Shown here piece after piece: positions 1 through 64,000 of a DNA stretch of 64,000 bases. The translations under genes were made by a program, and so were the position numbers. The stretch covers positions 137,442 to 201,441 of the forward strand of contig JAJDUK010000047.1 in the NCBI GenBank assembly GCA_022826665.1. The letters run 5' to 3'. The stretch is from Alphaproteobacteria bacterium (lineage in GTDB: Bacteria > Pseudomonadota > Alphaproteobacteria > UBA828). A model generated the notes under the pieces. The model was not told where the DNA came from and ran no database searches. It worked only from the letters and a program-made list of their open reading frames with translations. The stretch's first letter is position 1. Every line of letters begins with the position of its first letter.

Positions 1-2
1 CC

Positions 3-341
3 GCGGGCTACATGCTCGCCATCCTTTCCAATGGCGATCGCGACATGCTGGAGGCCGCGATGCCGCACGTCGGCATCCCCTTCGACCATGTGATCTCGGT
101 GCAGGAGGCCGGCGCCTTCAAGCCCCACTGGCGGACCTATGCCAAGGCCGCGGAGATCATGGGCGTTGACCGGACGGCCTGCGCGCTGGTCGCCAATCAC
201 GCCTTCGATTGCATCGGCGCCAAGGCCTACGGCATGCGGACGATCTTCATCGACCGGCGAAGCCGCCCATTCGGCGAGACCCCGCACCGCCCAGACCTCA
301 TCGTCGAGAACGTCACGGCGCTCGCAGCGGCGCTGGCCTGA
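3..341 (+). CDS. HAD-superfamily hydrolase, haloacid dehalogenase type II-like (5' truncated by window edge)
   Basis: AILSNG, FKPH and ANHAFDCIGAKAYG motifs of HAD type II; the frame is open to the window start. Confidence 0.8.
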   Translation, partial: AGYMLAILSNGDRDMLEAAMPHVGIPFDHVISVQEAGAFKPHWRTYAKAAEIMGVDRTACALVANHAFDCIGAKAYGMRTIFIDRRSRPFGETPHRPDLIVENVTALAAALA

Positions 342-367
342 CGCGTCGGACCCGAAGCGGCGGCGGA

Positions 368-1978
368 ATGCAGGCGGACTACATCGTCATCGGTTCGGGC
401 TCCGGTGGAGCGGCGGTTGCAGCCCGTCTCGCGGAGAACCCGCGCAACCGGGTGCTGCTCCTCGAAGCGGGGCCGAAGGACACCAACCCGTTCATCCACA
501 TACCGGCCGGCTTCACCCGTCTGCTCACCCACCCGATGCTCAACTGGCGACGGCAGTCCGAGCCGGTGCCCGGTCTTGGCGGCCGTCGTATGCCCTTCCC
601 CTCTGGCAAGGTGCTGGGCGGCTCCAGCGCGATCAACGGCATGCTCTACATCCGCGGCCAAGCCGAGGACTACGACGCCTGGCGCGATGCCGGCAACGCG
701 GGCTGGGGCTGGGAGGACGTGCTGCCCTACTTCCGCAAGGCCGAGGACCAGCAGCACGGGGAGAACGAGAGCCACGGGGTCGGCGGCCCCATCGGGGTGA
801 GTGACACGCGGCCGAGCAGCCCAGCCTCCCGTCTCTTTCTCGATGCCGCAGTGCGGAGCGGCGTTCCCCGCCTCGACGACCTCAATACCGGCGATCAGCA
901 TGGCATCGCGCTTGTTCAGGGCACGATCAAAAACGGCAAGCGCATGACCACCGCCGTGGGCTACCTGCGGCCGGCGGCGACGCGGGAGAACCTGCGCGTC
1001 GTGACCGAGGCGCTGGTGGACCGCATCGTCGTTGAAGACGGCATCGCCACCGGCGTCATCTATACCGACAAGTCCGGCGCCACCGTCACCGCGCACGCGG
1101 AGCGCGAGGTCGTGCTCTGTGCGGGTGCCGTGGCCTCGCCCCAGATCCTGCTGCAATCGGGGATCGGCGACGCGGACCAGCTCAAGGCGCTCGGCATCGC
1201 GCCGGTCCACCACCTGCCGGGGGTGGGCGAGAATCTCCACGACCACCTGTTCGTCTTCGTCCAGCCCCGGCTGAAGAAGGGGGTTCCGACGCTCAACCGC
1301 CTGCTGCGAAGCCGCCCCCGGCTCGCGGCGGAGGTGCTGCGTTACGGCCTCTTTCGCACCGGCGCCCTGTCGCTCACCTCTTGCGAGGTCTGTGGCTTTC
1401 TCGATTCCAGGGAGCAGGGCGGACGTCCCGATATCGAGATCACCTTCCGTCCGCTCAGCTTCGACCTGTTGCCGGACGGCGGCTGGCGTCCGCACCCCTA
1501 CCCCGGCGGCACGAGCTCAGTCTGTGCCACCCGACCCAAGAGCCGTGGCCGGGTGACGCTGGTGCAGGAGGGCAACGGCGCGCGCCGGGTGGCGATCCAG
1601 CCCAACTACCTCGCGCACGATGAGGACGTGATGAGCCTCGTGCGTGGCCTGCGCATCCTGCGGCGCATCCTGGGGACCGAGCCTATCGCCTCGTGCGTCG
1701 TCTCTGAGCAGCGGCCGGGCCCGGATGTTGAGAGCGACGAGGCGTTGGCCCAATACGTGCGCGAGACGGCGAGCACGGTCTATCACCCGGTCGGCACCTG
1801 CAAGATGGGGAGCGACGCGATGAGCGTCGTCGACGAGCGCCTTCGGGTCCACGGCATCGCGGGTCTACGTGTTGCCGACGCCTCGATCATGCCGGCTATC
1901 CCTTCCGGCAACACCAACGCGCCCACCATCATGATCGGCGAGAAGGCGGCCGACATGATCCGTCGCGACCACAATTAG
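368..1978 (+). CDS. GMC oxidoreductase (choline dehydrogenase-like)
   Basis: DYIVIGSGSGG FAD motif, GKVLGGSSAING, VGENLHDH, YHPVGTCKMG, GNTNAPTIMIGEKA; ATG at 368. Confidence 0.92.
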   Translation: MQADYIVIGSGSGGAAVAARLAENPRNRVLLLEAGPKDTNPFIHIPAGFTRLLTHPMLNWRRQSEPVPGLGGRRMPFPSGKVLGGSSAINGMLYIRGQAEDYDAWRDAGNAGWGWEDVLPYFRKAEDQQHGENESHGVGGPIGVSDTRPSSPASRLFLDAAVRSGVPRLDDLNTGDQHGIALVQGTIKNGKRMTTAVGYLRPAATRENLRVVTEALVDRIVVEDGIATGVIYTDKSGATVTAHAEREVVLCAGAVASPQILLQSGIGDADQLKALGIAPVHHLPGVGENLHDHLFVFVQPRLKKGVPTLNRLLRSRPRLAAEVLRYGLFRTGALSLTSCEVCGFLDSREQGGRPDIEITFRPLSFDLLPDGGWRPHPYPGGTSSVCATRPKSRGRVTLVQEGNGARRVAIQPNYLAHDEDVMSLVRGLRILRRILGTEPIASCVVSEQRPGPDVESDEALAQYVRETASTVYHPVGTCKMGSDAMSVVDERLRVHGIAGLRVADASIMPAIPSGNTNAPTIMIGEKAADMIRRDHN

Positions 1979-2073
1979 AGCTGCCGACCGGCCCTCCGTT
2001 CGGCAAGATTTGTCACAGATTTGTCTCCGCTGGCCGCCTTGCTCCGTTCTGGGCGGAGCGGCATAGTGCGCTC

Positions 2074-2655
2074 ATGGAATGGCGCCATGCAGCAGAAAGG
2101 GGATCGCGCCCGGAGGCAGAAGAGCCGCCGGTCCGCGTGTGCGAGTATCCCGACTGCGACCGTGAGGCCGACCACCGCGCCCCGCGGGCGCCCAATGACC
2201 TCCGCTCCTGGCGCTGGTTCTGCCTCGACCACGTGCGCGACTACAACCGCTCGTGGAACTTCTTTGCGGGCTGGAGCCAGCACGACATCGAGCGCTTTCA
2301 GCACGACGACGTGACCGGACACCGCCCCACCTGGCCGTTCTGCCAGGGCCCGGGCGGGCAGCGCCGGGAAGACCTGGAGGAGGCGTTTCGCACCTTCTCG
2401 CGCGAGTGGCTGAACGGCGAGGAAGCCCCAAATGGAAGAAGGCGGACGGGCACGGAGACGATCTCCGAGGCCAGGCTCGAAGCGCTCGCCCTCTTCGACC
2501 TCGCGCCGCCCTTCGACCTCGACGCGCTCAAGCGGCGCTACAAGTCCCTGGTCAAGCGGCACCATCCCGATGCCAACGGGGGCTCGCGCGAATCCGAGGA
2601 GCTTTTGAAACACATCAATCACGCCTATAACTACCTGAAGAAGGAGTGCTCATAG
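2074..2655 (+). CDS. J-domain (DnaJ-like) protein
   Basis: N-terminal CxxxxC...WFCLDHVRDYN and C-terminal J domain with HPD (HHPDANGG); usual neighbour of cobST. Confidence 0.88.
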   Translation: MEWRHAAERGSRPEAEEPPVRVCEYPDCDREADHRAPRAPNDLRSWRWFCLDHVRDYNRSWNFFAGWSQHDIERFQHDDVTGHRPTWPFCQGPGGQRREDLEEAFRTFSREWLNGEEAPNGRRRTGTETISEARLEALALFDLAPPFDLDALKRRYKSLVKRHHPDANGGSRESEELLKHINHAYNYLKKECS

Positions 2656-2731
2656 ACGAAGGCGTTGTCGATCGGATTGGCGCAAGAGTGGCCGCCGATG
2701 GCGGCCTTATTCGTGCGGAGGGAAGCGCGCA

Positions 2732-3733
2732 ATGCAAACTAGTGAGGTGGGGACGGCTGTCACCAATGACGGAGTGCCGGATATCCAGGTTTCCGTCAGC
2801 CAGACATTCGGCATCGATACCGACATGGAAGTGCCGGCGTTTTCGGAGCCCACGGACCATGTGCCGGATATTGACACCGCGTATCACTTCGACCGCGACA
2901 CCACGCTGACCATTCTCGCAGGCTTCGCGCACAACCGCCGGGTGATGATCCAGGGCTATCACGGCACCGGAAAATCCACCCACATTGAGCAGGTGGCGGC
3001 GCGCCTCAATTGGCCCTGCATCCGCATTAACCTCGACAGCCACATCAGCCGCATCGACCTGATCGGCAAAGACGCTATCGTGATTCGCGACGGGGTGCAG
3101 GTGACCGAGTTTCGCGAAGGCCTGCTGCCCTGGGCGCTGCAACACCCGACGGCGCTGGTCTTCGATGAATACGACGCCGGCCGGCCGGACGTGATGTTCG
3201 TGATCCAGCGCATCCTCGAGGTCGACGGCAAACTCACCCTGCTCGACCAGAATCGGGTGGTGCGGCCGCATCCCGCCTTCCGCATCTTCTCCACCACCAA
3301 CACCGTCGGCCTCGGCGATACGACGGGCCTCTATCACGGCACGCAGCAGATCAACCAAGGCCAGATGGACCGCTGGAACCTGGTCGCGACGCTGAACTAC
3401 CTCCCCCACGACGACGAGGTGAAGATCGTGCTGTCGAAGGTGCCTTCTTACGAGAAGGAGGAGAAGCTCAAGCTGATCCACGCGATGGTGGAGGTGGCGG
3501 CGCTCTCCCGCTCGGGCTTCATGGCCGGCGACGTCTCCACCGTCATGTCGCCGCGCACGGTCATCCACTGGGCCGAGAACGCCGAGATCTTCGGCGACGT
3601 GGGCTACGCCTTCCGCACGACTTTCGTGAACAAGTGCGACGAGATGGAGCGGCCGATCATCGCCGAGTACTTCCAGCGCTGCCTCGGCATGGAGCTTCCA
3701 GAATCGTCGGCGCCGCTGCAGCCGACCGCCTGA
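2732..3733 (+). CDS. cobS: Cobaltochelatase subunit CobS (MoxR-type AAA+)
   Basis: GYHGTGKST Walker A, LVFDEYDAGRPDV Walker B, GLYHGTQQINQGQMDRW. Confidence 0.96.
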   Translation: MQTSEVGTAVTNDGVPDIQVSVSQTFGIDTDMEVPAFSEPTDHVPDIDTAYHFDRDTTLTILAGFAHNRRVMIQGYHGTGKSTHIEQVAARLNWPCIRINLDSHISRIDLIGKDAIVIRDGVQVTEFREGLLPWALQHPTALVFDEYDAGRPDVMFVIQRILEVDGKLTLLDQNRVVRPHPAFRIFSTTNTVGLGDTTGLYHGTQQINQGQMDRWNLVATLNYLPHDDEVKIVLSKVPSYEKEEKLKLIHAMVEVAALSRSGFMAGDVSTVMSPRTVIHWAENAEIFGDVGYAFRTTFVNKCDEMERPIIAEYFQRCLGMELPESSAPLQPTA

Positions 3734-3748
3734 GCCGGAGCACGCCGC

Positions 3749-5620
3749 GTGGCCCAGGAGGAAACCCCCGTCGAGACCTTCCAGCGCGCCGTCGGCTCGG
3801 CGCTGCGGGCCATTGCGGGCGAGGGGGGCGAGGAACTTCAGGTTTCCTTCGGCGCGGATCAGCCGCAAGTCGCGGGCGATCAGGTTCAGCTGCCGTTCCC
3901 GGCGCGGGACCTCAACGCGCTCGACGTGGAGCTCGTGCGGGGCTCGGCCGATGCGTTGGCGCTTCGGCTCCGCTATCACGACCAGGGCGCCCACGTGCGC
4001 GAGCAGCCGCGCGGCAAAACGGCGCGGGCGATCTACGACGCGATCGAGCAGACACGGGTCGAGGCACTAGGCGCCGGTCGACTGGCCGGGGTGGCGGCGA
4101 ACCTCGATTCCGCGCTTGAGCAACGTTGCCGGCGCAAGGGCTACGACCACTGCACGGCGCCGGAAGAGGTGCCGGTCGCCGAAGCGCTCGCCATGATCAT
4201 GCGCGAGAAGCTCACCGGCCGGCACCTGCCGCAGTCGGCGCGCCACATGGCCGACCTTTGGCGCCCCTGGTTCGAGACCAAGGGCGCCCGGCACACGACG
4301 CAGCTCGTGCGCGCGATTCACGACCAGGAGCAATTTTCCACTCTGTCCCGCCGCCTCATCAAGGAGCTGGATCTGCCCGACGAGGACGCCGAAGACCCGG
4401 ACGACGCCGAGGACCAGTCGAGCCCCGAGCAGACCGACGACGACGACGCGAGCCAGCCCGGCGATGCGGAGCAAGGCGACGAGATGGATGCGGACAGCGA
4501 CCGGGAAGCAGATGTCGACGCGGACGCGGATGCCGAAGCGCAGGAGGCGTCCGACGAAGACGCCGACGCCTCCATGAGCGAGGGTGAGGACGACGAGGAG
4601 GCTGGCCGCCGGCGCCTGCAGCCCGGAGGAGGACCGGGCGCCAAGGAGCCACCCTACAAGGCGTACACCACGCAGTTCGACGAGGTCGTCAACGCCTCGG
4701 AGCTTTGCGACGCCGAGGAGCTGGCCCGCTTGCGCACCCAGCTCGACCAGCAGCTCTCCCAGCTGCACGGGGTCATCAGCCGGCTCGCGAACCGGCTGCA
4801 GCGGCGCCTGCTCGCGCGCCAGACCCGGTCGTGGGAGTTCGACCTCGAAGAGGGCCTGCTGGATACCGCGCGGCTCTCCCGCGTCGTCACCAACCCGCTT
4901 CATCCGCTCTCCTACAAGATGGAGAAGGAGACTTCGTTCCGCGACACGGTGGTGACGCTGCTCATCGACAATTCGGGCTCCATGCGCGGGCGGCCGATCA
5001 TGGTGGCCGCCATGAGCGGCGACATCCTGGCGCGGACGCTGGAGCGCTGCGGCGTAAAGGTGGAGATCCTGGGCTTTACCACGCGTGCCTGGAAAGGCGG
5101 CCAGTCGCGCGAGCGCTGGCTGGCGGAAGGACGCTCGCGCAATCCGGGGCGGCTCAACGACCTGCGCCACATCATCTACAAGAACGCCGACGAGCCCTGG
5201 CGTCGGGCGCGAAAGAGCCTCGGCCTCATGCTGCGCGAGGGCCTGCTCAAGGAGAACATCGACGGCGAGGCGCTGCTCTGGGCCCACGAGCGCCTGCTCG
5301 GCCGGTCCGAGGAGCGGCGCATTCTGATGGTGATTTCCGACGGCGCGCCGGTCGACGACAGCACGCTCTCGGTCAACGCACGCAACTATCTGGAGCGGCA
5401 CCTGCGCTCGGTCATCGATTGGGTCGAGACCTTCTCGCCGGTCCAATTGCTGGCCATCGGCATCGGGCACGACGTGACCCGCTACTACCGCCGCGCCGTC
5501 ACGCTGACCGATGCAGAGCAGCTCGGCGGCACCATGACCGAAAAGCTCGCCGAGCTCTTCGACGAGCAGCCGCGCGACGAGCGCGCCTTCGAATCCCGCC
5601 CTCGGCTCAGAAGCGCCTAG
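3749..5620 (+). CDS. cobT: Cobaltochelatase subunit CobT (vWA domain)
   Basis: Follows cobS; acidic linker, [16 protein letters not shown] motif, [20 protein letters not shown]. Confidence 0.96.
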
Positions 5621-5635
5621 CCGCCGTCCTTCTTC

Positions 5636-6400
5636 TCACATGAGGTGGGCCTCGAAGAAGGCCAGGGTCCGTCGCCAGGCGAGGGCGGTGTCCTCTTCGT
5701 CATAGCGGGCGCTGGTCGGATTGGCGAAGCCGTGATCGGCCTCGTACCAGTGGTTCTCGGCGCTCTTGCCGGCTGCCGCCATCTCCGCCTCGAAGCCGTC
5801 CACCATCTCCTGGTTGATCCACCTGTCACGGGTGGCGAAGTGACCCAGCACCGGCCCGGCCAAGGAAGCGAGCTGCTCCCGCGTCCTCTTCACGTTGCCG
5901 TAGTAGACGATTGTCGCGTTGACCGGCGCCGCAAGCGAGGCATTGAGCGACCAGCGGCCGCCGAAGCACCAGCCCACGGTGCCGACCTTGCCGCTGCCGC
6001 TCTCGTGGTTCCGGAGCCAGTCGATCCATGAGGCGCAGGTGTCGGTGGCGTCCTGCGGCTTGACCCCCGTCGCCAGCTCCCGCGCCACGGCAGGATCGGC
6101 GGTGACGTTGCCGTCGTAGAGGTCGATGGCGAGCGCCAGATAGCCGGCGTCCGCCAGCGCGGCGGCGACCGACTTGATCTGATCGTTCAGCCCCCACCAC
6201 TCGTGCACCAGCATGACGGCCGGTGCCGGCAGCGCGGCGGGGACGCCGAGCGCGGCCGAGACGGAGCGGCCGCCGGCGGTGGTGATGGTGACGGTCTCGA
6301 GGCTGGCGGCCGCGGCCCGAGCGAGCCGCCGATCGGCGAGGACCGCCGCGAGCGGCAGCCCGGCGAGACCGATGAGGAGGTCACGTCTTGCGAGTCCCAT
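5636..6400 (-). CDS. Dienelactone hydrolase family protein with Tat signal
   Basis: RRDLL twin-arginine leader, HEWWGLN, GWCFGG nucleophile elbow, HGFANP. Confidence 0.88.
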   Translation of the reverse strand: MGLARRDLLIGLAGLPLAAVLADRRLARAAAASLETVTITTAGGRSVSAALGVPAALPAPAVMLVHEWWGLNDQIKSVAAALADAGYLALAIDLYDGNVTADPAVARELATGVKPQDATDTCASWIDWLRNHESGSGKVGTVGWCFGGRWSLNASLAAPVNATIVYYGNVKRTREQLASLAGPVLGHFATRDRWINQEMVDGFEAEMAAAGKSAENHWYEADHGFANPTSARYDEEDTALAWRRTLAFFEAHLM

Positions 6401-6544
6401 GGCGCGTCGTCCTCCGTTGCGATCTGAGGGAGACCATGGTCGGGCGCGCGCGGCTCCGACGCAAGGCGCTATCGGCACGGGCCCCCTCGCTTTCTCCGCC
6501 GGACCGCTCCCTGTATCCTCGCGCGGCTTCAGCGGAGGAGGGCC

Positions 6545-8272
6545 ATGGCGAGTTCGATCCAGGCGCGAAAGACCAGACGTCGGCAATGGGCCGGCGCGGA
6601 TCCCGCGCAGCGGCGGGACCTGGCGAACCGCGCCTACACCGGCGGGGATGCGCTGGTCGCGACCCTTCTCGAACACGGCGTCGATACCGCGTTCGGCGTG
6701 CCGGGCGAGAGCTACCTCGCCGTGCTGGAAGCGCTGCGGGCGGCGCAGGAGCGGCTGCGCTTCGTCATTACGCGCCACGAATCCGGTGCCACCTTCGCCG
6801 CCTGCGCCTACGCCCGACTGGCGCGCAAGCCGGGCGTCGCCTTCGTGACCCGCGGGCCCGGCGCCACCAATGGGTCCATTGGCATCCACACCGCACGCCA
6901 GGATTCGGTACCGCTCGTGCTCTTCATTGGCCAGGTCCCGTCGGATCAGCGGGGCCGCGAGGCTTTCCAGGAGATCGACTACCACCGCATGCTCGGACCG
7001 ATGACCAAGGCGGTGTTCGAGCCCCACACGCCGCACGAGGTTGCAGCCGCCGCGGCGGAAGCCTTCGCCATCGCCGTTGACGGCAGGCCAGGGCCGGTCG
7101 CGGTGGCGCTGCCGGAGGACGTGACCGAAGGCGAGACCAACGACACACCGGTACCGCAGCCCCGCCCGCGCCGCGCCGTACTGCCGGCGCCGGACGACAT
7201 CCGCGCCATCGCCGAGCGGATCGCGCAGGCCGAGCGTCCGGTCGCGATCGCGGGCGAAATGGTGGGCTTCGAAGGCGCCAACGAGGCGCTCGCCACATTC
7301 GCCGAGGCCCATGGCGTGGGCGTGTTCAGCTCCTTCCGCCAGCAGGGGGTGGTGCCGTGCGCACACCCCGCCTATCTGGGGACGCTCGGCCTCGCGCTCC
7401 CGCCCTATCAGGAGGCCCTGCTGGCGGAAGCGGACCTCGTGCTCGCACTCGGCACTCGGCTCGACCTCGCCACGACGGTCGACGACCGCGTGATCCACGA
7501 GGCTCGCTTCGTGGTCCACGTCTACCCGGACGCGGACGCGCTCGCTGCCGCCGGGGCCGGCCTGCAGGTCCGCGCCGATATCGCGCCCGTGCTGGAGGGC
7601 CTCATCGCCGCAGCACCGGAGGCCCCGCCTGCCTCCCGCAGCGCTTGGCGCGCGGCACAGCGGACAGTGTTCGACGGGTTCCGACGGGAGTCCGCCGGAC
7701 CGGCGCTCGGCACGGTCGATCTCGCCACCGTGGTGCAGACGCTCGCCGAACGGGTGCCGCAGGACGCCACCATCGTCAACGACGCCGGTAACTTCGCAAC
7801 CTGGCTGCTGCGCCACTTCCCCTACGAGCATCCGCTGGCCCAGGCCGCGCCGTCGGTAGGCGCGATGGGTTATGGCGTGCCCGGCGCCGTCGGCGCCCAG
7901 CTCGCGAGACCCGGCAAGCGGGTGGTAGCGATTGCCGGTGACGGCGGCTTCGGCATGACCGGGCAGGAGCTGATCACGGCGGTCGGCAATCGGCTCCCAA
8001 TCGTCGTGCTGGTGTGCGACAACGGCATCTACGGCACCATCGCCATGCACCAGTACAATCGTTACGGCGCCGATGCGACCTATGGCGTCGCCCTCCACAG
8101 CCCCGACTTTGCGGCCGCCGCGCGCGCCTGGGGCGCCGACGCCTGGACGGTCGAGACCACCGAGGCTTTCGTGCCGGCCCTGGAGGGGGCGCTGGCCGCC
8201 GAAGGCCCGGCGCTGATCCACCTCAAGACCGACATACGCGACCTCGCGGCCTCGGGCGCCAAGATGCAGTGA
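6545..8272 (+). CDS. Thiamine pyrophosphate-dependent enzyme (acetolactate synthase large-subunit-like)
   Basis: FGVPGESY, RHESGA, RGPGATN, GAMGYG, GDGG...N TPP motif; start may lie slightly downstream. Confidence 0.88.
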   Translation: MASSIQARKTRRRQWAGADPAQRRDLANRAYTGGDALVATLLEHGVDTAFGVPGESYLAVLEALRAAQERLRFVITRHESGATFAACAYARLARKPGVAFVTRGPGATNGSIGIHTARQDSVPLVLFIGQVPSDQRGREAFQEIDYHRMLGPMTKAVFEPHTPHEVAAAAAEAFAIAVDGRPGPVAVALPEDVTEGETNDTPVPQPRPRRAVLPAPDDIRAIAERIAQAERPVAIAGEMVGFEGANEALATFAEAHGVGVFSSFRQQGVVPCAHPAYLGTLGLALPPYQEALLAEADLVLALGTRLDLATTVDDRVIHEARFVVHVYPDADALAAAGAGLQVRADIAPVLEGLIAAAPEAPPASRSAWRAAQRTVFDGFRRESAGPALGTVDLATVVQTLAERVPQDATIVNDAGNFATWLLRHFPYEHPLAQAAPSVGAMGYGVPGAVGAQLARPGKRVVAIAGDGGFGMTGQELITAVGNRLPIVVLVCDNGIYGTIAMHQYNRYGADATYGVALHSPDFAAAARAWGADAWTVETTEAFVPALEGALAAEGPALIHLKTDIRDLAASGAKMQ

Positions 8273-8274
8273 CC

Positions 8275-9489
8275 ATGGCCGCCGGCCACGACGAGACGGA
8301 CGACGCCGGCGAGGAGGGCCCAGCGCCAGACGGGGCGCCGGTCGAAGCCCATGTTCTGAGCTCCATCACGCAGGTGGACGCAGCCGCCTGGGATCGCTGC
8401 GCCGGCCCCGATAACCCCTTCGTGCGCCACGCTTTTCTCGCCGCGCTGGAGGAGAGCGGCTCGAGCACGGGCGAGACCGGCTGGCAACCCCGGCACATCG
8501 TCCTCAAGACCCCGCAAGGCGCCGCCCTCGGCGCCGTGCCGATGTATCTCAAGAACCATTCCTACGGCGAATATGTCTTCGACCACGGCTGGGCGGACGC
8601 GTTCGAGCGGGCGGGCGGGCGCTACTATCCCAAGCTCCAGGTCTCGGTTCCGTTCACGCCGGTGACCGGGCCACGCCTGCTGACCCCGCCGGGGCCGGGC
8701 GCGGAAGCGGTGAGGACGGCGCTTCTTTCCACCTGCGTCGGCATTTGCGACCAGATCGGCGTGTCTTCGGTGCACATCACCTTCCCCACCGAGGACGAGT
8801 TCGACCTGATGGGCGAGGCCGGGCTCCTGCAACGGACGGGCATCCAGTTCCACTGGCTGAACGAGGGCTATGGGAGCTTCGACGACTTCCTCGCCAGCCT
8901 CGCCTCGCGCAAGCGCAAGCAGATCCGCAAAGAGCGACAGGCGGTTGCAGACTCCGGCCTCACGATCATGGCGCTGACGGGCAACGAGATCGAGGAGCGC
9001 CACTGGGACGCCTTCTTCGCCTTCTACCAGGCGACCGGCAGCCGCAAGTGGGGGGTGCCCTACCTCACGCGCGAATTCTTCAGCCTGCTGGGCGAGCGGA
9101 TGTCCGACGCGGTGGTGCTGGTGATGGTGGAGCGGGACGGCCGGCCCATCGCAGGCGCGCTCAACCTTGCAGGCTCGGATGCGCTCTACGGCCGCAACTG
9201 GGGCGCCGTCGAGGAGCACCGCTTCCTGCACTTCGAGGCCTGCTACTACCGTGCCATCGACTACGCCATCGCCCACGGGCTCAAGCGGGTCGAGGCCGGC
9301 GCCCAGGGTCCGCACAAGCTCGCACGCGGCTACCTGCCGGTGCCCACCTATTCCGCACACTGGGTCGCCAACGAAAGCCTGCGCGATGCGGTCGCCCACT
9401 ACCTCGATCACGAGACCCGGGAGATCGACCGCGAGATCACCGTGCTGGAGCGGCACGGCCCCTTCCGCCAGAGCGATGACGCGGCGTGA
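8275..9489 (+). CDS. GNAT/FemAB-like protein (DUF482-type)
   Basis: HSYGEYVFDHGWA, YYPKL, PFTPVTG, LYGRNWG, LHFEACYY, EAGAQG. Confidence 0.88.
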   Translation: MAAGHDETDDAGEEGPAPDGAPVEAHVLSSITQVDAAAWDRCAGPDNPFVRHAFLAALEESGSSTGETGWQPRHIVLKTPQGAALGAVPMYLKNHSYGEYVFDHGWADAFERAGGRYYPKLQVSVPFTPVTGPRLLTPPGPGAEAVRTALLSTCVGICDQIGVSSVHITFPTEDEFDLMGEAGLLQRTGIQFHWLNEGYGSFDDFLASLASRKRKQIRKERQAVADSGLTIMALTGNEIEERHWDAFFAFYQATGSRKWGVPYLTREFFSLLGERMSDAVVLVMVERDGRPIAGALNLAGSDALYGRNWGAVEEHRFLHFEACYYRAIDYAIAHGLKRVEAGAQGPHKLARGYLPVPTYSAHWVANESLRDAVAHYLDHETREIDREITVLERHGPFRQSDDAA

Positions 9490-9574
9490 GCGGGGGCGCC
9501 GCATCGCTTGCGCGCGGCACCGCACCGCCCCAAGATCGCCCGCGCAATAACCGCCGCGCCTGAGGAGAAACCGG

Positions 9575-10924
9575 ATGGATGCCCCCAATCTCGACGCGCT
9601 GACTCGCGACGCGCTCGACTACTACCTGTTCCCGCTCGCGACCAAGCAGGACATGCGCACGGACGGTCCGATGATCTTCTCCAGCGCCGAGGGCATGGAG
9701 ATCACCGACGCAGGCGGTAAGACCTACCTCGACATGATGAGCACCCAGACCCGGGCGAGCTCGCTCGGCTACGGGCAGGAGCGCATCGCGCGCGCGATCT
9801 ACGACCAGCTGATGTCGCTCCACTACGCCGGCACCTTCGCCAACGTCGCCGACACGACCATCCGGCTCTCGGCCAAGATCGCCGATCTCGCGCCCGGCTC
9901 ACTCACGGCAACGGTGTTCGCCGGCAGCGGATCGGAGGCGAACGAGATGTCGATCAAGCTCGCCAAGCAGTACCACGCCGCCAAGGGCGACAAGCCGCGC
10001 GCGCACAAGATCATCTCGCGCTGGGACTCCTATCACGGCGCCACCATGGGCGTGATCGGCAGCACCGACTATCTCGGCACCCGCGCGATCACCGAGCCCG
10101 GCGTGCCTGGCTTTAGCCGCATCCCGGCGCCGAGCCTCTACCGCACGCCCTTCGGCATGGACCCCTCCGAGGTCTGCGACTTCTGCGTGGACTTCCTGGA
10201 GCAACACATCGTCCACGAGGGGCCGGAAACAGTCGCGGCCTTCATCGCGGAGCCGGTGATGCAGGGCGACGGCGTGCAGGTGCCGCCGGACGATTACTTC
10301 CCTCGCGTGCGGGAGGTCTGCGACAAGTACGACGTGCTCCTGATCGGCGACGAGGTGATCTGCGGCTTCGGCCGCACCGGGCGCTGGTTCGCGCTGGAGC
10401 ACTGGGGCGTCGAGTGCGACATCATGAGCACCGCAAAGGCGATCACCGCCGGCTATTTCCCGCTCGGCGCGTCCACGGCGAGCCGCAAGGTGGCCGACGC
10501 GCTGCCCGTGTTCACCCACGTGCAGACCTACAACGGCCACCCCGGTGCCTGTGCTGCGGCGCTCGCCACCATCGACATCCTGGAGAGCGACAACCTGATC
10601 GAGCGTGCGGCCGAAACCGGCACCTACTTCCTCGACGGGATGCAGCGGCTGCGCGACCTCCCTGTCGTCGGCGATGTGCGCGGGCTCGGCATGTGGACCT
10701 GCATCGACTTCACCTGCGACAAGAAGACCAAGGCGCCGTTCACCGACGACACGGTGAAGGCGATCACGCGGCGCATGGCCGATCTCGGCGTGCTCGGCGG
10801 CGAGGAGGGCACGGCGATCGAGTTCGGCCCGGCGCTGATCGCGACCCGCGAGATGGTGGACCGCTGTGTCGATGTGGCGGAGCAGGCGATCCGCGAGGTG
10901 ATGGCGGACCGCGACCTCGGCTGA
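9575..10924 (+). CDS. Class III PLP-dependent aminotransferase
   Basis: SGSEANE, SYHG, AFIAEP, DEVICGFGRTG, AKAITAGYFPL. Confidence 0.92.
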   Translation: MDAPNLDALTRDALDYYLFPLATKQDMRTDGPMIFSSAEGMEITDAGGKTYLDMMSTQTRASSLGYGQERIARAIYDQLMSLHYAGTFANVADTTIRLSAKIADLAPGSLTATVFAGSGSEANEMSIKLAKQYHAAKGDKPRAHKIISRWDSYHGATMGVIGSTDYLGTRAITEPGVPGFSRIPAPSLYRTPFGMDPSEVCDFCVDFLEQHIVHEGPETVAAFIAEPVMQGDGVQVPPDDYFPRVREVCDKYDVLLIGDEVICGFGRTGRWFALEHWGVECDIMSTAKAITAGYFPLGASTASRKVADALPVFTHVQTYNGHPGACAAALATIDILESDNLIERAAETGTYFLDGMQRLRDLPVVGDVRGLGMWTCIDFTCDKKTKAPFTDDTVKAITRRMADLGVLGGEEGTAIEFGPALIATREMVDRCVDVAEQAIREVMADRDLG

Positions 10925-10938
10925 CCGAAACCGGCCCG

Positions 10939-10957
10939 CCGCGGCTTCAAGCCGCGG
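10939..10957. terminator. GC-rich hairpin between convergent genes, possible terminator
   Basis: CCGCGGCT-TCA-AGCCGCGG perfect 8-bp stem; no clear U-tract. Confidence 0.4.
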
Positions 10958-10960
10958 GAA

Positions 10961-12358
10961 TCACTCCAGGATCACGCCGGGGTTGAGGATGCCCTTGGGG
11001 TCGAGGGCGGCCTTGAGGGTGCGCATCAGCGCGATCTCTTCGGGCGTGCGCGCGAGCGGCAGATAGGCGCGCTTCATCACGCCGATGCCGTGCTCGGCGC
11101 TGATGCTGCCTTGGCGCGCGTGCACGGCGCCGTAGATCGCGTCGGCCAGCGCGGGCTCCAGGGCGAGAAAGTCGTCGTCCGCGAGCCCCGGCTCCTGCGC
11201 CATGTTGACGTGGACGTTGCCATCGCCGAGATGGCCGAAGAGAACCACCCGCACACCGTCGAATTCCTTGGCCAGCGCCTCCATCTCGCCGAGGAAGGCG
11301 GGGATCACGCCGGGCGGCACGGTCACGTCGAACTTGTGGGTGAGCCCGTGGCGGCTCACCGCTTCCGTCGGCGCCTCGCGCACGCGCCAGATCGCCCGCG
11401 CTTGCGCCTCCGAGCCAGCGACCACGGCGTCGGCGATCAGCCCGTCCGCCAGCAGGCTCTCCAGCCCGTTGGCGAAGGCCTCGCCCGCGGCCTCGCCCCA
11501 CGCCGATTCCTCCTCGATCACAACAAGGCTTTCGTGGTCGCCGTCGAGCGGGATGCGCAGCGCAGGGTCTTCCGTCTTCACGTAAGCCACGGTCTCGCCG
11601 TCGATGAACTCCAGCGAGGAGAGGCGGGGGAAGCGCGCCCGCGCCGCCTGCAGCAGGGCGGGCAAGAGGTCGCGGCTGGCGAGCCCCGCGAGCGCGGTCT
11701 GAAACGCCTCGGGCGCTGGCTGCACCTGGAGCACGGCGCGGGTGATGACGCCCAAAGTGCCCTCCGAGCCGATGAAGACCTGCTTCAAGTCGAGGCCGGT
11801 GTTGTTCTTCTTCAGGATGTTGAGGCCGCTCACCACGGTGCCGTCGGCCAGCACGACTTCGAGCCCGCGCACCTGCTCGCGCATGTGGCCGTAGCGCAGC
11901 ACTTTAACCCCGCCGGCGTTGGTGGCGATCATGCCGCCGATCTGGCATGACCCGCGCCCGCCCAGGTCCACCGGCATGTCGTAGCCGCGCTCGGCGAGGT
12001 AGGTCTGCAGCGTCTCTAGCACAACACCGGCCTGGACCGTGACGGTGGCCGAGGCCTCGTCGAAGGCCTCGATGGCGCCCAGCCGCTCGACGCTCAGCAC
12101 CACCTCGCCCGCGCGCGGCACGCCGCCGCCGACCATGCCCGTGTTGCCGGCCTGCGGCACCACCGGCACGTCGAGCTCGGCGCAGGCGCGGAGCACCGCC
12201 GCCACCTCCTCGGTCGAGCGCGGGCGCACCACCAGCGGCGCCGTGCCGACATACTTGCCAATCCAGTCCCTGGAATAGCGGGCCGTGTCGGCGGGGTCGT
12301 CGAGATAGAGCGCCGGGTCGCCGAGCCTCGCCCGCAGCCTCTCGTGAGGTGCCGTCAT
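10961..12358 (-). CDS. FAD-linked oxidase (D-2-hydroxyacid/D-lactate dehydrogenase family)
   Basis: PQAGNTGMVGG, IGGMIATNAGG, GSEGTLG, GHLGDGNVH, SISAEHGIG, DPKGILNPG. Confidence 0.9.
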   Translation of the reverse strand: MTAPHERLRARLGDPALYLDDPADTARYSRDWIGKYVGTAPLVVRPRSTEEVAAVLRACAELDVPVVPQAGNTGMVGGGVPRAGEVVLSVERLGAIEAFDEASATVTVQAGVVLETLQTYLAERGYDMPVDLGGRGSCQIGGMIATNAGGVKVLRYGHMREQVRGLEVVLADGTVVSGLNILKKNNTGLDLKQVFIGSEGTLGVITRAVLQVQPAPEAFQTALAGLASRDLLPALLQAARARFPRLSSLEFIDGETVAYVKTEDPALRIPLDGDHESLVVIEEESAWGEAAGEAFANGLESLLADGLIADAVVAGSEAQARAIWRVREAPTEAVSRHGLTHKFDVTVPPGVIPAFLGEMEALAKEFDGVRVVLFGHLGDGNVHVNMAQEPGLADDDFLALEPALADAIYGAVHARQGSISAEHGIGVMKRAYLPLARTPEEIALMRTLKAALDPKGILNPGVILE

Positions 12359-12436
12359 CGCGCACTCCGTTCGGCAGGGGTGCGGTTTTGCGGCACTATG
12401 GCACGCAGGTCAAACGGCGGGGGCGGAGTAGAGCGG

Positions 12437-13078
12437 ATGGGCGTCAAGGTGCTGTTTCTCGACCACGACGGCGTGATCGCCGACAGTATGGGGGCCAAGG
12501 CAGAGGCCTTGGCCGATGCCTTCGCACCCTACACCCTGGATCGTGCCGGGGTCGCCGACGGCTTCAGGCGCCATGCAGGGAGCGGCCGGGAGCTCATTTT
12601 CGACCGCATCTACGAGGACCTGTTGGGCCAGCCGCTCGATGAGGCCACGCGCCAGCGCATCCTCGGCACGTTTCTCGACCGCATCGACGCCATCAACGCG
12701 GCGATCGGACTCTTCCCCGGCGTCCACGGCTTTATCGAGGCCCAAGCGGCGAAGCGGCTCGTCGCCGTGGTGACGGGGGTGCCGCAGGAGGAGGCCGAGC
12801 GGCAGCTTGGGCGCCTCGGCCTCTTGCCCTTCCTCGCGTCGGTTCACGGCGCCACGCGCGAGACGCCGAAACACATCCACATGGGGCGTTTCCTGGAGGC
12901 CCGCGCCATCGCGCCTGCGGACGCGCTTTTCGTCGGCGATTCCCATGCCGACATGCGCGAAGCTGCGCTGGCAGGCATCCCCTTCGTCGGCATCGGCGAG
13001 CCGGCGTTCTTCGCCAAAGGCGCGCCGCTCGCCGTGATCCCCAGCCTGCCCGACCTCGCGCCGCTCATCGACGGATAA
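12437..13078 (+). CDS. HAD-family hydrolase (phosphoglycolate phosphatase-like)
   Basis: FLDHDGVIADS motif I, VVTG, PK, FVGDSHAD motif IV. Confidence 0.82.
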   Translation: MGVKVLFLDHDGVIADSMGAKAEALADAFAPYTLDRAGVADGFRRHAGSGRELIFDRIYEDLLGQPLDEATRQRILGTFLDRIDAINAAIGLFPGVHGFIEAQAAKRLVAVVTGVPQEEAERQLGRLGLLPFLASVHGATRETPKHIHMGRFLEARAIAPADALFVGDSHADMREAALAGIPFVGIGEPAFFAKGAPLAVIPSLPDLAPLIDG

Positions 13079-13118
13079 CACCCGATTTCATGATCTGTCC
13101 CAGAAAGAGTTTCTTTGG

Positions 13119-13238
13119 CGGCCTATTCCGGCCCATTCCGGCCCAAAGTGGCCCAAGGTGGTCCAGAGCGGCCTCTCCCGATGCGGCTCATTCCGGCCCA
13201 AAGTGGCTCAAAGTGGTCCAAGGCGGCTCCTCCCGATC
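13119..13238. repeat. Intergenic 10-bp-period degenerate tandem repeat arranged as a 55-bp duplication
   Basis: Eleven 10-mers starting YGGY (e.g. CGGCCCATTC, CGGCCCAAAG, TGGCCCAAGG); 13129-13183 recurs at 13184-13238. Confidence 0.8.
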
Positions 13239-13408
13239 CGCGGCCGTGGTGGGTTGCGCTGGCGACCGAGCGGAGTGCGGCCGGCAAGCGACCGAACAAC
13301 GGGCGCCCATCGCATTTACCTCGGCCGGTCGCGGCCTGTCCGCTCTCGTGCGTCATGGCGCGATGATGGCGCATCCGCCGCACGCCGTGCACCGCACCAT
13401 GGTCCGGG

Positions 13409-15139
13409 CTATAGGACTGGCACCGCCTGGCCAGAGCGCGGAGCGGTCAGGAAATTCAGATCGCAGCCGCGGTCCGCCTGCTCCACGTGGGCGAGATGCA
13501 GCGCGAGATAGCCGCGCTCCGCACTCACCGGCGGGGGTGGGGGTTGCCATGCCGCCCGGCGCGCATCCAGCGTCGCCTGCGGCACGTCCAGCGTGAGCGT
13601 ACGCCCCTCCACGTCCAGCGTGATCGAATCGCCGTTCTCCACCAGCGCGAGCGGCCCGCCGATGGCCGCCTCCGGCGTCGCATGGAGCACGATGGTGCCG
13701 AAGGCGGTGCCGCTCATCCGCGCGTCCGAGAGCCGCACCATGTCGGTCACGCCCTGGGTCGCGAGCTTGCGCGGGATCGGGATGTAGCCGGCCTCGGGCA
13801 TGCCCGGCGCGCCCTTGGGGCCGGCGTTGCGCAGCACCAGCACGTCCTCCGGTGCGACATCCAGCGCGGGATCGTCGACCCGCGCCGTGAGGTCCGCGAC
13901 CGAGTCGAACACCACCGCGCGCCCGGTGTGCTGGCAGAGCGCGGGCGTCGCCGCCGACTGCTTGATGATGGCGCCGTCCGGCGCGAGGTTGCCGCGCAGC
14001 ACTGCGATGCCGCCCTCGCGGTAGATGGGGTCGTCCCGCTCGCGCACCACGTCCTGCGGCCAGGGCGCAGGTGCTGCGGCGATCTCCTCGCCGAGCGTGC
14101 GCCCGGTCACGGTCAGGCAGTCGAGATCCAGCCGGTCCGCCAGCGCGCGCAGCACCGGCATCAGACCGCCGGCCTTGTTCAGGTCCTCCATATAGTGCTG
14201 GCCGGAGGGCTTGAGGTCGACCAGCACCGGGGTCTCGCGGCTCAGCCGGTCCAGCCGGCCGAGGTCGAGGTCGAAGCCGCAGCGCCCGGCGACGGCGGCG
14301 AGGTGGATCACCGCGTTGGTCGAGCCGCCCACCGCGAGCAGCACGGTGAGCGCGTTGGTGAAGGCGCCGGGCGTGAGGATGCGCTCCGGCACGAGCCCTT
14401 CGGCCGCGAGCGCCACGGCCCGCGCCCCGCTCTCACGAGCGACCCGCTGGCGATCGGCGAGCACGGCGGGGATTGCAGCACTTCCCGGCAGCATCATGCC
14501 GAGCGCTTCGGCCGCGCAGGCCATGGTGCTGGCGGTCCCCATCACCATGCAGGTGCCGGCAGACGGCATGAGCCGGCCGCCGACCTCGGCGATTTCGCCC
14601 TCGTCCACGCGCCCGCCCCGGTGCGCGCCCCAGTAGCGCCGGCAGTCGGTGCAGGCGCCGAGCCGCTCGCCCTTGTGGCTGCCGGTCAGCATCGGCCCGG
14701 TGACCAGCTGGATCGCGGGCACGCCCGCGCTTGCCGCCGCCATGAGCTGGGCCGGCACGGTCTTGTCGCAGCCGCCGATCAGCACCACCGCGTCGATGGG
14801 ATGGGCGCGGATCATCTCCTCCGTGTCCATCGCCATCAGGTTGCGGAAGAGCATGGTCGTCGGGTGCATGAAGGGCTCGCCGAGCGAGATCGTGGGGAAG
14901 GTCAGGGGCAACCCGCCGGCCGCCGTCACCCCGCGCTCCACCGCTTCGATCAGGGCCGGCACCGTGCCGTGGCAACTGACGAGCCCGCTGCCCGTGTTCG
15001 CGATGCCGATCACCGGGCGGTCCAGCTCCGCCTCGGTGTAGCCCATGGACTTGGCGAAGGCCTTGCGCAGAAAGAGCGAGAAGCCGGGGTCGCCGTAGTC
15101 GGTGAGCTTGCGGCGGAGCCCGGTGGGCTTCTCCGTCAT
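13409..15139 (-). CDS. IlvD/Edd-family dehydratase (probable sugar-acid dehydratase clade)
   Basis: RNLMAMD, GGCDKT, CMVMGTASTM, GGSTN, SDARMSGT. Confidence 0.9.
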   Translation of the reverse strand: MTEKPTGLRRKLTDYGDPGFSLFLRKAFAKSMGYTEAELDRPVIGIANTGSGLVSCHGTVPALIEAVERGVTAAGGLPLTFPTISLGEPFMHPTTMLFRNLMAMDTEEMIRAHPIDAVVLIGGCDKTVPAQLMAAASAGVPAIQLVTGPMLTGSHKGERLGACTDCRRYWGAHRGGRVDEGEIAEVGGRLMPSAGTCMVMGTASTMACAAEALGMMLPGSAAIPAVLADRQRVARESGARAVALAAEGLVPERILTPGAFTNALTVLLAVGGSTNAVIHLAAVAGRCGFDLDLGRLDRLSRETPVLVDLKPSGQHYMEDLNKAGGLMPVLRALADRLDLDCLTVTGRTLGEEIAAAPAPWPQDVVRERDDPIYREGGIAVLRGNLAPDGAIIKQSAATPALCQHTGRAVVFDSVADLTARVDDPALDVAPEDVLVLRNAGPKGAPGMPEAGYIPIPRKLATQGVTDMVRLSDARMSGTAFGTIVLHATPEAAIGGPLALVENGDSITLDVEGRTLTLDVPQATLDARRAAWQPPPPPVSAERGYLALHLAHVEQADRGCDLNFLTAPRSGQAVPVL

Positions 15140-15176
15140 CCCTGCCTCCGTCGGTGGGCGGGCGTGATGCCGGCCG

Positions 15177-15947
15177 TCACTCGGGCACGAGCCCGCAGCT
15201 CACGCCGCCGTCGATGGTGAGCGCGATGCCGGTGACCCAGCGCGCCTCGTCCGAGGCGAGGTAGACGAAGCCGCCTGCGATATCAGCGGGGTCGCCCACG
15301 CCGAGCGGATGCAGCCGCGCCAGCCGCTCCTTGAAGCCCTCCGGGTCATCGAGTTGGGAGAGGTGATAGTCCACCATCGGCGTCTGCACCCAGCCGGGGC
15401 AGACGCAGTTGACCCGGATCTGGTCCTTGGCGCCGTCGAGCGCCAGGCACTTGGTCAGCATGACCACGGCGCCCTTGGAGGTGGCATAGGCCACCTGCCC
15501 CGGCGTGCCGATGAGGCCGGCGACCGAGGCGGTGTTGAGGATCGCGCCGCCGCCGCGCTCGCGCATGTGGCCCCAGACCGCCTTAGCGCCCCGATAGATG
15601 CTGGTGACGTTGACATCCATCTGGCGGTCCCAGTCGGGGCGCTCGACCTCTTCGACGCTGCCGATCACCGCCTGCCCCGCATTGTTGACCAGGATATCGA
15701 CATGGCCGAGGGCCTCGATGGCGGCGACCGCCATGCCGGCCACATCGTCGTCCCGCATGACGTCGGCCTCGATGGCGACGGCGCTGCCGCCGGCCTTCTC
15801 GATCGCGCGCACGGTGGCGACGTTGTCGTCGGCGCTGAGCCCTGCGCAGGCGACCGCCGCGCCCTCCCTGGCGAAGCGCACCGCCGTGGCGCGACCGATG
15901 CCCGAGCCTGCGCCCGTGACGATCGCGGTCTTGCCTTCGAGCCTCAT
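15177..15947 (-). CDS. Short-chain dehydrogenase/reductase
   Basis: TGAGSGIG, NNAG, YATSK. Confidence 0.92.
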   Translation of the reverse strand: MRLEGKTAIVTGAGSGIGRATAVRFAREGAAVACAGLSADDNVATVRAIEKAGGSAVAIEADVMRDDDVAGMAVAAIEALGHVDILVNNAGQAVIGSVEEVERPDWDRQMDVNVTSIYRGAKAVWGHMRERGGGAILNTASVAGLIGTPGQVAYATSKGAVVMLTKCLALDGAKDQIRVNCVCPGWVQTPMVDYHLSQLDDPEGFKERLARLHPLGVGDPADIAGGFVYLASDEARWVTGIALTIDGGVSCGLVPE

Positions 15948-16066
15948 ATATCTCTGCTCGTGCTCATGGCCGGCGCAGGATAGCCCGGCGCCCCGGAGCC
16001 CGCGAGGGTTGACTCCGCGCCCCGCCAGCCGATAGGCCGGGCCGTGAACGGGACGGGTTGGAGGCG

Positions 16067-16879
16067 ATGAGGCTGGAGGGGAAGACGGCCGTCGTGACCG
16101 GCGGCGGGCGCGGCATCGGGCGCGAGATCGGCCGCCGCTTCGCTGCCGAGGGCGCGCACGTGCTGCTCGCCGACATCGACGGCGACCGGGCGGAGGCCGC
16201 GACGGACGAGATCGTCTCCACTGGCGGACAAGCGACGCCCTGCACCGCCGATGTCGGCACGCCCGAGGGCGTCGGGCACATGTACGAGACGGCTCAGGAC
16301 CGCTTCGGCGGGCGGCTCGACATCCTCATCAACAACGCCGGTATCGCCCATCACGGCGCCTTCCTCGAGCTTTCGTTCGAGGACTGGGAGCGGGTGCTGC
16401 GCAACAACCTGACCAGCGCCTTCCTCTGCGCGCAGGGCGCCGCACGCATCATGGCCGCGCACGGTGGAGGGCGGATCGTCAACATCGGTTCGATCTCGGG
16501 CCAGCGCGGTAGCTACGGGCGCACCGCCTACGGCGTCACCAAGGCGGGCATCCACCAGATGACGCGGATCATGGCGGTGGAGCTCGGCCCGCGCGGCATC
16601 GCGGTCAATGCCATCGCGCCCGGCCCCATCGACACCGGCATCACCAGCATGGGGCCGGATCAGGAGCGCCGCTACCTGGAGCGGATCCCGCTGGAGCGCT
16701 TCGGCCACGCCCGCGACATCGCGGGCACGGCGCTCTTCCTCGCGAGCGACGACGCGGCGTACCTTACCGGCAGCGTCGTCAACGTGGACGGCGGCTTCGA
16801 CGCCGCCGGCCTCATCTTCAGCTACACGGAACTCACCACGGTGAAGAGCGATGTCCGAGACTCCTCCAAGAGCGACTGA
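16067..16879 (+). CDS. Short-chain dehydrogenase/reductase
   Basis: TGGGRGIG, NNAG, YGVTK. Confidence 0.92.
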   Translation: MRLEGKTAVVTGGGRGIGREIGRRFAAEGAHVLLADIDGDRAEAATDEIVSTGGQATPCTADVGTPEGVGHMYETAQDRFGGRLDILINNAGIAHHGAFLELSFEDWERVLRNNLTSAFLCAQGAARIMAAHGGGRIVNIGSISGQRGSYGRTAYGVTKAGIHQMTRIMAVELGPRGIAVNAIAPGPIDTGITSMGPDQERRYLERIPLERFGHARDIAGTALFLASDDAAYLTGSVVNVDGGFDAAGLIFSYTELTTVKSDVRDSSKSD

Positions 16880-16883
16880 GCCG

Positions 16884-17636
16884 ATGAAAATCAAGGGATG
16901 CGAGGCCTTCGTCACCGGCGGCGCCGGCGGCATCGGCACGCCCCTGGTAGCGGCGCTGGCCGCACGCGGCGCCCGGCGCATTTACGCCGCGGACTTGCCG
17001 GCGGTGCTTGCGAAGGCGAGGTTCCCGGAGGGAACGGACGTGGAGCCTTTGGCTCTCGACGTGACCGACGAGGCGGCGGTCCAACGCGCCGCGGAGCAGT
17101 GCGCGGGCGTCACGCTGGTAATCAACAACGCCGCCATCGTCGCCTGGGAAGGCGTGATGAGCGCGCCCACTCTCACCACCGCGCGCACCGTGTTCGAGAT
17201 CAACTACTGGGGCTATCTGCACGTGGCGCGAGCCCTCGCCCCGGTGCTGGCGCGGAACGGCGGCGGCGCGATGGCCAACGTGCTTTCCGAGGTAGCGCGG
17301 GTGAACGCGCCCTTCTGCGGCTCCTATTCCGCGAGCAAAGCGGCGGTCTGGTCCGCAACCCAGTGCATGCGGGCCGAGCTCGCCGCCCAAGGCACCCACG
17401 TGCTCGCGGTCTTTCCAAGCTCGACCGACACCCCGATGGTCGCGGGCTTCGGCGGCGAGAAGCAGCCGCCCGAGGCGGTCGCAAAGGGCATTTGCGACGC
17501 ACTGGAAGAAGGCGTGGAGGACGTCTGCATCGGCGCCCATTCGCTCTATACCGAGGCGCTGATGCGGAACGATCCCAAGGCTGGGGAGCGCGAGTTTGGG
17601 GCCATGCTGCCCGGCGCCGACGCTATCCCCGATTAG
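16884..17636 (+). CDS. Short-chain dehydrogenase/reductase
   Basis: TGGAGGIG, INNAA, YSASK. Confidence 0.88.
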   Translation: MKIKGCEAFVTGGAGGIGTPLVAALAARGARRIYAADLPAVLAKARFPEGTDVEPLALDVTDEAAVQRAAEQCAGVTLVINNAAIVAWEGVMSAPTLTTARTVFEINYWGYLHVARALAPVLARNGGGAMANVLSEVARVNAPFCGSYSASKAAVWSATQCMRAELAAQGTHVLAVFPSSTDTPMVAGFGGEKQPPEAVAKGICDALEEGVEDVCIGAHSLYTEALMRNDPKAGEREFGAMLPGADAIPD

Positions 17637-17668
17637 ATTCGGCGTTTCGCGGGCGAGCGCCGGTTCCT

Positions 17669-17864
17669 TATTCAATTTTGAGGCCTAAAATTGAATAGCG
17701 TCGCGCGTTATCTAAGAAACTTGAATAAGGCGGTGGTAGCTCACCTGCCAGCGGTCGGCGACCCGGCGGACATTCCGGAATTGCTGGCGCAACGGGCAGC
17801 GCGCTATTAAGTTTTAGCTGAAAAATATTAATAATGCGGCGCGTCATTGAGCAAAATTGAATGA
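17669..17864. promoter_or_regulatory. Duplicated AT-rich double-palindrome element (putative operator) upstream of Fic gene
   Basis: 29-bp palindrome + 10-bp spacer + 21-bp palindrome at 17669-17728, same layout again 136 bp later at 17805-17864. Confidence 0.6.
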
Positions 17865-17876
17865 GGTGGGGGCGCC

Positions 17877-19040
17877 ATGCAGCGTGGGGAGATCGGTAGG
17901 TACGAAATCACGAGTGCGGGCAGCGAGCAAGTTCGCGCCTTCGTACCACTGCCGCTGCCGCCAAACCCTCCTCTGACTCTGGATGGCTCCCTGCAACGCA
18001 CACTCGAGGCCGCGACCCTCGCCTTGGGGCGGCTCGACGCGATCTCGACCCTGCTGCCCGATGAGACAATCTTCCTGTACACCTATGTGCGCAAGGAAGC
18101 CGTTCTCTCCTCCCAGATCGAGGGGACGCAATCCACGCTATCGGACCTATTGCTGTTCGAGTTGGAGGAGGCGCCCGGCGTTCCAGTCGAAGACGTCGTC
18201 GAGGTTTCGAACTACGTAGCGGCTCTCAATCACGGCCTCCATCGGTTGGAGGAGGACTTTCCGCTCAGCAATCGGCTGATCCGCGAGATTCACCGAGTCT
18301 TGCTGTCTCGCGGCCGAGGAAGCGACAAGGCGCCGGGCGAATTTCGCCGCCTCCAGAACTGGATCGGCGGCGCGCGGCCAGGCGACGCCGAGTTCGTGCC
18401 ACCGCCCCACACCGCCGTGCCGGATTGCATGACGGCGCTCGAACGTTTCTACCATGCGGATGACGGGATGCCCTTCCTCATCCGCGCAGGACTGGCACAT
18501 GTCCAGTTCGAAACCATCCATCCCTTCCTGGACGGCAACGGGCGTGTGGGACGACTGCTGATCACACTCCTGCTCTGCAATGCGGGTGTGCTACGCCAGC
18601 CTCTCCTCTACCTGAGCCTTTATTTCAAGCAACGCCGCAGTGAGTACTACGACCTGTTAAATCGCGTGCGCCGCACCGGCGACTGGGAGGAATGGCTCGC
18701 ATTCTTCCTCGAAGGTGTGCGGGTTACGGCCGAGGGCGCGGTCACCACATCCCGCCGCTTGGTGGACGTGTTCGCGTCGGATAGGGCCGCTATCGAACGA
18801 CAAATCGGCCGCCGCGCGGGCTCGGCGATACGAGTGCACGATGCGTTGAAGGCGCGGCCAGTCGTGTCGCTACCCCAGGTTTGTGTTCAAACCAGCCTGT
18901 CGTTCCCGGCCGCATCAGCTGCGATGCAGTCGCTCGTAGAACAAGGCATCGCACGCGAACTGACTGGCAGGACCCGCAACAGAAAGTTCGCCTACGACAG
19001 CTACCTCTCCATCCTTGCCGAAGGAACCGAGGTGCCCTGA
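17877..19040 (+). CDS. Fic-family protein (class II-like, probable C-terminal HTH)
   Basis: Canonical HPFLDGNGRVGR motif; N-terminal SSQIEG auto-inhibitory motif. Confidence 0.93.
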   Translation: MQRGEIGRYEITSAGSEQVRAFVPLPLPPNPPLTLDGSLQRTLEAATLALGRLDAISTLLPDETIFLYTYVRKEAVLSSQIEGTQSTLSDLLLFELEEAPGVPVEDVVEVSNYVAALNHGLHRLEEDFPLSNRLIREIHRVLLSRGRGSDKAPGEFRRLQNWIGGARPGDAEFVPPPHTAVPDCMTALERFYHADDGMPFLIRAGLAHVQFETIHPFLDGNGRVGRLLITLLLCNAGVLRQPLLYLSLYFKQRRSEYYDLLNRVRRTGDWEEWLAFFLEGVRVTAEGAVTTSRRLVDVFASDRAAIERQIGRRAGSAIRVHDALKARPVVSLPQVCVQTSLSFPAASAAMQSLVEQGIARELTGRTRNRKFAYDSYLSILAEGTEVP

Positions 19041-19083
19041 TGCTACGCATACCAAAACCATGACCGCGGCGAGAGGGAGTGCC

Positions 19084-19920
19084 ATGATGCGGACCGTGAG
19101 ATTGCCGGGAGGCGACGAGGTCGTGGCCCTCGGCCAGGGCACGTGGCGCATGGGCGAGCGCCGAGGGGCGCGCAAGGACGAAGTGGCGGCGCTTCAGCAC
19201 GGCATTGCCTGCGGCATGACGCTTATCGACACGGCGGAGATGTACGGCTCCGGCGGCGCTGAGAAGGTGATCGGCGAAGCCATCCGAGGGCAGCGCGACA
19301 AGGTCTACTTGGTGAGCAAGGTCCTGCCGTCGAACGCCGGGCGCAAGCGCATGAAGCGCGCCTGCGAGAAGAGCCTGAAGTGCCTCGGCACCGATTATCT
19401 GGACCTCTACCTGCTGCACTGGCGCAGCGGCGTCTCCCTCGACGAGACCATCGAGGGCTTCCTCGCGCTGCAGGAGGCGGGCAAGATCCGCCGCTTCGGG
19501 GTCAGCAACTTCGACATCGACGACATGAAGGAGCTGTGGGAGACCCCGGACGGCCAGGGCTGCCAGACCAACCAGATCCTCTACAACCTGTCGCGGCGCT
19601 GGCCGGAGGGAGCGCTGATGGACTGGTCCCGGCGCCATGGCCAGCCGCTGATGATCTATTCGCCGCTGGAGCAGGGCAGGCTGCCGGCGGGCGGTGCGCT
19701 CGGCGCGATCGCCGCCGCTCGCGGCGTGACGACGATGCAGGTGGCGCTCGCCTGGGTGCTTCGCCACGAGGACGTGTTCGTCGTGCCCAAGGCGAGCCGC
19801 ATCGCCCATGTCGATGAGAATCTGGGCGTGCTCGACATCGTGCTCACCGACGACGAGCTTGCCGCCTTGGATAAGGACTTTCCTCCGCCCGAAGGCGGCG
19901 CGCCTCTAGAGATTCTATAG
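19084..19920 (+). CDS. Aldo/keto reductase
   Basis: LGQGTW, IDTAEMYG, DLYLLHW, GVSNF, YSPL. Confidence 0.92.
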   Translation: MMRTVRLPGGDEVVALGQGTWRMGERRGARKDEVAALQHGIACGMTLIDTAEMYGSGGAEKVIGEAIRGQRDKVYLVSKVLPSNAGRKRMKRACEKSLKCLGTDYLDLYLLHWRSGVSLDETIEGFLALQEAGKIRRFGVSNFDIDDMKELWETPDGQGCQTNQILYNLSRRWPEGALMDWSRRHGQPLMIYSPLEQGRLPAGGALGAIAAARGVTTMQVALAWVLRHEDVFVVPKASRIAHVDENLGVLDIVLTDDELAALDKDFPPPEGGAPLEIL

Positions 19921-19938
19921 AATGCGCTGCGGGAAGCG

Positions 19939-20829
19939 TCAGTCTCCCTGGCCGATCATCTTCATGATGCCGGAAAAATCGTCCGCCCCGTTGCCGGCGT
20001 TGCAGAAGAGTGTATAGAGCGCCGCAGCTTCCGCGCCGAGCGGCGATGCCGCGCCGGCTGAGGCCGCAGCGGTCTGGGCGAGGCGCAGGTCCTTCAGCAT
20101 CATGGCCGCCGTGAAGCCCGGCGCGTAGTCGCGGTTGGACGGCGCGTTCGGCACCGGCCCCGGCACCGGGCAGTAGGAGGTGAGCGCCCAGCACTGGCCG
20201 GTCGCCTTGGAGACGATGTCGAAGAGGGTCTGGCGCTCCAGCCCGAGCCGGTCCGCCATCCCGAAGGCCTCGCAGACCCCGATCATCGAGACCGCGAGGA
20301 TCAGGTTGTTGCAGACTTTGGCAGTCTGCCCGGCGCCCGATGCGCCGGCGTGGATCACGGCCTTGCCCATGTCGCCCAGCACCGGCCGGGCGCGCTCCAC
20401 CGAGTCCGCCTCGCCGCCCACCATGAAGGTCAGCGTGCCAGCCGCAGCGCCGGCGACGCCGCCCGAGACCGGCGCATCCAGCAGCGGCCAGCCGCCCTCG
20501 GCCGCCGTCGCGGCGACCGCGCGGGCGGTATCGACGTCGATGGTCGAGCAGTCGATCAGCAGCGTGCCGGGCGCGGCAACCGAAAGCACCCCGCCTTCGC
20601 CGCGATAGACCTCCGACACCTCGCCGCCGGCGGGAAGCATGGTGACGACCACCTCGCGCCCGGCCGCGGCCTCGGCCACCGTGCTCGCCGTTGCACAACC
20701 TGCCTCTCGGGCTCTCTCCACGGCATCCGCGCTGATGTCGAAGGCGGAGACGGCATGGCCGGCCTTCGCCAGATTGGCGGCCATCGGCCCTCCCATGTTG
20801 CCGAGCCCGATGAAACCCACTTCAGCCAT
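19939..20829 (-). CDS. mmsB: 3-hydroxyisobutyrate dehydrogenase
   Basis: FIGLGNMGGPMA, DAPVSGG, KVCNN, YCPVPG, MLKDL; in a valine-degradation cluster. Confidence 0.93.
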   Translation of the reverse strand: MAEVGFIGLGNMGGPMAANLAKAGHAVSAFDISADAVERAREAGCATASTVAEAAAGREVVVTMLPAGGEVSEVYRGEGGVLSVAAPGTLLIDCSTIDVDTARAVAATAAEGGWPLLDAPVSGGVAGAAAGTLTFMVGGEADSVERARPVLGDMGKAVIHAGASGAGQTAKVCNNLILAVSMIGVCEAFGMADRLGLERQTLFDIVSKATGQCWALTSYCPVPGPVPNAPSNRDYAPGFTAAMMLKDLRLAQTAAASAGAASPLGAEAAALYTLFCNAGNGADDFSGIMKMIGQGD

Positions 20830-20882
20830 ATCGAAATCTCCCTCACCTGTCGCTCGCCGTCAGCGGCGCTATTTCCGACCCG

Positions 20883-21950
20883 TCACCACGTCATGTCGCC
20901 CTTGGGCGGCTTCTCGAAATAGGCATCGACCGCCGTCGCCGTCACCTCCTCCAGACGCGCCGGGCGCCAGGCCGGGTTGCGGTCTTTGTCGACGATCTGG
21001 GCGCGGATGCCCTCGAAGAAGTCGAAGCCCAAGTTGCAGTGCATGGCGAGCCGGTATTCCAGCGCCATCGCCTCCTCGAAGTCCCGCTCACCGTACTCCG
21101 TGAGCTGTTTGTATGAGACCTTGAGGCTGGTCGGTGATTTCTGGAGGAGTGTCTCAAGTGTCTCCGCCGCCCAGTCGGAGCCCTCGGCCTCGAGGTTGGC
21201 GACGATTTCCTCCACCGAGCCTGCGTCGAAGCAGGGGTCGATCGCCGCCTGGTGAGCAGCGAGCGGGGCGGAACCGAGGTCCGCGGCGCTCTCCGCGAGA
21301 ATCCGGTCGATCGCCGCGTGCGCATCGCCACTGAGGTCCGCCGCCAGCAGGATCTCGTCCAGCGCCTGCAGGGCGTCGCTTGCTACCACGTGGGTCGCGA
21401 GCCCGAGATAGAGCGAGTCCGCCGCGCCGATGCGCGCACCCGTGAGGCCGAGATAGAGCCCGGTCTTGCCCCTGAGCCTGGGCAGGAAGTACGTCGCGCC
21501 GACATCGGGGAAGAGCCCGATCCCTGTCTCCGGCATGGCGAAGAGCGCGCGCTCGGTCATCACGCGGTGCGAGCCATGAATCGATATTCCGACGCCGCCG
21601 CCCATCACCACGCCGTCGATCAGTGCCACGTAGGGCTTCGGATAACGGAAGACGAAGGTGTTGAGCCGGTATTCCTGGGCGTAGAAGACGGTGGCGAAGT
21701 CGCGCTCCGGATCGTCCCGCTCGCCGTAGAGGAGGCGAATATCGCCGCCGGCGCAGAAAGGCACGCGCCCGTCCTCGCGCGCGGCGCCGCGGATAACCAC
21801 GGCGGCGATCGCAGGATCCTCCGCCCACTCCTTGAGCCTCGCGTCGAGGTCCAGCACCATCGGCTGGGTCAGCGCGTTCAGCGCCTTGGGCCGGTTCAGC
21901 GTGACACTGCCGACCCGACCCTTCCGTTCCAGGATGATCTCGTCGCTCAC
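20883..21950 (-). CDS. 3-hydroxyisobutyryl-CoA hydrolase-like (crotonase family)
   Basis: LNRPKALNAL, FCAGGD, MGGGVG, FAMPETGIGLFPDVG, EGIRA. Confidence 0.9.
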   Translation of the reverse strand: MSDEIILERKGRVGSVTLNRPKALNALTQPMVLDLDARLKEWAEDPAIAAVVIRGAAREDGRVPFCAGGDIRLLYGERDDPERDFATVFYAQEYRLNTFVFRYPKPYVALIDGVVMGGGVGISIHGSHRVMTERALFAMPETGIGLFPDVGATYFLPRLRGKTGLYLGLTGARIGAADSLYLGLATHVVASDALQALDEILLAADLSGDAHAAIDRILAESAADLGSAPLAAHQAAIDPCFDAGSVEEIVANLEAEGSDWAAETLETLLQKSPTSLKVSYKQLTEYGERDFEEAMALEYRLAMHCNLGFDFFEGIRAQIVDKDRNPAWRPARLEEVTATAVDAYFEKPPKGDMTW

Positions 21951-22032
21951 GGTCGCTCCGCACCGGTCAAATGCCGGCGCATCCTACGGATAAGCCCTCA
22001 ATGGGGAAATAGGCGCTTGGTGGTGTCCCGCC

Positions 22033-23172
22033 TCACTCCGCCAGCAGGCGGCGGGCGATGATGAGGCGCATGATCTCGTTGGTGCCTTCGAGGATCTGGT
22101 GGACCCGCAGGTCGCGCAGATGGCGCTCCACGGGGAAATCCATCAGGTAGCCGTAGCCGCCGAGCAGTTGGAGCGCCTGGTTGCAGACCTCGAAGCCCGT
22201 GTCGGTGGCCAAGCGCTTGGCCATGGCGATGGTGGCGGTGGCACCGTCCTCCCGCGCGTCGAGCGCGGCCGCCGCCCGGTGGATCATCAGGCGGGCGGCT
22301 TCGAGGTTCGTCGCCATGTCGGCGAGCGTGAACTGGAGCGCCTGGAAGTTGGCGAGCTTGCGGCCGAACTGCTCGCGCTGGAGCAGATGATCGCGGGCGA
22401 TCTCCAGACTCGCCTGGGCTGCGCCGATCGAGCAGGCCCCGATGTTGATACGCCCGCCGTCGAGCCCCGCCATGGCGATCTTGAAGCCCTGGCCTTCGGC
22501 GCCAATCAGGTTCTCCGCCGGCACGCGGCAGTCCTCGAAGATCACCATCGCGGTCGGCTGGCTGTGCCAGCCGAGCTTCTTCTCCTGCGCGCCGAAGCCG
22601 AGGCCGGGCGTATCGCGCTCGACCGCGATGCAGGAGATGCCGCCCGGGCCCGGGCCGCCCGTCCGCACCATGCATACGTAGACATCCGCGTGGCCGCCGC
22701 CCGAGATGAACGCCTTGGTGCCGTTGAGCACGTAGTGCTCGCCGTCCCTGCGCGCGCTGGTCTTGAGCGAGGCGGCGTCGGAGCCCGAGCCCGGCTCGGT
22801 CAGGCAATAGCTCGCGAAGTGCTCCATGCTCGCAAGACGCGGCAGGAAGCGCTTGCGCTGGGCCTCGCCGCCGAAGCGGTCGATCATCCAGGACGCCATG
22901 TTGTGGATCGAGATATAGGCTGCGGTCGACGCACAGCCTCGCGCCAGGCCCTCGAAGATCAGCGCGGCGTCGAGCCGAGTGAGGTTCGATCCGCCGACAT
23001 CGTCGCCCACGTAGATGCCGCCGAAGCCGAGGGTGGCGGCCTTGCGTAGGGTCTCCACCGGAAAGGTGCAGTCCCGGTCCCACTGGGGGGCGTAAGGGGC
23101 AAGCTCGTTCTCGGCAAAGCTCTGCGCGAGCGCGCGGAACGCCTCTTGCTCTTCCGAAAGGCTGAAATCCAT
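22033..23172 (-). CDS. Acyl-CoA dehydrogenase (isobutyryl-CoA dehydrogenase-like)
   Basis: [39 protein letters not shown]. Confidence 0.92.
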
Positions 23173-23179
23173 CGTCGGC

Positions 23180-24274
23180 CTAACTTAGCGAGCGCCGGCG
23201 CACCTGGGCGAGGCGAAATATCAGGGGAGCCACGATCACGATCAGCATGATTCGGGCAATGTGGTGGGTCGAAACGAAGGCGGCAGCACTCCCCATGGTG
23301 AGCGCGATCAGGCTCATCTCGGCGAGCCCGCCGGGGGCGAACGCGAGGAACAGGACCGGGCCCGATTGACCCGCGACGGCGGCGAGGCCGTAGGCCGCGC
23401 CGGCCGTGACCAGCACCATCATCACCCCCACCAGCCCAGCCAGCAGCATGATTCGCCTAAGCTCGCTGAACGCCATGCCGACGAAGCGCGCGCCGATGGC
23501 GCCGCCGAGCACCACCTGGGCGGCTGCAATCAGCTCGCCGGGCGGCTGCGCTGAGACCACCCCGCTCAGGTGCAGGGCGGCGCTCAGCACCATCGGCCCC
23601 ACAAGTTGCGCCGCCGGCACCTTGAGCGCCTTCGCCGCCGGGTAGCCCACCAGCGCACAGGCGATCAGCGCGAGGATGTCGATCCAGTCTGCCGACTCGC
23701 CGGCGGGCACCGGCAGGCCCACCGGGGCGACCCCCTCGACCAGCCGGAAGTAGAAGGCGATCAGGAAGACGGCGACGAGGATGCGCGTGGCGTGGGTGAG
23801 CGAGATCGTGCGCCCGTCGCCGCCCATGCTCTCGCCCAGCACCATCATCTCGCTGAGCCCGCCCGGCATCGACGAGAAGTAGGCGGACACCCGGTCGTAG
23901 CCCCCCAGCTTGCGGAAGACGACATAGGCCATGCCTGCCGCCAACGCCGTGGAGAGCACCACGCCCGAGAGGCCGACGTACCACTCCGCGATCCGGCCGA
24001 AGAGGTCGATGGTGAACTGGCTCCCCAGCAGCACGCCGAGGATCGCGATCATGACGTTGCGGACCTGGGCGGGGACCATGATCGGCGCCCCGGCGAGCGC
24101 CGCCCCTGTCGCCACGGTCATGGCGCCCAGCATCCAGGGCAGCGGCAGCGCGAGAGCGAAAAAGATTGCCCCGCCGACGGTGCCGAGGCCGACGGCCAGC
24201 GCAAAGCGCAAACCGGCGATGCGCAGCCGCGCGGCCTGCCAGCGCGGGCCGAATGGGATGTCGAACGGTTTCAC
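23180..24274 (-). CDS. Membrane AbrB-family protein
   Basis: PLPWMLG, duplicated PGGL(S/A)EM motifs, many TM segments; GTG start at 24274 is a guess. Confidence 0.82.
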
Positions 24275-24305
24275 GGGCCGCCCCCGGCTCGCGGCGCCAC
24301 ACCCC

Positions 24306-25073
24306 TCAGGGGGTGAACTGCTCGGTGAGGATGCGCTCGGTGAGGCTGTGCTCGGGATCGAACAGGAGGTTGATCGCCGTCGCGTGATCGACCGCGACCT
24401 CGACCGACGCCACGTCGCGCACCTCGGTGTAATCGGCAACCGCGCTGACCGGGCGCTTGTCGTGCTCGATCACCTCGAGCCGCACGGTGGCCTCGTGCAG
24501 CAGCAGGGCGCCACGCCAGCGGCGCGGGCGGAAGGCGCTGATCGGCGTGAGCGCCAAGATGTTGGCGCCGAGCGGTATGATCGGGCCGTGGGCCGAAAGG
24601 TTGTAGGCGGTGCTGCCGGCGGGCGTCGCCACGATCACGCCGTCGCAGATCAGTTCTTCCACCCGCACGACGCCGTCCACGCTGATCCTGATTTTTGCGG
24701 CCTGGCGGGTCTCCCGCAGCATCGAGACCTCGTTGATGGCGAGCGCTTCCCGCGTCTCGCCGTGGATCGTCTCGGCCCGCATGCTGAGGGGGTGCAGGAC
24801 CGTGCTGTGCGCCTGCTCCAGCCGCGTGGGCAGGTCGTCAAGGGAGAATTCGTTCATCAGGAAGCCGACCGTGCCCCGGCTCATGCCGTAGATCGGCTTG
24901 CCCTGGCGCAGGAGCCGGTGCTGCGTCTCCAGCATGAAACCGTCGCCGCCGAGGGCAATGATGACGTCAGCGTCGGTTGGCTCGGTCAGGGAGTAGCGTG
25001 CGGCGATCTCGGCCAGCGCGTCTTGAGCATCGGCGGCGGTCGACGCGACGGCGGCCATCCTCCGATAACGCAT
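24306..25073 (-). CDS. nadK: NAD kinase
   Basis: LGGDG, NE, DG...[12 protein letters not shown]. Confidence 0.93.
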
Positions 25074-25131
25074 GGGGTCTCCCGATGGACTACGCCGAAG
25101 CGGCGCGGAGCGCGGGCTTGGCGGCGGCCGG

Positions 25132-26124
25132 TCAGCCGCCGGTCACGCTCATGTGGCGGCCGACCGCCGGGCCGGTATGGCGGCGGTCGATGATGAAGTC
25201 GTGGCCCTTGGGCTTGCGCCCGATCGCCTCGTGGATCGCATCGACCAACGCCTCATCGCTCTCGCTGCGGCGGAGCGGGGTGCGCAGGTCAGCCGCGTCC
25301 TCCTGGCCCAGGCACATGTAGAGCGTGCCGGTGCAGGTGAGCCGAACCCGGTTGCAGGATTCGCAGAAGTTGTGGGTGAGCGGCGTGATGAAGCCGATCC
25401 GCTGGCCGGTCTCGCGCACGGTGACGTAGCGCGCGGGCCCGCCGGTGCGATGGTCGCTCTCGTCCAGGGTCCAGCGCTTGCGCAGCCGCGCGCGGACAAG
25501 GGAGAGCGGCAGGTAGTGCTCGGTGCGGTCGCCGTCGATGTCGCCGAGCGGCATGGTCTCGATGAAGGTGATGTCCTGGCCGTCGGACGCGCACCACTCG
25601 ATCAGGTCCTCGATCTCCTCCTCGTTGACGCCGCGCAGCGCCACAGTGTTGATCTTGACCTTGAGCCCCGCCGCACGCGCCGCCTCGATCCCCTCCAGCA
25701 CCTGGTCAAGCCGGCCCCAGCGGGTGATCTCCGCGAATTTCGCAGGATCGCGGGTGTCGAGGGAGATATTGATCCGGCGCACGCCGGCCGCGTAGAGGCC
25801 CTCCGCGTGGCGCGGCAGCTGGCTGCCGTTGGTGGTGAGCGTCAGCTCGTCGAGCGCGCCGGTCCGCAAGTGGCGGCCCAGGCTCTCGAACAGGCCCATG
25901 ACGCCTTTTCGCACCAACGGCTCGCCCCCGGTGATGCGGAGCTTGCGCACCCCGAGGCCGACGAAGGCACTGCACAGGCGATCCAGCTCCTCCAGCGTCA
26001 GCAACTCGGCCTTCGGCAGGAAGCTCATGTGCTCCGACATGCAATAGAAGCAGCGGAAGTCGCACCGGTCTGTAACCGAGACCCGCAGGTAGGTGACGTG
26101 GCGCTCGAATGGGTCGATCAGCAT
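25132..26124 (-). CDS. moaA: GTP 3',8-cyclase (molybdopterin biosynthesis)
   Basis: CDFRCFYC radical SAM motif, [15 protein letters not shown]-terminal GG. Confidence 0.96.
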
Positions 26125-26309
26125 GGCTTCCGCTCCGCCGGCGCGTGGCGCTTCCTCCGCCCCACGCCGCTCCGCATATTACGCGAGGGTGCCGAATTTC
26201 TCCCGGAGAATCTGGGCATCATCGGTGTGACGTCAACCGTGCCGCTCGCACGGTAATGGAGGCTGCTGGTAGGATCGGGAGCGAAGGGCCGCGAAGTGGA
26301 GCGCGCAGA

Positions 26310-27326
26310 ATGACGGAATCAGTGGTCCCGGTCATCGATATTGCGCCGTTTCTCGCCGGCGGGCGCGAGGACAGGGCGCGGGTCGCCGCTCAGGTGGACG
26401 ACGCCTGCCGCGAGATCGGCTTCCTCGTCATCACGGGCCACGGCGTCGCGCCAGCGCAGGTCGACGAGATGCGGCGCGTCACCCGCGCCTTCTTCGAGCT
26501 GCCCTATTGGGAGAAGCTCAGGGTCAAAATGCCGCCCGACCGCTACCGCGGACTGATGACCGTCGGCAGCGAGGACGTGGCCTACAGCATGGACGCGGAC
26601 GAGGGCGCGCCCGACTGGCGCGAGAGCTTCGTCACCGGGCCCTACGACCACGACTACGATGAATATCACTACGGGCCGAACGGCTGGCGCTTCTTCGCCG
26701 CCAATCTCTGGCCCGATAAGCCGGCGGAGATGCGGCTGCTCTGGGAGGCCTACTATCGGGAGATGGAGCGGCTGGCGGGCGACCTGATGCGCATCTTCGC
26801 CTGCGCGCTGGGGCTGCCCGAGGCGTTCTTCGTCGACAAGATCGACCGCCACATCACGAACTTCATCGCCTCCTACTATCCGCCGCAGCCGACCCCGCCG
26901 CTGCCGGGGCAGCTCCGCTGCGGCGCCCATGCGGACTATGGCAGCCTTACCATCGTCTCCTCCGATTCCCCCGTGGGCGGCCTCCAGGTGCTGGGCAAGG
27001 ACGGCGCCTGGGCCGACGTGCCCTGCATCCCCGGCACCTTCGTCATCAATCTCGGCGACCTGATGGCGGAGTGGACCAACGACCGCTGGCGCTCGACCCT
27101 GCACCGGGTGGCCAATCCGCCGCGAGAGGAGGCCGACAGCAGCCGGCTCTCGCTGCTGTTCTTCCACCAGCCCAACTACGATGCCGTGATCGAATGCCTG
27201 CCGAGCTGCACCGACGACGCCAACCCGCCGCGCTACACGCCCATCACGTCCGGCGCTCACGTCGCATACAAGATCGACAAGAGCCGCCGCCCGCAGCTCG
27301 AGGGTACCGAGGCGGCGGCAGGATAG
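26310..27326 (+). CDS. 2OG-Fe(II) oxygenase, isopenicillin N synthase family
   Basis: ACREIGF, HADYG (HxD), NLGD...WTND...STLHRV, RLS. Confidence 0.9.
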   Translation: MTESVVPVIDIAPFLAGGREDRARVAAQVDDACREIGFLVITGHGVAPAQVDEMRRVTRAFFELPYWEKLRVKMPPDRYRGLMTVGSEDVAYSMDADEGAPDWRESFVTGPYDHDYDEYHYGPNGWRFFAANLWPDKPAEMRLLWEAYYREMERLAGDLMRIFACALGLPEAFFVDKIDRHITNFIASYYPPQPTPPLPGQLRCGAHADYGSLTIVSSDSPVGGLQVLGKDGAWADVPCIPGTFVINLGDLMAEWTNDRWRSTLHRVANPPREEADSSRLSLLFFHQPNYDAVIECLPSCTDDANPPRYTPITSGAHVAYKIDKSRRPQLEGTEAAAG

Positions 27327-27423
27327 CGGCGGCGCCATCGGCCCTTGACTCCCCGCGCCTGAGACCGCGAATTCGGGCCGCCCGCACGGCGGGCGAGTGA
27401 AGCGTGACGGAGAGGAGGCGGCG

Positions 27424-28773
27424 GTGGCCGACAACGGAGGGCAAGGCGCCCGCGATCAGGTAGAGGACGCACTGGCGCAGCTCGAGCGCGACGGCATTCA
27501 GCATGTCCGCTTCGAGTTGCCGGACATGCACGGCTCGGCCCGCTCCAAGCAGGTGCCGATCGAGCGATTTGCCGCCTCCGCCTGCGAGGGCGTGAACATG
27601 TATGGCGGCATCGTCGCCCTCGACACGGCCTCCCACGTGATCCCCGGCACGCTCTACAACGAGGAGGTCAAGTACAAGGACCAGACCCTGCGTCCGGACC
27701 TTTCGACCCTCGCGACCGTGCCGTGGCTCGACGGAATGGCGAAGGTGATCTGCGACACCGAGTGGGAGGACGGCACGCCGCTTCACGCCGCGCCCCGCGG
27801 CGTCGCCCGCCGGATGCTGGAGAGGGCGGCCGAGCTCGGCTTCGGCATCGAGAGCGCCCACGAGTACGAGTTCTACGTGCTCGACCAGGAGACGCACCAG
27901 CCGCTGTTCGGCGGCGTCCACATCTTCAACAATTTGCGCAACGATCACCTGCCCGCGATCCGCGCGGTGGTCGACGGTCTGCGCGCGGCTGGCATCCCGA
28001 TGCTGACCGCGAACGCTGAGTATGCGCCCTCGCAGTACGAGCTGGTCTACAGGCATGCCGCGGGGATGGCGGGCCTCGACCAAGCGTTTACCTTCAAGAA
28101 CGGGGTGAAAGAAATCGTCCAGCACGAAGGGCTCACCGCGACCTTCATGGGCAAGCCCTCGGCGGCCTCGGCGGGCTCAGGCTGCCACTACCACATCAGC
28201 CTGCTGGAGGCGGAGAGCGGGCGGAGCGCCTTCTACGACCCCGAGAACCCGAACGAGCTGACGCCGACGCTTCGGCACTTCGTCCAGGGCATCATCGACC
28301 ACGGCGCCGCCGCCATGGCGCTCTTCAACCCGACGCCCAACTGCTACCGCCGGCTCACGCCCCATACCTTCGCGCCGTCAAACGTGAGCTGGGGCGAGGA
28401 GGACCGGAGTGCGATGGTGCGAATCAAGCAGCCGGGCTCGCCGGGGATGCACGTGGAGATGCGGGCGTCTTCTGCGATCAGCAACCCCTACCTCTGCGCC
28501 GCCGGCACCCTGGCCTGCGGGCTGCTCGGGATGAGCGAGAAGCGCTCGCTGGTCTCGCAGTCCGACGGGCCGAGCGAGGACGACCCCAGCCTGCCGCCCT
28601 TCCCGGCCAATCTCGAAGCCGCGCTCGCCGCGCTCGAAGCCGATACGGCGATGGTCGAACTGCTGGGCGAGGAGTTCGTCACGGTCTTCACCACGATGAA
28701 GCGCGCCGAGCTCACCCGCTTCAACGCCCACGTCACGCAGTGGGAGCGCGACGAATACATCGAGCTCTACTGA
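27424..28773 (+). CDS. Glutamine synthetase-family protein (gamma-glutamyl-amine ligase-like)
   Basis: D..G..RSK, EYEFY, EYAPSQYE, TFMGKP, GSGCHYH, EMR, NPYL; start may be 27397. Confidence 0.88.
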   Translation: MADNGGQGARDQVEDALAQLERDGIQHVRFELPDMHGSARSKQVPIERFAASACEGVNMYGGIVALDTASHVIPGTLYNEEVKYKDQTLRPDLSTLATVPWLDGMAKVICDTEWEDGTPLHAAPRGVARRMLERAAELGFGIESAHEYEFYVLDQETHQPLFGGVHIFNNLRNDHLPAIRAVVDGLRAAGIPMLTANAEYAPSQYELVYRHAAGMAGLDQAFTFKNGVKEIVQHEGLTATFMGKPSAASAGSGCHYHISLLEAESGRSAFYDPENPNELTPTLRHFVQGIIDHGAAAMALFNPTPNCYRRLTPHTFAPSNVSWGEEDRSAMVRIKQPGSPGMHVEMRASSAISNPYLCAAGTLACGLLGMSEKRSLVSQSDGPSEDDPSLPPFPANLEAALAALEADTAMVELLGEEFVTVFTTMKRAELTRFNAHVTQWERDEYIELY

Positions 28774-28845
28774 GGCGCGGGCTAAAGACGTAATCCGCGT
28801 TTGCCGATAGCGGAGACCCGAGTCTGCAATTGACGACTTTCCGTT

Positions 28846-29733
28846 GTGACCTGGTTGTTCTTCATCGACGAGAGCGGACATGACCACAGAGCCACGCCTT
28901 ATGAGGTTCGTGGCGGGCTTGCGATTCATGTCGGTCGATTGTGGCCGTTTGTGCAGGACATGCAGCGACTGGAAATCGATTGTTTCGGTTGCGAGCTGCA
29001 CACGTATGGCAAGGAGATCAAGGGCGCGACGCTGATCGATCGAAAGCGCTTCAGGCTCCCAGTACAGGGCGAGCCCTACCGCGATGACACCAGGCAGAGG
29101 CTCTGCTTATCTTTTCTTGCGAAGGGCCGCGAACGCGCCGTGCCGCGCCGGGAAGAATTCACGGCCTACGGCCAAGCCTGCCTTCGTATGGCACGAGAGA
29201 CGTTCGCTCTTCTACGGAAGCATGAAGCCATCGTATTGGCGTCTGTCATCCCGCGAGGCGTAGCGAAGCCCCGGGGCTACCTGTTCGACAGATATCTCAG
29301 AAAGGACCTGGTGTTTCTACTGGAGAGATATTTCTACTTCTTGGAAGAAGCACGGGAGTACGGCGTCTTGGTCATGGATGAGACCGACAAACAGGAAGAC
29401 CGCAGGTTTGTTGCCCGCATGGAGGGTCATTTCACCAACACATCGATCGGACGACGCAGGACGGCCTGGATCGTGCCTACACCGTTCTTCGTGTCATCCG
29501 ATATGAATCCAGCGATCCAGGCGGCGGACCTTTGCATCTATTCCATCAACTGGGGATTTCGATTGCCCGATCGAGGGATGAACGCAGAGTGTCGGGAGGA
29601 GATCGCCGCAATGTTTGGAAAAGAGCTGTTCGATCTCCAGTTTCACGGTCGCGGACATCGTGACGGTCGTGACTTCGATACCTATGGGATCGTCTACGTC
29701 CCCGACCCCTATGAATCCAGGGCGACCAAATGA
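28846..29733 (+). CDS. DUF3800-family protein (RNase H-like acidic motifs)
   Basis: N-terminal FIDESG, internal MDE, C-terminal IQAADL; visibly more AT-rich than neighbours. Confidence 0.8.
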   Translation: MTWLFFIDESGHDHRATPYEVRGGLAIHVGRLWPFVQDMQRLEIDCFGCELHTYGKEIKGATLIDRKRFRLPVQGEPYRDDTRQRLCLSFLAKGRERAVPRREEFTAYGQACLRMARETFALLRKHEAIVLASVIPRGVAKPRGYLFDRYLRKDLVFLLERYFYFLEEAREYGVLVMDETDKQEDRRFVARMEGHFTNTSIGRRRTAWIVPTPFFVSSDMNPAIQAADLCIYSINWGFRLPDRGMNAECREEIAAMFGKELFDLQFHGRGHRDGRDFDTYGIVYVPDPYESRATK

Positions 29734-29818
29734 AAGAGGAGGCAACGCCCCCAGCTGCTGCTACCGCAAACTCTGGGTCCACGGACAGCCCTCGGGGCCG
29801 AGCCTCCACCGTGGAATA
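29734..29818 (+). ncRNA. Candidate DUF3800-associated pseudoknotted RNA
   Basis: GGAGGC(29738-43)/GCCTCC(29802-07) crossed by TCCACGG(29778-84)/CCGTGGA(29809-15), plus two internal hairpins, directly after the stop codon. Confidence 0.6.
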
Positions 29819-29905
29819 TATGCCGCTGCTTCCAAGAATTCAATTTGGTCCGGCGGGGCGTGACACCGCAACGCGCTGAAGGCAGGGCTGGGACGCGCTC
29901 GGTCC

Positions 29906-30925
29906 CTAACGGAAGTGCGGAATCACGTGGTCGGCGTAGGCGGCGACGATCTGCTCCTCGCCGCCGTTGGTAAGGTAGATGTTGAACTGGGTGACGCCGG
30001 CGGCCTCCAGCGCGCGGATCTTCTCCACATGGGCCTCGGCCGGGCCGATCACGCAGAAGTCCTCGGTGATCTCCGGCGAGACATAGGCACTGTTGTCTGA
30101 CTCCAGTGCGGTGTGCTGGCGGTAGTCGTAGCCCTCGTCGGCGCCGACGCCCTCGCGCTGCGCGATGTAAGCGGTGAGGCTCTCAGGCACGAGGTCGGTG
30201 CCCGCGCCGTGGTGCTTCACGATGTCGGCCACGTGGTTGCCCACCAGCGCCGGGAACCACTTGGTCTGGGCGATCCCGGCCTCGCGGTCGCCGACCCAGA
30301 CCGGTGCGCAGGCCATGACGCGGTAGTCCGCCATGTCGCGGCCTTCAGCGCGGCCGGCGGCGCGGGCCTGGTCCCCCATCCACTGACAGAGGCCGACATC
30401 GCCGAGCTGCACGATCAGCCCGTCGCCGACGCGGCCGGCCGCCGCCAGTGCACGCGGCCCGTAGGCTGCAACCCAGACAGGCATCTCGTAGCCGCCGGTC
30501 CAGTCGAACTGTACCGGCTCCGGCACGCCCTCGTAGCTGACCGCCTCGCCCCGCACCAGCGCCTTCATGGCGTGGCAGAACTCCTCCAGGCGCGCCACCG
30601 TCGCCGGCCGCTTGCCGATGGCCCGCACGGCACTGTCGCCGCGCCCCACGCCCATGTCGAAGCGGCCGTCTGATTGCACCGCCATCGCCCCGAACAGGCT
30701 CGCAGCCACCGACCATTCGCGGGTCATCGGATTGGTGACGCAGGGACCAAAGCGCAGCCGCTGTGTGTGGTCGATGGCGACCGCCATCTGTGGGTAAAGG
30801 TCGCGCCACAGCGCGTGGCTGTCGAAGAACCAGGCATAGTCGAAGCCTGCCGCCTCGGCCTGGCGGCAGATGGCGACGACGCGATCCTTCTCAAGGTCGC
30901 CGCGAAAGGTGATGGCGAATTCCAT
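29906..30925 (-). CDS. LLM-class, probably F420-dependent, oxidoreductase
   Basis: AWFFDSH, GPCVTNP, GVGRGDSA, AAYGP; directly downstream of npdG. Confidence 0.85.
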   Translation of the reverse strand: MEFAITFRGDLEKDRVVAICRQAEAAGFDYAWFFDSHALWRDLYPQMAVAIDHTQRLRFGPCVTNPMTREWSVAASLFGAMAVQSDGRFDMGVGRGDSAVRAIGKRPATVARLEEFCHAMKALVRGEAVSYEGVPEPVQFDWTGGYEMPVWVAAYGPRALAAAGRVGDGLIVQLGDVGLCQWMGDQARAAGRAEGRDMADYRVMACAPVWVGDREAGIAQTKWFPALVGNHVADIVKHHGAGTDLVPESLTAYIAQREGVGADEGYDYRQHTALESDNSAYVSPEITEDFCVIGPAEAHVEKIRALEAAGVTQFNIYLTNGGEEQIVAAYADHVIPHFR

Positions 30926-30941
30926 GGTCGCCTCCGCTCCG

Positions 30942-31610
30942 TTACTCGGCCTCCGGCCAGATTTTCACGCCTGCATGCTTGAAGCCCGTCGCCTTCGACA
31001 TATTGAGGCGGATCAGCAGCGGTGTCAGCGCCTCAATGCAGCGCGCGCTCTCGGCCGGGCCGCAGTTGTAGGCGCGGGCACCGATGGTCTCGACCAGGTC
31101 CATCACCGCGCGCTTCGCCTCCAGGTCGTCGCCGCAGACGAGAATGTCGCAATTGATCGGCTGATCAAGGGCTGCAAGCACGTGGGCGGAGACGTTGTGG
31201 AGCGCTCCCACTACCGAGACGCCTTCGCCCAGCATCGCCTGCGCCGCCTCGGTCGCCGAGCCCTCCGGCGGCATCGCGGTGCGCCGGGGATTGCCGTCGG
31301 CGAGCGGCACCGCCATGTCCACCAGGATCTTGCCCTGCAGTGCCTCGGTAAGCCCCGCGAGGGTCGCCTGGTGCGCGCTCCACGGCACAGCCAGCACGAC
31401 CATGCGCTCGGCCCGCGTGACCGCGTCGGCGTTGGCGGCGCCTTCGATCGACCCCGGTGCATCAGGCACACCGGCTCTCAGATCGACGGCGATCTCCGCC
31501 GCGCGGGCGGCATCGCGCGACCCGACCACGACGTCAATGCCGGCAAGCGCGCAGCGCTGCGTTAGCCCGCGACCCTGGGGGCCGGTGCCTCCGATCACGG
31601 CGATTGCCAT
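30942..31610 (-). CDS. npdG: NADPH-dependent F420 reductase
   Basis: [35 protein letters not shown]. Confidence 0.88.
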
Positions 31611-31642
31611 GGAATGGGTCTCCTGAGTGCGCCCGGCCGCAA

Positions 31643-32167
31643 CTACGCGTCGTAGGCGACGAGAGAGGTGATCGGCAGGTCGAGGCGTTGACGCCCGCCG
31701 AGGAAGCTCAGCTCAATGATGAAGGCCGCCGCCACCACCTCGGCACCCACTTGGCGCAGCAGAGCATGCGACGCGGCCGCCGTGCCCCCGGTTGCAAGCA
31801 AATCATCGACCAGGACAACCCGCTGACCCGGCGCGACGGCGTCGGCCTGCACCTCGACCTGATCGGTGCCGTACTCGAGCGCGTATTCATACGCCACGGT
31901 CTCGCCCGGCAGCTTGCCCTTCTTGCGTACCATGATGAAGCCACAGCCGAGTGCGTGCGCCACCGGCGCCGCGACCAGAAAGCCGCGGGATTCGATGCCT
32001 GCGAGGAGATCGGGCTTGTGACTGCCGACCACATCGACGAGACGCTGCACCGTCTCGCCCCAGGCCCGCGCGTGGGCGAGCAGGGTCGAGATGTCGTAAA
32101 AGAGGATGCCTGGCTTGGGAAAGTCAGGAATTTCGCGGATGTGGTCGCGCAGGTCGAAGGCGGACAT
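31643..32167 (-). CDS. apt: Adenine phosphoribosyltransferase
   Basis: [37 protein letters not shown]. Confidence 0.96.
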
Positions 32168-32208
32168 GGCTGCCCCCAATCAGCGCAAGAGGCCTTTGTC
32201 CTCCGCGA

Positions 32209-32598
32209 TCACTCGGCGCCGGTGGCTTCCTTGAGATAGGCGATCAGGTTGTCGCGGTCCTTTTCCTTCCTGACCCCCTTGAACGCCATCTTGTTCTTCG
32301 GAATGTAACCCTTGGGATCGGCAATATAGGCTCTGATCGTCTCCTCGTCCCAGACGATTGCCGCGTCCTTCATCGCGTCCGAGTATTTCTTGAAGCCCTC
32401 GGCCGTGCCCGAGGTGCGACCGAAGACGCCGTGGAGGTTCGGGCCGACCTTGTGTTTCCCGCCTTCCTTGACGGTGTGGCACACCTTGCACTTCTTGAAG
32501 ACCTTCTTGCCCTTCTTAACATCGGCGGCAATGGCGGAGGCGCTTGCCGCCATCATGAAGGTGGCGAGGGCAACGGCGAGGACGTGTCGTACGCGCAC
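32209..32598 (-). CDS. Class I cytochrome c (cytochrome c2-like)
   Basis: Signal peptide, [17 protein letters not shown] axial Met; AAGGAG RBS before GTG at 32598. Confidence 0.93.
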
Positions 32599-32730
32599 GG
32601 GTATCTCCTTAGGTCTGGTCCCGATCATGCGGTGAACGCGCGAACATAAGCCGGGTCCGCACCCGCGATCAAGCAGGCCATGCAGCCGGTGGCGCGCTGT
32701 TCCGGGGAGTAGCGCGCCACTAGCAGGTGG

Positions 32731-34014
32731 CTACTGGACCCGATACTCCTCGTCGAGGAAGAAGCGGCTGTCATAGTCCTCGACGCCAAGGTGGCACTCC
32801 GCGCAGAAGACGACGTTCTTGGCGCCCTTGCCGCCGGTCGTGCCGATGGTCCGGCCGCTCGGCATGATCAGCGTGTAGCGCCAGTCGCCGGTATCAGCGT
32901 TGAAGCCGGCTTCCATCTTCTCCATCAGGAAGAGTGGCCCGGCGCCGATCTTGCCGTTGGGTTTGACGGTGAAGCTGTCCTTGGCCAGCACGGTTCCGAC
33001 GGGCGCAGGCCCCGCCTCTTCGAAGAGGCTGTAATTGTCGGCGCCGATGTCGTTGGCGTAGTTGTTGACGTAGCGCGCGCCGTGGGTATCGGAGACGTAA
33101 GGCTGGGCCGCGACATTCCGCCAGTTCAGGTAGGACGCCGCCCACTGATTGCCCGACTTGGCGTATCCCTCGGCCATGACCGCACTGATGCAGGCGTAGG
33201 CGTCTCGGGCCTCGTCCGCGGTCAGCTCGACCTCTTCGCCGGCCGCGCAGGGGTTGCATGGATTGCAGGCGCCGCACGGTGCGCAGGGATTGCACGGACC
33301 ACATGGATTGCACGGGTTACAGGGGCTGCACGGGTTCGCCGCTGCACATGGGTTGCAAGGACCGCACGGGTTGCACGGTGCGCAGGCAGCGGCGCATGGA
33401 TTGCACGGCTCGCACGGGCTGCAGGGACCGCATGGGTTGCATGCTGTGGCGCAAGGGTTGCAAGGCCCACAGGGATTGCAAGCACTCGCGCAGGGATTGC
33501 ATGGACCGCACGGAGCACATGGCCCGCAGGGGCTGCCGGCGGCAGCGAGGCGCGGAACCACGCAGTCCGAACTGATCGCAGCGCCTGCTACGCACGGGTT
33601 GCAGGCGCCGCACGGCCCGCAGGCGCCCGCACAGGGATTGCAAGGGTTGCACGGTCCGCAAGGGCCGCAGGCGCCCGCACAGGGGTTACAGGGGTTGCAT
33701 GCAGCTGCGCAGGGGTTGCACGGATCACATGGATTACACGGTCCGCAAGCACCACAAGCGGCGGCACAGGGGTTGCAGGGATTGCACGGCCCGCAAGGTC
33801 CGCAGGCGGCCGCGCACGGGTTGCACGGACTGCACGGTCCGCACGGATTGCAGGAGGCCAAGAGCAGCACGCCCGGATCCTGATGCTGCGGGGTCGCCGC
33901 CGGGCTTTCGCCGGTGGATGTACCGGCCGTGGCGTGGCCGCCACTGGTGGCGACCGCGAGCCCGATGACCACAGGGACCACTGTTCCGGCAAGCAAGGTG
34001 TTCGAGCGTGGCAT
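32731..34014 (-). CDS. Secreted cytochrome P460-family protein with N-terminal (Cys-X-Pro)n repeat region
   Basis: GGGAGG RBS, hydrophobic leader, 202-aa Cys-rich region, then [29 protein letters not shown] and C-terminal CAECH. Confidence 0.82.
33247..33852 (-). repeat. Coding 9-bp-period repeat encoding (C-N/G/S/A/D/E-P)n
   Basis: 59 Cys in 202 codons by hand count; two blocks separated by [19 protein letters not shown]. Confidence 0.95.
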
Positions 34015-34146
34015 GTCGGGCCTCCCTTGATGGCGTGATGACGGCACTCTGAGCGAATTGTCGGCGAGCGCATGGTGCGGGGCAAACCCCTTCGACTCAA
34101 ATTTTTGTGATTCCCGTGCCGGGTGAGCGGCAGCTAGGCTGCTGCA

Positions 34147-35022
34147 ATGGTTTTCTCCCGCGCACTCCTTGCGGTCTGTCTCGCGACCTGCGGCCTGGTC
34201 CTCGGGGGCGCTTCATATGCTGGTTCGGTGCCAGTTCCAGTCCTGGCGGAGGTCCCGACCGGCCCCTTCATCGCGGGCTCCGACGCGGCCGAGCGGGAAT
34301 ACGCCTACCAGCTCGACGAGGCGGCCTACGGCCACTCCCGAACGCGGGAACGCGGCTGGTACGACCGCGAGCGCCCGCGCGGGACCAAGACCCTTGATGG
34401 CTTTTTCATCACGCGCACGCTGATCACCAATGCCCAGTACGCGGCTTTCGTGGATGCCACGGGCCACCGCGTGCCCGATGTCGATCCCGAGACCTGGCGC
34501 GGCTACCGGCTGATCCACCCCTACGAGCGCACCCGCCGCCACGCGTGGACGGAGGGAGTTCCGCCGCCTGGGCGCGAAAACCATCCCGTGGTCATGGTCT
34601 CGCACGACGACGCCAATGCCTACGCGGCCTGGCTCTCGGCCGAGACCGGGCGCACCTGGCGGCTCCCCACCGAGCTCGAATGGGAGAAGGCCGCGCGCGG
34701 CACAGACGGCCGCATCTTCCCCTGGGGCGATACGTTCGACCCGGCGCTGCTCAACAGCCATGATTCCGGTCCCTTCGACACGCTGCCGGTCGGCAGCTTT
34801 CGCGCCGGTGCAAGCCCTTACGGCCTGCTGGATCCGGCAGGCATGGCCTTTGAGTGGACCGCCTCGCCCGGCAATCCGGGGCGCTTCCTCGTCAAGGGCG
34901 GATCATGGGACGACAGCGGCTGCGGCATCTGCCGCCCTGCGGCGCGTCACGGTCGGCCGGCGGACATCAAGCACATCCTCGTCGGCTTCCGCCTCGTCGT
35001 CGATCCGGGCGCGGGGGGTTAG
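34147..35022 (+). CDS. Secreted FGE-sulfatase/SUMF1-fold protein
   Basis: Signal peptide; [41 protein letters not shown]. Confidence 0.88.
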
Positions 35023-35104
35023 CCTCCTCGGTCTGGCAAGAGCAAGCCCGCGGCACTATCTTTTCCTGGCGGAACGGCCAGCGAACGGGCGACAGAGCGG
35101 CAGA

Positions 35105-35866
35105 ATGGCCCAGGCTTCAGCGGCGAAGAGCGAGCGGCAGGAGGAGACCCGCCACCTCGACATGGCGACACAGCCGGTGAAGCGGCTGCGCATGATGCTC
35201 GCCGCCGGCGAGGAGGTGCAGGAGGTCGAGCGGGTGCTCGGCAGGACCGGCGATAATGTGGTGAGCGAGCTGCTGCGCGGGCGCGGGACGTTCTACGAGT
35301 GGGACCATTACCCGAAAGGGGACGTCTTCGACGGTCAGAGCCACTCCCAGTATTTCTACCACGCCCATCCCGGCGGCTTCCGGGACACCGAGCACGGCCA
35401 CTTCCACACCTTCGTGCGCGCCAAAGGGATGCCGCGCGGCATGAAGCCCATGCGCCGCAAGAAGCGCGACAAGTGGCCCATGGGGGACAAAGCGCTCACC
35501 CACGTCGTCGCCATCTCGATGGGGTCGAAGGGTCAGCCTCTCAGGCTTTTCACCACCAACCGCTGGGTCACTGGCGAGACCTGGTATCGAGCCGATGACG
35601 TGGCAAAGGTGATCGGCCGCTTCGTCATCGACCACGCCCGCCCGTCATGGCCGACCAACCGCTGGGTCGGCGCCATGATCCGCCTCTTCTGGCCGCAGAT
35701 CATCCTGCTGGTCAAGGCGCGTGATCAGGTGATCGAGAACTGGGCTGCCCAGAATCCGAAGAAAGATACCCTCGAGGATCGTCGCCTCGAGGTCGTCTCG
35801 CAGGCCGAGGTGGATATCGAGGCCCAGATTGCCGCTATCAAGGCGGCCCTTGCCGAGAGAACCTAA
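35105..35866 (+). CDS. His-rich hypothetical protein, DUF6969-like
   Basis: WDHYPKGDVFD, SQYFYHAH, EHGHFHTF, THVVAISM, LFTTNRWVTGETW; family name from memory; start 35105 or 35162. Confidence 0.65.
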   Translation: MAQASAAKSERQEETRHLDMATQPVKRLRMMLAAGEEVQEVERVLGRTGDNVVSELLRGRGTFYEWDHYPKGDVFDGQSHSQYFYHAHPGGFRDTEHGHFHTFVRAKGMPRGMKPMRRKKRDKWPMGDKALTHVVAISMGSKGQPLRLFTTNRWVTGETWYRADDVAKVIGRFVIDHARPSWPTNRWVGAMIRLFWPQIILLVKARDQVIENWAAQNPKKDTLEDRRLEVVSQAEVDIEAQIAAIKAALAERT

Positions 35867-35914
35867 GGCGCAGCCGACCCCCCGCTGTCACGGCTCCCGT
35901 ACCGCGATAAAGAA

Positions 35915-35936
35915 CGCCGCCTCTCCCGAGGCGGCG
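35915..35936 (-). terminator. Intrinsic terminator of the small Cys-repeat gene (possibly bidirectional)
   Basis: CGCCGCCTC-TCCC-GAGGCGGCG 9-bp stem followed on the minus strand by TTCTTT. Confidence 0.75.
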
Positions 35937-35967
35937 CCTTTGGATAATGTTGTCGTTACCCTTGAGC

Positions 35968-36324
35968 TTACTCGGCAGCACACGGGTTGCAAGCCTCGCA
36001 CGGATTGCAAGCCTCGCAAGGGTTGCAGGCATCCGCCACGACGATGCGCTCGTCCAAGGAAGACTCGCACGGGTTGCAAGCCTCGCACGGATTGCAAGCC
36101 TCGCAAGGGTTGCAGGCATCCGCGACGACGATGCCCTCATCCAAGGAAGATTCGCATGGGTTGCAAGCCTCGCACGGGTTACAAGCCCCGCACGGGTTGC
36201 ACGGATCCTCGTGCGAGTCCGCAACGACGATCGGCTGCTCCCCAGCGGACACGGCCGACGGCGCAAGAGCGGCGCCGGCCGCCATGGTAACGATACTCAC
36301 GGCGACCACTGTTTCCTTGATCAT
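35968..36324 (-). CDS. Small secreted protein with three Cys-rich CNPC cassettes
   Basis: GGAGGA RBS, ATG at 36324, Sec-type signal (…PSAVSA), 18 Cys in three cassettes, own terminator. Confidence 0.85.
35980..36231 (-). repeat. 87-bp tandem repeat (about 3 copies) containing an 18-bp sub-repeat
   Basis: Units start at 35981, 36068 and 36155; unit encodes [28 protein letters not shown](G/R). Confidence 0.95.
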
Positions 36325-36494
36325 TTTCGTAGTCTCCTCCTCGCAGACGCGAATTTGATTGGTTTGAATTGGGGCTTCGCGCCGCCTCGGCGGGTTGTCG
36401 AACCATACGAAGCCCACGCCATTGTGGTGTATATCGGCGGCGAGCAAAAGTGCTTTCGTTTCGATGACGGGAATGTGAGCGACGGGGACGGCCG

Positions 36495-37271
36495 ATGCCG
36501 GTCGCGAGCAGCGAAGATTACGCGAGGCTGGCTGCCACCGCGCGGCAATTGGCGCTGGAGGCCGGGCGGACGATCATGGCCTTCTACCGCGACGGCACGC
36601 CGGTCGAGACGAAGGCCGATTCCACACCCGTGACCGAGGCGGACCGGGCGGCGGATCGCCTCATCGTCGCGGGCTTGCAGGCCGCGACTCCCGACATCCC
36701 CGTGATTTCCGAGGAGAGCACAAGCACCGGCCTGCCACCCGCCGGCGGGCGCTTCTGGCTCGTCGATCCGCTTGATGGTACCAGAGACTTCATCGCTCGC
36801 ACCGGCGAGTTCACGATCAACATCGCTTTGATCGAAGGTGGCCGTCCGGTGCTCGGCGTGCTCCACGCCCCGGTCCAGGATGAGACCTATGTCGCCGACG
36901 GACTGGGGCAGGCGGTGCGCATGGTAGGCGACGGCCCGCCGCAGGCGATCCGGGCGCGTCCGGTGCCTGCCAGGGGCCCTGCGGTCATCGCCAGCCGCCT
37001 ACACCGTGACGCCGAGACCGACGCCTATATCGCGGGACTCGAACCTGCGCGGATCGAGAGCGCGGGGAGCGCCCTGAAATTCGGGCTGCTCGCGCGGGGC
37101 GCGGCCGATGTGTACCCCCGCTTTGGCCGCACCATGGAGTGGGACACCGCCGCCGGCCAGGCGATCCTCACGGCGGCGGGAGGTCATGTCCGCGACCTGC
37201 AGGGCCATGAGCTGCGCTATGGCAAGGCGGACTTCGTGAATCCATCCTTCGTCGCCTGCGGCGTGGATTAG
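36495..37271 (+). CDS. cysQ: 3'(2'),5'-bisphosphate nucleotidase
   Basis: [42 protein letters not shown]. Confidence 0.93.
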
Positions 37272-37275
37272 GGAC

Positions 37276-37935
37276 GTGTTGCCCGACGCCATAACCGGTC
37301 CTCCGTGCCTTGAGCCGACACAGGAGGTCATCGCGCAGGCCGCGCGGGTGATCAAAGACGGCGGGCTCGTCGGGCTGCCCACCGACACGGTCTACGGCCT
37401 CGCCGCCGACGCGACCTCCGATGCGGCCGTGGAAGGCGTCTTTCGCGCCAAGGGCAGGCCGGCCGACATGCCGCTCATCGCCCTCATCGCCACGATGGCG
37501 ATGGCCGAAGCATGTGGCGAATTCTCTGCGTCGGCCCTGGCGCTGGCGGAGGAATTCTGGCCGGGCCCGCTGACCCTGGTGCTGCCGCGCGCTGTGGGCT
37601 CGCCCCTCTCGCCGCTGGTCCACCAAGGCGCGCCCGGCGTCTCGCTGCGGATTCCCGGCAACGACACCGCACGTGCCGTGGTCGAAGCCGCTGGGCGGCC
37701 GTTGACGGCGCCGAGCGCCAACCCCTCGGGCGCGCCGAGCCCGCTTACCGCCGCCGAGGTCGCGGCCGGCCTCGGATCGCACGTCGCTCTGATCGTCGAC
37801 GGCGGCCGCGCCGCCGACAGCCTCGGCTCGACCCTGCTCGACCTGACCGGAGAGTCCGCCCGCCTGCTCCGCGCCGGCGTCGTCACCGCCGAGGCCATCG
37901 AGCGCGTGATCGGACCTATCGTTCGCGCGGACTGA
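37276..37935 (+). CDS. tsaC: L-threonylcarbamoyladenylate synthase (YrdC/TsaC domain only)
   Basis: PTDTVYGL, KGRP, WPGPLT, APSAN, ST. Confidence 0.85.
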   Translation: MLPDAITGPPCLEPTQEVIAQAARVIKDGGLVGLPTDTVYGLAADATSDAAVEGVFRAKGRPADMPLIALIATMAMAEACGEFSASALALAEEFWPGPLTLVLPRAVGSPLSPLVHQGAPGVSLRIPGNDTARAVVEAAGRPLTAPSANPSGAPSPLTAAEVAAGLGSHVALIVDGGRAADSLGSTLLDLTGESARLLRAGVVTAEAIERVIGPIVRAD

Positions 37936-38821
37936 GAACCTGCGTTAGGCCGAGGGTGCCGCTGCCCCGGCGCGCGGGCTGTTGCTGGGATTCGTGGGGC
38001 CGCCAGCCGGTGAGGTAGAGCACCTGGAAGGTGGCCGGGATGCGCCCGTCCGCACCGCCGAAGGTCTCCCGGTAACGATCGGCGGCGGCACGGAACGTAG
38101 CCCGTCGGGCAAAGTGCCGAGCCCGCCCGCTGGCGGCGTTGGCCTCGCCCATGGCGCGGAGGTCGTGCATCAGCGCCTCGGCACTCTCGTAGGTGACAGT
38201 GATCCGGTCGCTGTCGACCACCGGCAGCGCGAAACCGGTCCGCTGCAGCAGGGCACCGAGGGTCTGGACGTCGGGGAAGGGCGAGACGTGCGGCCGCGCG
38301 CCGCCTTCCTGCCCCGCTTCCGCTTGCAGGAACGCCTCGCGCAGCTCGAACAGGGTCTCGCCGCCCAGCATCGCCGCGAGCAGCAGGCCGTCCGGCCTGA
38401 GCGCCTGCCTGATCTGGACCAGCGCCCCCGGCAGGTCGTTCACCCAGTGCAGGCTGAGCGCGCTCACCACGAGATCGAGCGAGTCCGCGCGGATCGGCAG
38501 CCACTCTTCGTCGGCGACCAGGCGCGCGGGGCTCGTGGCGCATGCCACCATGGCCGGCGAGAGGTCTGCCTCGATGAGCAGGTCGGGCGCGGTCTGCCGG
38601 CGCAGCATCGGGCCAAGCTGCCCGCTGTGGCAGCCGAGGTCGAGCACGCGGTCGAAGCGGCGCTTGACGTCATCCAGCCGGCCCACCAGCCGCTCGCCCA
38701 CCTCGCGAACCAGGAAGTCACCACGCCCCGCGAAGCCGGCAGCGGCGCGGTCGCGGTGGGCGCGCACGGCAGCACGGTCGAAGACCGCGGCGCCGTCAGG
38801 CTGAGCCGCGCGCTGGGTCAT
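37916..38821 (-). CDS. SAM-dependent methyltransferase (BioC/NDUFAF5-like)
   Basis: FDR, LDLGC, LHWVNDLPG, GETLFELR, ALPVVD, DLRAMGE. Confidence 0.88.
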   Translation of the reverse strand: MTQRAAQPDGAAVFDRAAVRAHRDRAAAGFAGRGDFLVREVGERLVGRLDDVKRRFDRVLDLGCHSGQLGPMLRRQTAPDLLIEADLSPAMVACATSPARLVADEEWLPIRADSLDLVVSALSLHWVNDLPGALVQIRQALRPDGLLLAAMLGGETLFELREAFLQAEAGQEGGARPHVSPFPDVQTLGALLQRTGFALPVVDSDRITVTYESAEALMHDLRAMGEANAASGRARHFARRATFRAAADRYRETFGGADGRIPATFQVLYLTGWRPHESQQQPARRGSGTLGLTQVLSPRER

Positions 38822-38836
38822 GCCGTCGGTTATGGC

Positions 38837-39646
38837 ATGATGGACCGGAGGCTGGAAGCGCAGGCGGGAGTCGGGCTAGTGCTGAGCGGAGCGCAGATAG
38901 GGCCATTGACGGCGCTGGCGCGGGTGGCCGCGACGAACGCCGTCGATCTCGTCTTGCCGCCCTCGTGCCTCGCCTGCCATGCGCCCGTGAGCGAGGCCGG
39001 TGGGCTCTGCCCCGACTGCTGGAGCCGTATCAGCTTCATCGGCCGGCCCTGCTGTGCGCGCTGCGGTCTGCCGTTCGCGATCGAGGCGGCTCCCGACGCG
39101 ATCTGCGGCGACTGCGCTCGCGTGCCGCCCGTCTTCGACCGGGCGCGCGCGGCGTTTCTCTACGAGGGCGCCGGGCGCGAGCTGATTCTCGCCTTCAAGA
39201 TGGCCGATCGCTCGTGGCTCGCGCCCAGGCTGGCCACGTGGCTGCAGCGCGCGGCCGCGCCGCTGCTGCCTGAGGCGGACGTGGTGGTGCCGGTGCCGCT
39301 CCATCGCTGGCGGCTGCTGGCGCGGCGATTCAACCAGGCGGCGGTGCTCGCCCGGCTCATGGCGCGCGAGGCGGATGTTGCGATGGTCCCGGACCTCCTG
39401 GTGCGGACGCGGCGGACCGCGACGCAGACCCGGCTCTCGCGCGTCGAGCGGCGGCGCAACGTGCGGGGCGCGTTCGCGGTGCGGCGCTCACGCGCGCCGC
39501 TGGTTGCCGGGCGCAATGTCCTCCTGGTGGACGACGTCATGACCACCGGTGCCACCGTCTCGGCCTGTGCCCGTGCGCTGCGCAAAGTGGGCGCTGCGCG
39601 GGTCGATGTGACCACTCTTGCGCGCGCCTTGCCGAGCCGTCCATGA
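38837..39646 (+). CDS. comF: ComF-family protein (double zinc ribbon + phosphoribosyltransferase)
   Basis: Four CxxC, VPVPLH, RRFNQA, LVDDVMTTGAT; start approximate. Confidence 0.88.
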   Translation: MMDRRLEAQAGVGLVLSGAQIGPLTALARVAATNAVDLVLPPSCLACHAPVSEAGGLCPDCWSRISFIGRPCCARCGLPFAIEAAPDAICGDCARVPPVFDRARAAFLYEGAGRELILAFKMADRSWLAPRLATWLQRAAAPLLPEADVVVPVPLHRWRLLARRFNQAAVLARLMAREADVAMVPDLLVRTRRTATQTRLSRVERRRNVRGAFAVRRSRAPLVAGRNVLLVDDVMTTGATVSACARALRKVGAARVDVTTLARALPSRP

Positions 39647-39677
39647 TGCCGGCCTGCACCGAGCATTGGGGGACACC

Positions 39678-40538
39678 ATGACCGAAACCCTTCGGGTCGC
39701 CTGCGTCCAGCCCTCCAGCGGCCAGGACATGCAGGCCAACCTCGACGCGGCCGGCGCGCTGGTGCGCGAGGCCCGCGCCGCCGGCGCAGAGCTGATCGCG
39801 CTGCCCGAGAATGTCGCGCTCATGGAGCACCGGACGGAGCTGGTGCAGGCGAGCGCCCGCCCGCTCGACGCCCATCCGGCGGCGCGGTTCTTCAGCGCGC
39901 TCGCGGAGGAGCTGGAGGTTTGGCTGCTCGCAGGCTCGATGGGGGCGGACGCCGGCGACGGCCGGATCGCCAACCGCTCGGTGCTGATCGACCCCGCGGG
40001 CCAGATCGTCGCGACCTACGACAAGATCCATATGTTCGACGTGGACCTGCCCAACGGCGAGGTCTACCGCGAGAGCGACGCTTTCCGCCCCGGCGGGCAG
40101 GCGGTGGTGGCGGAGACACCCTGGGGCGGCCTCGGCATGACCGTCTGCTACGACCTGCGCTTTCCCCAGCTTTACCGGGCGCTGGCCCACGCAGGCGTCC
40201 GGCTGATTACCGTGCCGGCAGCCTTCACCAAGCACACCGGAGAGGCGCACTGGCACATCCTGATGCGGGCGCGCGCCATCGAGAGCGGCTGCTTCGTCAT
40301 CGCGCCCTGCATGTGGGGTAGCCACTCCGGCGACCGCAAGACCTACGGTCATTCGCTGATCGTCGATCCCTGGGGCGAGGTGCTGGCCGATGCCGGCAAG
40401 GGCGTCGGCATCATCACGGCCGATCTCGAGCTTGCGCGCGTGGAGAAGGTGCGCGCCGCCATCCCGGCGCTGGCGCACGACCGCGCCTTCTCGCCGCCGG
40501 CCGGTTCGGAACAGGAACTCCGCCGCGCCGCCGGCTGA
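39678..40538 (+). CDS. Carbon-nitrogen hydrolase (Nit1-like)
   Basis: LPE, YDKIHMFDV, CYDLRFP, TGEAHW, RARAIE, YGHS. Confidence 0.92.
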   Translation: MTETLRVACVQPSSGQDMQANLDAAGALVREARAAGAELIALPENVALMEHRTELVQASARPLDAHPAARFFSALAEELEVWLLAGSMGADAGDGRIANRSVLIDPAGQIVATYDKIHMFDVDLPNGEVYRESDAFRPGGQAVVAETPWGGLGMTVCYDLRFPQLYRALAHAGVRLITVPAAFTKHTGEAHWHILMRARAIESGCFVIAPCMWGSHSGDRKTYGHSLIVDPWGEVLADAGKGVGIITADLELARVEKVRAAIPALAHDRAFSPPAGSEQELRRAAG

Positions 40539-40548
40539 CGCTCGAGGA

Positions 40549-41070
40549 TCACTTCCGACCGCAAAGGTGCTGAACGATCTTGGGATTGGGCGGTGGGACT
40601 GCGCGGTGCTCGTAGGCGACGACCGTGAGACGGCCTGCGGCGAGCGCCAGCAGCTCGCCCCGCTGCAGCAGGTAGTCCGGGTTGCGCGGGCGGCCGAAGC
40701 GTTCGTTGCCGACGGCGAAGGTCTCGTAAAGGAAGACGCCGCCCGGCCGAAGGCAATCCACGAGCGGGACCAGCAGCGGGCGGAACAGATAATCCGTCAC
40801 CGCCACGGCATCGAACCGGCGCCCGGCGAGCGGCTCGGCACCGGGGCGCTCCAGGTCCGTCTCGACGATCTCGACCAGAGGATCGTCCTTGAGATCAGCG
40901 AGGCCCGAGGTGTCGATGTCGATGGCCGTGACCTGCAGGCCGTGCTCGCGCAGATAGCGCGTGTGCCGGCCGCCGCCGCAGGCGAGATCGAGCACGTGGC
41001 CGCCTTCGGCGATCAGGCCAGCATGGCGGACGATCCAGGGGGAGGGGACGCGCGAGCGATGACTGTGCAT
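40549..41070 (-). CDS. Class I SAM-dependent methyltransferase (TehB-like)
   Basis: VLDLACGGGRH, DLE, YLFRPL, YETF, P.NPDYLL..GEL. Confidence 0.82.
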   Translation of the reverse strand: MHSHRSRVPSPWIVRHAGLIAEGGHVLDLACGGGRHTRYLREHGLQVTAIDIDTSGLADLKDDPLVEIVETDLERPGAEPLAGRRFDAVAVTDYLFRPLLVPLVDCLRPGGVFLYETFAVGNERFGRPRNPDYLLQRGELLALAAGRLTVVAYEHRAVPPPNPKIVQHLCGRK

Positions 41071-41165
41071 GGCAGCAATAGCGGTGAGGGCAGTTGAATC
41101 TTCGTATAGTTTCGGGGTTTTATGGTACGTTGCAGTAACCGTGGCAGCGAGCCGGGCGCACCCAC

Positions 41166-41615
41166 ATGATCGTGTTCGACCTCAAGTGCGGCAAGGACCA
41201 CGTGTTCGAGGGCTACTTTGCCGACTCCGCGACCTACGAGCAGCAGGCGGAGGCGGGCGAGATCGCGTGCCCCTATTGCGGCGACGTCGAGATCGCCAAG
41301 GCGCCGATGGCCCCTAACATCGCGGTCAACAACAAGGCGCGGGGCAAGCCCGAGCCGGCACCCGCGCCCGCGCCCAAGCCGACCCCGCCGGAGATGGCCC
41401 GCGCGATCGGGACGCTGCGGCGCATGCGCTCCTATATCGAGAAGAACTTCGATCATGTGGGCGAGCGCTTCCCCGAGGAGGCGCGCAAGATCCACTATGG
41501 CGAGGTCAAGCGCCGCAGCATCTACGGCGACGCCACCAAGGAGGAGGTCGGCGAGCTCGCCGACGAGGGGATCGAGGTCGGCGAGGTCCCCTGGGTCCCC
41601 CGCCACGACGCTTAG
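41166..41615 (+). CDS. DUF1178-family protein
   Basis: MIVFDLKC..DHVFEGYF, CPYCG, KAPMAP, FPEEARKIHYGE. Confidence 0.9.
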   Translation: MIVFDLKCGKDHVFEGYFADSATYEQQAEAGEIACPYCGDVEIAKAPMAPNIAVNNKARGKPEPAPAPAPKPTPPEMARAIGTLRRMRSYIEKNFDHVGERFPEEARKIHYGEVKRRSIYGDATKEEVGELADEGIEVGEVPWVPRHDA

Positions 41616-41640
41616 CCGCAGGGCGGTCCGCCGCGGTCGC

Positions 41641-42447
41641 TTAGGTGTCGGGCTTCCTGGCGTGAACGATGTAATTCACTGAAAGATTGGGGCTCGTGGT
41701 CCAGCCGCCGGCGAGCGGGTTGTAAACCATGCCCCGCATGTCGGCGACGGTGAGGCCCCGGCGGCGCAGCAGGCGCACCATCTCGGCCGGGCGGACGAAG
41801 CGCGACCAGTCGTGGCTGCCGGCCGGCAGCCAGCCCAGGATCCTCTCGCCCGCGACGATGGCAAGCGCGTAGGCCGCAAGCGTGCGGTTGAGCGTTGCCA
41901 CGACGAACGTCCCGCCGGGCTTGATCAGGCTCGCGCAAGCCTCGGCGAAGGCGTCGAGATCGGCCACATGCTCGACGATCTCCAGAGCTAGCACGGCGTC
42001 GAAACGCTCGCCGTCTGCCGCCAGCGCCTCCGCCGTGGCGTGGCGATAGTCAATGGCGAGCCCCTGTTCCTCGGCGTGATGGCGGGCCGCGCGGACGTTG
42101 GCCTCCGCCGCATCGATGGCGACCACGTCGGCGCCGAGCCGGCAGAGCGGCTCGGCCATCAGGCCGCCGCCGCAGCCGACATCGAGGAGTCTCAAGCCCG
42201 TCAGAGGCTTGAGCGCCGCTGCGCCCTCGGCGCGCGCGCCGGGCTCTCTCCCCGCCAACAGCGCATCCCGCACGTAGGCGATGCGCACCGGGTTCAGCGC
42301 GTGGAGCGCGCGAAAGGCACCGTGGCGGTCCCACCAGCGCTCGGCGAACGCGGCGAAGCGCTCGACCTCCGCCGGGTCGACGCTGGGGTCGGTCGCGGGC
42401 TCCGCGCCCGGCCCCGGCCCTTTCGGCTTGCTCCCCTCCTGGGCCAT
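41641..42447 (-). CDS. ubiG: Ubiquinone biosynthesis O-methyltransferase
   Basis: WWD, LHALNPVR, LDVGCGGG, EIVEHV, TLNRT, HDW. Confidence 0.93.
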   Translation of the reverse strand: MAQEGSKPKGPGPGAEPATDPSVDPAEVERFAAFAERWWDRHGAFRALHALNPVRIAYVRDALLAGREPGARAEGAAALKPLTGLRLLDVGCGGGLMAEPLCRLGADVVAIDAAEANVRAARHHAEEQGLAIDYRHATAEALAADGERFDAVLALEIVEHVADLDAFAEACASLIKPGGTFVVATLNRTLAAYALAIVAGERILGWLPAGSHDWSRFVRPAEMVRLLRRRGLTVADMRGMVYNPLAGGWTTSPNLSVNYIVHARKPDT

Positions 42448-42563
42448 CATCGCGTTCCCCTCCGGCCAGGCCGCCCGCTTGCGCGGCCAAAGCTGAGCCA
42501 GTATGTAGGGCCGTCTCCACGACCGGCAAGCGTCGCCTCCCCGACGCAGACGCAGCCCACCCG

Positions 42564-43787
42564 ATGGCACTCATCGTTCACAAATACGGCGGCACGTCGC
42601 TGGCCGACCTCGACCGAATCAACGCGGTCGCCGACCGGGTGAAGGCGGCGTTCGATGCCGGCGATGAGATCGCGGTCGTGGTCTCTGCCATGGCCGGCAC
42701 CACTGACCAGTTGGTCTCTTGGGTCCGGGCCGCGGCGCCTCTCCACGACGCGCGGGAATACGACACGGTCGCCGCTGCGGGCGAGCAGATCACCGCCGGC
42801 CTGCTGGCGCTCGCGCTGCAGAGCCGCGGGGTCACAGCACGCTCGTGGCTGGGCTGGCAAATCCCGATCCACACGGATGGCGGCCACGGCCGCGCCAGAA
42901 TCGAGGGGATCGAGACGAGGGAGCTGCACAAGCGGCTCGGCAGACGCGAGGTGCCGGTGGTCGCAGGCTTCCAGGGCTTGGGCCCGCTCGGGCGGATCAC
43001 GACCCTCGGCCGGGGTGGCACCGATACCTCGGCAGTCGCCCTCGCCGCGGCGCTGGGCGCCGACCGCTGCGACATCTTCACCGACGTGGAGGGCGTCTTC
43101 ACCGCCGACCCCCGCGTCGTTGCGACGGCGCGCAAGCTGACTAAGATCACCTACGAGGAGATGCTGGAGCTCGCCTCCCTCGGCGCCAAGGTCTTGCAGA
43201 TTCGCGCCGTCGAGATGGCGATGAAGCACCAGGTGCCGCTTCAGGTTGCCTCCAGCTTCGCCGATACCCCCGGAACATTCGTGGTCGATGAGGACGACAT
43301 CGTGGAACAGGAGCGGGTCAGCGGGATCGCCTACAGCAGGGACGAGGCCAAGATCACGGTGATGGGCGTCGCCGACCGGCCCGGCGTCGCGGCGGCCATC
43401 TTCGGGCCGCTGGCGGACGGCAACGTCAACGTCGACATGATCGTGCAGAACATCTCCGCCGACGGCACGACCGACCTCACTTTCACGGTGGCGGAGGCCG
43501 ATCTGGACCGCTCGATCGCGATTCTCGAGGAGACGCGGGGCGCAGTCGCCTACGAGCGGCTGGTGGCGGACCAGGGCGTGGTCAAGGTCTCGGTGATCGG
43601 CGTCGGCATGCGCAGCCACGCCGGGGTGGCGCAGACGATGTTCGCCGCGCTTGCCCAGAAGGGCATCAACATCCAGGTGATCTCGACCTCGGAGATCAAG
43701 ATCAGCGTGCTGGTTTCCGAAGACTATACCGAGCTTGCCGTGCGCGCTCTCCACGCGGCCTACGGACTGGACGACCGTGAGCCCTGA
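42564..43787 (+). CDS. lysC: Aspartate kinase
   Basis: KYGGTS, VVSAM, TTLGRGGTD, two ACT domains, STSEIK. Confidence 0.95.
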   Translation: MALIVHKYGGTSLADLDRINAVADRVKAAFDAGDEIAVVVSAMAGTTDQLVSWVRAAAPLHDAREYDTVAAAGEQITAGLLALALQSRGVTARSWLGWQIPIHTDGGHGRARIEGIETRELHKRLGRREVPVVAGFQGLGPLGRITTLGRGGTDTSAVALAAALGADRCDIFTDVEGVFTADPRVVATARKLTKITYEEMLELASLGAKVLQIRAVEMAMKHQVPLQVASSFADTPGTFVVDEDDIVEQERVSGIAYSRDEAKITVMGVADRPGVAAAIFGPLADGNVNVDMIVQNISADGTTDLTFTVAEADLDRSIAILEETRGAVAYERLVADQGVVKVSVIGVGMRSHAGVAQTMFAALAQKGINIQVISTSEIKISVLVSEDYTELAVRALHAAYGLDDREP

Positions 43788-43804
43788 AGCGGGGCGCCCG
43801 GTCG

Positions 43805-44896
43805 ATGACTGAAGCGCGCGAGCGCGCGCTCCAGCGGCTCGATGCCTACTGGGCGCGGGGGCGGGCCTTCCTCGGCACCCGCTACGCAATCATGGGCGGG
43901 GCGATGTCGTGGGTCTCCGAGCGGAACCTGGTGGCCGCCATCTCCAACGCCGGCGGCTTCGGCGTGGTGGCCTGCGGCTCGCTGGCCCCGGATCAGCTCG
44001 CAGCGGAGATCGACGGAGTCTACGAGCGCTGCGACAAGCCCTTCGGGGTCAACATCATCGTCATACACCCGGAGCTCGATGCGCTCGTCGCGACCTGCGT
44101 CGAGCGGCGCGTGGGCCACGTGGTGCTCGCCGGCGGCCTGCCGCCGAAGCGGACGATCGAGACGCTGAAGCAGGCCGGTACCCGCGTCGTCGCCTTCGCA
44201 CCGACGCTGCCGCTCGCCCGCAGGCTCGCCAAGCAGGGCATCGACGCGCTCATCATCGAGGGCATGGAGGCGGGCGGGCATATCGGGCCGGTCTCCACCA
44301 ACGTGCTCGCCCAGGAGGTGCTGCCCCATTTCGACGAGGTGCCGGTCTTCGTCGGCGGCGGCATCGGGCGGGGCGACGCGGTCGCGCTCTATCTCGCAAT
44401 GGGCGCGGCCGGCTGCCAGTTGGGTACCCGCTTCGTCTGCGCGACGGAATCCATCGCCCATCCGCGCTTCAAGCAGGCGATGATCCGCGCGAATGCGCGC
44501 GATGCGCGGCTCTCGGTGCAGGTGGACCCCGATTTTCCCGTAATTCCGGTGCGCGCCGTCGCCAACAAAGCGACGGAGCGATTCGAGGCGTTTCAACGGG
44601 AGACCATCGCGCGCTATCGCCAGGGCGAGATGGAACTGGGCGAGGCCCGGCTCGCCATCGAGCACTTCTGGGCCGGTGCGCTGCGCCGGGCCGCGATCGA
44701 AGGCGATGTCGAAGACGGTTCTCTGATGGCCGGCCAAAGCGTCGGCATGGTGACATCGGAGCAGTCGACAAGCGAGATTGTCGCTGAACTGTTGGACCAG
44801 GCAGTAAATGCGCTCGCTCTCAGCGCCGAACGTGGAGCCGCGGGCCTTGCTGACGGTAATCGACCGGCGCATCGTCCTCTACCCGCCAGTGCATAA
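43805..44896 (+). CDS. Nitronate monooxygenase/FabK-family flavin oxidoreductase
   Basis: GGAMSWVSE, EGMEAGGHIG, GGIG, GCQLGTRF, GSLMAGQSVG. Confidence 0.85.
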   Translation: MTEARERALQRLDAYWARGRAFLGTRYAIMGGAMSWVSERNLVAAISNAGGFGVVACGSLAPDQLAAEIDGVYERCDKPFGVNIIVIHPELDALVATCVERRVGHVVLAGGLPPKRTIETLKQAGTRVVAFAPTLPLARRLAKQGIDALIIEGMEAGGHIGPVSTNVLAQEVLPHFDEVPVFVGGGIGRGDAVALYLAMGAAGCQLGTRFVCATESIAHPRFKQAMIRANARDARLSVQVDPDFPVIPVRAVANKATERFEAFQRETIARYRQGEMELGEARLAIEHFWAGALRRAAIEGDVEDGSLMAGQSVGMVTSEQSTSEIVAELLDQAVNALALSAERGAAGLADGNRPAHRPLPASA

Positions 44897-45147
44897 CAGC
44901 AGCTTTACAATGCGTAAGTCTATGATTGCGCAGGATGACGGCCGATGATAACATCGTGGGCCTGGCTGTTAGTAACGGGGGACGGCTGATCGGGTCGCAG
45001 TCTTCTAGCGTCAGAAGAATAACTGGCGAAATGAGGCGGTGACGCGAACACAATATGGAGCGTATTGGACGTTCGCAAACGGGTGTCTGAGCGCGCATCG
45101 CCGGCTGGGAGGGCGGCGTTCGTGCTCGCTGTTGCGGGACGTGAGTC

Positions 45148-46740
45148 ATGAAGGAACCTCTGCGGGTGCCGTTCGAAGCATCCGAGCCTGATCTGGCCGG
45201 TCCGCGACTCGTTCACGAGACGGGCCGCGACGACCCACATGCCCTCCCGAGCTTTTGCGAAGAGCTGCGGGAAGCGCGGACCAGGGGCGGCTACAGCGTG
45301 GCCGACGCCGCTCACGTGCTGCGCATTCAAGAGCACTATCTTGAAGCGCTTGAGGAAGGTCGCTTCGACCAAATCCCCGGCACCACTTATACAATAGGGT
45401 TCTTGCGCAGCTATTCGGGCTTTCTCGGGCTCGATCCAGACGAGATCGTCGACGCGTTCAAGCGCGAGCAAGGGCTTGAAAAGAGCGAGCAGAGGCTGGC
45501 TTTTCCGTCGCCTACCGACAGCAGCCCCAAACCGAAATTCTGGCTTATCCTCCTCGTTCTGGTGCTGGCGGGCCTCGCCTACGGCGGCTGGCAGTATCAG
45601 TCGACCGGTGGACAGATTGCGACTGATCTCGTCGACGACGTTTCGACGCGGCTGACCGAGGCGGTGGGCCTGAGCGAGACCGTCGCAACCGAGGAGACGG
45701 CCGCCGCAAGCCAGACAGCGACTGCTACGGCCGATACCGCGCCTGCGGTCGAGCCCGCCGGGGAGACGGCTGCCGCGACCGCCGAAGCGGTTGTCGCGGA
45801 GGAGGCGACGCCCGCGCCGGTGGAACCTGCATCGACGGCGGTGGTCGAGCCGCCTCCCGCTCCCTCCGCGGTACGGCAGGAAGAGCCTGTAACGGTAGAT
45901 CCCGCTCCGGCGGCCCCCGACGCGACGGATGTCGCCTCGGCTGATCTCATCCCGGCGGCCGAGGTGTGGGAAGAAGCCGGGCCGGCCGAGGCGACGGAGG
46001 TGGCCGCGCTTCAGGGGTCGCAGCCGGAGGACGCACAGGCCCCGCTGTCACCTGCCACGGTCGAAGCGACGCCTGAGCCGACGGCGCAGACCGAGCCTGC
46101 TCCGGCGGCCGAGGTGGCCGCGCCGAGCGAGCCGGCCGTCGCGCCTGCGGAAATGCCCGATCGGGGTACGCCGATCGCGGCCCCGCTTGATCTCGCGATC
46201 GTCGCCACTGGCGGGACAAGTAGCCCCGCGACCGGCACTGACGAAGCTGTTGCGGGCGACGGCGCGGCGACCAGCGACGCCACCAGCAACGCTGACGCTG
46301 CCGACGCCGATGTCATCGTGACCGCCGCGCTCGAACCTGCATCGCCGGAGCCGACAATCGAGGCAACGCCGGAGCAGACCGCCCCGCCCGCGACTCCGGC
46401 GGCGGCGGAGCCCGAACTGCCGGTGGATACCGGCTACGTTCCCAAGGTCTACGGGCGAAGCAATCTCGACGCTCGCGTGATCATTACGGCGATCGACGAT
46501 AGCTGGGTCCAGGTCCAGGGGCCGGACAACGAGTTGCTGTTGACGCGGATCCTGCACGCGGGCGATACGTACCGCGTGCCGGACCGTCCTGGTCTGCTCA
46601 TGGTGACCGGCAACGCCGGCGGCCTTGAGATTCAGGTCGATAACGCCCCGGCGCCGGCCCTCGGTCCGCTCGGCGTGGTCATTCGGAATATCGCACTCGA
46701 CCCGGATCGCCTCCTGGCCGGTACCGCTATCGGCGGGTAA
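45148..46740 (+). CDS. rodZ: RodZ-like cytoskeleton protein (HTH, TM, Ala/Pro/Glu linker, DUF4115)
   Basis: LREAR..YLEALEEG..Y.IGFLRSY HTH, single TM, SWVQV…TGNAGGL. Confidence 0.85.
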   Translation: MKEPLRVPFEASEPDLAGPRLVHETGRDDPHALPSFCEELREARTRGGYSVADAAHVLRIQEHYLEALEEGRFDQIPGTTYTIGFLRSYSGFLGLDPDEIVDAFKREQGLEKSEQRLAFPSPTDSSPKPKFWLILLVLVLAGLAYGGWQYQSTGGQIATDLVDDVSTRLTEAVGLSETVATEETAAASQTATATADTAPAVEPAGETAAATAEAVVAEEATPAPVEPASTAVVEPPPAPSAVRQEEPVTVDPAPAAPDATDVASADLIPAAEVWEEAGPAEATEVAALQGSQPEDAQAPLSPATVEATPEPTAQTEPAPAAEVAAPSEPAVAPAEMPDRGTPIAAPLDLAIVATGGTSSPATGTDEAVAGDGAATSDATSNADAADADVIVTAALEPASPEPTIEATPEQTAPPATPAAAEPELPVDTGYVPKVYGRSNLDARVIITAIDDSWVQVQGPDNELLLTRILHAGDTYRVPDRPGLLMVTGNAGGLEIQVDNAPAPALGPLGVVIRNIALDPDRLLAGTAIGG

Positions 46741-46845
46741 GCGCGCAGAGCGGCACCTGCTGCTTGCCGAGATAGTCGAAACGAGTCACTAAACCCGCCA
46801 CCGTCACGCCGGGAGCAGCACCGGCACCGTTCGGGAACCCAGACA

Positions 46846-48107
46846 GTGCGTAGAATTCAGCCGGTTCGTGGAACGCACGACCTCGCGGCGGACGAGATGC
46901 GCCGCCACCGCCACGTCATCGAGCACGCCCGCGCGCTTGCTGCCCGCTACGGGTTTGCCGAGGTGGCGACGCCGATCTTCGAGTTCAGCGACGTGTTCCG
47001 CCGCACTTTGGGCGATACCTCCGACATCGTGACCAAGGAGATGTACACCTTTGCCGACCGCAGCGGCGCGGAGATCACGCTCAGGCCGGAGAACACGGCG
47101 GGCGTCGCCCGCGCGGTGATCGGCGGCACCTTCGGTGAGCGCCGGCCCTTTAAGTGCTTCTACGCCGGGCCGATGTTTCGCTACGAACGGCCGCAAAAGG
47201 GTCGGCTGCGCCAGTTCCATCAAATCGGCGTCGAGCTGATCGGCGCTCCCGAACCGCTCGCCGATATCGAGGTGATCGCTCTCGGCGCGCACTTGCTCGA
47301 GGCGCTCGGCGTGCTCGACCGGGTCACACTGGAGATCAACACGCTCGCCGACGAGGCCAGCCGACGCGCCTACCGGGCGGCGCTCGTCGCCTACCTCGAG
47401 GCTCACGAGGACTCGTTGTCGGAGGAGAGCAGGCAGCGGCTCCAGCGCAATCCGCTGCGCGTCCTCGATTCCAAGGACAAGGGCGATAAGGACGTGCTGG
47501 CCGACGCGCCTGAAATCGATGCGCACCTGAGCGCGGAGGCCGCAGCGTTCTTCGACGGCGTTTGCGAGGGGCTCAGCGAGCTCGGAATCGCCTTCACCCG
47601 CAACCCTCGCCTCGTGCGCGGCCTCGATTACTACTGCCACACGGCCTTCGAGTTCACGACCGAGGCGCTCGGCGCCCAGGGCGCCGTGCTCGCCGGCGGC
47701 CGCGAAGACGGCCGGGTGGAAACGATGGGCGGGCCGCCCACGCCCGGAGTCGGCTGGGCCGGCGGCATCGAGCGGCTGGCCGCTCTGGTGGAAGAGGTGG
47801 TGGGCGAGGTGCCGGCGGCGCCCCGGCCCATCGCCATCGTGCCGCTCGGCGCGCGCGCCGAGGCCGCCGCACTCGGGCTCGCCCAGCGCCTCAGGCGCGA
47901 GGGCTTCGCGGTGGAGCTGACCTATCGCGGCTCACTCTCGAAACGGCTCAAGCGGGCCGATCAGGCGCGCGCCGCGGCGGCGGTCATTCTTGGCGATGAC
48001 GAGATGGAGCGCGGCGTGGCCACGATCCGCGATCTCGACAGCGGCACGCAAGTCGAGGCGCCGGAGGCCGAGCTCGGCACGCATCTCGCCCGCTACGCGC
48101 CCGGCCC

Positions 48108-48111
<4 letters not shown>
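46846..48111 (+). CDS. hisS: Histidine--tRNA ligase
   Basis: [39 protein letters not shown]; GGRYDG motif reads GGREDG. Confidence 0.95.
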
Positions 48112-49192
<1,081 letters not shown>

Positions 49193-49196
<4 letters not shown>

Positions 49197-50068
49197 CCGG
49201 GGCTACGGCGAGCCGGGCGGCGGCGCTCGGCGCCGCGGCTTCGGCGCTGCGCGCGGCGGGCATCGATGCGCCGCGCCGCGATGCCCGGGTGCTGATGCAG
49301 CACGCGCTGGGGCTCGCGCCCGAAGCCCTGCTCGCGGACGACCATGTGCCGCTCGGCGAGGGCGAGGTCCGGCGGCTGGCGGCGCTGGTCCGCCGCCGGG
49401 CGGCGCGCGAGCCGATCGCTTATCTCACCGGCAGGCGCGAGTTCTGGGGTCTCGACTTCGCGGTCGACCGTTCCGCGTTGGTGCCGCGTCCGGAGAGCGA
49501 ATCCTTGGTCGAGGCGGTGCTCGCGCACACCGCGCGGCTCCCGGCCCACCCGCGGCTGCTCGACCTCGGCACCGGCACGGGCTGTCTGCTGGTCGCGCTC
49601 CTCACCGAACTTCCCGGCGCGGTCGGCCTCGGCATCGATGTCAGCGACGCCGCTGTCTCGCTCGCGCGGCGCAACGCTTATCACCACGGTCTCGGCGAAC
49701 GGGCCTCCTTCGCCGTTGCCGATTGGGGCGCACCACTCGCCGCTCGCTTCGATATCGTGGTGAGCAATCCACCTTATGTGGCGTCGCCGGAGCTGGCATC
49801 GCTTGCGCCGGAGATTACCCGCCACGAGCCGCGAACGGCGCTTGCTGGCGGGGATGACGGATACGAAAGTTACCGGCAACTTGCCCCGCAAGTCGCGCAA
49901 CTCCTGGCGCCAAGAGGCCTGGCAGCGATCGAGCTTGGTGCGGGGATGGCGGATGAAGTCGAGTCGTTGTTTGTTGCATCCGGACTCGTAGAAATCAGCC
50001 GTCGGCGTGACCTCGCCGGCATCGAGCGCTGCGCTCTGTTTGCCCGCGATACCGACGCCGGATTCTGA
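49193..50068 (+). CDS. prmC: Release factor glutamine methyltransferase
   Basis: REP, PRPESE, DLGTGTG, SNPPY; follows prfA. Confidence 0.95.
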
Positions 50069-50284
50069 TCCGAAGAGGACTTAATTTTGCCGGCGGAACA
50101 TGCCGGCTTGGAAAAAAAGTTGTTGCAAACTGCGCACGTATGGGTAGGGTTCCGGGACTCGCGAACCTTGACCGGATGAACGGTCTCGCAGAGTTCCTCA
50201 GCGAAAGAAGCTGGCAAGCGTGCTTGGACGCAACGGAGTCGGAGCGCGGCTTGTGGACGCCGACCAGGGGAGAAGGCGATTCAC

Positions 50285-50734
50285 ATGAAGGGTCCCAACA
50301 ACAAGCGCCCGCGCGGGTATAGGGGCAACGGACGACGCCCCGGATTTCACGGTCGCGGGTCGACCTTCGAGAGCAACGGTCCCGAAGGAAAGATCCGCGG
50401 TACCGCGTTCCAGGTCATCGAGAAATATCAGGCCCTGGCGCAAGATGCGCTCTCGTCGGGAGACCGAATCGGCGCCGAAAATTTCTTCCAGCACGCCGAG
50501 CATTATTACCGTGTTGTTGCAGCCAATGGCTGGGATCAGCGCGGGCAACGCCAGCACGGTCAGCAGCCTCAACATTCGCAGCAACAGCCGCAACCTCAGC
50601 AGCGCGTCGAGCCCGAGAAAAACTCGGGCGGAGCGCAGGAACAGGCGGCAAGCGCCGAGCCTCAGGCCCAGGCGACCGCGAGCGAGGAAGCACCGGCGGA
50701 CGCGACCGAGGAGCGCGCGCCCCAGGCTTCCTAA
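50285..50734 (+). CDS. DUF4167-family protein
   Basis: FESNGP..KIRG, EKYQALA.DA, AENFFQHAEHYYR. Confidence 0.9.
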   Translation: MKGPNNKRPRGYRGNGRRPGFHGRGSTFESNGPEGKIRGTAFQVIEKYQALAQDALSSGDRIGAENFFQHAEHYYRVVAANGWDQRGQRQHGQQPQHSQQQPQPQQRVEPEKNSGGAQEQAASAEPQAQATASEEAPADATEERAPQAS

Positions 50735-50855
50735 TCCGGGCGCCAGACCCTACCCAGTCCTTTTCAGGTAAGTTTTTCCCAGTCGGCGGGCCCGCGCGGC
50801 GCGTGTTTTACGCGCGCGGACACGTGATGTGTAAGGGATGGCAAGAGGGGCCACC

Positions 50856-50883
50856 CTTGCCGCGCCGCCTCGACACCCCATAT
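50856..50883 (+). promoter_or_regulatory. Putative sigma-32 (RpoH) promoter of clpB
   Basis: CTTG-N17-CCCATAT about 110 bp upstream of the clpB start. Confidence 0.7.
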
Positions 50884-50992
50884 AGGGAACGGTTGCTCAG
50901 CGACCCGGCATCCGGCTGCGGGCCTCGTTCGAGGCCATGAGAGTGCGACCGTATTCGGCTCTCGTCAGCGGATGGCCAACGAGGGATGACAC

Positions 50993-53596
50993 ATGGATTT
51001 CGACAAGTTTACCGAGCGTTCGCGCGGGTTCGTGCAAGCGGCTCAAGGCCTTGCAGCCGCGCGCGGGCACCAGCGCTTCGCGCCCGAGCATCTGCTTAAG
51101 GTCCTGCTCGATGACGGAGAGGGCCTCGCCGCCAATCTCATCCGCGCCGCCGGCGGAAGGCCGGAAGAAGCGCTGGAGAAGATCGAGGCTGCGCTCGACG
51201 CGCTGCCCAGGGTCGAAGGTGACGGCGCCGGCCAGATCTACCTCGCGCCGGAGACGGCACGGCTCTTCGATTCCGCTCTCGACATCGCGAAGAAGGCGGG
51301 CGACAGCTACGTCACCGCCGAGCGCTTGCTGCTGGCGCTCGCGCTCGCCAAGGGGACGCGCGCCGCGCGCATCCTTGGCGATGCCGGCGTCAGCCCGCAA
51401 ACGCTGAACGCCGCCATCAACGACCTGCGCAAGGGGCGGACGGCGGACAGCGCCTCCGCCGAATCCGGCTACGACGCGCTCAGGAAGTACGCGCGCGACC
51501 TGACCGAAGCGGCGCGCGGCGGCACGGTCGATCCGGTCATCGGCCGGGACGAGGAAATCCGCCGCATCATGCAGGTGCTCTCGCGGCGCACGAAAAACAA
51601 CCCCGTCATCATCGGCGAGCCCGGCGTCGGCAAGACGGCGATCGTCGAAGGCCTCGCCCAGCGGATCGTCAATGGCGACGTGCCCGAATCGCTGCGGGAC
51701 AAACGGCTGCTGGCGCTCGATCTCGGCGCCATGGTGGCCGGTGCCAAGTTCCGCGGCGAGTTCGAGGAGCGCCTGAAGGCGGCGCTGACCGAGGTCAACG
51801 CGGCGGCCGGCGAGATCGTCATGTTCATCGACGAGCTGCACACGCTGGTGGGCGCAGGGGCGGCCGAAGGCGCGATGGATGCCTCCAACCTGCTCAAGCC
51901 CGCCCTCGCCAGGGGGGAGCTGCACTGCGTCGGCGCGACCACGCTGGACGAATACCGCAAGCACGTGGAGAAGGACGCGGGGCTGGCGCGGCGCTTCCAG
52001 CCCGTCTACGTGTCCGAGCCCACCGTGGAGGACACGGTCTCGATCCTGCGTGGCCTCAAGGAGAAGTACGAGGTCCATCACGGCGTCGCCATCACCGATA
52101 ACGCCATCGTCGCGGCGGCCACGCTCTCCAACCGCTATATCACTGACCGGTTCCTGCCCGACAAGGCCATCGATTTGGTCGACGAGGCGGCGAGCAGACT
52201 TCGCATGGAGATCGATTCCAAGCCCGAGGAGCTCGACGAGCTCGACCGGCGCATCATCCAGGTCAAAATCGAGTGCGAGGCGCTCAAGAAGGAGACCGAC
52301 GATCGCTCGCGCGACCGGCTCGAAGCGCTCGGCGAGGAGCTTGCCGCGCTGGAAAAGAGCTCGGCCGATCAGACGGCGGTCTGGCGTGCCGAGAAGGAGC
52401 GGCTCGCCGGCGGACAACGGATCAAGGAGCAGCTCGATGCCACCCGGAGCGCGCTCGAGGTTGCGCAGCGGAATGGCGACCTCGCCCGCGCCGGCGAACT
52501 CGCCTACGGGGTCATTCCTGACCTCGAGCGGAAGCTTGGCGGACTCGAGAACGCGGACCACGAGCCGCTCCTCGACGAGGCGGTGAAACAGTCCCACATC
52601 GCTGGCGTGGTCTCGCGCTGGACCGGCATCCCGGTGGACAAGATGCTGGAAGGCGAGCGCGAGAGGCTGCTCCACATGGAGCGCTCGCTAAGTGAGCGTG
52701 TGGTGGGTCAAGAGGAGGCGGTGGTCGCCGTGAGCAACGCCGTCCGCCGCGCCCGCGCCGGCTTGCAGGACGCGAACCGTCCCACAGGGTCGTTCTTCTT
52801 CCTCGGTCCCACCGGGGTGGGCAAGACCGAGCTCGCGAAGACCCTGGCGGCGTTTCTCTTCGACGACGAGGCGGCGATGATCCGCATCGACATGTCGGAG
52901 TACATGGAGAAGCACGCAGTCGCCCGCCTGATCGGCGCCCCGCCCGGCTATGTCGGCTACGACGAAGGCGGCGCGCTGACCGAGGCGGTGCGCCGCCGCC
53001 CCTACCAGGTGATTCTCTTCGACGAGATCGAGAAGGCCCACGGCGACGTCTTCAACCTGCTGCTGCAGGTGCTCGACGACGGGCGGCTCACCGATGGGCA
53101 CGGGCGCACGGTCGATTTCCGTAACACCGTGATCATCATGACCTCCAATCTGGGCGGCGAAATCATGACGGCTCGTCCGGAAGGCGAAGACTCGCATGCC
53201 GTTCGCGAGCAGGTCATGGAGCTGGTGCGGTCGCGCTTCCGGCCCGAGTTCCTCAACCGACTGGACGAGATCATCCTCTTTCACCGGTTGGGCCGCGCAC
53301 AGATGGGCACCATTGTGGACATCCAGGTCGCCCAGCTCGCCCAACGACTGAGCGAGCGCAAGATCACGCTGAAGCTCGACAACAAGGCTCGTGACTGGCT
53401 CGGCGACGCGGGCTACGACGCGACTTACGGGGCGCGGCCACTAAAGCGGGTCATTCAGCGTACACTGCAGAACCCGCTGGCTGAGCGCATCATCGAGGGG
53501 AGCCTCCCCGACGACGAGGTCGTTCGGGTCACGGTGGGGCCCGACGGCCTCGAAATCGGGGTTGCACCCCCTGGCCTGTTTATCACTGCCGCGTAG
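50993..53596 (+). CDS. clpB: Chaperone ClpB
   Basis: Two AAA modules ([16 protein letters not shown]), coiled-coil M domain, GAPPGYVGY. Confidence 0.97.
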
Positions 53597-53690
53597 CGGG
53601 AGGCGCGGGTCGCGTGCCTTCATTCCCGGGTGGCCAGGAGGATAGTGAGAACGTTGTACGGCCCTGGACGGGCCGACGACCAGGGATGGT

Positions 53691-56684
53691 TTAGCGCTGG
53701 GCGACGCGCGTGACCGCCGGCACCTCGGCGAGCAGGACCATGATCTTCTGCACCTGCGCCTGAAACTCTGCCAACTCGCGGCCCTTCAGCTTGCGGCCGG
53801 AGGGCAGCTTGAGCGTCATTGGGTTGATCCGCTTGTTGCCCACCATCACCTCGTAGTGGAGGTGAGGCCCGGTCGACATCCCGGTGGAGCCAACGTAGCC
53901 GATGACCTGCCCCTGACGCACGCGTTTGCCCCTCTTCATACCCTTCACGAAGCCGCTCAGGTGGGCATAGCCGGTGCTGTAGGTACCGTTGTGCCGGATG
54001 CGGATGTATTTGCCGTAGTTGCCATAGCGGCCGATCATGGAAATCTTGCCGTCGCCTCCGGCGTAAATTGGCGTGCCCGTGGGCGCCGCGAAATCGACCC
54101 CCAGGTGCTTCTTGTTGTAGCCAAGGATCGGGTGTCTGCGCATGCCGTAGGCCGACGAGAGCCGGGCGCCGTTGATCGGCGTGCGCATCAGGGCCTTGCG
54201 CACGCTGGCGCCTTGAGCGTCGATGTAGTCCGCTGGCCCTTCTCCCGGTTCGTAGCGGAAAAGCTCGACCTCACGCTCGCCCACTTCCAGGTTCGCGTAG
54301 AGGATGGGACCATTCTCCACGAACTCGCCCGCCTTGTTGAAGACTGCTTCGTAGAGGACCTCAAACCGGTCGCCTGGTTGGATATCCCACTGGAAGTCCA
54401 CGTCGAAGCTGAAGATGTGCACCATCTCCATGAGCACTTGGTTCGGCATTCCTGCGGCGAGAGCGGAGACATAGAGACTGGAATCGATCGTTCCGACTGT
54501 CCGCTGCAGGACGCGGTCGAGCGGCCTGTCCACCACGCTCGGCAGGAAGATGCCGTCATTGCTGCGGGTCACCACGACGTCGCGATCCGCCGCCACGTCG
54601 AGAGCAAGCGAGGCCAGCCGAGGGGCGCCGTTCGACCCGTTCTCCGGCTCGAACGCCAGGGAGAGCGTCTGGCCCACACGCAGCCGTCGCGGATTGTGTA
54701 CCTTGCGGAAGGCCACGATCGCGGCTTCCGCCTCCTCGCGCGTGCCGCCGGCCCGTGTCAGTGCCTTCGACAGCGTGTCGCCACGGCCAATGACCACCGC
54801 CTTGCGCACCAGGCCGTCGTCTCCGTCGAGCGGGGCGGCGGCGAGATCGCTGAAAGCACCGTTGATGGTGCCCTTGATGACGGGAAGGACAATCCCGTTG
54901 ACGGCACCACTTTGGGGATCCGCCGCGCCTTGCGGCTCAAGGCTGGAAGAGACGGTGGCGATCGGCGCAGCGGCGGCGACGAAGGCGCCGGTCATCACCT
55001 GGCCACGATGGGCCACCCTTGCCCGCTCGCGCTGCGGCTTGTCCTTGGGCGGCGTGGCGACTGTGGCAGTGCGCATGAGCGGGGCGGCCATGAGCCCGAG
55101 CCGATCGACCTCTGCCGCGTCGAAGTAACCGCTCGCGACACGGCTCACCTTGACATAGCGGTCGTCGCCAACCCGCAATGCAACGGCCTTAAGGGTATCG
55201 GCGCCGGTCTCGTCGACGCCGGTGATCAGGGTGATTTCCTGCCCGATGCTGAGCCGCCTGAGGTTGAACAGCTTGCGGGCCGCCTGAATGGCGCGGTCGG
55301 CCTCCACACGGTCGATCCCGTGCCGCCGCAGAATCGCCATGAGCGTATCGCCGGAGCGCACCGTGATGCGTGTTGCGGACGGCGGCAGGGTATCGTCTGG
55401 CGCGGCAGGCGCTGCAATCGGCGTCGTCCGGTCTACCTCGGCGGCGGTGGCCACCGCGCGCGGCAGGGCAGGCGTCGGCGACTCCGTCGTGATGCGACTG
55501 GAGAAACGTCCCTTCTCCTCGCGCTCCACCACGATGTGCCGACCTTTCGGGAGCTCGATGTCGAGCAAAGCGACGCGTGGCTCGAAGCCTTCCACCGGCT
55601 TCTTGGCTACACCCACGGTAACGCCGGCAGGAAGGCGCCGCGGGTTGAACACGCGGCGCAGGCTCCGCACGATGGCGTCCGCCTCGGGTCTGCGCACATC
55701 CGCGTCGAGGAGCAAATCCATCAACGTGCTGCCCGACCGCAAGGTGCGGCTCAGCTCAATGAGCTCAGGCTCGACAGGGTGCTGGGGACCATCGTAGCGC
55801 GCGGTGTCGGCGCTGGTCTGATCGGCGGCCGCAGGAGCGGTGTCGGCAGTCTTGGGTGTGGGCTTTTGCGGTGGCGTTATAGAGACGTCAGCCAGCTGCA
55901 TCGCGGCGTCGTCCGCCGCCGGCGCTGGAGCAAACGTTAACCCTGCGGTGCGGAGCGCGTCGGCAGTGGTGCGGCGTGCGGTGAAACCGCCGCCATCACT
56001 GCGAACGACCGCCACTGCCATGTCGTCGTCGAGGTGCAGCGCAATGCCGCGCAGGAGGGGTGTGCTATTCGCGTCGCGCCCAGCCACGATTGTGAGGGTG
56101 TGGCCTGGCATCAGGTTGCGTGGGTCGAAGGCTGCACGCAGCGCGCTCACGACGGCGTCCACGGTCACGGCGTCAACGCCGTGGCGTTGCAGAATGCCCG
56201 CGATCGTCTGATTGCGCCGCACGGTCACGGTGCGGCCGTCGCGCTCGAACGCCACTTCGGACAGAGGGACGGGCTGAGTGAGCGGAACGGTGGTGCGGCG
56301 CGCCCTGTACCCGCCTTTCTCGGTGCGGGTAGCTTCGACGTATCGACCGGGCCGCGTCTCGACGCTGACCGCAACCGGAATGCGCCGACGCTCGCCCTCC
56401 GCCTTGAACAGGAGCCGCACCTCGCGGCCGACCGACATGCGCCGCAGGTTGGTTTGCTTCTGAAGTGCCTTGCTGATTCGGTCGACGTCGACGGCGCGCA
56501 CGCCGGCCCTAGTAAGCAAGACGGAAAGGCTGTCGCCGCGTCCGAGCTTGAGGGTCTCCAGCTCGGTCTCAACCTCCGCCGCAGCGAGTGCCGTCTGCAT
56601 CGGCGCGGGCAGGACCACGGCAACCGCCGCGATCAGTGCGAGCGCTGCAAGTCGACCCATCCAACGGCGAGACTGGCGATCCAT
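53691..56684 (-). CDS. M23-family metallopeptidase (MepM-like) with five repeated N-terminal modules
   Basis: HLGVD (HxxxD), YAHL, GPHLHYE; N-terminal signal/TM; five LysM/OapA-like modules. Confidence 0.88.
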   Translation of the reverse strand: MDRQSRRWMGRLAALALIAAVAVVLPAPMQTALAAAEVETELETLKLGRGDSLSVLLTRAGVRAVDVDRISKALQKQTNLRRMSVGREVRLLFKAEGERRRIPVAVSVETRPGRYVEATRTEKGGYRARRTTVPLTQPVPLSEVAFERDGRTVTVRRNQTIAGILQRHGVDAVTVDAVVSALRAAFDPRNLMPGHTLTIVAGRDANSTPLLRGIALHLDDDMAVAVVRSDGGGFTARRTTADALRTAGLTFAPAPAADDAAMQLADVSITPPQKPTPKTADTAPAAADQTSADTARYDGPQHPVEPELIELSRTLRSGSTLMDLLLDADVRRPEADAIVRSLRRVFNPRRLPAGVTVGVAKKPVEGFEPRVALLDIELPKGRHIVVEREEKGRFSSRITTESPTPALPRAVATAAEVDRTTPIAAPAAPDDTLPPSATRITVRSGDTLMAILRRHGIDRVEADRAIQAARKLFNLRRLSIGQEITLITGVDETGADTLKAVALRVGDDRYVKVSRVASGYFDAAEVDRLGLMAAPLMRTATVATPPKDKPQRERARVAHRGQVMTGAFVAAAAPIATVSSSLEPQGAADPQSGAVNGIVLPVIKGTINGAFSDLAAAPLDGDDGLVRKAVVIGRGDTLSKALTRAGGTREEAEAAIVAFRKVHNPRRLRVGQTLSLAFEPENGSNGAPRLASLALDVAADRDVVVTRSNDGIFLPSVVDRPLDRVLQRTVGTIDSSLYVSALAAGMPNQVLMEMVHIFSFDVDFQWDIQPGDRFEVLYEAVFNKAGEFVENGPILYANLEVGEREVELFRYEPGEGPADYIDAQGASVRKALMRTPINGARLSSAYGMRRHPILGYNKKHLGVDFAAPTGTPIYAGGDGKISMIGRYGNYGKYIRIRHNGTYSTGYAHLSGFVKGMKRGKRVRQGQVIGYVGSTGMSTGPHLHYEVMVGNKRINPMTLKLPSGRKLKGRELAEFQAQVQKIMVLLAEVPAVTRVAQR

Positions 56685-56868
56685 ACCCCGAATCAATCAG
56701 TGAACCACGCGCGCGCCCTTCGATTCATTGGTCGGAATCGGCAAACGACTACTGACCCTGATGGCGCAAGGGCGTCATGTCAATCATTGCGTGAGCGACA
56801 TGACCCGAAAAATACCTTGCAATTCGGCACGGTATGCCTTGCCGGCACACACTCTAGGTCCAGGCGGC

Positions 56869-57117
56869 CTAGCGCCGACTGTGCGCTCCCGAGCGGCGGT
56901 TTTCACCTGCCGCCGCCGTCTGCAGCCGTGCGATCTCGTCCTTAACCTTGAGCTTTCGACGTTTCAAATGGGTCAGAGACAACCCATCGGGCGCCGGCCG
57001 TCCGGCTTCTTCCTGGATAGCCCGCTCGAGTCCGGCGTGTCTTGCAGCGAGCGTGGCGAGATAGTCGTCGACCCCGATCTCAAAGGCCAGCGCGACAGGG
57101 TCGATCCGCGAGTACAT
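56869..57117 (-). CDS. DUF465 (YdcH-like) small coiled-coil protein
   Basis: L.ARHA.LE..I.EE..RP.PD…LKRRKLKVKDEI; start uncertain. Confidence 0.7.
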   Translation of the reverse strand: MYSRIDPVALAFEIGVDDYLATLAARHAGLERAIQEEAGRPAPDGLSLTHLKRRKLKVKDEIARLQTAAAGENRRSGAHSRR

Positions 57118-57463
57118 CAGTTGGTGGAGCTCACTGGGGCAATCTCGACGGAGGTAATCAGCAAGGCATGCCGGGGCGTCTGCGGGTCTGTCGCTAGTAT
57201 GTCATATCGCATGCGCCGCCGCCACGCCGTATCGCTCATCGAATCGCGTGGAATGGCCGTATGTTATCAATATAGCTATGACTCTTTCGATAGCAGGCAT
57301 GATGGGTGTCGTCAGCTCGGCGATCGGGCGTCGGTGCCCGGACGCAGGAGCCAAGGTTGCCGCGACGCGCTCGGAGCCGACGCGGGAATAGCGGGCGAAA
57401 GGCAGGTAGTCGCGGAATGAGGGGTGGCGGTCGAGCGGCAGACGCAACGCCACGCCGAACGCA

Positions 57464-58501
57464 GTGAACCTTACCGCGTCTCTCGCAGCCGGCGGTGTGG
57501 GCTTCGCGGCGACGGCGGCGTTGACGGGTCTCGTGCGGGCGCTGCTGCGGCGTCATGGTGTCTTGGACCGGCCCAACGAGCGCTCCAGCCATCGGGCCGC
57601 AGTGCCGCGTGGCGGCGGCATCGCCGTTGTCGGCGTCCTGCTTGCGGCATGGCTCGCGCTCTGGTTCACGGACACCTCTGCAGGCAGCGGGACGCTCTTC
57701 TGGGTCGCGCTCGCAGGCGGGCTAGGGCTCGCCGCAGTCTCTTGGCTCGACGACCTAAGCGGTAGCGTCCCTATCTTCGTGCGCCTTGGGGTGCAAGTCG
57801 TGGCGGTCGGCGCCGGGATCGCCTCGCTCCCCGGCGACGGTCTCGTATTTCAAGGCACCGTGCCGGCCCTCGTCGATCACGCGCTGGCGGCGGTGGCTTG
57901 GCTCTGGTTTGTGAACCTGTTCAATTTCATGGACGGGATCGACGGGCTCGGCGGCGCCGAGGGCGCGAGCCTCGGGCTCGGCACGTTCCTGCTGGCGCTG
58001 CTGGGGGCCGCGCCGACGTGGCTCGGGCCACTCGGGCTGACGCTCGCCGGCGTATCGCTCGGCTTTCTGTTCTGGAACTGGCACCCCGCTAGGATCTTTC
58101 TCGGCGATGTGGGGAGCGTGCCGCTCGGGTACTTGGCCGGTTGGCTCCTGCTGGCGTTGGCGGCAGCGGACGCATGGCAGGCGGCACTGCTGCTGCCGGC
58201 CTACTATATCGCGGACGCGACGTTCACGTTGGTTCGTCGCCTGCTGCGCGGCCGGCGCGTGTGGCAGGCGCACCGCGAGCATTTCTATCAGCGGGTGGTG
58301 GCGGCCGGCTGGAGCCACGGTCGCACTGCCGCACTGATCGCCGGCCATAATCTGCTGCTCGTGGGGCTTGCGGTCGCCTCCCAGCGGGGCTCGGCCGCAG
58401 CTGCGGCGTCGCTCGTGGCGGGGGCGATGCTCGTCGTGGCGCTGCTGTGGTATCTTCACGTTGCCGCTCGAGCATCACGCGGCGCATCGGGGCAGAGCTG
58501 A
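57464..58501 (+). CDS. Glycosyltransferase family 4 (WbpL/WecA-like polyprenyl-phosphate sugar-1-P transferase)
   Basis: DRPNERSSH, PRGGG, WLDD, NLFNFMDGIDG, FLGDVGS, HREHFYQ. Confidence 0.9.
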   Translation: MNLTASLAAGGVGFAATAALTGLVRALLRRHGVLDRPNERSSHRAAVPRGGGIAVVGVLLAAWLALWFTDTSAGSGTLFWVALAGGLGLAAVSWLDDLSGSVPIFVRLGVQVVAVGAGIASLPGDGLVFQGTVPALVDHALAAVAWLWFVNLFNFMDGIDGLGGAEGASLGLGTFLLALLGAAPTWLGPLGLTLAGVSLGFLFWNWHPARIFLGDVGSVPLGYLAGWLLLALAAADAWQAALLLPAYYIADATFTLVRRLLRGRRVWQAHREHFYQRVVAAGWSHGRTAALIAGHNLLLVGLAVASQRGSAAAAASLVAGAMLVVALLWYLHVAARASRGASGQS

Positions 58502-58518
58502 TCGTCAAACGCGCGTAC

Positions 58519-59769
58519 ATGGTGGCGACCCGTGATGTGGCCATGGCAGGCGCGTCGTTCGCGCGCGCCCTGCTGCCCCGTTGCAGGCTCGGTAGCGTGT
58601 CGCGGGGCGGCGCCGGTGTCGACCGCGACATCGATGTGCGGCCGCTTCGTCCCGAAAACCTGCTCGGTCGCCCGGAGGCCGCGCCCGATCGCACTGCCAT
58701 GCGCGCCCTGGTCAACGGCAGGCGGGTCTGCATCACTGGCGCCGGCGGCACCATCGGCGCCGAACTCGCACGGCAAATTGCTCAATACGGGCCTGCACAC
58801 CTCACCCTGATCGATAACGCCGAGTACAACCTCTACCGGATCAATCTTGAGCTTGAGGAGGCGCAACCGGGGCTCTCGTGCAGCGCCGTGCTCGGCGACG
58901 TGCGGGACAGTGACAGCGTGGCTTACACCCTCGCCTACGCCCGCCCCGAGCTGGTCTTCCACGCGGCGGCGCTCAAGCACGTGCACATGGTCGAGACCAA
59001 TCCGGACGAGGGGGTGCTCACCAATGTCGTGGGCACGCGTAACGTGGCGGATGCCTGCATCTCGATCGGCGCCCGAGCGATGGTGCTGGTATCGACCGAC
59101 AAATCGGTCGATCCCACGAGCGTCATGGGCGCGACAAAGCGCATCGCCGAGAGCTATTGCCAGGCGCTTGCCGATGCGCCGGCGGCCGGCCACTTGCGGC
59201 TGGTGACGGTGCGCTTCGGCAACGTGATCGGCTCCTCCGGATCGGTGGTGCCGCGCTTCCAGCGCCAGATCGCTGCCGGTGGGCCGGTCACCGTCACCGA
59301 CTCCAACGCCGTGCGCTACTTCATGACGACGCGGGAGGCGGTGCAGCTCCTGCTTCAGGCGTCGGCACTCGGTGCGAGAGAGGAGGGCGGCGGCATCTAC
59401 GCGCTCGACATGGGCAAGCCCATCAGGATCGTCGATCTGGCGCGGCGTATGATCCGCCTCGCCGGGCTAACCCCCGATAGAGATATCGAAATCGTTTACA
59501 CCGGACTGCGTCCAGGTGAGAAGAAGGGCGAGAGCCTGTTCCATCGGGCCGAGCCCATGGTCGTCACCGAGACGCCCGGTATTCTCAGGGCGCGGTCGCG
59601 TCCCGCCGACATCGCCTTCATGCGGCGCCGGCTCGATCAGCTCGCGGCCGCGGCGCGCGACCGACGCACGCGCGACACGCTGGCGATGGTGGCGGCGATG
59701 GTGCCCGAGTACGAGCCGAGCGACGACGCGCTCTCGGCAACGCCTGCTGTATCCGGGCTCGCCCTTTAG
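58519..59769 (+). CDS. Nucleoside-diphosphate sugar 4,6-dehydratase (PglF/WbpM/CapD-like), N-terminal region shortened
   Basis: [20 protein letters not shown]…MGATKR, VRFGNV, GLRPGEK; no membrane domain. Confidence 0.8.
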
Positions 59770-59800
59770 CCGGCCGCAACGCCCCAGCAGGAGTCACTCG

Positions 59801-61390
59801 ATGCCCGACAGCCCAGGCCGGCCCATTGCCCGTGCGCTGATATCGGTTTCGGACAAGACAGGCCTGGAGCCGTTCGCCGCCGCGCTCACGCGCCATGGCG
59901 TCGCCATCCTTTCCACCGGCGGCACCGCACGGGCCCTGCGCGACGCCGGCATCGCCGTCACCGACGTCTCGGAGCACACGGGTTTTCCGGAGATCATGGA
60001 CGGCCGGGTCAAGACCCTGCACCCGACGATCCACGGCGGCATCCTCGCCCGCAGGAGCGACGCCGGCCATTGCGCGGCGCTGAAGGCGCACGGCATCGCG
60101 GGCATCGACCTGGTCGCGGTCAACCTCTATCCCTTCGAAGAGGCGGTGCGGCAGCGCGCCGCACTCGATCAGTGCATCGAGACCATCGATATCGGCGGCC
60201 CGGCGATGATCCGGGCGGCGGCCAAGAACCATGAGGACGTGACGGTGGTGGTCCAGCCCTCGGACTACGCGGCGGTCATGGAGGAGATGGAGACGATGGG
60301 CGGCGCCACCAGCCTCGGCTTGCGCCGGCGCCTGGCTGCGACGGCGTTCGCGCGCACGGCAGCCTACGACGCCGCCATCGCCCGCCGGCTCGCGGCCGAG
60401 AGTGACGGCGACCCGCTGCCGCCCCGCTTTGTGTTGGGTGGTTCGCGGAGCAGGCTGCTGCGCTACGGTGAGAACCCCCACCAGGCCGCCGCTCTCTACG
60501 TCGACCCCACGGCCCCGCCGGGCGTCGCCCAGGCCACGCTGATCCAGGGCAAGGAGCCGAGCTACAACAACCTGGCCGATGCCGACGCGGCGTATGGGCT
60601 GGTGCGCGAGTTCGGCCCGCCCGCCATCGCCATCATCAAGCACAACAGCCCTTGCGGCGTCGCCGTCTGTGGCACCCTCGCCGGGGCATACGAGAAGGCG
60701 CGGGCGTGCGATCCGGTGAGTGCCTTCGGCGGTGTGGTTGCGGCCAATCGGCCGCTCGACGGCGCGACCGCACGAACCATCGCCGGTCTCTTCACCGAGG
60801 TCGTGGTGGCGCCAGACGCGGACGACGAAGCGCGCGCCGCTCTCGCGGCGAGGAGCGGCCTGCGCCTCCTGCTTACCGGCGCAGGTGCCGATGACAGCAG
60901 CGAACGGCTGATGGTCCGCACCCTCGACGACGGCTTCCTGGTGCAGACGCTGGATACCGCGCGGGTAACGGCGGAGGAGCTCAAGACCGTGACCAAGCGT
61001 GCGCCCACGGAACAGGAGCGCGCGGACCTGCTGTTCGCGTTCACGGTGGCCAAGCACGTGAAGTCGAACGCCATCGTCTACGCCAAGGAGGGTGCGACGG
61101 TCGGCATCGGCGCAGGCCAGATGAGCCGCGTCGACTCCTCTCGGATCGCGGCGCAGAAGGCGGCGGACGCGTCTGCCGCCGCCGGCGAGGCCCGCTCCAG
61201 GGCGGAAGGCTGCGTGGTGGCATCCGACGCGTTCTTTCCCTTTGCGGACGGGCTCTTGGCCGCCGCTGCGGCCGGCGCCACTGCCGTAATCCAGCCGGGC
61301 GGGTCGAAACGGGACGACGAGGTGATCGCGGCGGCGGACGAGCAGGGCCTTGCCATGGTCTTCACCGGCCTCCGTCACTTCCGCCATTAG
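59801..61390 (+). CDS. purH: Bifunctional AICAR transformylase/IMP cyclohydrolase
   Basis: [42 protein letters not shown]-terminal RHFRH. Confidence 0.97.
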
Positions 61391-61402
61391 GGAAGCGCGT
61401 CG

Positions 61403-62341
61403 ATGATCGTCGTCTTCGGCTCGATCAACGCCGATCTCGTGTTCGCCGTCGATGCCCTGCCGCGCGCGGGCGAGACGGTGCTCTGCCCCGACCACCAAGC
61501 TGCGGCCGGCGGCAAGGGCCTCAATCAGGCGGTCGCCACCGTCCGGGCCGCGACGGACCCGACGACCTCCGTGCAGATGGTCGGCCGCGTCGGCCCCGAC
61601 GGCTTTGCCTCGCTCTCACTCGCGGCCCTGGAGGACGCAGGAGTCGGCACCGAGGCGATCACCGAGAGCGCACTGCCGACCGGCTGCGCCGCGGTGATCG
61701 TGGACCGTGTGGGCGAAAACCAGATCACCGTGGCGAGCGGTGCCAACATGGACCTGCCGCCCGAGGATTTGCCCGAGGAATGGCTTGGGCCGGAGACGGT
61801 GCTGGTACTGCAGATGGAGGTCCCGCCGGAGTCGAACTGGGCGGTCGCCCGGCGGGCCAAGGCACGGGGCGCCCGGGTCGTGCTCAATCTGGCCCCGGCC
61901 AACACCGTACCGGCCGAGCTGATTCCGTCGTTCGATCTTGTGGTGTTCAACGAAATCGAGGCCGAGATGCTCGCCCGTGCGCGGGCGCTCGATGACGCCG
62001 CTGGCGAGGACGCTGCCCGCGCCATTACCGCGCGCTACGGCGTGACAACGGTGGTGAGCCTCGGCAGCGCCGGCGCCGCCGCCTTCACGCCTGACGAGGC
62101 CTGGCGCTGCGGCGCACTCGCGATCGAACCCGTGGACACGGTGGGGGCGGGCGATGCCTTCGTCGCCGGCCTCGCACTCGGGCTTGAAGCGGGGGCGACA
62201 CTGCCCGCAATGCTGCAACGGGCGAGCATCATGGGTGGCCTCGCCTGCTTGCGTGAGGGCGCGGCGCCTGCGATGCCGTCCGCAGCCGAGATCGAGGCGC
62301 GGCTCGGCGACCTTCCGCCAGCGCAGCCTATCCCGTTATGA
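61403..62341 (+). CDS. rbsK: Ribokinase (PfkB family)
   Basis: GSINAD, GGKGLNQA, GEN.I, NEIE, DTVGAGD. Confidence 0.85.
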   Translation: MIVVFGSINADLVFAVDALPRAGETVLCPDHQAAAGGKGLNQAVATVRAATDPTTSVQMVGRVGPDGFASLSLAALEDAGVGTEAITESALPTGCAAVIVDRVGENQITVASGANMDLPPEDLPEEWLGPETVLVLQMEVPPESNWAVARRAKARGARVVLNLAPANTVPAELIPSFDLVVFNEIEAEMLARARALDDAAGEDAARAITARYGVTTVVSLGSAGAAAFTPDEAWRCGALAIEPVDTVGAGDAFVAGLALGLEAGATLPAMLQRASIMGGLACLREGAAPAMPSAAEIEARLGDLPPAQPIPL

Positions 62342-63439
62342 GGAGGATGCCTCGGCGGCGCGGTCCGGAAACAGGGTCTGCAGGCCCTTCTGGGAGGCTT
62401 CGCACACGCCGCGATCGGTGATGAGCGCGGTCACGAGCCGGGCGGGTGTCACGTCGAAGGCATAGTTGGCGGCCCGGCTACCGGCGGGCGTGAGCGCCAC
62501 CTTCGTCTCCTGACCCGCTTCGTCGCGCCCTGTGATCGTCAGCACTTCGTCCTCGTCCCGCTGCTCGATGGGGGTATCGGCGCCATCGGCCAGGGACCAG
62601 TCGATGGTCGGATGGGGCAGCGCGACATAGAAGGGGACGTCGTTGTCGCTGGCGGCGAGCGCCTTCAGATAGGTGCCGATCTTATTGCAGACGTCGCCGC
62701 GGGCCGTCGTGCGGTCCGTGCCGGTGATGCAGAGATCGACCAAGCCGGTCTGCATCAGGTGACCACCGGCGTTGTCCACGATCACCGTGTGCGGCACACC
62801 GTGGCTGGCAAGCTCCCACGCGGTGAGCGCGGAGCCCTGGTTGCGTGGCCGGGTCTCGTCGACCCAGACATGGACCGCGATCCCCTTGTCGTGGGCCATG
62901 TAGAGCGGTGCCAGCGCCGTGCCCCAGTCGACCGTCGCGAGCCAGCCGGCGTTGCAGTGGGTGAGCACGTTGAGCGTGCCGTCCTTGCGCTCGGCCGCCT
63001 GCTCCAACAGGGCGAGACCGTATTCCCCGATCGCCCGGTTGATGGCGACGTCTTCGTCGCAGATCTCAGCCGCCCGCCGGTAGGCAGCGGCGGCGCGGTC
63101 TGCAGCAGGCAAGGGCCGCAGCCGGCGGCCGAGATCCTCCAGCGCCCAGCGCAGGTTGGCGGCCGTCGGCCGCGTGCCGGCCAGGAGCGTAATGGCGTTC
63201 TCCAGGTTCGAATCGCTCGAGTCCTCGGCGAGCGCGAGGGCCATGCCGTAGGCCGCCGTCGCGCCGATAAGCGGCGCGCCGCGCACCACCATCGTGCTGA
63301 TGGCGTGTGCGGCCTCCTCGACCGAGCGAAGCCGGCGCGTTCCGAAGTTGTGAGGAAGCCGCGTCTGGTCGATGACGACGACCGTGCGGCCGTCCTCGTC
63401 CAACCAGATGCTGCGATAGGGCCGGCCGTCGATCTTCAT
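62336..63439 (-). CDS. mtnA: S-methyl-5-thioribose-1-phosphate isomerase
   Basis: IDQT.LP, VRGAPLIG, RPTA, LTHCNAGWLA, ETRP, NKIGTY, NYAFDVTP. Confidence 0.95.
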   Translation of the reverse strand: MKIDGRPYRSIWLDEDGRTVVVIDQTRLPHNFGTRRLRSVEEAAHAISTMVVRGAPLIGATAAYGMALALAEDSSDSNLENAITLLAGTRPTAANLRWALEDLGRRLRPLPAADRAAAAYRRAAEICDEDVAINRAIGEYGLALLEQAAERKDGTLNVLTHCNAGWLATVDWGTALAPLYMAHDKGIAVHVWVDETRPRNQGSALTAWELASHGVPHTVIVDNAGGHLMQTGLVDLCITGTDRTTARGDVCNKIGTYLKALAASDNDVPFYVALPHPTIDWSLADGADTPIEQRDEDEVLTITGRDEAGQETKVALTPAGSRAANYAFDVTPARLVTALITDRGVCEASQKGLQTLFPDRAAEASSS

Positions 63440-63999
63440 GAGCCACTGCCCGCCTTCGTCATCATATCGTAGCGCACCCGGTCGTGGGCCTCCACCGGGT
63501 CAACACCCTGACGCACCGCCTCGATGATGCCCTCCTCGATGTTCTTGAAGAGCGTGGCGTGCTCCAGCACCTCGGCCGCCCGCGCCAGGGGCACGACGCA
63601 GACTCCGTTCTCGTCGGCGACGATGATGTCGCCGGGATCGACCGGCACGCCGCCGAGGCGCACGGGGATGCCGTAGCCCGCGCAGGCGCAGCGGTTGCGG
63701 ATCGACTGCTGGATGAAGCCCCGCCCGTAGACCGGAAGGTTCAGTTCCTTGTACTCGTCGATGTCGCGGGTGACGCCGTCGATCACCGTGCCAACGAGGC
63801 CGAAGTGCCGGGTGGTGAAGCCCGCGACGCCGCCATAGCTGTTCACGTCCGTCCGCCCGCCCTGGTCGATCACGAGAACGTCGCCGGGATTGCCCAGCTT
63901 CACCGCCTCCAAGGTGCCGAGCACCGGCGATTCGTCGGCCTGGCCCACCGGTACCAGCTTCAGCGTCGCGGCAGGGCCTACGATCTTGCTGCAGCTATC
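63436..63999 (-). CDS. RraA/HMG aldolase-family protein (5' truncated by window edge)
   Basis: GDVLVID, DGVTRD, V.PGDIIVADENGV; the frame is open to the window end. Confidence 0.85.
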   Translation of the reverse strand, partial: DSCSKIVGPAATLKLVPVGQADESPVLGTLEAVKLGNPGDVLVIDQGGRTDVNSYGGVAGFTTRHFGLVGTVIDGVTRDIDEYKELNLPVYGRGFIQQSIRNRCACAGYGIPVRLGGVPVDPGDIIVADENGVCVVPLARAAEVLEHATLFKNIEEGIIEAVRQGVDPVEAHDRVRYDMMTKAGSGS

Positions 64000-64000
64000 C

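Follow-up and report, generated by a model that had tools for sequence, protein, structure and literature searches.

A five-gene island between apt and cysQ

In the window (the whole 64,000-nucleotide stretch of DNA that was analysed), apt and cysQ bracket five genes. They encode a class I cytochrome c (32209..32628, minus strand), a 427-residue exported fusion of poly-Cys repeats with a cytochrome c'-beta/P460 haem domain (hereafter repeat-P460; 32731..34014, minus strand), a 291-residue exported protein of the FGE-sulfatase fold (34147..35022, plus strand), a 253-residue DUF6969 protein (35105..35866, plus strand), and a small exported poly-Cys protein of 118 residues (35968..36324, minus strand). 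Such an island had been put forward in a preliminary description; every gene lies at the position given there, and all details that we checked were confirmed. An intergenic region (34015..34146), in which a simple scan found no sigma-70-like promoter, separates the repeat-P460 gene from the divergently read FGE-DUF6969 pair, and this divergent layout recurs in other families (loci L071, L079, L113, and L117). Order-level relatives (loci L036-L038) keep the order cysQ-DUF6969-cytochrome c-apt and have neither an FGE-fold nor a repeat-P460 gene, and no Cys-rich repeat ORF was seen within 7 kb in them. Since these relatives retain the adjacency to cysQ and apt, that adjacency follows ancestral synteny.

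Two exported proteins carry regularly spaced cysteines

The repeat-P460 protein most likely starts at the ATG at 34014, with AAGGGAGG ahead of it; a GTG at 34047 is an alternative start. It contains 62 Cys residues, of which 59 (28 + 1 + 30) lie in the repeat region, reproducing the number counted earlier, and the remainder are C275 and the two in the CAECH haem motif (32791-32805, minus strand). The Cys-to-Cys spacing is exactly 3 in 48 of the 61 intervals. A hydrophobic GVLLLAS motif (33853-33873, minus strand) directly precedes Cys array 1 (residues 55-143, 28 Cys, mostly C-x-P-C; 33586..33852, minus strand), and a conserved central segment with the motif C-x-[VI]-P-R-L (33535..33573, minus strand) separates it from Cys array 2 (residues 163-260, 30 Cys; 33235..33528, minus strand). 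Most of the fusion homologues compared have the central motif; L072 lacks it. In the AlphaFold2 model, the central segment is confident (block pLDDT 66-94, with a strand at 147-152 and a helix at 154-160), and both arrays have pLDDT values below 50; the arrays are modelled as disordered, apo-metallothionein-like chains. Related strains carry in-frame 9-nt and 48-nt indels in arrays 1 and 2.

The small protein has 18 Cys and is built from an 87-bp unit in 2.6 copies; its ATG is preceded by a GAGGAGGAG Shine-Dalgarno sequence. Behind its signal peptide come three units of I-V-V-A-D plus (C-N-P-C-x-A)n. Across 18 orthologues (alignment A3), the N-terminal 38 residues are conserved and the repeat number varies widely. 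The two exported proteins thus share the CNPC repeat, as previously proposed, with 23 CNPC units in repeat-P460 and 9 in the small protein. The short hydrophobic motif described ahead of the first repeat was also recovered in both, GVLLLAS in the former and IVVAD three times in the latter, and variants such as V-Q-I/L-A-A/S-C recur in distant families.

The array occurs either alone, as a small protein, or fused to the cytochrome c'-beta/P460 haem domain, and homologues of repeat-P460 are known from many families. Both repeat proteins and their homologues have signal-like N-termini, as judged by eye, and several repeat-P460 homologues show lipobox-like N-termini in their sequences; some array proteins are probably lipid-anchored. 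The repeat unit had been described as C-x-P. Most units here are of that form, but what stays constant is the recurrence of Cys at each third position: the P460 fusion of locus L170, which has an FGE gene beside it, carries C-G-A-C repeats without proline, and proline is therefore not essential. In a class-wide sample of 401 alphaproteobacterial genomes, a clean coding pattern with two CNPC units was found in 35, and the reversed control matched one place in one genome. Chance therefore does not explain the repeats. All matches of the CNPC pattern in the source genome fall inside the two repeat genes.

A cytochrome c'-beta/P460 domain and a class I cytochrome c

The C-terminal domain of repeat-P460 (residues 262-427; 32734..33231, minus strand) matches PF16694 marginally, with 30.6 bits (cut-off 27) over residues 305-427 of the 438-residue ORF form, and with 33.7 bits in the genome scan. 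The domain is modelled with a pLDDT above 90. A Foldseek search against the PDB returned 11 matches with E ≤ 0.001, all to cytochromes c'-beta or P460 (target-normalised TM 0.47-0.66); these include a cytochrome c'-beta (7s5o, E 1.9e-5), 7ead (3.4e-5), and a P460 (6hiu, 4.9e-5). The domain shares with 7s5o and 6hiu the beta-sheet fold and the C-terminal CxxCH haem site, and F-C-x-x-C-H is invariant across 29 homologues. It differs from them in the roughly 200 residues of Cys arrays in front, which are anchored by the conserved C-V-V-P-R-L. P460 proper is defined by a covalent Lys-haem cross-link. K345 and K366 are invariant, and the domain was aligned residue by residue with a c'-beta (7s5o). 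Class III cyclases (P0103 and P0112) carry a member of this P460 subfamily (55-56% identity) as their periplasmic domain, an architecture that fits a ligand-sensing haem.

The cytochrome c gene follows the repeat-P460 gene and is read in the same direction. Its 139-residue product has a CKVCH haem site, an N-terminal export signal, and a PF00034 match of 46.6 bits. Assignment to the cytochrome c-550 CycA equivalog, the best NCBIfam match, was rejected at 119 bits against a cut-off of 240.

The FGE-fold protein and DUF6969

The FGE-fold protein matches PF03781 with 151.8 bits over profile positions 15-254 of 255, and a hydrophobic, signal-like N-terminus is, by eye, common to all its orthologues. 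Like other FGE-fold proteins (SUMF1/2, ToxD, CalU17, the C-domain of EgtB/OvoA, PvdO, and PorK), it matches PF03781 strongly and has two Cys in the loop that follows G-G-S-W; with PvdO and PorK it also shares a periplasmic location. The nearest PDB sequences are ToxD (7spq), CalU17, OvsA, FGE (6muj), and SUMF2; the closest is ToxD, not FGE.

In true FGE, two catalytic Cys residues spaced C-x4-C hold Cu(I) and bind the substrate Cys, and the enzyme acts on the Cys of a C-x-P-x-R motif. The conserved loop of the present protein reads G-G-S-W-D-D-x-G-C-G-x-C-R-P-A-A-R-H, with C259 invariant and C262 present in 16 of 17 orthologues (alignment A2). By the alignment with SUMF2, this loop would be the counterpart of the FGE catalytic-Cys loop. 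The C259-G-x-C262 pair has C-x2-C rather than C-x4-C spacing. True FGE chains gave no alignment over the C-terminal third of the protein, and no sulfatase, the C-x-P-x-R substrate, was found among the recurrent neighbour families or in the window cluster. C259 and C262 form a candidate metal site.

DUF6969 has no signal peptide and matches PF22308 with 280.9 bits over profile positions 2-201 of 201. H68, D73, D76, H86, H88, E96, H99, and H133 are invariant in 26 sequences (alignment A1). In the AlphaFold2 model (pLDDT 81.9, pTM 0.85), the invariant HxH, E-H-G-H, and H133 sit on strands, where the His/Glu set would form a candidate metal site. A Foldseek search of the model against the PDB gave 0 matches with E ≤ 0.001 (best E 1.1).

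Conserved linkage across Alphaproteobacteria

Conserved co-occurrence had been set beforehand as the test of the proposed system, and the outcome was strongly positive: the set holds together across many families despite rearrangements. Within the genus, the five genes are complete in 14 of 14 loci, though insertions have shifted some of them. DUF6969 is the component with the widest spread (91 of the 401 genomes), and its range takes in nearly all carriers of the FGE and repeat genes; DUF6969 is found in 34 of the 35 genomes with the CNPC coding pattern and in 32 of the 33 with an FGE orthologue. The FGE orthologue is missing from 14 of the 35 CNPC genomes. Since 46 of the 91 DUF6969 genomes lack both an FGE orthologue and the strict CNPC pattern, and five Azospirillum loci have DUF6969 without FGE or repeat genes within 7 kb, the role of DUF6969 may be broader than serving the repeats.

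When every ORF at a distance of up to 6 kb from a repeat gene was clustered (47 loci, 36 genomes), the leading families were DUF6969 (24 of 36 genomes), cytochrome c (13), histidine kinase (13), and FGE (12), and a MerA-like FAD disulfide oxidoreductase was found in 9. In a survey anchored on DUF6969 (80 loci), an FGE orthologue lies directly upstream on the same strand in 43 loci, and the other partners are a repeat ORF (32), cytochrome c (23), and a P460 domain (16). Signal-peptide rhodaneses (PF00581) ending in P-C-x-x-C adjoin DUF6969 in 15 of these loci, often taking the slot of the window's small repeat gene. Beyond the apt/cysQ context, other gene orders still keep the genes adjacent (L071, L079, L080, L092, L109, L113, L115, and L118). 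The locus represents a multi-gene system that is conserved in Alphaproteobacteria and has a few MAG records from Beta- and Gammaproteobacteria; the system consists of exported Cys arrays, the cytoplasmic DUF6969, an exported FGE-fold protein, and often a class I cytochrome c.

Comparison with bufferins, oxazolins, and metallothioneins

Bufferins and oxazolins are MNIO-modified, signal-peptide-bearing, copper-binding RiPP proteins. Like the present proteins, they start as exported Cys-bearing precursors, sometimes long and repetitive, whose genes adjoin dedicated uncharacterised or oxidative enzymes. However, MNIO (PF05114, DUF692) had 0 matches in the 99.2%-complete source genome, with a control search finding PF05114 in Caulobacter, so that the absence of a DUF692 gene noted earlier for the locus extends to the whole genome. 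DUF2063 and DoxX were not seen among the recurrent neighbours either. The repeat is Cys-x-x here and EGKCG in bufferins and oxazolins; the partners here are DUF6969 and a stand-alone FGE-fold protein, and the usual fusion partner is the c'-beta/P460 haem domain. In bufferins and oxazolins, Cys is converted to thiooxazole or oxazolone-thioamide and copper is chelated; both modification and copper binding are putative here. Since the components stay linked and no MNIO gene is present, the earlier proposal of an analogous system with different enzymes is supported. A published survey mentions a protein of the oxazolin family that has 58 Cys, and lists a few Buf1/Cytochrom_C/FGE-sulfatase fusions, in which a copper-binding bufferin domain is joined to two domain families that are also found here (PMC12452194).

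Metallothioneins and copper storage proteins resemble the arrays in their very high Cys content, C-x-x-C spacing, few aromatics, and predicted disorder in the metal-free state. In contrast to metallothioneins, which are small, cytosolic, and folded around metal-thiolate clusters, the present proteins are Sec-exported, haem-fused, and genetically tied to two other families, and they reach 573 residues in a relative (L141).

Proposed function and alternatives

We infer, tentatively, that the system couples periplasmic thiolate binding of a copper-type metal to haem redox chemistry, the reading that we favour. Sec would export the arrays as disordered poly-thiolate chains, which in the periplasm would behave like metallothioneins, binding and buffering a thiophilic metal, most likely Cu(I). 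By analogy with the use of Cu(I) and substrate Cys in true FGE, the Cys pair of the FGE-fold protein may load or unload the arrays or oxidise their thiolates. Electrons would enter or leave through the tethered c'-beta/P460 haem and the soluble cytochrome c, serving Cu(II)/Cu(I) or thiol/disulfide cycling, and DUF6969 would be a cytoplasmic metal-dependent enzyme or chaperone needed by the exported parts. The 59 repeat Cys, their predominant spacing of 3, and the low pLDDT of the arrays count for metallothionein-like behaviour, and the Buf1/cytochrome c/FGE fusions in the survey provide an independent precedent. On the other hand, no copper, mercury, or cadmium resistance genes (CopA, CueO, Cus, or Mer transport) were recognisable among the recurrent neighbour families, and the rhodaneses beside DUF6969 suggest sulfur rather than metal. 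The C-x2-C pair and the lack of alignment with FGE in the C-terminal part count against the FGE step, and the array cysteines may simply form disulfides in the oxidising periplasm, which also counts against metal binding.

RiPP-like maturation, the stronger form of the earlier proposal, seems unlikely. In it, DUF6969 before export and/or the FGE-fold protein after export would convert the repeat Cys (to a heterocycle, aldehyde, or cross-link), and the modified protein instead of the plain thiolate chain would be the active metallophore. It would account for the tight and almost exclusive linkage of DUF6969 with repeat genes, the enzyme-like invariant residues of DUF6969, and the conserved N-terminus and hypervariable core of the small protein, as in RiPP precursors. 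The prevalence of C-x-P units is reminiscent of the FGE target motif, and bufferins and oxazolins are a precedent for Cys-modified precursors with signal peptides (PMC12452194, PMC11626156, and PMC11252979). However, the proline-free L170 fusion still adjoins an FGE gene, 14 of the 35 CNPC genomes have no FGE orthologue, DUF6969 is also present in loci where a repeat gene was not seen, and the recurrent neighbours include no RiPP recognition element, protease, or transporter family.

The arrays might instead carry periplasmic persulfide or polysulfide sulfur, with rhodaneses loading and unloading them, the haem binding sulfide, and cytochrome c removing electrons. The adjoining rhodaneses, the MerA-like oxidoreductase, and the neighbouring cysQ in the window point this way, but the window cluster has no rhodanese gene, the cysQ/apt adjacency is ancestral, and no sox, sqr, fcc, or persulfide dioxygenase family is among the recurrent neighbours. 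We regard such a sulfur carrier as rather improbable.

Still more doubtful is a nitrosative or redox-stress device, in which the haem would bind NO or hydroxylamine, the thiol arrays would act as a sink by S-nitrosation or redox buffering, and cytochrome c would re-oxidise the haem. The structures nearest to the haem domain are indeed NO-binding cytochromes c'-beta and hydroxylamine-oxidising P460, and the cyclase architecture would suit a ligand sensor. Small repeat proteins nevertheless exist without the haem domain, many repeat genes are not P460 fusions, the FGE orthologue is absent from the 14 CNPC genomes noted above, and nir, nor, and hcp genes are absent from the recurrent neighbours. 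That the genes are neighbours merely by inherited apt-cysQ synteny, with the repeat proteins as unrelated low-complexity exported proteins, is already disfavoured and very improbable, since L036-L038 show only part of the arrangement to be old, whereas adjacency persists away from apt and cysQ in many families and the CNPC and FGE genomes are nested inside the DUF6969 carriers.

Literature searches found no published description of a five-gene poly-Cys/DUF6969 system, and the set matches no described system. Most likely, the five genes deal with a thiophilic metal, or perform a related redox function, in the periplasm. A bolder reading, which we also hold to be unlikely, is that DUF6969 and the FGE-fold protein with its C-G-x-C loop represent two new types of maturation enzyme, which would turn ribosomally made Cys-x-x arrays of up to about 60 Cys into a new sort of post-translationally modified, haem-tethered periplasmic redox polymer, a protein-sized RiPP wired via the c'-beta haem to cytochrome c. 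If true, this polymer would found a new class of biological redox materials, based on metal or sulfur and not related to the MNIO systems.

The gene set between apt and cysQ

The five genes lie between apt (31643-32179, minus strand) and cysQ (36495-37271, plus strand). Next to apt is a class I cytochrome c (32209-32628, minus strand; PF00034, 46.6 bits), which is CycA-like with a score under that NCBIfam cut-off. A 427-residue repeat-P460 protein (32731-34014, minus strand), an FGE-fold protein with a hydrophobic N-terminus (34147-35022, plus strand; PF03781, 151.8 bits), a DUF6969 protein (35105-35866, plus strand; PF22308, 280.9 bits), and a small repeat protein of 118 residues with 18 Cys and a signal peptide (35968-36324, minus strand) follow toward cysQ. 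Profile searches and translations bore out every observed element of the preliminary description of these genes. The ORFs come from a simple rule rather than a gene finder, and signal peptides were assigned by eye. The repeat-P460 gene most likely starts at the ATG at 34014, which is preceded by AAGGGAGG.

A simple scan found no sigma-70-like promoter, and such a scan is uninformative for this organism. Metatranscriptome contigs at least 90% alike cover 28 of 30 bins, and pieces at this likeness fall on the FGE-fold gene, the DUF6969 gene, and the small gene; such cover does not show transcription, and most pieces come from relatives. They were not counted as expression, and bins without cover carry no meaning.

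Conservation of the gene set across genomes

The five genes very probably form one system. Within the genus, all five are present in 14 of 14 loci, some of them parted by insertions of 2-5 kb. In a class sample of 401 Alphaproteobacteria genomes, DUF6969 occurs in 91, an FGE-fold orthologue (E ≤ 1e-70) in 33, and a clean coding pattern of two CNPC units within 15 nt in 35, while the reversed control of the CNPC pattern matched one place in one genome. DUF6969 is carried by 34 of the 35 CNPC genomes (the exception is a genome only 79% complete) and by 32 of the 33 FGE genomes (the exception has the weakest FGE match); 21 genomes carry both CNPC and FGE. The preliminary description had predicted such co-occurrence and recurrent neighbours, and both are seen. 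Since related genomes are non-independent and the samples phylogenetically structured, Fisher tests on these counts exaggerate the significance; the nesting is plain. Neither FGE-fold nor repeat genes were found, by the criteria used, in 46 of the 91 DUF6969 genomes, one of which (G268) is flagged as unpublished. Looser arrays escape the strict CNPC pattern; the N-P-C-A-A-K proteins near DUF6969 in one locus (L035), for instance, were spotted only by eye.

Neighbours were obtained from 47 repeat-gene loci in 36 genomes, among the pattern matches listed, by clustering all ORFs within 6 kb without pre-selection for the five families and removing antisense ORFs by an overlap test. Among these listed matches, DUF6969 lies near repeat genes in 24 of the 36 genomes, cytochrome c and histidine kinase in 13 each, the FGE orthologue in 12, a MerA-like FAD disulfide oxidoreductase in 9, DUF2336 and an ABC ATPase in 7 each, and DedA/VTT, DUF3179, and an OmpR-type regulator in 5 each. 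An apparent YeeE/YedE-like sulfur transporter family proved to be the antisense ORF of the FGE gene, and antisense ORFs of DUF6969, cytochrome c, or histidine kinase accounted for several further top clusters. Two chance-like loci (L086, L088) were excluded from the neighbour counts, and a third (L087), without an ORF of at least three NPC, added nothing. An early pattern, TGYNNNCCN three times and then TGY, matched 83 of the 401 genomes, mostly as other-frame artefacts; it was dropped for counts and kept only to supply loci. The TGCCGCCCATGCC runs caught by the C-x-P codon pattern are probably Gly-Gly-Met tails on the other strand, and pattern-based screens call for caution because this pattern mostly catches other-frame repeats.

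A second set, anchored on DUF6969 and drawn from named records, took the 80 best of at least 584 loci and so leans toward closer relatives. In this set, the FGE orthologue lies directly upstream of DUF6969 on the same strand in 43 of 80 loci (28 of the 53 loci of at least 12 kb), and a repeat ORF with at least three NPC, cytochrome c, and a P460 domain lie near DUF6969 in 32, 23, and 16 loci (25, 19, and 13 of the 53). Gene orders differ by family; examples are DUF6969-FGE diverging from repeat-P460-cytochrome c, FGE-DUF6969-small repeat, and small repeat-repeat-P460-DUF6969. The varied orders and the many loci outside the apt/cysQ context argue against mere inherited synteny. The window's layout is in part old, since order-level relatives keep cysQ-DUF6969-cytochrome c-apt and are missing the FGE-fold and repeat-P460 genes. 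Some carriers are cultured and non-pathogenic: the gene set is complete in Aestuariispira insulae CECT 8488, and Thalassospira profundimaris WP0211 carries FGE, DUF6969, and cytochrome c together with the small repeat gene.

Small NPC-repeat genes also occur in a second recurrent context, in which DedA/VTT, the MerA-like oxidoreductase, the small repeat gene, and a histidine kinase lie on one strand (L073, L082, L093, L095, L100, L110); in L093, DUF6969 also lies between the last two.

The Cys-repeat proteins

After a signal-like N-terminus and a GVLLLAS motif, the repeat-P460 protein has a first Cys array (residues 55-143), a C-V-V-P-R-L segment, a second array (residues 163-260), and a C-terminal PF16694 domain. 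Of its 62 Cys, 59 lie in the repeat region, the number first reported, and the spacing is 3 in 48 of the 61 intervals between successive Cys. In an AlphaFold2 model built with 29 homologues, pLDDT is below 50 in both arrays, up to 94 in the central segment, and above 90 in most of the haem domain. The three I-V-V-A-D + C-N-P-C-x-A units of the small protein come after its signal peptide and are encoded by an 87-bp repeat present in 2.6 copies. Residues 1-38 are conserved among 18 orthologues, and repeat number and spacers vary freely. A predicted complex of DUF6969 with the small protein (score 0.08, mark 0.32) carries no weight either way on binding.

Repeat proteins are either small (60-170 residues) or P460-domain fusions, and what stays constant across them is a Cys at each third residue, the intervening residues being small. 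Several have N-termini that resemble lipoprotein signals. A LysM domain interrupts the repeat region of one protein (P0113) on the N-terminal side of the central segment, and in another (L078:7560-8270, plus strand), NPC repeats sit inside the P460 domain. A P460 fusion adjoining an FGE orthologue (L170:4583-5755, minus strand) carries C-G-A-C and C-G-A-C-K-A-K arrays in place of C-N-P-C, which indicates that the proline is dispensable and counters the idea that the FGE-fold protein requires a C-x-P unit. The repeat region varies by in-frame indels between the window (positions 33500-33950) and related-strain contigs from public metagenome runs. The contigs variously have 9 extra nt at 33502 or at 33687, skip 48 nt at 33639-33688, or lack 3 nt at 33943. 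Judged from these contigs, the arrays shift length quickly with the reading frame kept.

The FGE-fold protein and the haem domain

Among 17 FGE-fold orthologues, mean column identity is 71%, and the loop G-G-S-W-D-D-x-G-C-G-x-C-R-P-A-A-R-H is invariant save for C262, replaced in one of the 17. Among solved structures, the closest sequences are ToxD, CalU17, OvsA, FGE, SUMF2, EgtB, PvdO, and PorK. By alignment with SUMF2, the Cys pair falls in the loop equivalent to the one that carries the catalytic cysteines in true FGEs; its spacing differs, and true FGEs did not align in this region. The protein belongs to the PF03781 superfamily but does not qualify as a true FGE by catalytic motif or by substrate. 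The C-V-V-P-R-L segment, with Arg at +4 as in C-x-P-x-R, was considered as a target and is disfavoured, since it is structured in the AlphaFold2 model and absent from the small repeat proteins.

The haem motif of the PF16694 domain is CAECH, and the whole genome (99.2% complete) has no other P460 gene. By profile score and predicted fold the domain is a PF16694 member and groups with cytochromes c'-beta and P460 (Foldseek: 7s5o, 1.9e-5; 7ead, 3.4e-5; 6hiu, 4.9e-5); a P460 proper would in addition have the Lys cross-link. Repeat-free members of the same subfamily (P0103, P0112; 55-56% identity) serve membrane-bound class III adenylate/guanylate cyclases as their periplasmic domain, which suggests a ligand-binding haem and, in the cyclases, a haem-based periplasmic sensor.

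DUF6969 and its neighbours

DUF6969 has no signal peptide and contains eight invariant residues (H68, D73, D76, H86, H88, E96, H99, and H133). Reading the HxH...E...H pattern as cupin-like stays a guess, since Foldseek comparison of the structure model (pLDDT 81.9, pTM 0.85) with the PDB gave no match at E ≤ 0.001 (best E 1.1). An ESM Atlas search gave no usable match, and a full-text literature search found the name DUF6969 in no paper. In five Azospirillum loci (L156, L171, L183, L188, L190), no FGE orthologue, repeat gene, P460, or cytochrome c lies within 7 kb of DUF6969, so that DUF6969 may have a function of its own, apart from the repeats.

In the 80 DUF6969-anchored loci (L119-L198), which are the best of at least 584, a DUF2336 gene lies 3' of DUF6969 on the same strand in 35; it matches the NCBIfam "SpbR family" model above cut-off. 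The window holds no DUF2336 gene, and a literature search for SpbR/DUF2336 returned unrelated uses of the name. TRAP-transporter genes also recur near DUF6969 in these best 80 loci, probably via synteny. Rhodaneses with a signal peptide, about 140-180 residues long and many ending in P-C-x-x-C, adjoin DUF6969 in 15 of the same 80 loci (L125, L133, L135, L138, L142, L146, L147, L150, L159, L163, L165, L168, L170, L173, L178), often in the convergent downstream position held in the window by the small repeat gene.

Proposed function and relation to known systems

Periplasmic Cys-rich metal binders matured by dedicated enzymes, such as bufferins and oxazolins, have been recognised only recently, and to our knowledge all binders of this type depend on MNIO enzymes (DUF692/PF05114). 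The conserved set joins exported Cys-x-x arrays to an FGE-fold protein that is also exported and has a Cys pair, to the cytoplasmic DUF6969, to a c'-beta/P460 haem, and to a cytochrome c. The MNIO systems are the nearest by logic, with an exported Cys precursor and private enzymes, but none of the known enzymes is present: the lack of a DUF692/MNIO gene, noted earlier for the island, extends to the whole genome (99.2% complete), so that membership fails on the defining enzyme. Like the MNIO systems, the set pairs Cys-rich exported proteins with partners of their own for maturation or handling; its parts are unrelated. Full-text searches turned up no description of it.

Tentatively, we see the arrays as poly-thiolate chains that bind a soft metal, most likely Cu(I), in the periplasm. 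Cu-thiolate chemistry would then fall to the FGE-fold protein and electron exchange to the haem and cytochrome c, and DUF6969 would supply a cytoplasmic step. Composition, predicted disorder, localisation, and the published fusions of bufferin with cytochrome c and FGE domains (Buf1|Cytochrom_C|FGE; PMC12452194) support this reading. Its standing is lowered by three observations: no classical metal-resistance gene recurs among the neighbours, rhodaneses ending in P-C-x-x-C lie beside DUF6969, and about half of the DUF6969 genomes have neither FGE-fold nor repeat genes.

Three rival readings are each less likely. Covalent RiPP-type maturation of the arrays is unlikely, sulfur carriage by the arrays is slightly less probable still, and NO or redox chemistry is the least probable of the three.

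If the cysteines are modified, the system would be categorically new. With the c'-beta/P460 domain as the anchor of a poly-thiolate chain, the roles of this haem family could extend beyond NO/hydroxylamine chemistry. The gene set gives a concrete, testable context to DUF6969, present in nearly a quarter of the class sample, and to the C-G-x-C branch of the FGE fold, and since cultured carriers exist, the functional questions are directly testable.

Follow-up and report, generated by a model that had tools for sequence, protein, structure and literature searches.

Cytochrome P460 has been studied mainly in nitrifiers and methanotrophs, where it occurs as small stand-alone enzymes that convert hydroxylamine to NO and N2O. 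The enzymes of N. europaea and M. capsulatus (2je2/2je3, 6hiu) share a fold, a single CxxCH near the C-terminus, a Lys at the position of the cross-link to the haem, and a proton-accepting carboxylate (Glu96/Asp102). Around them one finds variants of the active site. The "halfway-house" NsP460 of Nitrosomonas sp. AL212 (6amg) has the Lys without the carboxylate at the aligned column (PMC11928373, Table 2), and the cytochrome c′-β-Met 7s5o has a Met instead of the Lys. Neither 6amg nor 7s5o has a Cys-rich extension, and the P460 review PMC11928373 mentions neither Cys-rich or N-terminal extensions nor fusions. More generally, a search of the literature, supplementary files aside, found no paper on Cys-rich cytochrome P460, on periplasmic CNPC repeats, or on DUF6969.

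The window analysed here, a stretch of 64,000 nucleotides from a sponge-associated marine bacterium, codes for a c-type haem protein of the P460 family that appears to be exported, keeps the Lys of the cross-link column, and is fused to N-terminal arms built of N-P-C units. Its haem domain is like the enzymes of N. europaea and M. capsulatus in fold, in the single C-terminal CxxCH, and in the Lys at the cross-link column. It differs from them in sequence (identity of about 18–20%), in its about 250 extra N-terminal residues with 59 Cys, and in the column of the proton-accepting carboxylate, with which Gly370 aligns; moreover, no AMO was detected in the genome of its host. The pairing of a Lys with an aligned column that has no carboxylate is that of 6amg, whereas the contrast with 7s5o lies in the Lys itself, which the family of the fusion has where 7s5o has Met.

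The extension also recalls several thiol-rich systems. Metallothioneins and Csp, like the arms of the fusion, are Cys-rich, free of His and aromatics, and made of CxxC units, and they have a multi-site capacity that the arms may share. Bacterial metallothioneins are cytosolic and have no regular N-P-C unit, and Csp is a folded helical bundle, whereas the arms of the fusion are predicted to be disordered and are attached to a haem domain. In SoxAX/SoxYZ, a ligand-binding haem works on a flexible carrier Cys, which in SoxY is a single residue in the C-terminal GGCGG arm of a folded protein. A SoxA/TsdA-type haem domain also bears NPC arms in some proteins (see following), but no sox genes were found in the cluster of the fusion. 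Bufferins are signal-peptide-bearing Cys peptides of the periplasm associated with cytochrome c and with an FGE-type domain, and PMC12452194 describes a copper-binding bufferin domain fused to Cytochrom_C and FGE-sulfatase domains. In contrast with bufferins, neither the fusion nor its small paralog has a DUF2282/Buf domain (Pfam, NCBIfam), the five cluster genes and 20 flanking genes include no MNIO (DUF692), the neighbour being FGE-like instead, and no modification is known for the arms.

Gene model and haem domain

As called, the open reading frame of the fusion spans 32731..34047 on the reverse strand and opens at GTG. The likely start is the ATG at 34014, since GGGAGG lies 6 nt upstream of it and homologues open with MPRSN… or MPRTN…; this is also the start of the original prediction, and residues are numbered from it (Table 1). 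The first 30 residues follow a family pattern, LLSxTVxPxxxGxG, that is shared with some arm-only proteins.

Table 1. Features of the fusion gene and of its neighbours, with positions in the window
Feature	Position	Strand	Remarks
Class I cytochrome c (CycA/c550-like)	32209..32628	(-)	Signal peptide; 102 nt downstream of the P460 gene
NPC-arm/cytochrome P460 fusion gene	32731..34014	(-)	427 aa from ATG at 34014; stop 32731-32733
P460-family haem domain, residues 257-427	32734..33246	(-)	K345 codon 32980-32982; CAECH 32791-32805; C275 in helix 1
Arm 2, residues 163-256	33247..33528	(-)	30 Cys; predicted disordered
Linker, residues 142-162	33529..33591	(-)	Conserved C-x-V-P-R-L, predicted docking strand, with C151
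Arm 1, residues 55-141	33592..33852	(-)	28 Cys in CxPC runs; predicted disordered
N-terminus, residues 1-30	33925..34014	(-)	Positive charge and hydrophobic segment; putative signal peptide or membrane anchor
Dyad-like element TCACAAAAATTTGA	34097..34110	(-)	Divergent intergenic region, 83-96 nt upstream of the P460 ATG
FGE-sulfatase-domain protein, 291 aa	34147..35022	(+), divergent	N-terminal signal-like segment; PF03781 3.6e-44
DUF6969 protein	35108..35866	(+)	PF22308 9.4e-84; no signal peptide; seven invariant His
Small secreted arm-only paralog, 118 aa	35968..36324	(-)	Signal peptide, CNPC run, two full copies of a 29-aa unit

Both profile and predicted structure indicate that the C-terminal domain has the cytochrome P460/c′-β fold, which bears out the original assignment. 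The domain matches Pfam PF16694 at 30.6 bits (cut-off 27), and AlphaFold2 models it with a pLDDT of about 95. A Foldseek search of the PDB with this model gave 12 matches at E ≤ 0.001, all of them P460 or c′-β, as are all of the 18 best-ranked rows listed (ranks 1–23, similar chains omitted). The TM-scores on the target are 0.70 for 7ead and 0.68 for 6hiu, and the TM-score to 2je2 is 0.48. The closest solved sequence is 7s5o (E 9e-4), and no other PDB entry matches at the sequence level. The single CxxCH near the C-terminus is CAECH (residues 404–408), and C404, C407, and H408 are invariant in 89 sequences.

The alignment of K345, in GTVLAKDS, had been proposed as a check of the assignment, and the residue does fall at the cross-link column. 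Two independent HMMER alignments place it opposite Met79 of the N. europaea cytochrome c′-β 7s5o, which Table 2 of PMC11928373 equates with the cross-linking Lys70/78/106; the match presupposes an offset of 20 residues, which we infer, between the chain index of 7s5o and the published numbering. This Lys is present in all 121 close homologues, in 111 of 124 representatives, and in 22 of the 23 representatives that bear the repeat; this last count argues that the haem site is under selection. The carboxylate column (Ala109 of 7s5o) lies opposite Gly370 in the HMMER alignments, with an indel adjoining, and Gly is found there in 113 of the 124 representatives. Near it, E365 is conserved (110/124) and E368 is not.

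The cysteine arms and their variation

The protein has 62 Cys, 59 of them within residues 55–256. Among the 58 gaps between successive Cys in this region, 47 are of 3 residues, eight of 4, and one each of 6, 10, and 12; when the 202 residues were shuffled 10,000 times, the number of i,i+3 gaps came to 8.5 on average and never exceeded 19. Besides the Cys (29%), the region has 47 Pro, 35 Ala, 24 Asn, and 20 Gly, with no His and no aromatics, and its triplets are CNP (23), CGP (13), CSP (3), and CAP (3). Pro precedes 46 of the 59 arm Cys and x-Pro follows 44 of them, so the unit is better written x-Pro-Cys, with (N/G)PC giving CxPC pairs. The number of Cys, their mostly i,i+3 spacing, the Pro before most of them, and the lack of His had all been noted from the sequence at first reading, and the recount agrees on each point. 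The repeat is not a fresh artefact of DNA slippage, since the 23 CNP units are encoded by 10 different 9-mers and TRF finds copies that match at only 57–78% in the repeat DNA.

The N-terminal half consists of two arms built of CxPC dithiol units, variable in length and predicted to be intrinsically disordered. AlphaFold2 gives the arms a pLDDT below 50 and no regular structure, a method of prediction that is weak on polyproline-II helices. The sole confident element outside the haem domain is a linker strand, residues 147–152 (block pLDDT 95), which belongs to …SDCVVPRL… and is modelled as docked on the haem domain. The linker motif, C-x-V-P-R-L, which includes the lone linker Cys (C151), is found in 95 of 121 homologues. 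The helix Cys equivalent to C275, the Cys of AYACIS, is present in 92 of the 93 linker-motif proteins that could be scored (95 carry the motif), and the motif is missing from each of the eight proteins that have no helix Cys. A pairing of these two Cys had been suggested at the outset, and it fits both the confidently docked strand and the co-occurrence. A C151–C275 disulfide would staple the linker to the domain and make of arm 2 a closed loop beside the haem.

The fusion is no orphan but a member of a large unstudied family. A scan of species genomes gave 456 loci, mostly of marine Alphaproteobacteria among the 80 listed, and the P460 subfamily is present in 42 of 301 sampled genomes. Cultured carriers are found in Sneathiella, Aestuariispira, and Pelagibius. 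Arm length is hypervariable across the family: close relatives with haem domains 84–98% identical have between 43 and 71 Cys, and strains in other metagenomes differ by repeat indels of 9, 27, 30, and 54 nt. The family arms contain 16.5% Cys, 0.3% His, and <1% aromatic residues. Of 114 repeat-bearing proteins, 104 have CxxC as their main spacing, and family-wide the Cys are spaced by 3 (1561 cases), 6 (535), or 5 (223) residues. Many relatives have Lys-rich spacers, and the net charge of the arms reaches +39. The repeat is retained even between lineages in which the identity of the haem domains has fallen to about 50–55%. Within the same P460 subfamily there are also repeat-less paralogs, sometimes in tandem with a repeat-bearing gene, and at least three NPC units are found in only 25 of the 148 best 50%-identity representatives. 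Among longer repeat proteins, 3 of 29 have the NPC arms fused to a SoxA/TsdA-type haem domain; the class search with one such fusion (P0129) matched the repeat part only and is a census of the repeat, not of the SoxA-type fusion.

Partners and upstream region

The fusion gene belongs to a conserved cluster whose other genes code for an FGE-like protein of the periplasm, a DUF6969 protein of the cytoplasm, a cytochrome of the c550 type, and a small arm-only paralog that is secreted. Of the 80 listed among the 456 loci, 46 have the FGE-like gene within 8 kb, some of them with no other synteny left, and 30 have the c550-type gene within 8 kb; the DUF6969 gene is present in 48, and about 33 have a second NPC-rich ORF that lacks a haem motif. 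There are two arm-only secreted paralogs in the genome of the fusion, and such paralogs were also seen at 6 of the 20 loci examined in genomes that are P460-negative. A third NPC paralog, on contig C24, adjoins Mu-like phage genes, a PAP2/VCPO-like protein, and an amidase, neighbours that are uninformative as to its function.

In true FGE, the loop after GGS[WFY] holds two Cu-binding Cys spaced C-x4-C. The FGE-like proteins of the family have instead two conserved Cys spaced CxxC after GGSW, in a loop, GGSWDD-x-GCG-x-CR, whose conservation over 47 sequences is 95% or more. PMC12452194 cites FGE as a cuproenzyme. The FGE substrate motif C-x-P-x-R is absent from the arms, and the one Arg of residues 55–256 stands in C-V-V-P-R-L, that is, C-x-x-P-R. 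The identification of the FGE-like neighbour as NirV was considered and rejected: the NirK locus of the same genome has no FGE-like gene, the nirK-linked FGE-like genes of five other genomes are only 29–38% identical (tblastn), and the conserved loop motif is not seen in the printed parts of the tblastn alignments for these five genomes.

DUF6969 is present in all 31 repeat-bearing genomes and in 35 of the 270 others among the 301 sampled, genomes that are not phylogenetically independent. At one DUF6969 locus (L108), a secreted Cys/Gly/His-rich repeat peptide replaces the NPC peptide, and at another (L113) a multicopper oxidase lies next door. NirK was found in 9 of 42 family-positive genomes and in 12 of 259 others, and SoxY is mildly enriched (15/42 against 57/259). 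The genome of the fusion has NirK. No cop/cus/mer genes or MerR/ArsR/CsoR-type regulators were found among 62 neighbours at 19 loci, among 20 genes of the window, or, one multicopper oxidase aside, among 29 neighbours of 14 DUF6969 loci.

The dyad-like element upstream of the fusion gene has a pattern, TCAC[AG]N4[CT][GT]TGA, that occurs in 24 of 30 equivalent intergenic regions, against a shuffle mean of 0.02. There are 11 matches to the pattern in the same genome and a few near-exact copies, and crude calls of the ORFs downstream of them are uninterpretable. A promoter scan of positions 32000–36600 gave no sigma-70 consensus site. An NsrR-type regulation by NO was rejected, as the Rrf2 genes beside two loci score far below the NsrR cut-off but as SUF regulators well above theirs (143 and 141 bits, cut-off 110.65). 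In one metatranscriptome library, contigs of roughly 90% likeness cover the c550 gene, the FGE-like gene, and the P460 gene at its 3′ end; they come from relatives and the library may hold DNA, so they are no proof of transcription.

Possible roles of the arms

What the arms take up outside the cytoplasm is most likely metals like copper or small molecules that are reactive. We lean, tentatively, toward the metals: the arms may form a periplasmic thiolate buffer for soft metals of the copper type, redox-coupled to the haem. A metal sponge, an NO/S-nitrosothiol sink, and a disulfide-zipped oligomer had been offered as options in the original prediction; the first corresponds to this reading and the other two to rivals taken up below. 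The arms would then be a high-capacity buffer for a soft, thiophilic species, most likely Cu(I), with Cd, Zn, and Hg as further candidates. In each C-(N/G)-P-C unit, a turn would present two thiolates as a chelate, so that capacity would scale with repeat number; the arm-only peptides would be buffers of this kind without a tether. The target of the FGE-like protein would be the arms or their metal, and it would either oxidise or modify Cys or pass copper on. Electrons for setting the thiol/disulfide (load/release) state would be provided or withdrawn by the P460 haem and cytochrome c550, with arm 2, its linker stapled by C151–C275, looping beside the haem.

Several observations point to this metal buffer. 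The composition of the arms is metallothionein-like over 202 residues, and the number of arm Cys varies among close relatives in the way of a capacity. The arm-only secreted paralogs suggest that arms work without a haem. The FGE-like neighbour keeps a pair of Cys in the loop that binds Cu(I) in true FGE, and DUF6969, with its invariant His, accompanies the repeat in every sampled genome that bears it. Single loci add hints, the Cys/Gly/His peptide of L108 and the multicopper oxidase of L113. The copper enzyme NirK is commoner in family-positive genomes, although this enrichment fits NO chemistry equally well and 33 of the 42 genomes lack NirK. The bufferin fusions (PMC12452194) offer a parallel, as they too bring together a Cys peptide, a cytochrome c, and FGE. 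Against a metal buffer stand the lack of metal-resistance and metal-regulator genes among the neighbours scanned and the lack of a canonical FGE substrate motif in the arms. Periplasmic copper sites usually consist of Met and His, and free Cys tends to oxidise in this compartment. A metal sponge also does not explain the fusion in cis to ligand-binding haems (P460, SoxA/TsdA-type), and we know of no role of P460 haems in metal handling.

A close rival, possible if somewhat unlikely, is that the arms are a tethered thiol co-substrate or trap for haem-bound NO. NO, from the bacterium's own NirK or from the host, would bind the P460 haem, and an arm thiolate would attack the ferric nitrosyl to give an S-nitrosothiol. 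The Cys at i+3 would resolve the latter into a disulfide and HNO/N2O, with electrons passing to c550, making of the arms a built-in swinging-arm sink for reactive nitrogen. In the SoxA/TsdA-type fusions the arms would be such a sink for sulfur species, in a role comparable to that of SoxY beside SoxAX. The binding of NH2OH, NO, and CO is the only known chemistry of the fold in section 4 of PMC11928373, and the cross-link Lys is kept in nearly all repeat-bearing representatives. Two different ligand-binding haem domains bear the arms in cis, the modelled linker would hold arm 2 as a loop on the haem domain, and c550 is encoded directly downstream. The genome has NirK, AMO was not found in it, and the enrichment of NirK in family-positive genomes belongs here as well. 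However, most of these genomes lack NirK, and arm-only peptides occur without any haem. A trap leaves the FGE-like and DUF6969 partners unexplained, the Rrf2 regulator beside some loci is of the SUF type and not NsrR, and the column of the catalytic carboxylate faces a near-invariant Gly. Nor were sulfur-transport genes seen in the loci examined (62 neighbours of 19 loci and 29 of 14 DUF6969 loci) or among 20 genes of the window.

It is unlikely that the arms serve as a disulfide scaffold or redox capacitor, in which the exported CxxC units are oxidised and form either a disulfide-cross-linked tether or matrix that holds the enzyme within the envelope or a disulfide/dithiol store of several electrons for the low-potential haem. 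The periplasm is oxidising and CxxC closes readily, hypervariable repeats are typical of envelope and matrix proteins, and many relatives have Lys-rich spacers in their arms. The C151–C275 staple is itself backed by co-occurrence. However, nothing shows oligomers or cross-links, and neither the linkage with the FGE-like protein and DUF6969 nor the strict N/G-P-C unit is explained. Another reading, improbable as well, makes the N-P-C arms a new class of post-translationally processed periplasmic peptide, where the exported FGE-like cuproenzyme, with help from DUF6969, would oxidise arm Cys (e.g., to formylglycine or some other group derived from the thiol) and the haem (P460 or SoxA/TsdA-type) would load or unload NO, hydroxylamine, or sulfur species in cis. 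If true, haem and carrier arm would together make up a detoxification machine complete in itself, of a kind not yet described.

The existence of repeat-less paralogs, some in tandem, and the scarcity of NPC units among the representatives would suit an ordinary periplasmic P460, a detoxifier of hydroxylamine or NO whose repeat is a low-complexity spacer without chemistry of its own. This is quite improbable, as the Cys pattern is kept at the protein level with varied codons, persists where the haem domains have diverged, exists as stand-alone secreted proteins, and co-occurs with DUF6969 without exception. Least likely is the polyproline-II thiol rail of the original prediction, a rigid three-residue helix with the thiols on one face as a wire: X-X-Pro can adopt this helix and the fusion has long i,i+3 runs with Pro at every third position, but AlphaFold2, for what such tools are worth here, gives no regular structure, Asn-Pro favours turns, the runs of most relatives hold only 2–3 Cys (CNPC or CNPCNPC, separated by AAK spacers), (ANPCA)n with a spacing of 5 occurs in some relatives, spacings of 5 and 6 are common beside 3, arm length varies freely between near-identical strains, and the collagen-like register is not conserved in the family.

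These results change the picture of cytochrome P460 as a matter of nitrifiers and methanotrophs, since a Lys-type subfamily is common in marine heterotrophic and sponge-associated Alphaproteobacteria. Many of its members depart from the stand-alone enzyme in carrying dozens of Cys on arms predicted to be disordered, and these arms travel with an FGE-like protein and with the uncharacterised, His-rich DUF6969. If the arms buffer copper or trap NO, they would constitute a new periplasmic defence module, in which the N-oxide chemistry of haem would be tied to the homeostasis of thiols or metals, and DUF6969 would gain its first functional context. The cultured carriers make the family directly testable.

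Start, cysteine pattern, and haem domain

The likely start of the fusion gene is the ATG at 34014, as in the original prediction, since GGGAGG lies 6 nt 5′ of it and close homologues begin MPRSN… or MPRTN…. The product has 427 residues and 62 Cys, of which 59 fall in residues 55–256 (ATG numbering), a 202-residue region devoid of His and of aromatic residues. The i,i+3 pattern originally described there is confirmed: of the 58 intervals from one Cys to the next, 47 are of 3, eight are of 4, and 6, 10, and 12 occur once each, whereas 10,000 shuffles of the 202 residues gave on average 8.5 gaps of 3 and never more than 19. The triplets are CNP (23), CGP (13), CSP (3), and CAP (3). Because the 23 CNP units are encoded by 10 different 9-mers, i,i+3 gaps outnumber those of the shuffles, and TRF matches copies of the repeat DNA at 57–78% only, the Cys pattern is kept at the protein level.

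The C-terminal domain belongs to the P460/c′-β family, as proposed. PF16694 (Cytochrome_P460) matches residues 305–427 (GTG numbering) with 30.6 bits against a Pfam cut-off of 27. In an AlphaFold2 model from 89 family sequences the C-terminal 167 residues have a pLDDT of ~95, and the 12 Foldseek matches in the PDB at E ≤ 0.001 are all P460 or c′-β structures (target TM 0.70 for 7ead, 0.68 for 6hiu, 0.48 for 2je2). The sole solved relative found by sequence is 7s5o, the N. europaea cytochrome c′-β (E = 9e-4 with the protein, 0.007 with the family profile). In both alignments K345, the Lys of GTVLAKDS, stands opposite the Met of …SIVIMEIY…, which we infer to be Met79 (chain index 59); Table 2 of PMC11928373 matches Met79 to the cross-linking Lys70, Lys78, and Lys106. 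Lys is found at this site in 121/121 close homologues, and at its column in 111 of 124 representatives (50% clustering; Met in 5) and in 22 of the 23 that bear repeats. By alignment, this Lys stands at the cross-link column, as predicted. The catalytic-carboxylate column (Ala109 in 7s5o) is opposite Gly370, with G in 113 of the 124 representatives and an indel adjoining the column.

Arms, linker, and upstream element

Outside the domain, the only confident element of the model is the linker between the two arms, with a strand (147–152) and a short helix (154–160) in a block of pLDDT 95; residues 1–88, 105–143, and most of 198–256 are below 50. The C-x-[VI]-P-R-L motif is present in 95 of 121 homologues; of the 93 of these that could be scored, 92 have the helix Cys. 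All eight proteins without this Cys also lack the motif, and 18 have the Cys alone, some of these being N-terminally truncated gene calls. Such co-occurrence fits the C151–C275 disulfide suggested earlier.

Among the 2775 arm Cys of the family, Pro is found at −1 in 67%, Asn at −2 in 59%, and Pro at +2 in 53%. Spacings of 3 were counted 1561 times, of 6 535 times, and of 5 223 times, with 3 dominant in 104 of 114 repeat-bearing proteins. A typical relative has CNPC or CNPCNPC with AAK spacers in between; (ANPCA)n arms occur in a few, and others lack the repeat altogether. Given these short runs and variants, the conserved unit is a CxPC dithiol and not a long rail. Arm length is free to vary, with 43–71 Cys among relatives whose haem domains are 84–98% identical. 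Metagenome contigs of other origin (sponge, coral, and marine) carry indels of 9, 27, 30, and 54 nt and rearranged joins inside the repeat region, a sign either that arm length is naturally polymorphic or that repeats were misassembled.

The N-terminal hydrophobic segment follows an unusually conserved pattern, K/R-x-x-LL-S-x-T-V-x-P…G-x-G, shared by some arm-only proteins (loci L102 and L111), and so may not be simply a generic signal peptide.

A dyad-like element, probably the operator of some regulator, precedes the P460-arm gene by 83–168 nt, or by 49 nt in a single locus. It is found in 24 of 30 divergent FGE–P460 intergenic regions, with one-off variants in five more (shuffle mean 0.02), a count inflated by the close relatedness of L001–L020. 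Some copies are perfect palindromes (TCACGAACACGTGA).

Features of the fusion cluster and of related loci (neighbours counted within 8 kb of 80 related P460 loci, L001–L080, some on truncated contigs)
Feature	Position	Strand	Loci
Luciferase-like monooxygenase and F420-type NADP oxidoreductase	window 29906–31610	−	18/80
c550-type cytochrome	window 32209–32628	−	30/80
Fusion ORF, as called	window 32731–34047	−	
Indels and rearranged joins in metagenome contigs	window 33264–33843		
N-terminal hydrophobic segment	window 33925–34014	−	
Dyad-like element TCAC[AG]N4[CT][GT]TGA	window 34097–34110	−	equivalent intergenic regions of L001–L080
FGE-sulfatase-domain gene	window 34147–35022	+	46/80
DUF6969 gene	window 35108–35866	+	48/80
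Secreted NPC paralog, 118 aa	window 35968–36324	−	
NPC-repeat gene, 74 aa	own genome (G000), contig C24:20625–20849 (= L093 8626–8850)	−	
Cys/Gly/His-rich repeat peptide	L108 6727–7113	−	1/20 DUF6969 loci

Gene cluster and distribution

The remaining window neighbours recur at 18–27 of the 80 loci, in close relatives only, and the cluster is flanked by housekeeping genes. No sulfur-transport gene appeared among 20 window genes, 62 neighbours at 19 related loci, or 29 neighbours at 14 DUF6969 loci. The luciferase-like/F420-type pair, just downstream of the APRT gene and syntenic in close relatives only, is probably unrelated to it. A second NPC-rich ORF without haem motif is present at ~33/80 loci. 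Besides the fusion, the organism's own genome has two small NPC genes, both in the table; the 74-aa product has a signal peptide almost identical to that of the 118-aa paralog, and its gene adjoins Mu-like phage portal and F genes and a PAP2/VCPO-like protein.

The FGE-like protein begins with a signal-like segment. Its loop GGSWDD-x-GCG-x-CR is conserved to 95% or more across 47 sequences, and the two Cys of the loop lie at what we take to be the copper position of FGE. Its identification as NirV was rejected. DUF6969 has seven invariant His and no signal peptide, and a sequence search for a solved relative found none. Among 20 DUF6969 loci of P460-negative genomes, six have an arm-only NPC peptide and eight a c550-like gene (tblastn); Pfam confirmed an adjacent cytochrome c in five of 14 of these loci, and one multicopper oxidase. 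A class I cytochrome c often adjoins DUF6969 without P460 or NPC gene (L095, L105–L107, L109–L112), and the older core of the cluster may consist of these two genes. In L108, from a genome without NPC repeats, the neighbour is a secreted Cys/Gly/His-rich peptide (…SHAGDCGG…); hence, DUF6969 may be a general partner of secreted metal-binding-like peptides.

Loci lacking the FGE-like, DUF6969, and c550 partners have an OmpR-type regulator upstream (five seen), a tandem repeat-less P460 paralog (five), or an Rrf2 regulator of SUF type (two). The tandem paralogs (L068, L072, L073, L055, L077) are of the same subfamily, directly beside the repeat-bearing gene, and all five have Lys at the xKDSF site. 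As known P460s are dimers, this hints at mixed dimers.

A word-indexed protein search found 202 homologues (240–767 aa). Searched exhaustively, the 50%-identity representatives include 688 proteins at E ≤ 1e-3, 99 of them at E ≤ 1e-30; at least three NPC units occur in 25 of the best 148. In three of 29 longer proteins that share the repeat, the arms flank a SoxA/TsdA-type haem domain, the others being P460 fusions or fragments thereof. One-per-species genomes contain 456 loci; the 80 listed are mostly from marine Alphaproteobacteria, including cultured Sneathiella, Aestuariispira, and Pelagibius, and the window DNA is matched in sponge metagenomes. Of 301 genomes sampled from the class, 66 have DUF6969 (including the unpublished G240), 42 the P460 subfamily, and 31 the NPC repeat. 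When the lists are compared, DUF6969 is in 35/42 P460-positive genomes against 31/259 others, and in 31/31 repeat-bearing genomes against 35/270 others, figures given as associations, without tests, because kin are not independent.

Possible roles of the arms

The anatomy of the fusion and its cluster is firm, and the function we infer for it is tentative. The favoured possibility is that the arms form a periplasmic soft-metal (copper-type) thiolate buffer. CxPC turns would be the chelating units, capacity would depend on repeat number, and arm-only peptides would serve as free-standing buffers. The FGE-like protein would work on the arms or on the metal they carry, and the redox state would be governed by haem and c550. 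This agrees with the metallothionein-like composition, the capacity-like variability of arm length, the stand-alone paralogs, the conserved FGE-like partner, and the Buf1–Cytochrom_C–FGE-sulfatase fusions of copper-binding bufferins (PMC12452194). It is weakened by the lack of Met and His in the arms, by the absence of visible metal-resistance genes or metal regulators near the cluster, and by giving no reason for fusing arms to a ligand-binding haem.

That fusion is accounted for if haem-bound NO is attacked by arm thiolates, which in the SoxA-type proteins would act on sulfur species instead. We consider this close rival somewhat less likely. It fits the presence of NirK in the own genome, where AMO was not found, and the occurrence of NirK in 9/42 family-positive genomes against 12/259 others. 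It does not explain the FGE-like protein, DUF6969, or the paralogs without haem. A disulfide scaffold or redox reservoir is unlikely, and still less likely is an ordinary P460 whose repeat is an inert spacer. The polyproline-II wire of the original prediction is unsupported by the poorly modelled arms and the mostly short runs of relatives, and such a rail is very improbable.

No description of the arms, their cluster, or the DUF6969 link was found in the literature, and the P460 review (PMC11928373) has nothing on such extensions. In conclusion, the haem domain belongs to an already known family, and, as far as the literature was searched, the poly-Cys arms, their gene cluster, and the link with DUF6969 are undescribed.

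Follow-up and report, generated by a model that had tools for sequence, protein, structure and literature searches.

Background

Bacterial metallothioneins such as SmtA/BmtA and MymT are small, very cysteine-rich proteins with CxxC spacing that are found in the cytoplasm. In periplasmic thiosulfate oxidation by SoxYZ and SoxAX, a Cys residue on a flexible arm brings sulfur species to a c-type haem enzyme. The characterised proteins of the cytochrome P460 family have, to our knowledge, no arms made of Cys repeats. The precursors of bufferins carry a Sec signal peptide and have their Cys residues modified in the cytoplasm (PMC11626156), and the Buf_EGKCG/oxazolin precursors contain variable numbers of Cys repeats according to a survey of the MNIO landscape (PMC12452194).

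The locus described here was found in DNA of an Alphaproteobacteria bacterium (UBA828; assembly GCA_022826665.1, contig JAJDUK010000047.1, positions 137,442–201,441 of the forward strand), and this whole stretch of 64,000 nt is referred to as the window. The gene family and the gene module it belongs to appear to be undescribed, and the mechanism is unproven. A literature search, with supplements and subscription journals outside its scope, found no paper on DUF6969, PF22308, NPCAAK, CNPCNPC, CNPCEAC or PCNPCAA.

The Cys-repeat gene and its putative expression signals

The gene at positions 35968..36324 (reverse strand, stop codon included) encodes a 118-aa Cys-repeat protein that is predicted to be exported. 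The preliminary description of this DNA had proposed a signal peptide followed by three cassettes of six Cys residues, each with IVVAD and joined by ESSLDE(G/R), and translation of the reverse strand bears out this layout. Residues 1–27 (36244..36324) have the sequence features and hydropathy of a Sec-type signal peptide, with K3, a hydrophobic core at residues 5–21, P22 and VSA before the predicted cut. This segment is nearly invariant in an alignment of relatives. Cassette 1 covers residues 32–57 (36154..36231), cassette 2 covers residues 65–86 (36067..36132) with the linker ESSLDEG ahead of it, and cassette 3 covers residues 94–115 (35980..36045) with the linker ESSLDER ahead of it; the latter two each belong to an 87-bp tandem unit. 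The 18 Cys residues are located at positions 42–57, 71–86 and 100–115 of the 118-aa protein, and the spacing within a cassette is always three residues. Removal of the signal peptide would leave a chain of 91 aa that ends in AAE and contains 18 Cys (20% of residues), 18 Asp plus Glu and a single Lys plus Arg. The protein is very Cys-rich and acidic and is probably exported, as the preliminary description had taken it to be.

The 118-aa frame is a real gene under purifying selection and not a shadow frame. In addition to the 51 relatives described below, a comparison of the first 36 codons with 25 relatives shows a strong third-position bias, with substitutions distributed 82:34:297 over codon positions 1:2:3. 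The codon changes are synonymous in 224 cases and non-synonymous in 105. The opposite strand over this gene also contains long ORFs, which are shadows.

The ribosome-binding site claimed earlier is present as GAGGAGGAG (36334..36342, reverse strand), 9 nt upstream of the ATG, and is kept upstream of orthologues. Further upstream, a promoter-like motif of the form CTTTYG-N15-19-CCACAATG (36420..36450, reverse strand) is also kept in relatives and may serve as the promoter. In its own genome this pattern has two matches, located only upstream of the 118-aa gene and of its 74-aa paralogue, and the reversed pattern, used as a control, has 0 matches. The motif resembles what we take to be a sigma-32-type consensus. 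The 5' leader contains a putative stem, GGGCUUCG...CGAAGCCC (36372..36415, reverse strand), that is kept in relatives, with 95% of cells paired across 14 sequences; covariation is not above that of shuffles (187/500), and the stem is unproven as a conserved RNA element. A search of 35800–36600 against Rfam gave sub-threshold matches only, to malK-III (24 bits versus 50) and flg-Rhizobiales (21.5 bits versus 55).

A terminator-like element (35902..35941, reverse strand) follows the stop codon on its 3' side and consists of a GC hairpin of 9–11 bp and then a U-rich tail, UUCUUUAU. Folding of the 91-nt region after the stop gave z = -4.3, and 0 of 200 shuffles were equally stable, in agreement with the earlier claim that the gene has its own terminator. 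Scans with the sigma-70 and terminator consensus models gave no match around the gene, so that the hairpin is seen by folding only. In RNA libraries, contigs of relatives span the 5' half of the gene and its leader (four runs, 90–99% identity, DNA carry-over possible), which is a weak hint that the gene is expressed in these relatives. The metatranscriptome contig of one relative is shorter by exactly 18 nt, the length of one CNPCxA unit.

A family of Asn-Pro-Cys repeat proteins

The 118-aa protein matched no Pfam and no NCBIfam family. A collection of 5.8 billion proteins contains 51 relatives of 64–161 aa, each of which is annotated as a hypothetical protein. These are short, low-complexity genes without a family model, and automatic annotation therefore leaves them as hypothetical proteins. 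A profile built from 28 members retrieved 145 representatives at E ≤ 1e-3 among 1.84 billion proteins, and the 142 of these that were read by script were used for the family statistics. At least three Asn-Pro-Cys units are present in 130 of the 142 representatives. Half of the Cys-Cys gaps are three residues and 21% are six residues, and of the 1573 gaps of 12 residues or less, 1257 are divisible by three. The representatives have a median length of 101 aa; 95 of them are no longer than 130 aa, and 30 reach 200 aa or more. These proteins form an unnamed family with an apparent export signal, Asn-Pro-Cys repeats and a Cys at mostly every third residue.

Outside of these elements the sequences drift. 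The clade of the window's protein is acidic, most other relatives are Lys-rich (for example with NPCAAK units) and the arms of the fusion proteins described below are neutral. Given this drift in charge and sequence, three features remain as conserved in the family: the signal peptide, a short hydrophobic Phi-x-Phi-A stretch that leads into the first Cys block, and the periodic spacing of the Cys residues. The variation of charge between clades also argues against a single fixed binding geometry. The 118-aa protein carries all of the family features, namely the signal peptide, Phi-x-Phi-A, Cys residues at three- or six-residue spacing and a DUF6969 gene nearby.

The same genome encodes a second copy of 74 aa on contig 24, and this copy and its relatives sit amid unrelated housekeeping genes. 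A PLP enzyme located beside the paralogues was considered as a cysteine synthase and was rejected, as it is an ACC deaminase.

A haem protein with homologous arms

The gene at 32731..34017 (reverse strand) encodes a predicted exported protein with two long CxPC/NPC arms that are split by SSDCVVPRL and followed by a cytochrome P460-family domain with a CAECH motif. Its N-terminus features a hydrophobic VLLLAS stretch ahead of the arms. The C-terminal domain matches PF16694 with 30.6 bits against a cut-off of 27, and the nearest solved chain is PDB 7s5o (E 2e-4). BLASTP analysis of the small protein against this fusion gave 4e-16, with the cassette linker aligned to the segment between the two arms. 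In one database relative (P0021), the N-terminus of the small protein runs directly into a P460 domain. Among the longer relatives, PF16694 was found in 12 of 20 and the SoxA-TsdA domain PF21342 in three of 20. A CxxCH motif is present in 35 of 50 longer relatives versus one of 92 small ones, and the inter-arm motif C-Phi-[VI]-P-[RK]-Phi in 14 of 50 versus none of 92. The arm-bearing haem proteins are 300–480 aa in length. Based on the homology of the arms and on these fusions, the small protein is a free copy of arms that are elsewhere attached to haem enzymes.

The gene at 32209..32628, 102 bp downstream of the P460 fusion and on the same strand, encodes a class I cytochrome c (PF00034). Its top NCBIfam match is the cytochrome c-550 CycA with 119 bits, which is under the cut-off of 240. 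An ORF on the forward strand of this region (31951–32649) was discarded as an antisense artefact, as the true genes are the cytochrome c gene and apt on the reverse strand.

Origin and variation of the cassettes

The cassette repeat of the 118-aa gene is far beyond chance. Tandem Repeats Finder identified an 87-bp unit in 2.6 copies with 92% matches and a score of 379, so that the three cassettes are a young duplication of one 29-residue unit and not a case of independent conservation. The number of repeats is fluid, in agreement with the preliminary description, which had expected cassette number to vary among homologues. At the orthologous site of other genomes, three cassettes are found in two loci, two cassettes in four loci and one uninterrupted Cys block in the others, and a single Cys block is present in 19 of 37 small relatives.

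The preliminary description had also placed a hydrophobic motif before every cassette. When the strict pattern is used, 34 of 37 small relatives have Phi-x-Phi-A ahead of their first Cys block, and the other three have near variants. The full linker, ESSLDE-x-Phi-Phi-VADA, is confined to seven close relatives, the window's protein included, that have two or three cassettes each. In four further relatives, two blocks are joined by an acidic linker without the hydrophobic motif. The observation of a hydrophobic element ahead of each arm was right and is general, and we read this element as a docking strand and not as a cleavage site.

These results bear on the proposal, made in the preliminary description, that the protein is a multi-core RiPP precursor from which the three cassettes would be cut out at IVVA/D to give hexa-Cys peptides of about 17–20 residues. 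Three near-identical cassettes do stand behind one motif, and the motif is kept in close relatives with two or three cassettes. The cassettes are, however, copies made by the recent 87-bp duplication, the linker is restricted to the seven close relatives, most of the small relatives (19 of 37) have a single block, and four have acidic linkers that lack the motif. The hydrophobic element also precedes arms that stay on haem proteins. Searches of positions 24306–46740 with Pfam and NCBIfam identified no peptide protease, cyclase, PCAT exporter, YcaO or heterocyclase, which leaves the gene with no protease or maturation gene within about 10 kb. The housekeeping genes in this region encode MoaA, a glutamine synthetase-like protein, F420 enzymes, apt, CysQ, TsaC, methyltransferases and others. 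With no machinery, a young layout confined to one clade and arms that are permanent parts of enzymes, the multi-core idea fails, and excision of the cassettes is regarded as highly improbable.

DUF6969 and its linkage to the Cys-repeat genes

The gene at 35075..35866 (forward strand) encodes a DUF6969 protein (PF22308, 281 bits) that has no signal peptide and features an invariant His cluster. The DUF6969 family comprises 5,607 sequence clusters, none of which is named, and we know of no catalytic activity for it. The invariant residues are H78, H96, H98, H107, H109, H111 and H143, along with several Asp and Glu residues. An AlphaFold model of the protein is confident (pLDDT 82, pTM 0.83). Foldseek gave a best E-value of 0.68 and VIA-align, run over 48,161 chains, a best Z of 3.5, so that no relative of the fold was found in the PDB, although this falls short of proof that the fold is new. 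The DUF6969 gene and the Cys-repeat gene are arranged tail to tail in the window, with matched stretches 249 bp apart and stop codons 101 bp apart.

A tblastn search with the window's neighbouring genes covered 42 loci, of which 41 come from public genomes and one is the paralogue of the same genome. DUF6969 and CysQ were each identified at 27 of these loci, the FGE-like gene at 24 and the P460 domain at 22. CysQ was considered as a functional partner and was rejected, as it adjoins in 27 of 42 related loci but in none of 20 distant ones, which is local synteny. Co-occurrence at these 42 loci could reflect shared ancestry, and the whole class was therefore sampled with 401 evenly drawn genomes. 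The Cys-repeat family profile matched in 45 of the 401 genomes, which belong to more than 30 family codes, and PF22308 in 90, one of them an unpublished genome. DUF6969 is present in all 45 family-positive genomes versus 45 of the 356 others, though kin are not independent and the overlap overstates the significance.

By their coordinates, 25 of the 45 genomes have a repeat ORF no more than 10 kb away from DUF6969, and in 21 the distance is 2.5 kb or less. The surroundings of DUF6969 were inspected in 16 of the remaining 20 genomes. In seven of these, a Cys-repeat gene that the profile had missed at this site lies at most approximately 3 kb from DUF6969, which brings the linked total to 32 of 45. 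In nine of the 13 unlinked genomes, no such gene lies within 3 kb. Genomes without a profile match were also examined, and a poly-Cys ORF lies beside DUF6969 in eight of 23 such loci. The poly-Cys ORFs at loci of this kind include (CGA)n/KCGAC types and one Cys-Gly-Ser-His type, in L068. Same-strand, tightly spaced gene orders that resemble operons were observed at four loci.

The linkage and the sequence drift together bear on the possibility that the small protein is structural or inert, either as a disulfide-stapled spacer or as a low-complexity protein with no specific chemistry. Its low-complexity sequence and the variable repeat number and charge would fit such a role. The Cys residues and the NPC unit are nevertheless strictly kept while the rest of the sequence drifts, the frame is under purifying selection and the linkage to DUF6969 is maintained across the more than 30 family codes, and an inert protein is considered improbable.

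The FGE-like protein and other module neighbours

Between the P460 fusion and the DUF6969 gene, a gene at 34147..35022 (forward strand) that ends 52 bp upstream of DUF6969 encodes a predicted exported protein of the FGE-sulfatase family (PF03781, 151.8 bits) with a conserved GCGxC motif. A set of 23 diverse orthologues has a signal-like N-terminus in almost all members and keeps GGSWDDxGCGxCRxAARH; the first Cys of GCGxC is invariant, and all orthologues but one (22 of 23) also have the second. Among solved structures the best relative is ToxD (7spq), and alignments to the solved true FGEs end ahead of the GCGxC motif. The substrate motif of FGE is CxPxR, and the repeats of the small protein contain C-x-P and no Arg.

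The genes adjacent to DUF6969 were also recorded at 40 further loci, where an FGE-like gene was found at 14, a P460 fusion at 11 and a poly-Cys ORF at 15. Flanking Pfam domains, counted by locus, include cytochrome c (11), DUF2336 (10), rhodanese (5) and MBL-fold (4), followed by universal stress proteins (3), YeeE-type Sulf_transp (2) and NrsF with an ECF sigma factor (1). Rhodanese (five of 40 loci) and Sulf_transp (two of 40) are minority neighbours, and neither is found in the window. SCO1/SenC or NrsF with an ECF sigma factor is located at DUF6969 loci L091 and L102.

A possible pathway in which DUF6969 would modify the Cys repeats

Since DUF6969 lacks a signal peptide, it is excluded from acting directly with the peptide in the periplasm, and a modification before export is possible. 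One alternative built on this is a RiPP-like pathway in which DUF6969, as a metalloenzyme, would modify the Cys residues of the NPC units prior to Sec export to yield a modified metallophore or redox peptide, with cassette number acting as dose. The co-occurrence of DUF6969 in 45 of 45 genomes, with genes that are often adjacent or in one operon, argues for this pathway. The invariant His, Asp and Glu residues are typical of metal sites and belong to a predicted structure that is confident and has no fold match. The bufferin precursors are a precedent for Sec signal peptides together with cytoplasmic Cys modification (PMC11626156), and the Buf_EGKCG/oxazolin precursors (PMC12452194) offer a parallel for variable Cys-repeat number. 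The conserved hydrophobic strand before the arms could act as a recognition element.

On the other side, the neighbourhood contains no RRE-type, MNIO, YcaO, radical-SAM peptide-maturase or protease gene, and the arms are also covalent parts of haem proteins of 300–480 aa. MNIO (DUF692, PF05114) has 0 matches in the whole genome, which is 99.2% complete, and the positive control was matched in Caulobacter. Half of the DUF6969-positive genomes (45 of 90) have no family match; a poly-Cys ORF was found at eight of 23 loci from such genomes. This modification scenario has a published precedent in its logic and not in its enzymes; it is the most interesting rival to the explanation preferred below, although we think it unlikely. 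A wider proposal, which we regard as doubtful, is that DUF6969 founds a new class of peptide-modifying metalloproteins that would act on the small proteins as well as on the P460- and SoxA-like arms. The product would be a new periplasmic polymer that carries redox equivalents or sulfur, with repeats that evolve quickly by tandem duplication.

Proposed function

The explanation that we prefer, and that we advance tentatively as somewhat short of an even chance, is that the 118-aa protein is an uncleaved periplasmic multi-thiol arm protein that would carry or buffer a thiophilic ligand or redox equivalents. Sec export followed by removal of the signal peptide would give a 91-residue acidic chain that is not cut up further. 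This chain, which is probably disordered and flexible, would offer three runs of thiols, 18 in all, that strictly follow an i, i+3 spacing. In the periplasm, these thiols could reversibly load a thiophilic cargo, for example sulfane sulfur in the form of persulfides or a soft metal, or could simply take up oxidising equivalents by forming disulfides. Electrons would be moved by the haem protein and the cytochrome c. The short hydrophobic strand before each arm (IVVA in the small protein, VLLLA and CVVPRL in the fusion) may dock the arm onto a partner. The conserved module comprises the cytoplasmic DUF6969 protein with its His cluster, the exported FGE-like protein with its CxxC, the arm-bearing P460 haem protein and the cytochrome c, and DUF6969 would be the obligatory cytoplasmic partner.

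A simpler possibility is a plain periplasmic metallothionein-like buffer, in which unmodified thiols hold Cu(I), Zn, Cd, Hg or As(III) and the neighbouring genes are unrelated or merely co-regulated. A mature chain that is 20% Cys in repeated CxxC units behind an export signal is what such a buffer would look like, the promoter-like motif is common to the two paralogues only, and SCO1/SenC or NrsF with an ECF sigma factor occurs at some DUF6969 loci (L091 and L102). No metal exporter, sensor or known resistance gene is found in the neighbourhood within the window, however, and no metallothionein model of Pfam or NCBIfam was matched. Thiols in the oxidising periplasm would turn into disulfides unless they are kept reduced. 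A buffer of this kind also leaves the P460 and SoxA-TsdA fusions, the DUF6969 linkage and the FGE-like and cytochrome c partners unaccounted for, and we consider it rather unlikely.

If the multi-thiol arm explanation is correct, many Alphaproteobacteria would possess an undescribed envelope system whose components are poly-thiol arms, a haem protein of the P460 or SoxA type, an FGE-like protein and DUF6969. It would provide a role for DUF6969 with its more than 5,600 clusters and a reason for the dozens of Cys residues found on P460-family haem enzymes, and it could represent a new route for reactive sulfur, oxidants or soft metals outside of the cytoplasm.

Comparison with known systems

The Cys-repeat family falls outside the cyanobactin-type precursors, the bufferins and the metallothioneins. 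The likeness to cyanobactin precursors of the PatE type lies in the repeated motif-plus-core layout with three cassettes. The 118-aa protein differs in having a Sec signal as its leader, no proteases of the PatA/PatG type or heterocyclase, and cassettes that arose by recent duplication.

With the bufferins and oxazolins, the 118-aa protein shares a Sec signal peptide and a Cys-bearing core. It differs from them in that MNIO is absent from the genome, the surroundings of the gene showed no DUF2063 partner and no bufferin model was matched. Its companion is DUF6969 instead, with NPC or CxxC as the unit of the repeats, and the string NPC occurs 0 times in the MNIO landscape paper (PMC12452194).

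The high Cys content, the CxxC units, the small size and a plausible capacity for soft metals are reminiscent of metallothioneins. The Cys-repeat protein, unlike these, is apparently exported, strictly periodic and tied to haem proteins and DUF6969, and it has no match to their sequence families. The SoxYZ system shares with this locus the idea of a thiol arm that reaches a haem protein, and the SoxA-TsdA domain PF21342 is found on three of 20 longer relatives. Here there is no SoxY fold or GGCGG tail, the Cys residues are many and not one, no sox genes are present in the window and the haem partner is of the P460 type.

A further connection is to the cytochrome P460/c'-beta proteins (PF16694). 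The small protein differs from these in having no haem domain of its own, but it is homologous to the arms of the neighbouring protein, whose C-terminal domain matches this family with the CxxCH motif kept.

The P460 haem protein and its neighbours

The gene for the P460-family haem protein (PF16694) lies at 32731–34017 on the reverse strand and encodes a product with approximately 70 cysteines in two Cys-repeat arms, which are divided by a conserved SSDCVVPRL motif. This protein is the sole PF16694 match in the genome of the window. The P460 gene is followed by a cytochrome c gene (32209–32628, reverse strand). A long ORF at 31951–32649 on the forward strand was rejected as a gene: it merely mirrors cytochrome c and apt on the antisense strand, and its tblastn matches in other loci mark those two genes.

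Adjoining genes at 29906–31610 (reverse strand) encode a TIGR03842 F420-dependent LLM oxidoreductase and the NADPH-dependent F420 reductase NpdG, and the place of this pair beside the module is retained in close relatives. The DUF3800 gene (28846–29733, forward strand) has a third-position GC content of 0.67, compared with 0.81–0.93 in its neighbours, and may be foreign DNA.

DUF6969 loci in the Alphaproteobacteria

In many families of the class, DUF6969 (PF22308) is directly preceded by an FGE-like gene, which in the window is found at 34147–35022 on the forward strand and encodes an exported member of an FGE-sulfatase-family subfamily with the conserved motif GGSWDDxGCGxCRxAARH. The Cys repeats contain C-x-P, with which the CxPxR motif of sulfatases begins; this likeness may or may not be meaningful.

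At four other DUF6969 loci (L070, L083, L096 and L100), the NPC repeats of the arms are replaced by KCGAC/(CGA)n repeats, which, like the NPC arms, place a Cys at every third residue. Rhodanese genes are located near DUF6969 in L070, L083, L086, L096 and L100, and L068 encodes an exported peptide rich in Cys-Gly-Ser-His (3690–4085, reverse strand). A Pfam scan of the neighbours at 40 alphaproteobacterial loci outside the window identified DUF2336 (PF10098) beside DUF6969 in ten (L065, L069, L077, L079, L084, L085, L088, L090, L094 and L101); a search of the window's own genome did not find PF10098.

Upstream region and mature N-terminus of the small Cys-repeat protein

The two small paralogues have in common a promoter-like motif and, in the leader, a conserved stem (36372–36450 in the window and 1730–1850 in L002, the locus of the second paralogue, both on the reverse strand); both elements lie 5' of the gene and are found nowhere else in the genome. 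The motif looks like a sigma-32-type consensus. A search for covariation in the leader stem found no support for it. The predicted mature N-terminus of the protein encoded in the window (residues 28–36; 36210–36231, reverse strand) reads GEQPIVVAD, and relatives have GDTPIVVAD or TDTPLVVAD. This stretch looks like a TonB box (acidic-T-x-V-V-x-A), and it is placed where TonB-dependent receptors have theirs.
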